The notes under the pieces: generated by a model
Told to the model about the DNA's origin: nothing
The model's input: the letters and a program-made list of their open reading frames with translations, nothing else
The model's database searches: none
Made by a program: the position numbers and the translations under genes
Shown here: piece after piece, positions 1 through 32,000 of the stretch
How positions within the stretch are numbered: position 1 is the first letter of the stretch
Layout: every line of letters starts with the position of its first letter
NCBI GenBank assembly: GCA_025839675.1
Contig: CP104013.1
Coordinates: 1,230,001-1,262,000, forward strand
DNA: 32,000 nt
Source of the DNA: Candidatus Lokiarchaeum ossiferum
GTDB taxonomy: Archaea; Asgardarchaeota; Lokiarchaeia; Sigyniarchaeales; Promethearchaeaceae
Direction of reading: 5' to 3'

Positions 1-1197
1 TCTCCTTTTATCAACATGATAGAAGTAACTTCTGAAGGAGAAAATATCTTAAATATAGAAGTAACAAGTTTTAGTGGGGCAAAAATCACATATCATGACA
101 TAATCAAAATAGATAAGACAAGTCCTACAACCGAAATTTATTTTGATGGAGATGTAGGGTCGAATGGTTGGTATTTATCAGAAGGAAATGTTTCTCTAAC
201 AGCATCAGACAATTTGTTAAATCAATTTCAAATATGGTACAAGATTGATGCGAATGATTGGATGATTTATGAATTTCCTTTGGAATTTTTAAGCGACGGC
301 ATATATAACATATCCTTCTATTCAACGGATTTTGCTGGAAATAAAGAAAGTGTTAAAGAATTTAAACTTGCACTCGAATTAACTAAACCAGAAGTATTGA
401 TAAATATTTCGGGTATTGAAGGGAATAATGGTTGGTATAATTCTATAGTTCAAGTAATTCCGTTTGTAACCAATTCTATTTCTGGTCACACACAGTTTAC
501 TTACTCAATAAATAATGAATCATTTCTTCCATATTTTGTTCCATTAAATATTTCTGAAGAAGGATATAACGATATTAAATTTGAATTGTTGAGCATTGCT
601 GGAAATATTGTTTTTCAAAATATTTCTCTTTTAATAGATTATTCTAATCCCACAATTCTGTGCAATATTAGTGGAGTTTTAGATGAATTTGATCAATATA
701 AATCACCAGTAACTGTAAATTTAACTGGAATCGACAAATATTCAGGCATAAATAACATATCTTATAGTTTAGATGGAAATATTTGGAAATTATATACTAG
801 TCCTTTAGAGTTTTCTGAAGATGATTTCTACATGCTATATTTCGTTGCACTAGACAACGCAGGAAATTTTGGAACTATAAACACTTGCAGTTTTATTATA
901 AACAAAACCATTGATGAGCAACCATTGAGACACTGTTATGGTTGGACATTTATGTTTAAAGAACATCATTGGTGGTTTGGATTAGGAGAATTGTGCATCT
1001 ATGAGACTCGAATTGATCTAACATGTGATAGCCAAATATTTAGCTGGGAAATATATGAATTTTCAGTCAATGGGCGTACAGAAATATATTTTGCTATGGA
1101 AAAACAAGAAAAATTAGCAATAATAATTCATTCTGGCAAATGGAATACAATTTGCATGGGATTAGGGTGTAACGTATTCTTTTTGTGTATTGATTAG
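1..1197 (+). CDS. Secreted/surface protein, 5'-truncated by the window edge. It has tandem Ig-like modules and a C-terminal Cys/Trp-rich domain.
   Basis: The frame is open from nt 1, so the ATG at 16 is probably internal. There are three ~86-88 aa modules. Each has an N-terminal NGWY-type motif (SNGWYLSEG, NNGWYNS) and a C-terminal AGN motif (DFAGNKE, SIAGNIV, DNAGNFG). There are many N-x-S/T sequons. The last ~95 aa are rich in C/W (CYGWTF, HHWWFG, CMGLGC). Confidence 0.6.
   Translation, partial: SPFINMIEVTSEGENILNIEVTSFSGAKITYHDIIKIDKTSPTTEIYFDGDVGSNGWYLSEGNVSLTASDNLLNQFQIWYKIDANDWMIYEFPLEFLSDGIYNISFYSTDFAGNKESVKEFKLALELTKPEVLINISGIEGNNGWYNSIVQVIPFVTNSISGHTQFTYSINNESFLPYFVPLNISEEGYNDIKFELLSIAGNIVFQNISLLIDYSNPTILCNISGVLDEFDQYKSPVTVNLTGIDKYSGINNISYSLDGNIWKLYTSPLEFSEDDFYMLYFVALDNAGNFGTINTCSFIINKTIDEQPLRHCYGWTFMFKEHHWWFGLGELCIYETRIDLTCDSQIFSWEIYEFSVNGRTEIYFAMEKQEKLAIIIHSGKWNTICMGLGCNVFFLCID
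118..903 (+). repeat. Three tandem protein-level repeats (~260 nt each) encoding Ig-like/beta-sandwich modules. Boundaries are approximate.
   Basis: The pattern T-P-x-I...(G)NGWY...Y(S/K)(I/L)(D/N)...F...AGN recurs at about nt 118-381, 382-639 and 640-903. Confidence 0.45.
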
Positions 1198-1259
1198 AAT
1201 AAAACTTCAAATCTTTTTTTTACACTATTTTTTATGATAAGAATTTTTAATGATAGTAA

Positions 1260-2024
1260 ATGGAGATTATTCCCTCAAAAGCTCCCGACGCGCAACCAAC
1301 AATCATAATGGATGAACGAGAAAGAGGGAAAATTAAGGAGGAAATGATCAAACTTCCTTGTTCATTACAGATTAAAACTTTAGAAATGGGAGATTATATC
1401 CTTTCGGAAAGAATTGCAGTAGAACGAAAACGGGGAGATGATTTTGTGAGTTCTATCTTTGATAGTCGTCTTTTCATCCAATTAGAAAAATTAAAACAGA
1501 GTTTTCTTAAACCAATAATAATCCTGGAATCGCCCAATCGACTATTTGAACGGAAATTTATTAATAAAAACTCCATAACAGGAGCAATGATCTACATGAT
1601 CTATAGAATGGACATTCCATTAATTCCAACGAAAGATGAAAAAGAAACAGCCAATTTTTTGCTTAAACTGGCAAAATCGGAACAAAAACTTGGACATTGG
1701 CCAGATCTTTCAAAAATTATGACAAACCAATTTAAAAATGCTAAGATAACACGAGAAGATCAAATTTATTTCTTACAAGGGTTAGTCGATATTGGAAAAT
1801 CTACCGCGGAAAAATACATTAACATTTTCGGAACCCCATATTTCGCCCTACAAGCATTGTTGCAAACAGATATCATCTTTACAAAAAATGGAAATCCAAA
1901 AGGAATCTCTGGTCTAATGGCCAGTATCAAGGGCAGTGGACCTAAAATGGTCAGTCGAAATCATCGAATGTTGAAAATGTCCTATAAAATGACAAAGAAA
2001 AGCAAAGAAAAAACCAGACAATAG
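1260..2024 (+). CDS. ERCC4-domain structure-specific nuclease (short XPF/Mus81-like form) with a C-terminal helix-hairpin-helix region
   Basis: It carries the ERCC4 signature GDYILSERIAVERKRGDDF (GD-x-n-ERK-x3-D). An HhH-like GLVDIGKSTAEKYINIFGTP lies downstream, and the tail is lysine-rich. Confidence 0.8.
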   Translation: MEIIPSKAPDAQPTIIMDERERGKIKEEMIKLPCSLQIKTLEMGDYILSERIAVERKRGDDFVSSIFDSRLFIQLEKLKQSFLKPIIILESPNRLFERKFINKNSITGAMIYMIYRMDIPLIPTKDEKETANFLLKLAKSEQKLGHWPDLSKIMTNQFKNAKITREDQIYFLQGLVDIGKSTAEKYINIFGTPYFALQALLQTDIIFTKNGNPKGISGLMASIKGSGPKMVSRNHRMLKMSYKMTKKSKEKTRQ

Positions 2025-2034
2025 AGATGATTGC

Positions 2035-2649
2035 ATGAAAGTGGAAAAAACAAAAATTGATTATATTAAAGGCATTCTATTTCCCCTTCTTACTTTGCTG
2101 CTATTAACTGTTTTCCTTTTTAATTCTGGTTTAACTTCACTTTTATTTAAAAAACAAGATTTTTCTGGATATTCTCCTGAATCTATACTATTCTTACAAA
2201 TTATCAGTGGTTTATGTACCATCTTTCTCTTTTTAGGTGGAGAGAGAACCCTCAAATCATTTAAAAAAGATCAATTTGATATTCAAACAATTCCTTTCAT
2301 AAAAGGAATTCGAAATCGGGATTTATATGCCGTTTTCATCCAATATCCATTAACACTCCTTTTTGAAGAATTGCTTTTTAGGGGAATATTTTATGCACTT
2401 TTGTCTAATATCACTCCAATTATTTTCATCGTGTTAATTAATGCGAGTGTTTTTGGACTTTATCATATCCATATTTATATCACATCAAAAAATGTGAGAA
2501 TTTCATCGATTTTTATCATCTTTAGTTTTCTTCTGGCAGTTCCATTGGGATTGGTTTTTTTATATTATGGGGTTATCGGGTGCTGGATTTTTCACTTAAT
2601 ATCTGTGACATATATATATTTGCGTTGGAATTCAATAAAGTTCAAATAA
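2035..2649 (+). CDS. CPBP-family (CAAX/Abi-type) intramembrane glutamic metalloprotease
   Basis: The protein is multi-TM. Motif 1 is LLFEELLFRG (EExxxR) and motif 2 is FGLYHIH (FxxxH). A later His lies in a TM helix (WIFHLIS). Confidence 0.75.
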   Translation: MKVEKTKIDYIKGILFPLLTLLLLTVFLFNSGLTSLLFKKQDFSGYSPESILFLQIISGLCTIFLFLGGERTLKSFKKDQFDIQTIPFIKGIRNRDLYAVFIQYPLTLLFEELLFRGIFYALLSNITPIIFIVLINASVFGLYHIHIYITSKNVRISSIFIIFSFLLAVPLGLVFLYYGVIGCWIFHLISVTYIYLRWNSIKFK

Positions 2650-2667
2650 CAATGCGAGAGCCATAGG

Positions 2668-2676
2668 TTTTTTTTT
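2668..2676 (+). terminator. Oligo-T tract (T9) downstream of the CPBP gene, a candidate archaeal-type terminator
   Basis: A T9 run begins 19 nt after the stop codon at 2647-2649. Confidence 0.35.
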
Positions 2677-2703
2677 AAAGAATAATTTTAAATTCTGATC
2701 CTT

Positions 2704-2709
2704 GAGGAG
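2704..2709 (+). promoter_or_regulatory. Shine-Dalgarno-like GAGGAG, 9 nt upstream of the ATG at 2719
   Basis: Read directly: cttGAGGAGaattataaaATG. Confidence 0.4.
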
Positions 2710-2718
2710 AATTATAAA

Positions 2719-3975
2719 ATGAAAAATGCCAAAGTATTGCCATTTCAGAAACAGAAATCAATTAAAGCGAATAAATCATATAAAACATGGCCGCTTTTTA
2801 CAATATCATTCGTAAAAACTTTCGCAAATGCGATTTATAGTTTGGCGCTTTCCAATTATCTCATATATGAAAAAGGTATGGCTTCAAGCTTAGTAGGGAC
2901 TATTTCATCCGCCACTGCAATAGCATATATTATTGGACCTTTCTTTGGAAATAAAATGAAGGACATTATTGGAATTAAAAATAGTATTATATTTTCATCC
3001 ATTACAACTACTTTATTTATTGTTCTCCAATTGTTGTTTTTTGAACCTTGGATCTTGATATCAACCCGGATTTTGGATGGCATCATTATGGGGATGTTTT
3101 GGCCAAATTTATTAGTCCTTGTCAGCTCGTGGCAAAAAGTAAGTACTGAAGGACAATCCGAAACGAACTTTAAAAATTTTAACAAATCATGGAGCTTTGG
3201 ATTAATTGGAGGGTTCGCTTCAGGTTATGTAATTGTATTCTTTTTAACTGATTATATCGCAATATTAATTTCTTTGGGAATTGGAGCGATAATGATTCCG
3301 ATCTCATTTCTATGTGAAAATGAGATTAAATATGGAGAAGTTAACGAGAATCAAGACATTTTAATTTCTATCAGTGAAAAAAGTCAGTCAATTTCCCAAT
3401 CAACATTTCCAGCGACAGTTTTTCCAATTGTTCTCTCATGGATTGGAATCATTTTCATGACATCCAGTAAAGCGATTTTTCAATTCTCTCTTCCATTTTT
3501 CTTAAAAGATGCAGGCAAAGATTCAGAATGGGTCTACATAATTACATTAGTGATTCAATTACTTCAAATTATTGCTTTGAATAAAGTTGCAACATTTAAA
3601 ATTAGAGATAAACAACGTATTTTTCCAATTGGAATCGCAGGTATCAGTTTACTAGCGATTTTCGTGATATTATTCCAAAATATTTACGTAGTAATTCTAA
3701 CAACAGTTCTTTTAGGATTAATGGTTGGATTAATTCAAGGTGTTTGTATGAAAATTATGTTGGATTGGGGAACTAAAACTGGATCATCGAAATATTCGAC
3801 ACTTAATGAGGTTATTGTTGGTGCTGGTTTTGGAATCACACCAATTATTGCAGGGTATGTGGTGGAAGTGAATATTTATGCCAATTTTGCATTTATAAGC
3901 ATTTTCAGTATTGTTATCTTGGGATTAACATTTTATATCTATAAAAAGATGGCGCAATCTGAGAAAAGAAAATAA
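2719..3975 (+). CDS. MFS-type transporter (12-TM-like)
   Basis: About 12 hydrophobic segments form two halves separated by a polar loop (NENQDILISISEKSQSISQ). The loop 2-3 region resembles the MFS motif (GPFFGNKMKDIIGIKN). Confidence 0.6.
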   Translation: MKNAKVLPFQKQKSIKANKSYKTWPLFTISFVKTFANAIYSLALSNYLIYEKGMASSLVGTISSATAIAYIIGPFFGNKMKDIIGIKNSIIFSSITTTLFIVLQLLFFEPWILISTRILDGIIMGMFWPNLLVLVSSWQKVSTEGQSETNFKNFNKSWSFGLIGGFASGYVIVFFLTDYIAILISLGIGAIMIPISFLCENEIKYGEVNENQDILISISEKSQSISQSTFPATVFPIVLSWIGIIFMTSSKAIFQFSLPFFLKDAGKDSEWVYIITLVIQLLQIIALNKVATFKIRDKQRIFPIGIAGISLLAIFVILFQNIYVVILTTVLLGLMVGLIQGVCMKIMLDWGTKTGSSKYSTLNEVIVGAGFGITPIIAGYVVEVNIYANFAFISIFSIVILGLTFYIYKKMAQSEKRK

Positions 3976-3990
3976 TAATAAAAAAAACGA

Positions 3991-4662
3991 TTATTCCCCG
4001 AGTTCCGATAGAATCTTGGGAATTAAAATCCTGAAATTCGCAAAATTGGACAAACCATTATTACGATCAGAATCACTAACGATGTTTAAAATCGCTAAAT
4101 CTGCCCCATTAAAAAAGGCTGTACGAACAGAATTTTCTTCTAAACCTCCAGCAGCACTGATTAAACAATCAAATTTTGATTTTATTTTAGTAATATCTTT
4201 ATAACGTATCAATTTTTGATTGTTACTTTCTTCATCCCGACCTTTATGAATAATAACAAAGTCGGGTTTCACCCTTAGAGGCATTAATTTCCTCAAGGGA
4301 TTGATTACACCTAACATATCTACCATAGAATACATTTTGCGTTCTGAACAAGCATTTATAAAATGATTTAGTGTCTCTACTGGAGCAGAGCCCATTACCG
4401 TAGCAGCATTAGCACCATTGATTGCCGTCATATAAACTTCATCCGCAGCACCATCAGAACTCTTTAAATCTGCAACAATTACACCTCGCCAATAGCGACG
4501 GATCAAACGAATTCCAGCCATGCCCTCCCGTTTTATAAAGGGAGTTCCAGCTTCGATAAAAATTCGTGGATCATATGGGATTTGAGGTAATATTCGTTGA
4601 ACTTCCGAAACATCTGAATTGAAGGCAATTTGAACATACCGCCGATTTGGTTCTAATCCCAT
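3991..4662 (-). CDS. 3-hexulose-6-phosphate synthase / KGPDC-like protein (OMP-decarboxylase suprafamily TIM barrel)
   Basis: Family motifs are present: IFIEAGTPFIKREGM (E-x-GTP), VIVADLKSSDG (D-x-K-x-x-D) and the C-terminal phosphate-binding ISAAGGLEE...GADLAIL. Confidence 0.6.
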   Translation of the reverse strand: MGLEPNRRYVQIAFNSDVSEVQRILPQIPYDPRIFIEAGTPFIKREGMAGIRLIRRYWRGVIVADLKSSDGAADEVYMTAINGANAATVMGSAPVETLNHFINACSERKMYSMVDMLGVINPLRKLMPLRVKPDFVIIHKGRDEESNNQKLIRYKDITKIKSKFDCLISAAGGLEENSVRTAFFNGADLAILNIVSDSDRNNGLSNFANFRILIPKILSELGE

Positions 4663-4667
4663 TTTTT

Positions 4668-4674
4668 CTCCCCC
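4668..4674 (-). promoter_or_regulatory. Shine-Dalgarno-like GGGGGAG for the HPS-like gene. It sits directly after the SPFH stop codon, which suggests an operon junction.
   Basis: The minus strand reads TAA-A-GGGGGAG-AAAAA-ATG. The SPFH stop is at 4676-4678 and the ATG at 4660-4662. Confidence 0.5.
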
Positions 4675-4675
4675 T

Positions 4676-5461
4676 TTAAGGTTTAATCGTTCTAATTAGA
4701 TCTGACATACTGCTATCCACATTTCCGGGCATAAAAATGACGATCTTTTCAGAAGGATCTTGTGCAATTTCTCGAATCGTTTGTAAAGCACGAATTTGCA
4801 TGGCCCCTGGTGAAGAAGCCATCATTGTTGCAGCTTCTGCAAGTTTTTTAGAAGCCAGTAACTCTCCTTCGGCTTTGATAATTGCTGCCCGTTTATCACG
4901 TTCAGCTTCAGCTTGTTTCGCAAAAGCTCGTTTCATTTCGGAAGGCAATTCCATTTCTTGGATTTTGATACCCTTGATGTCAATACCCCAATCTTTTGTT
5001 TCAGCATCGACAATATTTCGGATATCTTGTGCAATTCGATCTCTTTCACCTAGTACTTCGTCCAATTCCATGGTCCCAAAAACATCTCTTAAAGCGGCTT
5101 GAGTATATTGTCGAACTGCATAAACAAAATTTTCGATTTTAATCACAGCATCTTCCGGTTGTTCAACTTTGAAATAAACCACTGTGTTCGCCAATACTGG
5201 AATATTATCCCGAGTCATTACTTCCTGTCTTGGAATATCTTGTGTGATAATTCGCAGATCGACTTTCTTTGCAGATTCCAGAAAAGGAATTACAAACACA
5301 ATTCCTGGTCCAATAGTTCTTTTATATCTCCCTAAGCGAAATATAACTAAACGTTCATATTCTAAAGCAATTTTAATCCCTGGAATTACAAAAACAAATG
5401 CAATAAACACAAGGATCCCCACAATTACCCATAAAAATGTTAAATTTACTTGTAAAATCAT
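4676..5461 (-). CDS. SPFH/Band-7 (stomatin/prohibitin-like) membrane protein
   Basis: An N-terminal TM helix is followed by EYERLVIFRLGRY and then the typical SPFH core. The C-terminus is a coiled-coil AEAERDKRAAIIKAEGE. Confidence 0.85.
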   Translation of the reverse strand: MILQVNLTFLWVIVGILVFIAFVFVIPGIKIALEYERLVIFRLGRYKRTIGPGIVFVIPFLESAKKVDLRIITQDIPRQEVMTRDNIPVLANTVVYFKVEQPEDAVIKIENFVYAVRQYTQAALRDVFGTMELDEVLGERDRIAQDIRNIVDAETKDWGIDIKGIKIQEMELPSEMKRAFAKQAEAERDKRAAIIKAEGELLASKKLAEAATMMASSPGAMQIRALQTIREIAQDPSEKIVIFMPGNVDSSMSDLIRTIKP

Positions 5462-5673
5462 ATTTTTTCAACTCATTTGAGTAACTAACCATTGGTCTTC
5501 TCCCTATTTTAATATATAACATATTGGTTGGTTACTTAGATCACACTAAGAAATTGATGCATATATCTTCCATCCATCATACCCATCAAGTATTTATTGG
5601 TTTTGAAAAAATGTTTTGTAAACATATGGTTCTGATGGATAAAAATATTTTAAAAAAAAGGTTAAGTAGGAAT

Positions 5674-7194
5674 TTATAAAATTGCGGGTAAATCGGTTAT
5701 AATTTCCTTTAATAGTTCAAAAATAAATTCCGTACTGGAAATATGAACACGTTCATCAGGAGTGTGACATCCTTCGGTGATAGGAAGCATTGAAACCATT
5801 TGAACTCCGAGTATTTTTGTTGAAAAAATACCACATTCCAAACCAGCATGAATTGCCATTTTTTTTACAGGACGACCCAGTTTGCCCTCATATTTTTTGG
5901 TCACATACTGCAAAAAGGGAGTGTGAGGTTCCGGTTTCCATCCTGAATAGGCGGGTTTTAAATCAATCTTCCATCCCCCAAATGTTGCAATCTGAACCAA
6001 TTTAGTACGGATTATCTTAAATTCGCTATCCACACTACTTCGAGCAAAAGATATAACTGTAATTTTTTTGTCAGAGGTCTTAATCACAGCGAGATTATTC
6101 GAAGTTTCTACAAGATTTGGGATTGTAGGAGAATATTTCAATACTCCATGAGGAATTAAGTTAATACTGGCAATGATTTTGGAACTAAGTTGCACTTCAA
6201 GGGATTTTTGAGGTTGAGTTTCAGTCAAATCGATAATCATATTGGGTTCAAAATGGAGAGACTTATCGTCTCCAGCTTGATAATAGTTAAATATCTCTTG
6301 GGCAATATGAATAAAGGATTGTTTTAAAGCCTCTGTGTGATCTTTTGAAACAGCAAATTTCGCAATCGATTCCCGATTGATGGCATTATGCATCGTACCC
6401 CCATTTATTGAGCTGAGGTGCAGATCATAGGAAGCATTAAGGTGGGATAAAATGGACATAATTAATACGTTAGCACTCGCTTTGGGGAGATGAATATCCC
6501 CTCCAGAATGCCCTCCAAGAAGTCCATGAACATGAAGTTCAAAAAATTGCAATTTTTCTTCAGAACCGGATAATTTTGGATCTATTTCCATTGAAAATTC
6601 CGTGTTTCCTCCACCTGCACATCCAATGATCATTGTTCCTAAATTTCCACCATCAAGATTGATAAGATATTTGCTTTGAATATTAAAGACTTGAGGATCT
6701 AAGGCCATAGCTCCTCCTAACCCCGTTTCTTCATCCACAGTGAGGAGAACTTCTAAAGGCCCATGTAAAAATTGTTCATCCTTGAGAAACAAGATACCCA
6801 AACCGAGTGCAATACCTATTCCGTCATCAGCACCTAAAGTGGTGCCATCAGCATCAACCCATTCCCCATTGTCTTGAATGCGAATTGGTATCGGATTATT
6901 ATCAAAATCGAATCCTTCAGGTCGATCCGTTTCGCAGACCATATCCATATGAGCTTGCATCATCAAGCTTGGATAGTTTTCACATCCTTTTGAGGCGGAT
7001 TTCCGAACTAAAATGTTTCCAGCAGTATCTTCGAGTATTTCAAGTTCAAGACCTTCTTGCTCGGCTTTATTTCTCACCCATTCTTTAATCTTTTTTCTAA
7101 TTTTTTCTTCCTTCTTAGACGGGTGGGGAGTACTGGCCATAACATCTTCAAATATTTCCCACACGATTCGAGGTTTCAAGGATTCGAGGACCAT
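5674..7194 (-). CDS. pepD: Aminoacyl-histidine (Xaa-His) dipeptidase, M20 family
   Basis: PepD-type motifs are HMDMVCE, DGTTLGADDGIGIA, VDEETGLGGA and HAGLECG. Length and architecture fit PepD. Confidence 0.85.
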   Translation of the reverse strand: MVLESLKPRIVWEIFEDVMASTPHPSKKEEKIRKKIKEWVRNKAEQEGLELEILEDTAGNILVRKSASKGCENYPSLMMQAHMDMVCETDRPEGFDFDNNPIPIRIQDNGEWVDADGTTLGADDGIGIALGLGILFLKDEQFLHGPLEVLLTVDEETGLGGAMALDPQVFNIQSKYLINLDGGNLGTMIIGCAGGGNTEFSMEIDPKLSGSEEKLQFFELHVHGLLGGHSGGDIHLPKASANVLIMSILSHLNASYDLHLSSINGGTMHNAINRESIAKFAVSKDHTEALKQSFIHIAQEIFNYYQAGDDKSLHFEPNMIIDLTETQPQKSLEVQLSSKIIASINLIPHGVLKYSPTIPNLVETSNNLAVIKTSDKKITVISFARSSVDSEFKIIRTKLVQIATFGGWKIDLKPAYSGWKPEPHTPFLQYVTKKYEGKLGRPVKKMAIHAGLECGIFSTKILGVQMVSMLPITEGCHTPDERVHISSTEFIFELLKEIITDLPAIL

Positions 7195-7249
7195 TTTCTT
7201 GTTTAACGATAAGAAAAGATAAATAAAAAAGTAATCGAGAAAGGTTCAA

Positions 7250-7957
7250 TTACAACTGTCTTCCAATTTCCTTAATAGAAAATCGACAATGATCTTCTCC
7301 CGTAGCATAGCACTCAAGCTCTGACGTTTCAAATTGAGAATTTAAGCGATTTGAAAATAACGTTGATAAAAATCCTTCATCAAGTTTACATACAGTCCTT
7401 CCCAAATCTGGAATATGTGAACATTCAAAACAATTATAAACATTAAAAAGTATTTCTCCGGGTTTAAAATCTAGTTCTTCAATTCGACCAAAGCCATTGC
7501 GTTTCCAAAATTTTTGTAATTCATAAACCAAATCACTTAATTCCCGAGATACAAAAAATCCCTCGAAATTTTTTCCCAATTTCAATCCAACATCATAATG
7601 AATTTTTGAACTTTCAGGAATACGAGCATCAATCACTGTTGTAAAAGTATTAAAAATGGATTGTAAAATGACCCCCGGATCTGAATCTCGTGATAAATTT
7701 CGATCTTGAAACATATTTTGAATGATTTCATCAGATAAAGCAATGCTATCACCAAATTCTTTCCCCCGAATATCCAGATTCTTATCAATGTATAGTGTGA
7801 TACTGTGAGTAGGATTTCCATGGATATAACGAAAAGTAAATGGAAAATGTTTATGATCCTTATGCATTACTTCAGAAGGAATTTCAAAAGTAATATTTTG
7901 TTGACAATTCGGACAAAATACTTTCACCTGTCGTTTCTCTTTAGTATATTTAAACAT
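7250..7957 (-). CDS. V4R-domain protein with an N-terminal CxxC...HxxHxH metal-finger-like segment
   Basis: The C-terminal V4R pattern is NVYNCFECSHIPDLGRTVCKLDEGFLSTLF...ELECYATGEDHCRFSI. The N-terminus reads FCPNCQQ...HKDHKH. I chose the ATG at 7955-7957 because the track's upstream start is a TTG. Confidence 0.7.
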   Translation of the reverse strand: MFKYTKEKRQVKVFCPNCQQNITFEIPSEVMHKDHKHFPFTFRYIHGNPTHSITLYIDKNLDIRGKEFGDSIALSDEIIQNMFQDRNLSRDSDPGVILQSIFNTFTTVIDARIPESSKIHYDVGLKLGKNFEGFFVSRELSDLVYELQKFWKRNGFGRIEELDFKPGEILFNVYNCFECSHIPDLGRTVCKLDEGFLSTLFSNRLNSQFETSELECYATGEDHCRFSIKEIGRQL

Positions 7958-8127
7958 ATCAAAACTAAGAAACACGAAGGTAAAAAAGTTTATTTTTAAC
8001 AAAATTTCTTAAAAATGGGATTTTTGTTCTCAAAAATATTAAATTTTCTACGTTTTTACCTAATGATTCCATTTGTACCATATGTCAAATCTATTTCACC
8101 TAAGGAATCATTATGTAAAATTGAATT

Positions 8128-8565
8128 ATGAACAAACCAAAACTTATTTTTCTTTGTACAGGTAATTCCGCTCGCAGCCAAATGGCCGAAGGCCTTATGC
8201 GCCACCATAGCGGGGATATTTTCGAAGTTTATAGTGCAGGATTGAAAGCTGAAGGTATAAATCCCCATGCAATTGAAGTTATGAACGAAATAGGAATTGA
8301 TATCTCAACACAAAAATCCAAAAATATTACAGAATATCTAAACAAAATCAATTTTGATATTTTAATCACTGTCTGTGCAAATGCGGATAGGAATTGTCCT
8401 ATAATTCCTGGAATTAAAGAAAAAATTCATTGGGGGTTTGAGGATCCAGCAGCATTTCAAGGTTCAGAAGGGATGCAACTCGCAAACTTTCGCGAAGTCC
8501 GTGATTTTATTAATACTCGAATTCAAAATTGGCTAAAAATAAATAGACCGCTTTATGAAAAATAA
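8128..8565 (+). CDS. arsC: Arsenate reductase, LMW-PTPase family (thioredoxin-coupled type)
   Basis: The P-loop is LCTGNSARSQMAEG (CX5R). Downstream there is a cysteine pair, VCANADRNCP. Confidence 0.8.
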   Translation: MNKPKLIFLCTGNSARSQMAEGLMRHHSGDIFEVYSAGLKAEGINPHAIEVMNEIGIDISTQKSKNITEYLNKINFDILITVCANADRNCPIIPGIKEKIHWGFEDPAAFQGSEGMQLANFREVRDFINTRIQNWLKINRPLYEK

Positions 8566-8569
8566 AAAA

Positions 8570-9148
8570 CTAAGATGAAGACTTAATTTCAGCAATTAAT
8601 TCTTCATTGAACTTTCCAACTCTGTCAATAAATTGATAATTTTGTTTCACATCTTCGGGATCCATAGCAGTACCAAAAATAATTTTCTTGAATCGAGCTT
8701 TACAGTATGAAAAAGTATCTTGCATGGACCGAACGGCGTTTATACCTCCAGATTGCACAACATCTTCATCCCCATAAACTAATACCCCAGCCATGATTTT
8801 TTCAGACAATTTAAATCCTTCTTTGGTATGAAAAGCATAGAGACGATCCATAAAAAGTTTCGTTTGAGCTGATACAGAAAACCAATAAATGGGTGAAACA
8901 AAAATAATGCAAGATGAATCTTGAATATCAGAATAGAGAGGCAACATGTCATCTTTTTGTATACATTTTAGATTTCCAGATCGAATACAACTATCACACG
9001 CTTTACAAGGGTTGATAGACAATTTATCTAAAACGAGAATTTTGGAAGTGAAATTTGCTTCATCAAATCCTTGTTTGAGTAATTTGCTTATGTAGGCTGA
9101 ATTTCCTCTAAGCCGTGGACTTCCATTAATAATTAAGATTTGGGTCAT
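8570..9148 (-). CDS. Iron-sulfur flavoprotein-like NAD(P)H-dependent FMN reductase (flavodoxin fold)
   Basis: The motifs are ILIINGSPRLRGNS, the Cys cluster CKACDSC...C, and IIFVSPIYWFSVS. Confidence 0.7.
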   Translation of the reverse strand: MTQILIINGSPRLRGNSAYISKLLKQGFDEANFTSKILVLDKLSINPCKACDSCIRSGNLKCIQKDDMLPLYSDIQDSSCIIFVSPIYWFSVSAQTKLFMDRLYAFHTKEGFKLSEKIMAGVLVYGDEDVVQSGGINAVRSMQDTFSYCKARFKKIIFGTAMDPEDVKQNYQFIDRVGKFNEELIAEIKSSS

Positions 9149-9261
9149 GATACTAGTTAAACAAAATTCTTATAAATTAATTTTCCTCTTAATTAATAAA
9201 ATCTGCATAACTTTTCCTTATGCAATCATTAATATTTGATTAAAAGAAATAACAATTAGTC

Positions 9262-10056
9262 ATGAGTGCAATTGAATATTTAAATCACATTTTTAACCAA
9301 GATAGTCGGAATATGCATCAATTAGCGGATAAATCCATTGATTTAATGATAACCTCGCCACCTTACAACGTCACGAAACAGTATGATGAAAATTTGAATT
9401 TAGATGAATATTTAACCTTAATTTTTGAAGTGTTAAGAGAAACTCTACGAGTATTAGCTCCAGGAGGAATTATTGGTTTAAATGTTGCAAATTTGGGAAG
9501 GAAACCTTACATCCCGCTTGATTGCTATATTATCGAAATCTTAACTGATTTAAAGTATACAATTTTGAATGAAATCATCTGGAACAAAGCAGCGAGTGCA
9601 GGTGGAAGTTGTGCGTGGGGAAGTTGGCTTTCAGCATCAAATCCAACATTACGTGATGTCCATGAATATATAATTATTGCTCAAAAAAAAAAATCCAATT
9701 CTGATAAATGCAGAGTCAACCAGTCAAAAGACATTGAATATTTACCTTTCTTGGATGGAAAAAAAAGCACCATGACTGAAAAAGAACTATACTCAAATAT
9801 TTGGACTTTTGGAGCAGAAAGTGCTAAAAAAGTGAACCATCCCGCCCCCTTTCGAGTAGAACTACCCTATCGCTTGATCCAAATGTATTCAAAGAAGAAT
9901 GATCTCATACTGGATCCTTTTATGGGTTCAGGATCAACTGCAATTGCAGCGATTATAGCTAAAAGAAATTTTGTGGGGTATGATACTAATTTAGATTACA
10001 TTCAAGCAGCTAATCGAAGAATTCTTGAATTTGTACAGAAATGGGAGAAAAAATAG
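9262..10056 (+). CDS. DNA methyltransferase, beta-class N4/N6 family (N6_N4_Mtase-like). The SPPY motif suggests N4-cytosine specificity.
   Basis: Motif IV is IDLMITSPPYN (SPPY at nt 9355-9366). Motif I is C-terminal, LILDPFMGSGSTAIAA (nt 9913-9939). Having IV before I is the beta-class order. Confidence 0.85.
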   Translation: MSAIEYLNHIFNQDSRNMHQLADKSIDLMITSPPYNVTKQYDENLNLDEYLTLIFEVLRETLRVLAPGGIIGLNVANLGRKPYIPLDCYIIEILTDLKYTILNEIIWNKAASAGGSCAWGSWLSASNPTLRDVHEYIIIAQKKKSNSDKCRVNQSKDIEYLPFLDGKKSTMTEKELYSNIWTFGAESAKKVNHPAPFRVELPYRLIQMYSKKNDLILDPFMGSGSTAIAAIIAKRNFVGYDTNLDYIQAANRRILEFVQKWEKK

Positions 10057-10057
10057 A

Positions 10058-10897
10058 ATGGCAAGGAAACGAACAAGAACAAAAGATTTTGGAGTTTCAA
10101 AACGGGAAAGTCATGATTCTTCTGCATTTTATGCTTCACGTCTTTATGAAACGATAAATTTCTCTTCAAAACACGACATTGTGGAAAATTCAAAAGAATT
10201 TTTAAGATTAAATATTAATCCTATGCAAAAACATTCTTATTCGAATCTGATTAATAAAATTCCTCCATCAAGCATCCATTTGGTAATTCTTGAAGTAAAC
10301 TTGGGGATGATTGAATCAACAGAATCATTAAATCTCAAATTGGAAAAGTATTCCGAGAGAATTCATGAACTTAATAAAAAATTGATAACCGGAGGGAGAA
10401 TAGTTATAATCGTTTGCAATATCATCAAAATTGATGAGAAATCACCGTTCTATGTTCCTCTACATGCGAGAATAACTAAATTTTTGTTAAAACAACACTT
10501 TTTTCTGCGGGGAAATATTGTTTTAGTTGAAGAACAGGGAATAATGGAACAATCGACAGACCCAATATCCAATAAATACAAGATTGCAATCATTGCTTCT
10601 AAAGAAAGGATGAAGCGCGAAAAAAAAAATAAAAACAGGAATTTTGAGAAAACTGATACAATTTCTCGAGATGAGTTTCTGTCAGCAACCAAGTCGATTT
10701 GGTATCCAAATCTACCAAAATTTGAAAAATTAGAAAATGAAAAGAGTATTTCTTGTGAATTAGAATATTACAAACAGCTTATTCAATTATATTCTTTTCA
10801 GGAAGATGTTGTTTTGATTTTGAAAAATGATATTTGGGACAATTTTTTAAGATCTTGTCATAAAATTCGCAAAAATTGTTTCTGCTTTAACCAATGA
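10058..10897 (+). CDS. Methyltransferase-fold paralogue of the upstream gene, with ablated catalytic and SAM-binding motifs (candidate pseudoenzyme)
   Basis: It is collinear with the 9262 product: SIHLVILEVNLG vs SIDLMITSPPYN, ITGGRIVIIVCN vs APGGIIGLNVAN, YVPLHARI vs YIPLDCYI, and QLIQLYSFQEDVVLILKNDIWDN vs RLIQMYSKKNDLILDPFMGSGST. The ATG at 10058 lies one nt after the upstream stop codon (10054-10056), and a GGGAG lies 10 nt upstream. The frame stays open for 279 codons in AT-rich DNA. Confidence 0.65.
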   Translation: MARKRTRTKDFGVSKRESHDSSAFYASRLYETINFSSKHDIVENSKEFLRLNINPMQKHSYSNLINKIPPSSIHLVILEVNLGMIESTESLNLKLEKYSERIHELNKKLITGGRIVIIVCNIIKIDEKSPFYVPLHARITKFLLKQHFFLRGNIVLVEEQGIMEQSTDPISNKYKIAIIASKERMKREKKNKNRNFEKTDTISRDEFLSATKSIWYPNLPKFEKLENEKSISCELEYYKQLIQLYSFQEDVVLILKNDIWDNFLRSCHKIRKNCFCFNQ

Positions 10898-11020
10898 TAA
10901 ATGAGTGCAATATTAGCAACAAAAATCTGGCAATCTTCTTATTTATCCCATGGAATTGGAATATTTCTAAAATCTTTAAATTAAATAGCAAATTTTTTCA
11001 TATTAAATGTTGAAGCACCC

Positions 11021-11440
11021 ATGAGCACAGACCAATCCTTGCAAATAACCCTTCGTCTTGCCGAAATTTTAAACGATTCACAAAAACTTGGTAATTATGA
11101 GTGTCTTCCTTCCAATGATCTTATTTCTTATGAGGAACTAGTTTCATTTTCCGAAATGGTACGAGAAATATTTAAGAGCAGCTTCGCAGCTACCATCGTA
11201 GTAGATCACCATGGGTTATTGATTCATGAAGATATTGCCCAAGATGGTATTAAAGCTTGGTTAGTAGCACTCTCATTTATTTCTTCCCGAACTTTTATCA
11301 AAACAGAACAATTTGCGACTTACACCCATATTTTAAGTTCAAAAATTAAAATTATTGTACTTACTAATGAAAAAGGGACAAATACAGAATTAAATCAAGA
11401 ATTAAAACTCATTTTAGCACTTTTTCCATCTTTCCATTAA
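11021..11440 (+). CDS. Small soluble protein, possibly roadblock/LC7 (MglB-like) fold
   Basis: It is 139 aa. The segment SFAATIVVDHHGLLIHEDIAQDG...ALSFISSRT...IKIIVLTNEKG resembles the roadblock beta-alpha pattern. This is only a weak by-eye match. Confidence 0.3.
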   Translation: MSTDQSLQITLRLAEILNDSQKLGNYECLPSNDLISYEELVSFSEMVREIFKSSFAATIVVDHHGLLIHEDIAQDGIKAWLVALSFISSRTFIKTEQFATYTHILSSKIKIIVLTNEKGTNTELNQELKLILALFPSFH

Positions 11441-11526
11441 AAAATGATTTTGCCCTAAAAGTAGTGAACTCCAACCATTAAAAATTTGAACATGAATAAA
11501 AATATTGAACACATTATTACAAGCAT

Positions 11527-12435
11527 ATGAGCACTTCCCCATCCTTGTTTTACAAATATAAAACCATGTCGATTTCACATCTCCCCGAATTACTCGCTTT
11601 CATGAATGATTTAAAATCGAGGAATTTGATAAGCGATAATAAAACTTTTCATCGTTATATTGATTATATGGAATTTAATGCACCAAAAGACCTACCAAAT
11701 GCTAAATCAATAGTTATTATGGCTGTTGCATCCCAATTGGGAACTATTGACATACATCATAATTCAACTGTTAGAAAAGCATTTGTCCCCCAAAATTACT
11801 ACGATATGGGTCCTCCAATGGAAAAATTAATCGATATAATTCAAAATGATATAATTAAAGAAATAGGATATAATTGTGTTAGAACGAGACTCCATCTTAA
11901 AATGTTAGCAGTTCGAAGTGGATTAGCAAAATACGGCCGAAATAATATAACATATGTTGACGAAATGGGAAGTTTCTATAACTTATTTGCATTTTTCACC
12001 GATTATGAGTTTGCCGAAGATGATTGGAAGGAAATGGAAATGCTCAAATATTGTAAGACATGTAATATTTGCTTGAATAATTGCCCAACAGGAGCAATTC
12101 GACCTCAAGAAATGGTTATTGATGTTAAAAAGTGCTTGCCTCTTTACAATGAAATTCCTGGAGAAATACCAGATTGGATCAACAAAAAGGCTCATAATGC
12201 TTTGATGGGGTGTATGAGGTGTCAAGCTCCATGTCCAGGTAACAAAAAAGCAATTCAAAATTTACGGAAGTTTGATGACATATCTGCAAAATCAGTTGAT
12301 CTTATTTTGAATAGGGCGGACAAAGATGAATTTCAACGAATTTTTGGCCCCATATTTGACATTGTAGACGAGGAAGGGGTAGAGTATTTTTTCCCTGTTT
12401 TCAAACGCAATTTGGAAGCGTTTTTACAAATATAA
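11527..12435 (+). CDS. Epoxyqueuosine-reductase-like (QueG/reductive-dehalogenase superfamily) 2x[4Fe-4S] protein
   Basis: It has CKTCNICLNNCPTGAI, followed by KKCLPLYNEIP...LMGCMRCQAPCPGNK. This is the QueG-like arrangement of two ferredoxin-type cluster motifs. Confidence 0.6.
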   Translation: MSTSPSLFYKYKTMSISHLPELLAFMNDLKSRNLISDNKTFHRYIDYMEFNAPKDLPNAKSIVIMAVASQLGTIDIHHNSTVRKAFVPQNYYDMGPPMEKLIDIIQNDIIKEIGYNCVRTRLHLKMLAVRSGLAKYGRNNITYVDEMGSFYNLFAFFTDYEFAEDDWKEMEMLKYCKTCNICLNNCPTGAIRPQEMVIDVKKCLPLYNEIPGEIPDWINKKAHNALMGCMRCQAPCPGNKKAIQNLRKFDDISAKSVDLILNRADKDEFQRIFGPIFDIVDEEGVEYFFPVFKRNLEAFLQI

Positions 12436-12436
12436 G

Positions 12437-12463
12437 TTTTTTTTCAAGAAGAAGTTTTTTTTT
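12437..12463 (+). terminator. Two oligo-T tracts (T8, T9) in a short direct repeat AAGTTTTTTTT, downstream of the QueG-like gene
   Basis: Read directly, beginning 2 nt after the stop at 12433-12435. Confidence 0.35.
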
Positions 12464-12531
12464 ATTAATTCCGAAAATTGTGCTTCTACGTAAACATTTA
12501 TTGGGAATGATTGGTCTAAAAAGTTTATCTA

Positions 12532-14154
12532 ATGAACTTTCCATTAACTCCCATCACTGAATATAAACGGTATGAAAAAAAGATACCAACAGATTTACCC
12601 ACTCATTTCTCAAAACGTATTATATTGATCTCCGATACTCATATTTCAAGCAATCAATCTTCTGCATTTAATAATATGATGTTTCGAAAAGGGATAGAGG
12701 AAATCTCCCAAATTCGGGATGTAGATTATATTATTCATTTAGGAGATTTAACTCATGATGGTACCTATTTAGATTATCAAGTTGCAAAGGATTTGATTCG
12801 GAAATTTACGGATGAAAATTTTCATATTATCCCCGGAAATCACGATGCTCGTAATGTAGGATACTTATTATTCGAAGAGCTATTCAAATCGCGTACATTT
12901 GAAATTCAAGAACCAAACCTTTATGTTTTGGGGGTTGATAGCTCAATCCCAGATCAAGATGCGGGGCATATTGGAGAAAAATTAATTAATATCAGTAAAA
13001 ATGCCTTCTATAATAATCAGAATAAACTCAAAATCTTTTGTTTTCATCATCAGTTGATTCCAATCCCCTATACGGGTAGGGAACGATCTGCAATTTTTGA
13101 TGGTGGTGATGTACTAGATATGGCCTTAAAAACCAATGTTGATATAATTCTGAATGGCCATCGACATATTTCAAATACTTACACGTGTACAGACGGAGAT
13201 AGTGATCTCGTTATTTTCAATTGTGGTACTTTGTCTTCTAATAAAACCCGGTATCGCGAATTATTTAGTTACACAATAATGGATATCAACGATCGAACAG
13301 TAAAATTTACCACCAAGCAGCTTTTAGATGGATCATACTCTGAAAGATGGAAATACATCAATTATAAATTTGAAACACCAAAACCGCGTGTAGAACAACC
13401 ATTTCTAAAAATAATTCATACGGGAAACACCCATTTTGGAAAAATTTCTTATAATAAACAGATTCTTGAAAGCGCACTTCAACAAATACAAGAAGTCCAA
13501 CCAGATTTATTAATTCACACTGGAAGTGTAACTGCAAACAATCAAGATGAAGATTATGCTATCGCGAAGAATTGTTTTCAAAATTTACACTTACCAAAAA
13601 TTATACTCCCAGGATTCAAAGATTTAACAAAGTATGGTTGGGATCGTTATGAAAAATGGTTTGGGAATTTGGATCCACATTATGAAGATTCAAAATCCCG
13701 AATTATTGGGATTAACACGGTAGATGCTCATATATCAAGTGGACGGGTGGGAAGAAAACATATGCGAGAAACATGTGAAAACTTCATGAATACGAATGAT
13801 TCTAAGATAAACATTGTGGCTTTTAATCATCGGCTTATTCCCCCTCCTTTATTAAAATTTGATGCTATTTTGACAGATGCAGGAAGTGTGTTAAAAAATT
13901 TTACAGATGTCAAAAACAATATTAATCTGATTTGTATGGGCAAAAATAATTCCGCTTTCAGCTTACAATGTGAAGAATCGATCCTATCATATTGTGGCTC
14001 CATCTCCTCTAACAACACGGTAAAAGTAGATAATCATTCTTTCAATGAAATCCAATTCTATCCCGATGGAGCAGTTTTTGTATACAAACACTTAGTTGAA
14101 AAAAATGAAAGTGAATTGATTGGAGCCTATTGGCAAAAAAGGAATTTGCAATGA
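12532..14154 (+). CDS. Tandem calcineurin-like metallophosphoesterase. The N-terminal domain is intact and the C-terminal domain is degenerate.
   Basis: Domain 1 has SDTH, HLGDLTHDG, IPGNHD, FHHQL and LNGHRH. Domain 2 (from about nt 13400) has the aligned motifs TGNTH, HTGSV, PGFKD, FNHRL and CMGKNN. Confidence 0.75.
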   Translation: MNFPLTPITEYKRYEKKIPTDLPTHFSKRIILISDTHISSNQSSAFNNMMFRKGIEEISQIRDVDYIIHLGDLTHDGTYLDYQVAKDLIRKFTDENFHIIPGNHDARNVGYLLFEELFKSRTFEIQEPNLYVLGVDSSIPDQDAGHIGEKLINISKNAFYNNQNKLKIFCFHHQLIPIPYTGRERSAIFDGGDVLDMALKTNVDIILNGHRHISNTYTCTDGDSDLVIFNCGTLSSNKTRYRELFSYTIMDINDRTVKFTTKQLLDGSYSERWKYINYKFETPKPRVEQPFLKIIHTGNTHFGKISYNKQILESALQQIQEVQPDLLIHTGSVTANNQDEDYAIAKNCFQNLHLPKIILPGFKDLTKYGWDRYEKWFGNLDPHYEDSKSRIIGINTVDAHISSGRVGRKHMRETCENFMNTNDSKINIVAFNHRLIPPPLLKFDAILTDAGSVLKNFTDVKNNINLICMGKNNSAFSLQCEESILSYCGSISSNNTVKVDNHSFNEIQFYPDGAVFVYKHLVEKNESELIGAYWQKRNLQ

Positions 14155-14281
14155 AGCAAATAATGCAGGTTTTTTTAAGCGATTGCATCAAAAATAAATC
14201 ATTTTTGTTTTTTTTGTCTAATTTTGACAAGTATTTTGCGATTCCAAAAGTTATTGTTGAATTATTCTTTTTTTATTTTAT

Positions 14282-15580
14282 ATGAAAACGAAACGAGAAC
14301 CATCAAAATATGCCAAAATTCGACCTCTATGGATGGCAGTATTTAGTGATATCATTGGTTTTTCTATTCTAATTACAGTTTTACCAAGTTTTGCAGATGA
14401 CTTAGGAATTACACCGTTGGCAGTAAGTGTAATTTCTGCAACGAATGGATTGTTTTCCTTTCTTTCAGCACCTATTTGGGGAAAACTATCAGATAAATAT
14501 GGTCGTAAAAAACTGTTAAATCTGGCACAAATGGGCACTATTGCGGGTTTTTTGCTCTTAGCCTTCGCGGATAACTATTGGATGCTAATTCTTTCTCGGA
14601 TAGTTGATGGAATTTTTGGAGGAAATTTCCCAATTGCTAAAGCAGTGATAAATGATGTCGTAGAACCAAAAGATATGGCAAAGCAAATGACGAATATTGG
14701 AGTTGCTCACAATGTGGCTAACTTATTTGGTCCCGCTTTAGGAGGATTTTTATATGTCAATTTTGGATTGATGGGCCCTGGATTAGCAGCAGCATTTACA
14801 TCTGTTTATACGTTAACGATAACATTCCTTAAATTACCCGAAACTGCACCAATAAAAACTAAATCCAATGATCTGTTAGAACCCCCCATAAAATCAAGCT
14901 CTGAAAAAAGGCAAGAAAAACCAAATTTGGAGATTGATGAAAAGACACGTGAACCTTGGCATCACAATCAAGCATTGGTTCAATCACTATTAATATTAGC
15001 TTTTTCTTCGTTTGGTTTTATGACAATTGTTTCAAATATTGCCATGTTTGCTCTAAAAAAATTGAGTTTAGGACCTCAAACCATGGGTATATATTTAGCT
15101 GGAACGGCCGTATTACAAATTTTGATCCGATATACGGTCTATATGCCCGCATTAAAAAAGCTAGGTGAATATCGAATTGCTCTAGTTGGATTTATTATAT
15201 ATCTGATAGAATTTATACTGTTTGCCTTTGTGAAAAATGAAATTCACTTTGTCCTAATGTTAATCTTAAATAGTTTTGCAACTAGTGGCACCCGAGGATC
15301 TTTAAGTGCTTTCATCAGTAATTTAGCCAATCCTTGGGAACGTGGAAAAGTTCAAGGCATCGCATCTTCAATAGATACATTTGCTCAAATCATAGGGCCG
15401 CTAATTGGAGGTACCTTACTAACATTTTTACCTCTTGAATGGTTTACCTCTGTGAGCTGGGTTTTTATGCTAATTGCATTGTTAATACTGGTGAATTCTA
15501 AACAGTTGCATAAATCAATAAACCATGTTCCTAAAAAATGGAAATCTATTTCAGCACGAAACGAATTGAACCCCGAATAA
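14282..15580 (+). CDS. MFS transporter (drug/H+ antiporter-like)
   Basis: MFS motif A is WGKLSDKYGRKKLL. About 12 TM segments are split by a central polar loop. Confidence 0.8.
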   Translation: MKTKREPSKYAKIRPLWMAVFSDIIGFSILITVLPSFADDLGITPLAVSVISATNGLFSFLSAPIWGKLSDKYGRKKLLNLAQMGTIAGFLLLAFADNYWMLILSRIVDGIFGGNFPIAKAVINDVVEPKDMAKQMTNIGVAHNVANLFGPALGGFLYVNFGLMGPGLAAAFTSVYTLTITFLKLPETAPIKTKSNDLLEPPIKSSSEKRQEKPNLEIDEKTREPWHHNQALVQSLLILAFSSFGFMTIVSNIAMFALKKLSLGPQTMGIYLAGTAVLQILIRYTVYMPALKKLGEYRIALVGFIIYLIEFILFAFVKNEIHFVLMLILNSFATSGTRGSLSAFISNLANPWERGKVQGIASSIDTFAQIIGPLIGGTLLTFLPLEWFTSVSWVFMLIALLILVNSKQLHKSINHVPKKWKSISARNELNPE

Positions 15581-15667
15581 TTTTTTATTACTTTTTCCAT
15601 CAATTCATTTATGGCAAAAAGTCGACAGTTTTATTTTGATTCAAGCTAAAAATTAAACGATGTTCAA

Positions 15668-16054
15668 ATGAAAAACCAACTAAAACGCGTTTTAATCGCT
15701 ACGGGTATGGGAGCGATTTTAGGAATTTTTTGCATCATAGGTCAATCCCAACGTATGCCACTTAATCCAAATCCCAACGCAACCATTTACCTTTTAGCAG
15801 CATGGTATAATCGAGTAATAATGGGGATGTTGATAGGATTTGCGGGGGAATGGTTTCTTCTAAAAAATAAGCCAAGATTAAATTCAGTCGTTCGAGGAGC
15901 GATTTTAGGGACAGTTGTGTCCATAAGTTTTGGACTGTTACAACAAAGAATAGAGATCATGTATTTCTTTGCGGGAATTGTTTGGGGATTATTAAATGAT
16001 CTCATTACCACAACACTAATGAATCGTATTTTGAAAAAATCTCACTTAGAATAA
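15668..16054 (+). CDS. Small 4-TM membrane protein of unknown function
   Basis: It is 128 aa with four hydrophobic helices. I recognised no motif. Confidence 0.45.
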   Translation: MKNQLKRVLIATGMGAILGIFCIIGQSQRMPLNPNPNATIYLLAAWYNRVIMGMLIGFAGEWFLLKNKPRLNSVVRGAILGTVVSISFGLLQQRIEIMYFFAGIVWGLLNDLITTTLMNRILKKSHLE

Positions 16055-16149
16055 TCTAGTTCCCAAAAGAAGAATAAACTTTAAAACTCCCAGAAGCCAA
16101 ATTTTGGACTCCATTTTTTTGATATTTCATATCTTCTACAATTTATATA

Positions 16150-16632
16150 ATGAGTCTAGATCTAATTACCCAAGAAAATCAAATCAGCAATATCAATATT
16201 GACAAAATTACTATTTCTTCCGAAACTATTGACGATAATACCCCAAAATATATGAAGCAAGCAAAAATTCTCTCGATTTCGCTATATTTAACCGGTATCT
16301 TTGCGATAGTTGGAGCACTTTACCGATGGGGAGATGGTCCAATATTTAATGCACCAGCAGGAACAGATCTTCAATTATACATAACAGATATGTTGATCAC
16401 AGCACCAGCAACAATTATTTCTGGATTTGGGTTCCAAAAATTGAAAAAATGGGTGGTTATTTCTGGTATCTTCACATCGGGAATTTTAATTTATGGATCA
16501 GCTTTGGTGTACGTTGATGTTATATTAAACGGAGCACCATATCTCTTAAAGTTAATTATCCCTCCCATTTTTGGAATAAGCCTTTCAATTGTAATAATGA
16601 TTTGGGTTAAAAAATATTACACCCTACTATAA
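16150..16632 (+). CDS. Small 4-TM membrane protein of unknown function
   Basis: It is 160 aa with a polar N-terminus followed by four hydrophobic helices. I recognised no motif. Confidence 0.45.
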   Translation: MSLDLITQENQISNINIDKITISSETIDDNTPKYMKQAKILSISLYLTGIFAIVGALYRWGDGPIFNAPAGTDLQLYITDMLITAPATIISGFGFQKLKKWVVISGIFTSGILIYGSALVYVDVILNGAPYLLKLIIPPIFGISLSIVIMIWVKKYYTLL

Positions 16633-16722
16633 AACCAAGAAAGGAACTAATTTCTCGACAAATCAGTATTTTTTCTCAAAGGTTTTAGGTTCAATATTCA
16701 TTAGATCATTGAGAAAACCAAA

Positions 16723-19029
16723 ATGTGTCCATTCAAGCAATCAACAGATATTAATGAACTAAAGGAAGTAATTGAAGAACTCGTAGAATCAAGAGAAAAA
16801 TATCGAAACATTGCTGAGATGGCCGCATTGGGATTAATGATCGTACAAAACAAAAAAATAACCTTTGTTAACCAATGGTTAGCAGATCTTCTAGAATATT
16901 CTGTAGAAGAAATTATGACATGGGATTTGGATCGAGCCAACCAGCAAGTTAATCCGGATGATTTAAGTCTAATTCAAATGGACCAAGAAAAAGATTTTCC
17001 AAACATGAAATTCCGGTTGATGTCTAAAACAGGTATTAAGTATTGGGTTAGACAATACTCAGAGAAAATTCATATTAATGGAAAAATCGCCGATCAAATC
17101 ATCATCTTGAATATATCGGATCAGATAAATGCTGAATTGAAGTTAAAACACACAGCAAAAAAATTCCGTGAAATTTTTGAGTTTGCTCCAGTAGGGATTC
17201 TTACTTGTGATAATCAAGGGCAAATATTAACATCTAATAATAGACTGTTAAAAATACTTGGTTCCGATTCCCATGAAAAAACAAAACAAATCAATCTTCT
17301 TAATTTTCCACCTTTAAAAAAAATTGGTTTTTCCCAGAAATTAGCGGAGTGCATTCAGAAGAAGATTGAAATTAACGCAGAAACAGAATATGTATCAAAA
17401 TGGGGTATTAAATCCTACGTTCAATACAAATTGGTACCTTTAGTAGATGAAAATGGGAAAACTTATGAAATTCTTTGCAATATCAACGATATCACACATA
17501 TAAAACAAGCTCAAGATGATTTAAGGGCGAAAGATCTTTTATTTCAAAAGATGTTCAATTTAGCTCCATTTCCAATCATGATCATTTCAGTAATTGGTTC
17601 TGTTAAATTTTTAAACCAAAAAATTATGGATATGTTGAAATTAACCGATATTGAAAATTTGGAGATAGATGATTTAATATCTATGAGTGAAATTTTAGTT
17701 CAAGATCAATTTTTAACAAGAGAAAATTTCAAAGAACGCTGGAATGAAGTTTTAAGCGTTATCAAATACCAAGATTATAAAACAGAACTAACGTTTCAAG
17801 GAAATGACATTTCTCCTATCCAATTATTTTGTACAATTTCTTTAATAGAAAATCAGATATTATTCATATTTGAAGATTTAACAGCTAAAAGACAAATAGA
17901 AAAGGAATGGCTCCAAACACAAAAGTTGGAATCCCTTAATATATTGGCAGGAGGAATTGCCCACGATTTCAACAATATATTAGTAGGAATCGTAGGAAAT
18001 ATTAGCTTACTGCAAATGTCCGAAGGATTAGATGAAGAAACAAAATCATGTCTGGCAGATCTTGAGAAAGCAACAAATAGAGCAAGGGGTTTAACAAGTC
18101 AATTATTAACATTTTCAAAAGGTGGAAAACCCATAAAGAAGGTGGGAAATTTGGCAGATTTGATGGAACAAACATTGCAACTCGTCACACCCGGGTCAAA
18201 TTGCAAAATTAAGTATAAAAAACCCGCCAATACTTTTTGGGCAGATATGGATGCAAGCCAAATCCAACAAGTATTCAACAACTTGATCATTAATGCGATG
18301 CAAGCGATGCCTCGAGGAGGAAATATTTCAATTACCATAGAAAAATTTGATTCAGCCCCTATAAGTACAATGCCCAGAACAAGTAACGGCTATGCACAAA
18401 TTTCTATTTCAGATGAAGGACAAGGAATACCGAAGGAATATGCAAATCGAGTTTTTGAACCATACTTTACCACAAAAGATACCGGAAATGGATTAGGGTT
18501 GGCATCAAGTTACAGCATAATTCGAAACCATCAAGGATATATTAAATTTGATTCTCAATTAGGACAAGGAACTACATTTTACGTCTACATCCCACTTACG
18601 AAAATTAATTTAAATATTCCTTTATCTTCTAATGAAAATTTCAAAAATTATAAAAAGCGCGCTTTAATAATTGATGATGATGTAATTGTTTGTAAAACGA
18701 TGCAGAAAATGCTCCAAAAATTTGGAATAAAGTCAGATGTTGAACATGATGGGTTTTCTGCAATAAATCGCTATGAACAAGCATTAAAGACGGGTATTCC
18801 ATATGATTTTACCATCATTGATTTAACAATTCCTGGCAGTATTGGAGGTAAAGAAATTATCCAACGACTAATTGTTTCAGATCCCAATGTCCAAGCTTTA
18901 GTTTCAAGTGGATTTTCTCATAATCCTATAATGGCAAATTACCAAGAATATGGTTTTAAAGATGTACTAGTGAAACCTTATAATTTAAGTGAAATTCAGG
19001 TAAAATTGAAAAATCTTTTTACAAAATGA
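16723..19029 (+). CDS. Soluble multi-PAS hybrid sensor histidine kinase with a C-terminal receiver domain
   Basis: The H-box is GGIAHDFNNIL (His codon at 17962-17964) and the N-box is QQVFNNLIINAMQAM. G1 is ISDEGQGIP and G2 is GNGLGLA. The receiver has LIIDDD, FTIIDLTIPG (Asp codon at 18820-18822), VSSGF and VKPYN. About 400 aa of PAS-like repeats lie upstream, and I saw no obvious TM segment. Confidence 0.9.
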   Translation: MCPFKQSTDINELKEVIEELVESREKYRNIAEMAALGLMIVQNKKITFVNQWLADLLEYSVEEIMTWDLDRANQQVNPDDLSLIQMDQEKDFPNMKFRLMSKTGIKYWVRQYSEKIHINGKIADQIIILNISDQINAELKLKHTAKKFREIFEFAPVGILTCDNQGQILTSNNRLLKILGSDSHEKTKQINLLNFPPLKKIGFSQKLAECIQKKIEINAETEYVSKWGIKSYVQYKLVPLVDENGKTYEILCNINDITHIKQAQDDLRAKDLLFQKMFNLAPFPIMIISVIGSVKFLNQKIMDMLKLTDIENLEIDDLISMSEILVQDQFLTRENFKERWNEVLSVIKYQDYKTELTFQGNDISPIQLFCTISLIENQILFIFEDLTAKRQIEKEWLQTQKLESLNILAGGIAHDFNNILVGIVGNISLLQMSEGLDEETKSCLADLEKATNRARGLTSQLLTFSKGGKPIKKVGNLADLMEQTLQLVTPGSNCKIKYKKPANTFWADMDASQIQQVFNNLIINAMQAMPRGGNISITIEKFDSAPISTMPRTSNGYAQISISDEGQGIPKEYANRVFEPYFTTKDTGNGLGLASSYSIIRNHQGYIKFDSQLGQGTTFYVYIPLTKINLNIPLSSNENFKNYKKRALIIDDDVIVCKTMQKMLQKFGIKSDVEHDGFSAINRYEQALKTGIPYDFTIIDLTIPGSIGGKEIIQRLIVSDPNVQALVSSGFSHNPIMANYQEYGFKDVLVKPYNLSEIQVKLKNLFTK

Positions 19030-19047
19030 CAAGTAAGTAGATAATTG

Positions 19048-22000
19048 ATGGCAATTTTCAAAGAAAAGCACCTTAAGGAAATTTGTAAGGATATTCTGAT
19101 TTCCCAAGAACAAAGAAAAATTGCTTTTCTGTGGTTAGAAAAATTAAACCAAAATAATCGTGATACTATTACATTTCTACAAAATTTTACAAGTTTGATA
19201 TTAAATAACATATTACAGCTAAATATCTCCTCAAGTTTTGAGAATTTTACAAGTTCAAAATACTATCATGGAACTTTAAAATACCCGTTAGATGTTGAGC
19301 TTCTGGTGGAAAATGCATTTTTTAGTGAAAATACACCATCCTATTCAGCCCAATCTCCTTCCCAAATCAAAACAAAACTCACAAATAACCTTTGGAATAC
19401 TCTAAAAATTTCAGCCTGTCAATTTGGAATAGCAACGGATGGCAGATTTTTTCTTTTAATGGTCTATGGCTTCGGAAAATATAAAACCCAATTTCTGGAT
19501 TTTACTGATATTGTCCATGACGAAGATAATTTTAAAATATTTATCGGGATTTTCACTCTGACAACTCAATCTGGAAAAAAAAGAATGCAAGTTTTACTTA
19601 ACAAAGCAATTTTGGAAGAGCAAAAGAAGCAAAGAAAATTTTATCACTTGATTCATGAAACTCGAATTATGTTAAAAGACGAATTTGCAAAGACTTGTGA
19701 AATACCGAAAGAAAATGTATCTCGACTGGCGAATACATTTCTAAACCGAATTTTGTTATTTTTTTTTATGGATAATTATGAAAATGTGAATAAGACGAGA
19801 AGCAGCGCAGATCTTCAACATCTCATCTCGAAAAAATGGAAACAATCTCAAAACTCCACTTTGTTTTTTCAATCTTTATTAAAAATGTTTAAACTTCAAG
19901 ATAAACAACACACATTTTTAAAAAATAACCGAGAATTTTCAATACTAAAAATATCATATTCTCTCCCCAAATCGATCAAAGTTTTCGATAATAACCCCCT
20001 TATACAGAAATTGGTGTCAATTTCATTATATTTCTATCAAGAAAAAATAACACTTCATCAATTAGGTACCCTATTCGAGCAATCTTTTGAAATATTCACA
20101 ACAAATATTAAAAAAAATAATCAATTCAGAAAGGATTCAGGTAGTTTTTATACCCCAGAATATGTTACCGACTTTTTAACACGAAAAACGATAGTTCCTT
20201 ATCTTTCTAAGAAAAATACAGAGACGATTGAACAATTGATTGCTGAACATGAAAACGATATAGAAACACTCCAAAACAAAATAGATTCTATAAAAATTTT
20301 GGATAATGCATGCGGGGCGGGAGCATTTCTAATTAAGGCAACAGAAATTTTGGCAATTATTGAGGAACAAATCGAAAAATTCAAGAAATCTCCGAAAAAA
20401 GAACAAAGAAAGCAAAATTATGACCAAATAGACACGGATCTCGAATATAATCAACTATCACCCTACTGTTTTTATGAATTAAAAAATTTTTCTCATTTAA
20501 ATAAATCAAACATCTACTCAAATAACATTTTTGGTGTAGATTTGAATCAGAAAGCGATTGAATTCGCCAAATTATCTATCTTCTTGGACTTAAAAATGAC
20601 AAGGGGATGTAATTCCGATTGGAATAATAATCTAAAAAGTGGAAATTCCTTATTTGACCAAGATGAAGGATTTATAAAGAGTTCTTTTGATTGGGAACAA
20701 AATTTCCCTTCAATTGTAGAATCAGGAGGATTTGATGTGATTATCGGGAATCCTCCCTACATTGATATCAAAAAATTATCGTCAGAAGAAAGCCAATACA
20801 TTTTTCAAAAATATTCAACGTCTCATAATCGAATGAATCTATATTCTACCTTTATCGAACGGGGACTTCAATTACTAAAATCTACAGGATATTTTGGTTA
20901 TATTATCCCCAATTCGATTCTATATAATAGTTCATATAAGTTAATTCGTTCAAAACTCTTAGATTCCACTGAAATCTGTAAAATCATTAAAATGCCGGAT
21001 AATGTTTTTGCTGATGCACGTGTGGAAACCATCCTTCTCATTTTTAACAAATCTCACAAAAAAGATACAGAATGTGAGGTAGTAATTTTTCCACGAGAAA
21101 TTCCTCTAAACCACATTGCACCATCTTTTGCTAAAAAGCATTTTTTCATGAATACGGAAAGATGGAGTCATAATAAATTAGATACCAACAAAAAATCAAA
21201 AGAAAAATCAACATCACATCAAGATACAGCCCCTTTTTTATTGATTGATAATTTAACTCAGACATTGTTGGAAAAAATAGAACGTAATTCCCCGTTATTA
21301 GGAATTTCTTCTACAAATTATGATGCAATCTGCGAAATCTCATTAGGTATAACCCCTTATGATAAGTATTGCGGTCATACTAAAGAGCAAATTCAGAAAA
21401 AAGTCTTTCACTCACCTACCAAAATAAACGATGAATACAAACCACTTATAAAAGGTGGAGATATTGTTCCCTATGGTGTTTTTTGGAGTGGTGATCAGTT
21501 CATCCGCTATGGTCCATGGCTTGGAGCTAAACGAGAAGAAAGGTTTTTTAAATCAAAACATCTTGTCATCCGCCAGATTTTAAGTGGAAACCCCCCTCAT
21601 ATATTAACAGGACTTGTTGAAAACCAAGCTTTGTATAATACTCAAGTAGCGTTTAATCTTATCCTCAAATCCCAAAAGCACTTTCAGTATGAATATTTAC
21701 TTGGATTATTGAATTCAGACCTTTTGACATTTTATCATAAAAATAAATTCCTAGATACCACAAAAATCTTGTTCCAAAAAATTTTGATTCAAAATGCGAA
21801 AAAATTGCCAATAAAAATGACTTCAAAAGTATTGCAAGATAACCTTATACATGTATCGAAAGAGTTAATAAAATGGACCCAGAAAATTTATGAATTAAAA
21901 CTAGAATATTGGACTTCAATGCAATCCCGAATCCTATTGAAAAGGATTACTCCAAAGATGCTTAAATTTCCCTCAATAACTATTGAAACACTGCTTAAGG

Positions 22001-22206
22001 AATTAGAAAAGAATGCGATTAAATCTTTAAGTATTCAGCAAGAACAATTATTAATCCAAGATTTGAATAACTTTGGAATTCAATTTAATCTATACTATGA
22101 TAAAATCTGTCAACTGAGAAAACAAAGCAACGGTATCGTGTATGAAATATATGGACTCACAAAAAAAGAGATAAATCTTATTGAAGAAGATTTATCTGTG
22201 ATTTAA
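19048..22206 (+). CDS. Eco57I/Type IIG-like N6-adenine DNA methyltransferase fused to a TaqI_C-like specificity domain. The status of the N-terminal nuclease-like module is uncertain.
   Basis: The methyltransferase motifs are FYTPEYVTDFL, motif I ILDNACGAGAFL (nt 20302-20328) and motif IV DVIIGNPPYI (NPPY at nt 20749-20760). The specificity region is ISLGITPYD...LIKGGDIVPY...IRY, and the C-terminal end is YGLTKKEINLIEE. The N-terminus has FGIATDGRFFLL and FLNRILLFFFMDNYE, both typical of this family. The ATG at 19048 follows the TTG at 19045. Confidence 0.8.
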   Translation: MAIFKEKHLKEICKDILISQEQRKIAFLWLEKLNQNNRDTITFLQNFTSLILNNILQLNISSSFENFTSSKYYHGTLKYPLDVELLVENAFFSENTPSYSAQSPSQIKTKLTNNLWNTLKISACQFGIATDGRFFLLMVYGFGKYKTQFLDFTDIVHDEDNFKIFIGIFTLTTQSGKKRMQVLLNKAILEEQKKQRKFYHLIHETRIMLKDEFAKTCEIPKENVSRLANTFLNRILLFFFMDNYENVNKTRSSADLQHLISKKWKQSQNSTLFFQSLLKMFKLQDKQHTFLKNNREFSILKISYSLPKSIKVFDNNPLIQKLVSISLYFYQEKITLHQLGTLFEQSFEIFTTNIKKNNQFRKDSGSFYTPEYVTDFLTRKTIVPYLSKKNTETIEQLIAEHENDIETLQNKIDSIKILDNACGAGAFLIKATEILAIIEEQIEKFKKSPKKEQRKQNYDQIDTDLEYNQLSPYCFYELKNFSHLNKSNIYSNNIFGVDLNQKAIEFAKLSIFLDLKMTRGCNSDWNNNLKSGNSLFDQDEGFIKSSFDWEQNFPSIVESGGFDVIIGNPPYIDIKKLSSEESQYIFQKYSTSHNRMNLYSTFIERGLQLLKSTGYFGYIIPNSILYNSSYKLIRSKLLDSTEICKIIKMPDNVFADARVETILLIFNKSHKKDTECEVVIFPREIPLNHIAPSFAKKHFFMNTERWSHNKLDTNKKSKEKSTSHQDTAPFLLIDNLTQTLLEKIERNSPLLGISSTNYDAICEISLGITPYDKYCGHTKEQIQKKVFHSPTKINDEYKPLIKGGDIVPYGVFWSGDQFIRYGPWLGAKREERFFKSKHLVIRQILSGNPPHILTGLVENQALYNTQVAFNLILKSQKHFQYEYLLGLLNSDLLTFYHKNKFLDTTKILFQKILIQNAKKLPIKMTSKVLQDNLIHVSKELIKWTQKIYELKLEYWTSMQSRILLKRITPKMLKFPSITIETLLKELEKNAIKSLSIQQEQLLIQDLNNFGIQFNLYYDKICQLRKQSNGIVYEIYGLTKKEINLIEEDLSVI

Positions 22207-22220
22207 TTATTTCTTAGACT

Positions 22221-23069
22221 TTATTCACAATAATTTTCCCCGTCACTTAATAAAAAGAAATCACGCATAAGCTTTGAGTTGGGAGTGACAGAATATTGTT
22301 CCAGATTGCATATTCCGTTCTTCATTAATACTTCATCATCGATGAAGAAATTTCCAGTTACTTCTCGACTAGATTCAGTAAGAATATAGTAGGCGGCATC
22401 CGCTACAATCTCGGGCTTTCGTGACCTTTTTGCAGTAGCTTTTCCTCCAAGAAGATTTCGCACAGCAGCAGTATCAATGGCAGTACGAGGCCATAAAGAA
22501 TTAACGGCAATACCATCATCCTTTAATTCTTCTGCTAATCCTAGCACACTCATGGACATTCCATATTTTGACATTGTATATGCTAAATTATTCTTGAACC
22601 ACTGTGGCTCTAAGGATAGAGGTGGAGACAACATTAGAATATGAGGATTCGATCCTTTCTTCAAATGGGGGATACATAATTTCGAAGTCATAAACGTTGC
22701 CCGAACATTAACAGAAAACATTAGATCAAAACGCTTCATGGATGTTGCAATCGTTGAAGTGAGACTGATTGCACTAGCATTATTCACTAAAATATCTATC
22801 CCACCAAAAACATCAATGGTTTTATCTACTGCATTTTGTACTTGATCCTCAAACCGAACATCGGCAATAATGGGTAAAACTTCCCCTCCAGCATGTTTTA
22901 TTTCTTCAGCGGCAGTATACACGGTCCCGGGTAATTTGGGATGGGGTTCTTTCGTTTTTCCAATTACCACAATATTGGCTCCATCAGCAGCAGCCTTCAT
23001 AGCAATTGCTTTTCCAATACCCCGAGAACTTCCTGTGATAAAAATTGTTTTTCCTTTAAGAGATCTCAT
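22221..23069 (-). CDS. Short-chain dehydrogenase/reductase (classical SDR)
   Basis: The motifs are TGSSRGIGKAIA (TGxxxGxG), LVNNASAI (NNAS) and the YTMSKYG catalytic YxxxK. Confidence 0.85.
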   Translation of the reverse strand: MRSLKGKTIFITGSSRGIGKAIAMKAAADGANIVVIGKTKEPHPKLPGTVYTAAEEIKHAGGEVLPIIADVRFEDQVQNAVDKTIDVFGGIDILVNNASAISLTSTIATSMKRFDLMFSVNVRATFMTSKLCIPHLKKGSNPHILMLSPPLSLEPQWFKNNLAYTMSKYGMSMSVLGLAEELKDDGIAVNSLWPRTAIDTAAVRNLLGGKATAKRSRKPEIVADAAYYILTESSREVTGNFFIDDEVLMKNGICNLEQYSVTPNSKLMRDFFLLSDGENYCE

Positions 23070-23173
23070 AGATTACAATTAGTTCATAGATATAAAGGAG
23101 TATCCCTTGAGAGAAAAAAGGAAAGTGAAAAAAAATCAAATGCTATGAAAAAAAAAAGTGGAGAAAATTTATA

Positions 23174-24010
23174 TTACAATATTGTGGTAAGAACGGGCTC
23201 AATGAAATTATCCAAAAACATCATAATTACAAATCCAAAGATAATTCCAAAAGTTACTTGGCGAGAATGCTCTTTCCCATGGGTTTCAGGGATGATTTCA
23301 TCCGCCACAACAAAAATCATTGCCCCCGCGGCAAACGCCATTCCAAATCCTAAGAAGAAACGAGCAATATTTACCACAGCCACTCCAATGAAAGCACCAA
23401 CAGGCTCAACAATCCCCGTAAATGTCGCAATCAAAAATGCCTTCTTTTTAGAGTAACCTTCACGCAATAATGGCATCGCTACGGCAGTTCCTTCAGGAAT
23501 ATTCTGTAATCCAATTGCAATAGCCACAACTAGCCCCATGGCAATCTGAGATACATCTCCACCTCCAAAACTCACCCCTACAGCTAATCCTTCTGGAAAA
23601 TTATGAATAGTAATTGCTATGATGAACAACCAAGTAGCAGCAAGTCGTTTCGAAACCTTCCCTTCAGGACCTTTAACAAAATGTTCGTGAGGTGCCCAGC
23701 GATCGATAATATCTATAAAAAATGCACCCGCTAGGACCCCGATAACAACAATTCCAACAGTCCATAAGTTTTGCAAATTTTCAGAATTGAAATTAGGCGC
23801 TCCACCATCTTCTGCAGATAAATTTAAAGCAGGAACCAGTAAACTAAAAGCAGAGGCTGCTAACATCACACCTGCAGCAAACCCGAGCAATAAATCAAGG
23901 GCTTTATCGGAAATGTTTTTTTTAAAGAACACTGGAAGAGCCCCCAATCCTGTTGCTAAACCTGCTCCAAGAGAGGCGAGAGTTCCAATCAAAATAATAT
24001 TCCAATCCAT
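23174..24010 (-). CDS. zupT: ZIP-family divalent metal (zinc) transporter
   Basis: It has HNFPEGLAVG and a second NIPEGTAV motif, with about 8 TM segments. The in-frame ATG at 24008-24010 gives the typical MDWNIILIG start, whereas the track's upstream start is a TTG. Confidence 0.8.
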   Translation of the reverse strand: MDWNIILIGTLASLGAGLATGLGALPVFFKKNISDKALDLLLGFAAGVMLAASAFSLLVPALNLSAEDGGAPNFNSENLQNLWTVGIVVIGVLAGAFFIDIIDRWAPHEHFVKGPEGKVSKRLAATWLFIIAITIHNFPEGLAVGVSFGGGDVSQIAMGLVVAIAIGLQNIPEGTAVAMPLLREGYSKKKAFLIATFTGIVEPVGAFIGVAVVNIARFFLGFGMAFAAGAMIFVVADEIIPETHGKEHSRQVTFGIIFGFVIMMFLDNFIEPVLTTIL

Positions 24011-24267
24011 AGAATAAATTTTCTGATAACCTTCATTAATGTTTCCATACAATAAAATTTCTGATAAGTTTCATAATTTTTCTATTTTCTTCCATATTTT
24101 TGGATCTTTAGACTCAATAAATCACTTTAAGGAGTCCATTTACAATCGCATCGATTTAGAAAAACAACTGCATTTAATAGATCTAAGAAAGAACACTTTT
24201 TTTTATTCCATTATAAGAGATTAGCAAAAACCTAAGCTTTATAAACAACATTCTCACTAAGAAAGAT

Positions 24268-24894
24268 ATGAACATCGCAGTTTTAATATTCGCAATATTA
24301 CTAATGGGAATAGTGTCCTTAAATCTTCATCATTTCATTGAACGGAGACGTGAAAATAAAAAGGATGAACAAATTTATTTCATCACATTATTTGCATTTT
24401 TTATGCTTTCAGCGATTAATTATTTATTTATTGGAATAACGGATACAAAATATCTCCCAGTTTCATTTGGAATCTCAATTGGTTTTCTTTTCTTCTTACT
24501 CGCGGCAGGGATGGCTTTAATTCAAAAGCTGAAATGGTCGAAACCGATTGGAATAATAGGAATAGTATACAGTCTATTCTATATTGCTTTAAGCCAAGCA
24601 GGAGTATTCGAAAATTGGGAAATGACAGAAACAGTTAATCTAATTACTAATGGGATCTCTGGACTTGTTTGCATTATCACTCTAATCATTTTTGGATTTT
24701 ATTATTTCAAAACGCGAATGTCTCCTCTTTTGGGATTATTTTTAGGGATATTGATTCCAACTATTCAATTCATGACAATTATCATCACCGGAGTGGATAT
24801 TCCTGAAATCTATAATGTTATTCTTATAATTGTGATTAATTTAATCATGTTTTTAGGGTTTAAGGGAAAACTAGACTTTAAAAAACGAGAATAG
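24268..24894 (+). CDS. 6-TM membrane protein of unknown function
   Basis: It is 208 aa with six hydrophobic helices. I recognised no motif. Confidence 0.45.
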   Translation: MNIAVLIFAILLMGIVSLNLHHFIERRRENKKDEQIYFITLFAFFMLSAINYLFIGITDTKYLPVSFGISIGFLFFLLAAGMALIQKLKWSKPIGIIGIVYSLFYIALSQAGVFENWEMTETVNLITNGISGLVCIITLIIFGFYYFKTRMSPLLGLFLGILIPTIQFMTIIITGVDIPEIYNVILIIVINLIMFLGFKGKLDFKKRE

Positions 24895-24938
24895 TATAGC
24901 ATTCCCTCATTTTTTTAACTTATTGGAAATTGACGAAA

Positions 24939-25730
24939 ATGAAAATAATATCAATTTTTGGAAGCCCACGAAAGAAATATTCATACGAGTATACTTCACT
25001 TGTCAAAAAAATAATGGATGAAGAAAGAAATTCCATCGAATATCAAGACATTTTTCTTCAAAAGATTTTGCAAGATAATTGTAATGGGTGTTATCAATGT
25101 ATGAAAAAAGGTGAAAAATTCTGCAAGGATTACCAGAAAATTAATCCTATAATTCAATCATTGGATAATGCAGATGGATTAATCATTTCTTGCCCAGTTT
25201 ATGTGGATAATGTCTCTGGACTAATGAAAAATTTCATCGATCATCTTGCCTATCTTTTACATCGACCGAGATTTTTTGGAAAAAAAGCCATAATAATTGT
25301 TTCTACCCTTGAAACCGGAATCAAAAGTGTATCCCATTATCTTTCTAAAACAGTATCGCAATGGGGATTTGATGTAGTGGGGACTATTGGAATTAAGGTA
25401 AAGGGGTTTGAACAAAATGAAATTAAAAGAAGCAAATATATGAAAAAAATCAAGAAATTGTCTTTGATCTTTCTCCAATCCATAATTCAAAACAAAAAAC
25501 ATTCTCCAAAATTAGAAAATCTGATTTTCTTTCATTTGTTCAAAGTCTTAGTCAACCATACCCGGGATCTAAGCCCTGAAGATTATAATTATTGGGAAAA
25601 AAAAGGGTGGTTTGAAAAAAACTATTTCTATAAAATTTACTTAAATCCAATTACTCTCACAATGGCAAAATTCGTAGCTTTTTTAGTGAAAATCCGTATT
25701 GCCAAGAATGAAAAAAGGAAGATGAAATAA
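24939..25730 (+). CDS. Flavodoxin-fold NAD(P)H-dependent FMN reductase-like protein with an extra C-terminal ~90 aa amphipathic/hydrophobic extension
   Basis: The motifs IISIFGSPRKK, CNGCYQC...C and LIISCPVYVDNVSG parallel those of the 8570-9148 product. I chose the ATG at 24939 because the track start at 24930 is a TTG. Confidence 0.6.
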   Translation: MKIISIFGSPRKKYSYEYTSLVKKIMDEERNSIEYQDIFLQKILQDNCNGCYQCMKKGEKFCKDYQKINPIIQSLDNADGLIISCPVYVDNVSGLMKNFIDHLAYLLHRPRFFGKKAIIIVSTLETGIKSVSHYLSKTVSQWGFDVVGTIGIKVKGFEQNEIKRSKYMKKIKKLSLIFLQSIIQNKKHSPKLENLIFFHLFKVLVNHTRDLSPEDYNYWEKKGWFEKNYFYKIYLNPITLTMAKFVAFLVKIRIAKNEKRKMK

Positions 25731-25819
25731 CGCCATTGGTAAAGTTTCCAGAGAAATCTCTATTAAAACTCAGATAATTGTAGCAAAATTTTCATAAAGG
25801 GAATAATTTGAAAGAACAA

Positions 25820-26761
25820 ATGGCAAAAATTCCTGCACCCATCACAGGATTAGGTTTAGGATTCGCAAGTTTGGGATCTTTAACATTAAATTTCAGTTCA
25901 ATAGCAGGGAATATGCTTGGAATTTTGGCAGCGTTTATTTTATTAATTTACCTTTCAAAAATCATTTTAAATTTTCCAGCGTTTGTCCAAGATTTAAAAC
26001 ACCCGGTATATAGTTCCACTCTTCCCACATATAGCATGGCTTGGATGATATTAGCAACTTATGTTGGGAGAATCAATTTGACGGCAGGAACTATAATATG
26101 GATAAGTGCTGTTTCTTTTCATATATTGTTACTGATTAGCTTTCTGTTCAATACCTTTAAAAAATTCAATTTCCAAAATTGGATTCCCAGTTACTTTATT
26201 CCTCCTGTAGGGATTATTGTGGCTTGTGTAAGTGGAGGAATGTTTAATTTTCCTCTGATGTGTGAAATTGTCTTTTATTTTGGTTTCATTAATTACCTAA
26301 TTATTCTTGCTTGTGTACTACTCCGATTAAAGTTAGGGGAGATTCCCACTCCAAAAAAACCAACCATTGCAATTTTAGCTGCACCAGCAAGTCTCTGTTT
26401 AACAGGCTATATTTCTCTCACTACGATTATAAACCCTATTTTTATTTACATCTTAGCACCACTCTCTTTTCTAATGATCTTAGTAGTCTATGCCCTACTT
26501 TTCAAGCTTCTAAAACTAAAATTTAATCCAGGATTTTCTGCCTACACTTTCCCGCTGGTTATAAGTGCTATTGCAATGTTGAAATTCGCGGAATTTTTAA
26601 CAAATTCAGGAAATAACTGGGGAGGTTTTGTTTGGGTAATCGGATTGATAGAATACGGAATTACTTCTTTGGTTGTTACATATGTCGGAATTCGATATCT
26701 GCTTTATTATTTGATCTTGAGTAAAAACTTCAAACGCGAAGAAATATGCAGACAAATCTAG
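25820..26761 (+). CDS. TDT-family (TehA/Mae1/SLAC1-like) anion transporter
   Basis: It has about 10 TM segments and an N-terminal PAPITGLGLGFASLG that resembles the TehA family start. The size fits. The assignment is by pattern only. Confidence 0.5.
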   Translation: MAKIPAPITGLGLGFASLGSLTLNFSSIAGNMLGILAAFILLIYLSKIILNFPAFVQDLKHPVYSSTLPTYSMAWMILATYVGRINLTAGTIIWISAVSFHILLLISFLFNTFKKFNFQNWIPSYFIPPVGIIVACVSGGMFNFPLMCEIVFYFGFINYLIILACVLLRLKLGEIPTPKKPTIAILAAPASLCLTGYISLTTIINPIFIYILAPLSFLMILVVYALLFKLLKLKFNPGFSAYTFPLVISAIAMLKFAEFLTNSGNNWGGFVWVIGLIEYGITSLVVTYVGIRYLLYYLILSKNFKREEICRQI

Positions 26762-26871
26762 GAAATTGATTAAAACTCTCATATAAGATGAGGGGCAAAA
26801 TTGTAAATATAAAGAAAATCTAAAGCTTCATTAAGGTATAAGTGCATTTTAAAATAGGTCTTGCTACAACA

Positions 26872-27021
26872 TTAGTGCCAATAATACACTTCTTCCATCT
26901 TGTGAAGTAATTGAAGAGCATGAAATGCCATATTTTGTTCAGAAAACGCGTGATCAACTTCATGGTGTCCAGCTAATTCTCCTTCAAAATTATCAATCAC
27001 TGTCTGGTTTGAGGCGATCAT
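26872..27021 (-). CDS. Candidate 49-aa His-rich small protein (hypothetical)
   Basis: The in-frame ATG at 27019-27021 gives MIASNQTVIDNFEGELAGHHEVDHAFSEQNMAFHALQLLHKMEEVYYWH. An ATATATAT element is centred about 27 nt upstream on the same strand. The longer 81-aa version in the track needs a TTG start. Confidence 0.25.
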   Translation of the reverse strand: MIASNQTVIDNFEGELAGHHEVDHAFSEQNMAFHALQLLHKMEEVYYWH

Positions 27022-27044
27022 ACAAAAATAAAGAAAATCTGAGC

Positions 27045-27052
27045 ATATATAT
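27045..27052 (-). promoter_or_regulatory. TATA-box-like ATATATAT, positioned as expected for a leaderless transcript starting near the ATG at 27021
   Basis: The spacing was read directly. AT-rich background makes such octamers common. Confidence 0.2.
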
Positions 27053-27256
27053 CTGATAGTTTGTAAATAATTGACAAGTTTATTGGAAAATATACCAAAA
27101 TCACCCCCCTTTGTCAAAAAAAGTGATTATTTGATTGATTATTTTTTTATTTATTCAAACATTGATTTAGTGTATCTTTTGATAGGTATTATTGTCAAAA
27201 AATTTCACTCACTGGTTATTGTATGAAGCGCTTGGTTTAGCAAGTCAAATAAAGGA

Positions 27257-27973
27257 ATGAACATTTCTAATTATATGCCTACAATCTTATCTCTCCCAAT
27301 TTCATTATCTGAGCCTCTACCATCTGAATTTTCGAGTGATGATGTCCGCTATTCTGAACGTTTTGTGGAGTATTGTCTAAAAACCTTTTCCAAGCAAAAC
27401 GATATAATTTTTGATCCTTTTGCAGGTTTTGGAACCACGCTACTAATTGCAGAAAAAATGAAGAGAACTTCCTTTGGTGTTGAAATTGACAAACAACGCG
27501 TTGATTATATTACTTCAAAACTCAATACAAAGGAATCCATAATCCATGGAGATATCACAAACTTATCTTCGATTGCGATGAAGAACTTCGATCTTTTACT
27601 CACATCTCCACCCTATATGAACTCATTTGAACAAGAGAGCCCTTTTGATAACTTTCAATCAAAATCCAATTATTCAGAATACTTAAATAAATTGGAGATG
27701 ATTTTCCAAGAACTGGAACCTTTTATGAATAAGGGAGGAAATTGTCTTGTTGAGGTGGCTAATTTGTATGCTGAAGGAAAATTAACGACATTAGCATGGG
27801 ATATTGCGGGTCGATTAAGAAAATTTATGGACCTTCAACGAGAATTTATCATCTGCTGGGAAGGAGAAGAATTAAAAGAGAATCGAGGCATCTATGGATA
27901 TGGATATGATCATAGCTATTTACTCGTATTCCACAAGAGAGAAGAGAGTAATTCAAAAAAGAACTCACTGTAA
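27257..27973 (+). CDS. Minimal SAM-dependent methyltransferase with an SPPY motif. It is a circular permutation of the N6_N4_Mtase-type fold, with motif I before motif IV.
   Basis: Motif X/I is RYSERFVEYCLKTFSKQNDIIFDPFAGFGTTLLIAEKMKRTSFGVEID (DPFAGFGTT at nt 27413-27439). Motif IV is FDLLLTSPPYMN (SPPY at nt 27605-27616). Then come KGGNCLVEVAN, REFIICWE and HSYLLVFHK, which mirror the motifs of the 9262 product. Confidence 0.7.
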   Translation: MNISNYMPTILSLPISLSEPLPSEFSSDDVRYSERFVEYCLKTFSKQNDIIFDPFAGFGTTLLIAEKMKRTSFGVEIDKQRVDYITSKLNTKESIIHGDITNLSSIAMKNFDLLLTSPPYMNSFEQESPFDNFQSKSNYSEYLNKLEMIFQELEPFMNKGGNCLVEVANLYAEGKLTTLAWDIAGRLRKFMDLQREFIICWEGEELKENRGIYGYGYDHSYLLVFHKREESNSKKNSL

Positions 27974-27993
27974 CAAAATAAAAAAAATAAGCT

Positions 27994-28476
27994 TTACTGA
28001 AGGGTTTGCGCCCACTCTTTGGCTTTTCGATAATTTTCACCCCAGTTTTCTTCATGAGTACCTTGCAAATGGAGTTCACCGACTAAATTACATTCAGGAA
28101 GGGCTTTTTTAAATCGTTCAGCAGCTTTTTTCTTTGGTCCCATACTCCCCATCCAAAAGGCAACTTTTTTATTGGTCAAATCATGTTGCTTAAGAAAACT
28201 TCGCATGGGAGGAGAAAGCGTCCAGGCCCACACTGGTGATCCAAGGATAATAAAGCCATATTTCTCTACATCAAATTCATAAGGTTCCAAATCGGGAGTT
28301 TTATTCATCTTCGCTTGATAGCCTCCCCACACAAATTTCATCGAACTCTTTGAATTGAGACTTTTTATTGGTTTGAGTGCAATGATGTCTGCATCTAGAA
28401 CTTCTTGAACAATTTCAGCAACAGCTTGGGTATGGCCTGTCAATGAAAAATAAACAACTGCAGTTTTTTTTCCCAT
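27994..28476 (-). CDS. Flavodoxin-family protein
   Basis: The N-terminus MGKKTAVVYFSLTGHTQAVAE is a flavodoxin FMN-phosphate loop. FIILGSPVWAW follows. I chose the ATG at 28474-28476 over the upstream start given in the track. Confidence 0.75.
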   Translation of the reverse strand: MGKKTAVVYFSLTGHTQAVAEIVQEVLDADIIALKPIKSLNSKSSMKFVWGGYQAKMNKTPDLEPYEFDVEKYGFIILGSPVWAWTLSPPMRSFLKQHDLTNKKVAFWMGSMGPKKKAAERFKKALPECNLVGELHLQGTHEENWGENYRKAKEWAQTLQ

Positions 28477-28650
28477 AGTAAGAAGCTCTGATTTTTGTCT
28501 CCTATGAACATGCGGATTTAGTTGTATAAGAAAAAATACCATTTTTAATTTAAGAATTCTGTTCTAATAATTTTGGATTGGATACTGCCTATTTATGATC
28601 AAACACACTGTTTTAAGCCAGCATAGAAAATGAAGGAAAGGTTTTAATGT

Positions 28651-28696
28651 AAAATAAATAAAATAAAATAAAAAAGAGAAGCGCTTCATGACTTCT
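28651..28696 (-). terminator. Weak hairpin (AGAAG-N10-CTTCT) followed on the minus strand by a T-rich run, downstream of the 1043-aa gene
   Basis: The minus strand reads AGAAGTCATGAAGCGCTTCT and then CTTTTTTATTTTATTTTATTTATTTT. It begins about 38 nt after the stop at 28734-28736. The stem is only 5 bp. Confidence 0.35.
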
Positions 28697-28733
28697 TTTT
28701 TGCGGTTATCACAACACTCACTCCGCTATATGG

Positions 28734-31700
28734 TTATTCGTTTCTATATCCCGCGAGGGTTACTTCTTCTGATAGTTCTTCAAATTGATTGAATACAATT
28801 TCTTGTCGATGAATGTTAAATTTGCGTTGATCTAAGAAATTATATAATCGACTAACATTGGAAGATAGGGTTAACTCATGCATGGTGACAGCAAGAACTC
28901 CACAGGCAAACCCAGCAATAATACAAAATCCAAAAATAAAGAAGATCACATTAAAACGAACGTTCCTTGGAAAGTTTTGGATAGAAGCTAAGATCGGAGA
29001 TCCTTGAATAAACCGGATATAACTGAAAATGGCTCCAATTCCTAAAAATCCTTTCAAGTAATTTGAAAACCAACCGCCCACAGACTCAACATCTTCGGGT
29101 TGGGTGGATTTTAGATCCTTGGTATAAAATAGAATTCCCGCATCATCTAATAACCAAGAAGTAGGAATAAGCCAGAAAAAGAACGGCACCGCTATTAAAC
29201 CTGGAATTATTAAATATATGAAGAATCCACCAATATATTCAATAAAATTACTATCAGTTAATCCAGTAATTGTAGCAATGTTTCCAACATTAGAATTGAA
29301 ATATTGATTTGTATAATCAAAAAACATCAATCCAACTGAGAGGATGAGTGCAATAATAGATAAAATACGTGAGATTAATCCCCCAACTCCAGTATTTCTC
29401 CCAAAAGGTGGAATAATAATCATTTTATACTTGATATTTTTCGATTCTTCTAAAGCTTGATCGTCCAACGGCACTTTTCGTTTAAAAGCTTTGAAACCCT
29501 CCTTTTTGGCATGGAAAATTTGATTTAAAATAATGATCCAACTGGAGATCCTCGGTGCCAGCAAAATATAAAGGCCAGCGCTGATGAATAATGTCGAGAA
29601 AAATGTGAATGTGACCAAACCCGAGTTCCGAGTAAAATTGGTGATAGCAATTTGTTCCGGACTTTGTCCGAATTGAATAGATTGATTATTTTCAATGGTT
29701 TGAATCATTAAGAGCAATGTAAAATATAGTAAAGCTACTGCTGCAACTGCAAGAAATGCCATGATAATAAATCTTTTTTTGCTTGGTATTGTAAATTTGA
29801 TCTTTGTTTTTCTGAGTAATATTGTATCTAAAACAAGCACTAATAACCCAAAGAAGAGCATTATTGCACCAGTTATAAAAATGCCTTTTGTAGCAGGATT
29901 GGTTGCTTGTTGAAGCAGTTCATTTTGTTCTATTATTTCCATTTCTCGATTGAAGATGACATAGCGATTTTGAAGTAACAGATCCCCAACACCATCACCA
30001 TCTGCGTCAGAAAGTGGGGAGATTTTGTTATAAATAAACCATTCTGACTCAAAATTCATATATAATGATTGATTTATTACCTCTTTTTGGGTTATGGTAA
30101 AATATGGACCATTATTATCATAAAGAAAATCAGAATCTTGAAAAATAATCCCTGGGATCAAAATATCAGTGCTTTTATCCCCATCAATATCATAATCAAT
30201 ATTGAAATTATAACCAACAGAATTTTCATACAATAAGCTACTATAAAATATATCAAACAGATTAGGACATTCAAAGGAAATAGGGGTTATATCGAAAAGG
30301 GTCAAAAACGAACTATTTACAACAACTCCCGCATATTCACTTGATAAAAAGAAGAGATCACCAGCAACAACAGGCATTAATTTATCAGAAATGCTTACTA
30401 TCCGAGGATCTTGTTTAGAGAAAATCAAAGCAAAGGAAGTTGTTTGATCAGATCCACCTTCCAAAATAATAGGAAGGATTCCAACACATACCCCCCATTC
30501 ATTAGTAGAATTTGGAGGCTCGTGATTATCCGAAAGAACCCCTTCCCTAAAGCTTATGATCTCGAAAGTTTTTTGCTGACTTTGGATATTGAGAGATACA
30601 ATTTGTGACATTTTTATTGCTTGAAACATCTGGTTCTCATTTATATTTGGATCACCGTCATTAAAGGAAGGATACTGTTCACGATATTTTGAATTTAATC
30701 CGAGATCATATTCATCTACTGCCTGAAAAATATGGGTTATTCCCGTGGGATCTCCAGTCGCATTGAATGAAACATACGCATTTCTTTCCCAAATGTTTTC
30801 AATTTCTAAAATTTCTGGATCCATGGAATCAAATAGGGTATAATTATAAAAGAGCCATGAATTTGATGTCGCATTCATAGGCCCAGATCGTAATTGAGAT
30901 AATTTTGTTAAAAAGAATGCTGTAGAGTTAGGTGCATTTCGATCAACATAGTACATATAGTAGTAGGGATATTTCCAATGATTTTGGAGTTCATTTGTAG
31001 GCATTCTACAAAAAGCTCCTTTAAATTCATAGTTAATATTTTGTCCGTCAGAAATATTGTAGTAGAATGGACCCACACTATTCCAATTAATTTGAGATAT
31101 TGGTTCAAGTGTCTCGGGATTGATAAAATCCATAACTTTTATAGAATCATCATCAAGATATTCAAAGGTGTTTTCGATAATTAGCACATCTTCAGAATAT
31201 GTAGAATTAGGAACATTTTGAGAATTATTTCCTAAATAATTTATATTGAGATTAAATAGATCCCAATTGACTCCCTCTTCACCCAAAGATGAAACATTTA
31301 ATTTAAAATCAATATCGAGGGTAGCAATATCGATGTGTAACAGATGAAATTGATTTGTAGCTGCAGTATTAATTTCATAATAGTATTCAATGTTATTTTG
31401 ATCGGATTCATCACCATCTTGATTTTCTGAAAGATGAGGAATTCCAACAGAAGCTAAAGCAATCACATCATTATTTGCAGTACGAATGAGACTTGTCGGC
31501 AAGCTTGGGGAAATAGTCCAATTCTGAAAATCGGAATAAGCCCTATACCTAATTAATTCTCCGGTGGCACCATCAATTATAGCAGTTTGGGTTTGGTGTT
31601 GAACTTTCCCAGAATTTTCATCCCAGCTATTATAATATGGATTAATCCAATAGAATAAATCGTTTATTCCATCTTGGTTTACATCCTCAATCATGATTGA

Positions 31701-31865
31701 ATCACTTGGAGATGATAATTCGCTAAAGGGATAAACCCATCCGTCCGCAGAACTTGGAGGTACATCTTGATTGATTCCTGCAATACCCCCTAGTAATAAC
31801 CCCATAGAAATTAAAATCCATGCGATTTTTACACCACTTTTATAAGTAGAACGATCATTTATCAT
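28734..31865 (-). CDS. Large membrane protein. It has an N-terminal signal anchor, a ~640-aa sequon-rich ectodomain with DxDxDG/FG-GAP-like Ca-loop motifs, and a C-terminal ~380-aa polytopic membrane domain.
   Basis: The anchor is VKIAWILISMGLLLGGIAGI. The loops are DVNQDGINDLFYW, DYDIDGDKSTDILIPG and DADGDGVGDLLLQN (nt ~29975-30015). There are about a dozen N-x-S/T sequons. From about nt 29880 downwards there are about 7-8 hydrophobic helices. Confidence 0.7.
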   Translation of the reverse strand: MINDRSTYKSGVKIAWILISMGLLLGGIAGINQDVPPSSADGWVYPFSELSSPSDSIMIEDVNQDGINDLFYWINPYYNSWDENSGKVQHQTQTAIIDGATGELIRYRAYSDFQNWTISPSLPTSLIRTANNDVIALASVGIPHLSENQDGDESDQNNIEYYYEINTAATNQFHLLHIDIATLDIDFKLNVSSLGEEGVNWDLFNLNINYLGNNSQNVPNSTYSEDVLIIENTFEYLDDDSIKVMDFINPETLEPISQINWNSVGPFYYNISDGQNINYEFKGAFCRMPTNELQNHWKYPYYYMYYVDRNAPNSTAFFLTKLSQLRSGPMNATSNSWLFYNYTLFDSMDPEILEIENIWERNAYVSFNATGDPTGITHIFQAVDEYDLGLNSKYREQYPSFNDGDPNINENQMFQAIKMSQIVSLNIQSQQKTFEIISFREGVLSDNHEPPNSTNEWGVCVGILPIILEGGSDQTTSFALIFSKQDPRIVSISDKLMPVVAGDLFFLSSEYAGVVVNSSFLTLFDITPISFECPNLFDIFYSSLLYENSVGYNFNIDYDIDGDKSTDILIPGIIFQDSDFLYDNNGPYFTITQKEVINQSLYMNFESEWFIYNKISPLSDADGDGVGDLLLQNRYVIFNREMEIIEQNELLQQATNPATKGIFITGAIMLFFGLLVLVLDTILLRKTKIKFTIPSKKRFIIMAFLAVAAVALLYFTLLLMIQTIENNQSIQFGQSPEQIAITNFTRNSGLVTFTFFSTLFISAGLYILLAPRISSWIIILNQIFHAKKEGFKAFKRKVPLDDQALEESKNIKYKMIIIPPFGRNTGVGGLISRILSIIALILSVGLMFFDYTNQYFNSNVGNIATITGLTDSNFIEYIGGFFIYLIIPGLIAVPFFFWLIPTSWLLDDAGILFYTKDLKSTQPEDVESVGGWFSNYLKGFLGIGAIFSYIRFIQGSPILASIQNFPRNVRFNVIFFIFGFCIIAGFACGVLAVTMHELTLSSNVSRLYNFLDQRKFNIHRQEIVFNQFEELSEEVTLAGYRNE

Positions 31866-32000
31866 TTTTACAACTCAACATTCAATTGATTTATGAATAT
31901 ATAATCTTTTTGTCAATAAACCTAATAAACTGTGATGATTCAAACAATCGGAAAATCTTAGAATGATCAGCTGACCATAAATTTTGGACAAAATTATTTA

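Follow-up and report, generated by a model that had tools for sequence, protein, structure and literature searches.

Two adjacent genes of Candidatus Lokiarchaeum ossiferum, located in the 32-kb stretch of DNA under analysis (hereafter the window), probably each encode one of the subunits of a single, heteromeric class-beta DNA amino-methyltransferase. Comparative sequence data point to this interpretation since the two genes are always adjacent and since the catalytic and the non-catalytic conserved parts are divided between the two copies. That an active methylase is coupled to a dead but maintained paralogue, likely its obligate partner, had been proposed from a sequence-only reading of the locus, and every comparative test suggested in that reading agrees with the proposal. 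The genes and their expression signals are the following:

9262-10056, + strand: gene 1, subunit A, a putative catalytic class-beta amino-methyltransferase of 264 aa with intact motifs
10058-10897, + strand: gene 2, subunit B, a pseudo-methyltransferase of 279 aa with its ATG at 10058
10043-10047, + strand: GGGAG, a Shine-Dalgarno-like purine run in the 3' end of gene 1 and 11-15 nt 5' of the gene 2 ATG
9149-9261, + strand: intergenic stretch 5' of gene 1, the sole non-coding DNA before this gene and presumed site of the operon promoter

Gene organisation and the two methyltransferase folds

The stop codon of gene 1 (TAG, 10054-10056) is separated from the ATG of gene 2 by a 1-nt spacer. The gap of one nucleotide reported earlier for this junction stands, with the start of gene 2 placed at 10058 and not at 10059, and the GGGAG noticed within the end of gene 1 was located at the position given above. 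The promoter is presumed to lie upstream of gene 1 because the junction is too tight to accommodate one. Such a junction, together with the purine run, would lead to co-transcription of both genes and probably to coupled translation. Most of the nine other loci for which the junction sequence was read also have a GGAG or GGGG run there, the exceptions being the MK-D1-type loci L001 and L094. In NCBI, gene 1 bears the automatic name 'M.MthZI' and gene 2 is recorded as hypothetical protein NEF87_001011. A 139-aa ORF located downstream was not counted as a component of the system, as it had no match in Pfam, NCBIfam or PADLOC.

The motif sites of both products are listed below; their coordinates, already given in the sequence-only reading, were all four re-read unchanged:

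9355-9366, + strand: SPPY, motif IV and catalytic motif of gene 1, at residue 32, read from the sequence
9913-9939, + strand: DPFMGSGST, motif I and SAM-binding loop of gene 1, with DPFMGSG at residue 218
10292-10303, + strand: EVNL, degenerate motif IV site of gene 2, S-P-P-Y pairing with E-V-N-L in the alignment
10817-10843, + strand: ILKNDIWDN, degenerate motif I site of gene 2, aligned with DPFMGSGST

The product of gene 1 matched the Pfam family N6_N4_Mtase (PF01555) with an E-value of 2e-45 and a score of 155.8 bits, above the gathering threshold of 26.7 bits, and the PADLOC MTase_II profile PDLC03350 with an E-value of 1e-84 over profile positions 56-301 of 312. Its nearest solved structure was that of TTHA0409 (2zie; E 2e-19). 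Motif IV lies N-terminal to motif I, as in class-beta amino-methyltransferases, and SPPY is invariant across clade A, to which gene 1 belongs, and across the parent family described below. The SPPY motif suggests N4-cytosine as the target base, adenine being possible too.

Homology of gene 2 to gene 1, as claimed previously, was confirmed by BLASTP (24% identity over 184 aa, E 8e-6), by a match to the same PADLOC profile (E 1e-28, profile positions 7-258 of 312) and by structure comparison. An AlphaFold model of gene 2 (pLDDT 77, pTM 0.80) had the class-beta methylase TTHA0409 as its top Foldseek match (E 8e-13), followed by MboIIA, PvuII, RsrI, N4CMT and CcrM. The Pfam N6_N4_Mtase score of gene 2 (23.0 bits, E 8.5e-5) fell under the gathering score of 26.7 bits. 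That motifs IV and I were lost in gene 2 only was corroborated by the alignment. Within clade B, which comprises gene 2 and its relatives, S, the first P and Y of motif IV are kept in 0-5% of the sequences and the second P in 73%; as for motif I, D, P and both G are kept in 0% and F in 36%. Furthermore, the gene 2 chain stops about 25 residues past ILKNDIWDN and its C-terminal helix is gone. Judging from these losses, gene 2 is predicted to be unable to bind SAM in the canonical manner.

Distribution, selection and natural fusions

Analysis of related genomes recovered the conserved gene pair expected from the earlier reading. B lay directly 3' of A, in the same order and with a gap of -7 to +25 nt, in all 14 readable loci, among differing flanking genes, and A never occurred without B. 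These 14 loci are the L. ossiferum window, L001-L005 and L089-L098, where L002 and L004 are second contigs of L001 and L003, respectively, and where the contigs of L097 and L098 end within B. All are from Promethearchaeaceae wherever the source names them. A contig scan with the dead-clade alignment yielded, among the matches listed, no tandem pair at the 80 single-gene loci of the parent family and no dead-clade locus, and the A-specific pattern had no match in viral contigs.

Both genes are under purifying selection, with dN/dS values (NG86) of 0.34, 0.24, 0.20 and 0.12 for gene 2 and of 0.11, 0.27, 0.13 and 0.04 for gene 1. An uninterrupted gene 2 ORF was observed in about 21 full-length representatives of clusters formed at 50% identity, all of which lack SPPY and DPFxGxG and carry the N-terminal motif discussed below; the TKSxW pattern was matched by 19 of these 21, and the clade B alignment contains 33 invariant columns in 22 sequences. 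The lost catalytic motifs, the sub-threshold Pfam score and the 'hypothetical' annotation could be taken to indicate that gene 2 is a decaying, functionless duplicate, i.e. a pseudogene or relic. This explanation is hardly credible and is effectively refuted by the conservation of the ORF across divergent clusters and by its dN/dS values, the frame moreover remaining open in DNA of 33% G+C. The second ORF is maintained and not decaying, as had been argued from the sequence.

Natural fusions of the two genes were also encountered. One of them, P0238/P0380 (598 aa), occurs in the closed Ca. Harpocratesius repetitus genome as well as in an independent assembly; it shares 59% identity with gene 1 over residues 1-268 and 39% with gene 2 over residues 302-562. 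Another fusion of gene 1 with gene 2, P0267 (540 aa), is divergent.

A neighbour-joining tree supported clades A and B with 100% bootstrap each. A sister grouping of A and B was recovered in 0 of 100 bootstraps, in a test weakened by the very long B branch, so that a tandem duplication in situ is not shown by phylogeny. A local duplication may nonetheless be at the origin of the pair.

Parent family and partition of its conserved residues

The closest relatives of the pair form a parent family of widespread, single-gene Type II class-beta methylases some 300 aa long, represented by PADLOC PDLC03350, to whose members gene 1 shows 51-57% identity and gene 2 30-38%. Fold and motif order are common to this family and the pair. 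Its members, however, carry all motifs in one chain encoded by one gene and are presumably homodimers, whereas in the pair these features are split over two genes, one of them dead.

A ThaI-type restriction gene adjoins about nine of the single-gene family members. The A-B pair itself adjoins such a gene, of CGCG specificity, in L001 (P. syntrophicum MK-D1) and in L094 (PF15514, E 7e-30). M.ThaI is listed with CGCG as its site and m4C as its modification (PMC11033074). The SPPY motif and the ThaI neighbours found elsewhere suggest the N4-cytosine of CGCG as a candidate target of the pair. A tblastn search revealed no ThaI-like sequence in the 32-kb L. ossiferum window. Since no restriction gene lies near the L. 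ossiferum pair, it is probably an orphan or epigenetic methylase in this host. Counts of CGCG and of other palindromes revealed no avoidance of CGCG in the window, a result that is uninformative.

In L094, a full-length, active family member adjoins the A-B-ThaI cluster. This member, instead of A-B, could be the cognate methylase of ThaI there.

An RNA substrate instead of DNA has to be considered, given that RNA or single-stranded DNA is the substrate of some class-beta enzymes (PMC7544214) and that weak matches to the RNA methylase families UPF0020 and Trm14 were obtained over the SAM-binding region. These matches were, however, limited to the generic SAM loop, both the parent family and the MK-D1 pair adjoin ThaI-type restriction endonucleases, and the nearest relatives of solved structure are either DNA methylases or putative DNA methylases, which makes an RNA substrate very improbable.

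The partition of conserved residues was evaluated on 123 columns with at least 85% conservation across 95 proteins of the parent family. Fifty-nine of them were kept only in A, 24 only in B, eight in both and four in neither. The elements of gene 2 concerned by this partition, together with the dimer joint position, are as follows:

10073-10147, + strand: TRTKDFGVSKRESHDSSAFYASRLY, ancestral N-terminal motif, gene 2 residues 6-30, present in subunit B only of the pair
10391-10513, + strand: family-invariant GGR (residues 112-114), PLH (134-136) and LRG (150-152) of gene 2, lost in A
10565-10567, + strand: I170 of gene 2, dimer 'tenon' position, assigned by homology to Ile163 of TTHA0409
10655-10702, + strand: DTISRDEFLSATKSIW, family-invariant block, gene 2 residues 200-215, retained by B but deleted in part in A

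In the parent family, the N-terminal motif reads TSxFGVSKRESHDSSxFY, and its residues F11, G12, R16, F24 and Y25 do not vary among 124 sequences of the parent family and of B. None of the members of clade A (at least 45) has it. The motif is covered by no PDB chain and has low pLDDT in monomer models, where residues 1-20 are of low confidence. The N-terminus that carries it was formerly described as a basic extension of about 47 aa added by gene 2. This part of the sequence-only reading was not upheld: the motif belongs to the 24 parent-conserved columns kept only in B and is therefore ancestral, the parent family possessing this N-terminus and clade A having lost it.

Thirteen residues are invariant across the 124 parent-family and B sequences, and 11 of these are missing or changed in A, namely F11, G12, R16, F24, Y25, R114, R146, G147, K210, S211 and F205, the last being partly kept in A. 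Ten of the residues invariant in the parent family and in B fall among the 24 columns lost by A. Clade A replaced R114 by I, H of PLH by D, and MRG by I-x-x. At the DTISRDEFLSATKSIW block, clade A has a 3-residue deletion and T-N in place of TKS, while clade B is invariant at I202, D205, F207, L208, T211, K212, S213 and W215. This block is probably part of the dimer cage and/or of a DNA-binding surface.

The dimers of class-beta methylases are held by a 'mortise and tenon' joint, the tenon being Ile163 in TTHA0409 (PMC10406627). L130 of gene 1 and I170 of gene 2 occupy the corresponding position, where leucine is found in 92% of parent-family, 100% of clade A and 77% of clade B sequences. The mapped cage residues F207, L208 and W215 of gene 2 are invariant in clade B, and hydrophobic residues are conserved in this clade at the tenon as well as at the mapped cage positions.

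These data bear on two further explanations. Subunit A could be a self-sufficient homodimer and B a regulator, either a dominant-negative form titrating A, a specificity changer or a timer for restriction-modification establishment, and not an obligate half. Subunit A does retain all catalytic and SAM-binding motifs and the tenon residue, homodimers are the norm for class-beta enzymes (PMC7544214), and some pair loci adjoin restriction genes, where control of methylation counts. Nevertheless, A has lost the 24 parent-conserved positions that B retains, and it is therefore argued to be incomplete alone. A covalent 1:1 fusion is moreover easier to reconcile with a structural partner than with a titratable regulator, and the constant company of B in all 14 loci speaks against a self-sufficient A. 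A regulatory role for B is for these reasons rather unlikely. Alternatively, B could be an independent DNA-binding protein, a methyl-mark reader or a transcription regulator that is tied to A by the operon only, as its invariant basic and polar residues, its basic N-terminus and its loss of canonical SAM binding might suggest. The fusions, the retained dimer joint positions and the strict complementarity indicate joint action with A, and an independent B is accordingly quite improbable.

The proposed heteromeric enzyme and known systems

In the heteromeric enzyme proposed here, subunit A would bind SAM and perform the chemistry. Subunit B, a pseudo-enzyme, would supply in trans a fold core, the dimer joint positions, the N-terminal motif and the invariant, mostly basic or polar residues. 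Its role would most likely be DNA binding or recognition together with completion of the substrate cleft. Such an enzyme may have arisen by duplication of the gene of a homodimeric, ThaI-family-associated Type II methylase, with subsequent loss of complementary functions by the two copies. The 'division of labour' of class-beta homodimers would thereby have become fixed in two genes. Candidate residues for the non-catalytic role (gene 2 numbering) are the N-terminal motif, R114, H136, R151-G152 and T211-K212-S213.

A broader proposal is evenly balanced in our estimation: the Promethearchaeaceae pair may represent the first DNA methyltransferase of prokaryotes in which a catalytic subunit and its pseudo-enzyme paralogue form an obligate heterodimer. 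It would be a subfunctionalised homodimeric Type II enzyme whose dead subunit contributes target recognition in trans through a conserved arm at its N-terminus and through Arg, Lys and His residues that are invariant. It would also be a counterpart of METTL3-METTL14 and MTA1-MTA9 that is encoded in an operon and arose independently. The sequence-only reading knew of no equivalent pair in the prokaryotic N6_N4_Mtase family; likewise, no precedent for a prokaryotic pair of active and inactive DNA methylases was found in the literature searched for one, and prokaryotes are absent from a review of methyltransferase hetero-oligomers.

On this proposal, pairs of active and pseudo-enzyme methylases would not be solely eukaryotic, and pseudo-enzyme subunits could arise in genes of restriction-modification type. 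In class-beta homodimers, the reading and chemistry roles are genetically inseparable; in the A-B pair, evolution would have separated them. Annotation pipelines label gene 2 as 'hypothetical' and gene 1 as a stand-alone methylase. If gene 1 needs gene 2, assignments of Asgard methylomes to genes would therefore be wrong.

Several systems with two methylase genes or chains can be compared with the pair. M.AquI alpha/beta and M.EcoHK31I alpha/beta need two adjacent genes for one methylase activity, and consist of one C5-methylase fold in fragments or of a fold with a small accessory peptide. Unlike these fragments, each gene of the L. ossiferum pair encodes a whole paralogous fold, covering positions 56-301 and 7-258 of the same 312-position profile. 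Type IIS-like M1/M2 and DpnM/DpnA are adjacent paralogous or analogous methylases that are both active, one per strand or substrate, whereas one member of the L. ossiferum pair is dead.

Class-beta methylases are known to act as dimers with a division of labour (PMC7544214; PMC10406627). In M.EcoP15I Mod2 and CcrM, one protomer recognises or holds the DNA while catalysis falls to the other (PMC7544214). The proposed pair would divide the labour likewise. The chains of EcoP15I Mod and CcrM are, however, identical and competent, while the asymmetry of the pair is genetic, one chain lacking the SAM and catalytic motifs.

A further parallel is found in eukaryotic METTL3-METTL14 and ciliate MTA1-MTA9 (MT-A70 clade), which likewise combine an active subunit with an eroded class-beta-type paralogue, the dead subunit being thought to serve substrate binding (PMC7544214). 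Its motif IV reads EPPL in METTL14, compared with EVNL in gene 2. Neither gene of the pair matched an MT-A70 domain in Pfam, where N6_N4_Mtase and generic SAM-methyltransferase families were the only hits, and MTA1 chains appeared only as distant Foldseek matches to the gene 2 model (E about 1e-5). The MT-A70 pairs act on RNA or ApT DNA targets and require extra subunits. They belong to another family and are of independent origin, the parent here being N6_N4_Mtase and the setting an archaeal operon.

Gene layout and homology of the two products

The interval marked in a sequence-only reading is filled by two open reading frames (ORFs), both on the same strand:

9262-10056, + strand: gene 1, ORF of 264 aa, TAG stop at 10054-10056
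10043-10047, + strand: GGGAG, read in the sequence before the gene 2 ATG
10058-10897, + strand: gene 2, ORF of 279 aa, ATG at 10058

A single base separates the gene 1 stop from the gene 2 ATG. The layout described in that reading (adjacent ORFs, 1-base spacer, GGGAG) was retained, except that the start of gene 2 had been placed one base too late; the positions it assigned to four motifs were all correct when the sequence was re-read. In the genome of L. ossiferum (Asgard archaea, Promethearchaeaceae), gene 1 is automatically named 'Modification methylase MthZI', and the gene 2 product is 100% identical to NEF87_001011, a hypothetical protein of Candidatus Lokiarchaeum ossiferum.

Gene 1 encodes a standard class-beta amino-methyltransferase (Pfam N6_N4_Mtase, E 2e-45), with SPPY at residue 32 and DPFMGSG at residue 218; its nearest solved protein is TTHA0409. 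Gene 2 scored 23.0 bits against the same Pfam family, under the cut-off of 26.7. BLASTP aligned the two products over 184 aa at 24% identity (E 8e-6), and both matched the 312-position PADLOC profile PDLC03350, gene 1 at positions 56-301 (E 1e-84) and gene 2 at positions 7-258 (E 1e-28). A Foldseek search with the AlphaFold model of gene 2 (pLDDT 77, pTM 0.80) returned TTHA0409 (E 8e-13), then MboIIA, PvuII, RsrI, N4CMT and CcrM. In the alignment, SPPY of gene 1 corresponds to EVNL of gene 2 and DPFMGSGST to ILKNDIWDN, some 25 residues past which the gene 2 chain stops, so that the last helix is missing. These results confirmed the earlier observation that gene 2 is a homologue of gene 1 lacking motifs IV and I.

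Maintenance and origin of the pair

Genes of the gene 1 group (clade A) and of the gene 2 group (clade B) were examined at 14 readable loci holding either, and A directly preceded B on the same strand at all 14. Two of these, L002 and L004, each give a second contig for a locus already in the set, and the contigs of L097 and L098 end within B. Four of the 14 were picked by an A-specific DNA pattern scan, not through B, and all four also have B. At ten measured junctions the gap was -7 to +25 nt, and in eight of these it stayed within -7 to +5; most of the ten have a GGAG-like run ahead of the B start. Flanking genes vary between loci, synteny with the window being found only in L089. For four ortholog pairs, Nei-Gojobori dN/dS values were 0.34, 0.24, 0.20 and 0.12 for gene 2 and 0.11, 0.27, 0.13 and 0.04 for gene 1. 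Searching 1.84 billion representatives with a profile gave about 21 clusters of full-length B-type proteins at 50% identity, none of which has SPPY or DPFxGxG and every one of which has a conserved N-terminal motif. The constancy of the pair, the dN/dS of 0.12-0.34 and these intact clusters ruled out gene 2 as a decaying copy; the feature is real and maintained, and the pair conservation and dN/dS below 1 anticipated for it were both found.

The same profile search recovered a natural fusion, P0238 (598 aa), whose residues 1-268 match gene 1 along its entire length at 59% identity and whose residues 302-562, beyond a Lys-rich linker, match gene 2 at 39%. P0380 (598 aa; MCF2139007.1 of Ca. Harpocratesius repetitus, Promethearchaeaceae) belongs to the same 90%-identity cluster and lies on a 4.36-Mb contig; P0238 comes from an independent assembly. 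A divergent second A-B fusion, P0267 (540 aa, JGI metagenome), differs strongly in amino-acid composition, with much Ala, Arg, Gly and Pro; the halves of both types are connected by a linker rich in Lys or Arg. Gene fusion in operon order is classical evidence of joint action, in this case of A and B in a 1:1 ratio.

The relatives of gene 2 fall into two sets, clade B (proteins of about 280 aa without catalytic motifs) and a parent family, spread over many archaea and bacteria, of intact methylases that number in the hundreds and are about 300 aa long. Gene 1 is 51-57% identical to this family. A strongly conserved N-terminal motif, TSxFGVSKRESHDSSxFY, is common to both sets and missing from every one of the at least 45 members of clade A. 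The N-terminus of gene 2 is therefore ancestral and was lost by gene 1, and the basic extension of 47 aa that gene 2 had been thought to add is not an addition.

The losses are complementary. In an alignment of 95 parent-family, 10 A and 22 B proteins, 123 columns were at least 85% conserved in the parent family. Of these, 59 were kept only in A (SPPYN, NxANxGRxPY, WxK, SxAWGSW, NPxLRDxHEY, HPAPF, ELP, DPFxGxG and the C-terminal helix) and 24 only in B (the N-terminal motif, R of GGR, H of PLH, MRG, R191 and L206/T209-K210-S211), with eight kept in both and four in neither. Thirteen residues were invariant over 124 parent-family and B sequences; in A, 11 of them were missing, altered or retained only in part. 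Such a pattern is the signature of subfunctionalisation, and argues that A would be incomplete without B, and likewise B without A. In a neighbour-joining tree, clades A and B each had 100% support and were not joined to each other. None of 80 parent-family genome loci among the matches listed had a tandem paralogue, each being a single gene; local duplication of a parent gene would be the parsimonious reading of the origin of the pair.

Restriction genes and other neighbours

A ThaI-family restriction endonuclease adjoins at least about nine parent-family loci among the matches listed. ThaI cuts CG/CG, and M.ThaI makes m4C at CGCG (PMC11033074). A persistent orphan group of CGCG m4C methylases has been described in Nitrososphaera (PMC10609329), and it may be linked with the many parent-family loci that come from this genus. 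Beside the parent-family methylase of L008 and L030 (Ca. Hecatella orcuttiae), the gene caller gives only an 85-aa ThaI fragment (L008 6128-6385) where tblastn aligns 207 aa at 63% identity; this restriction gene may be disrupted or mis-called.

Immediately after the pair in L001 (P. syntrophicum MK-D1) and in its relative L094 comes a ThaI-family gene (Pfam E 7e-30). At these loci A and B probably make up the modification part of a Type II system, although in L094 an intact parent-family methylase also adjoins the cluster. The active subunits of this MK-D1 type (L001 4034-4975, L094 2961-3977) carry a Lys/Arg-rich C-terminal tail of about 60-80 residues, missing from gene 1, that might be a non-specific DNA-binding appendage. 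Relative to the flanking MFS and RFC genes, the A-B-ThaI cluster of L094 has the opposite orientation to that of MK-D1, and it may be a mobile or invertible cassette; divergently upstream of it lies the intact parent-family methylase, a full-length protein of 307 aa with the N-terminal motif (1425-2348, -). Other defence-type neighbours of the pair include an Mrr_N/Mrr_cat nuclease (L092 6014-6919, -), a 425-aa methylase with permuted motifs (L091 4992-6269, +) and TIR and ORC/Cdc6-like genes (L005 1428-3824, -).

By tblastn, no ThaI-like sequence was found in the 32-kb window, where the neighbours of the pair are housekeeping genes (FMN reductase, Fe-S protein, phosphoesterase) and CGCG is not avoided (19 observed against 14.3 expected under a Markov model). 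The pair in L. ossiferum is best described as an orphan methylase. Under the same type of model, CTAG is under-represented in the window (26 against 44.6). A third methyltransferase gene (27257-27973, +; 238 aa; PADLOC MTase_II, E 2e-29, in two stretches) has its motifs in reverse order: DPFAGFGTT is close to the N-terminus, and SPPY follows at about residue 118. No obvious restriction gene adjoins it. A 139-aa ORF (11021-11440, +), 123 nt past gene 2, had no match in Pfam, NCBIfam or PADLOC; it has a counterpart at 70% identity in syntenic L089 only and is missing from the other pair loci.

A putative two-subunit methylase

According to reviews of class-beta methylases, these enzymes act as dimers whose protomers divide the labour: in EcoP15I, DNA recognition falls to one Mod protomer and methylation to the other, and in CcrM the protomers hold different strands (PMC7544214). 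The heterodimers named in that work are eukaryotic only, MTA1-MTA9 and METTL3-METTL14, the dead subunit of the latter having an eroded motif IV (PMC7544214). A 'mortise and tenon' joint is common to the dimers, with Ile163 of TTHA0409 as the tenon (PMC10406627). An ungapped alignment places this position at L174 of the parent family, L130 of gene 1 and I170 of gene 2, with Leu in 100% of A and 77% of B; F207, L208 and W215 of gene 2, invariant in B, map near the N4CMT cage.

On the basis of these joint positions and of the division of labour, we infer a heterodimer of A and B that reuses the interface of the ancestral homodimer. A would supply SAM binding and catalysis; B would supply the N-terminal arm, conserved but poorly ordered in monomer models, together with invariant Arg, Lys and His residues plausibly contacting DNA in trans. 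The SPPY motif and the association with ThaI suggest m4C as the product, possibly at CGCG. As judged from sequence comparisons, genes 1 and 2 very probably encode a two-subunit methylase with a pseudo-enzyme partner. No precedent for a prokaryotic pair of active and inactive DNA methylases was found in the literature searched, which did not cover all journals. The pair belongs to the Type II class-beta methylases; it would resemble METTL3-METTL14 in the way it works, but falls outside that family.
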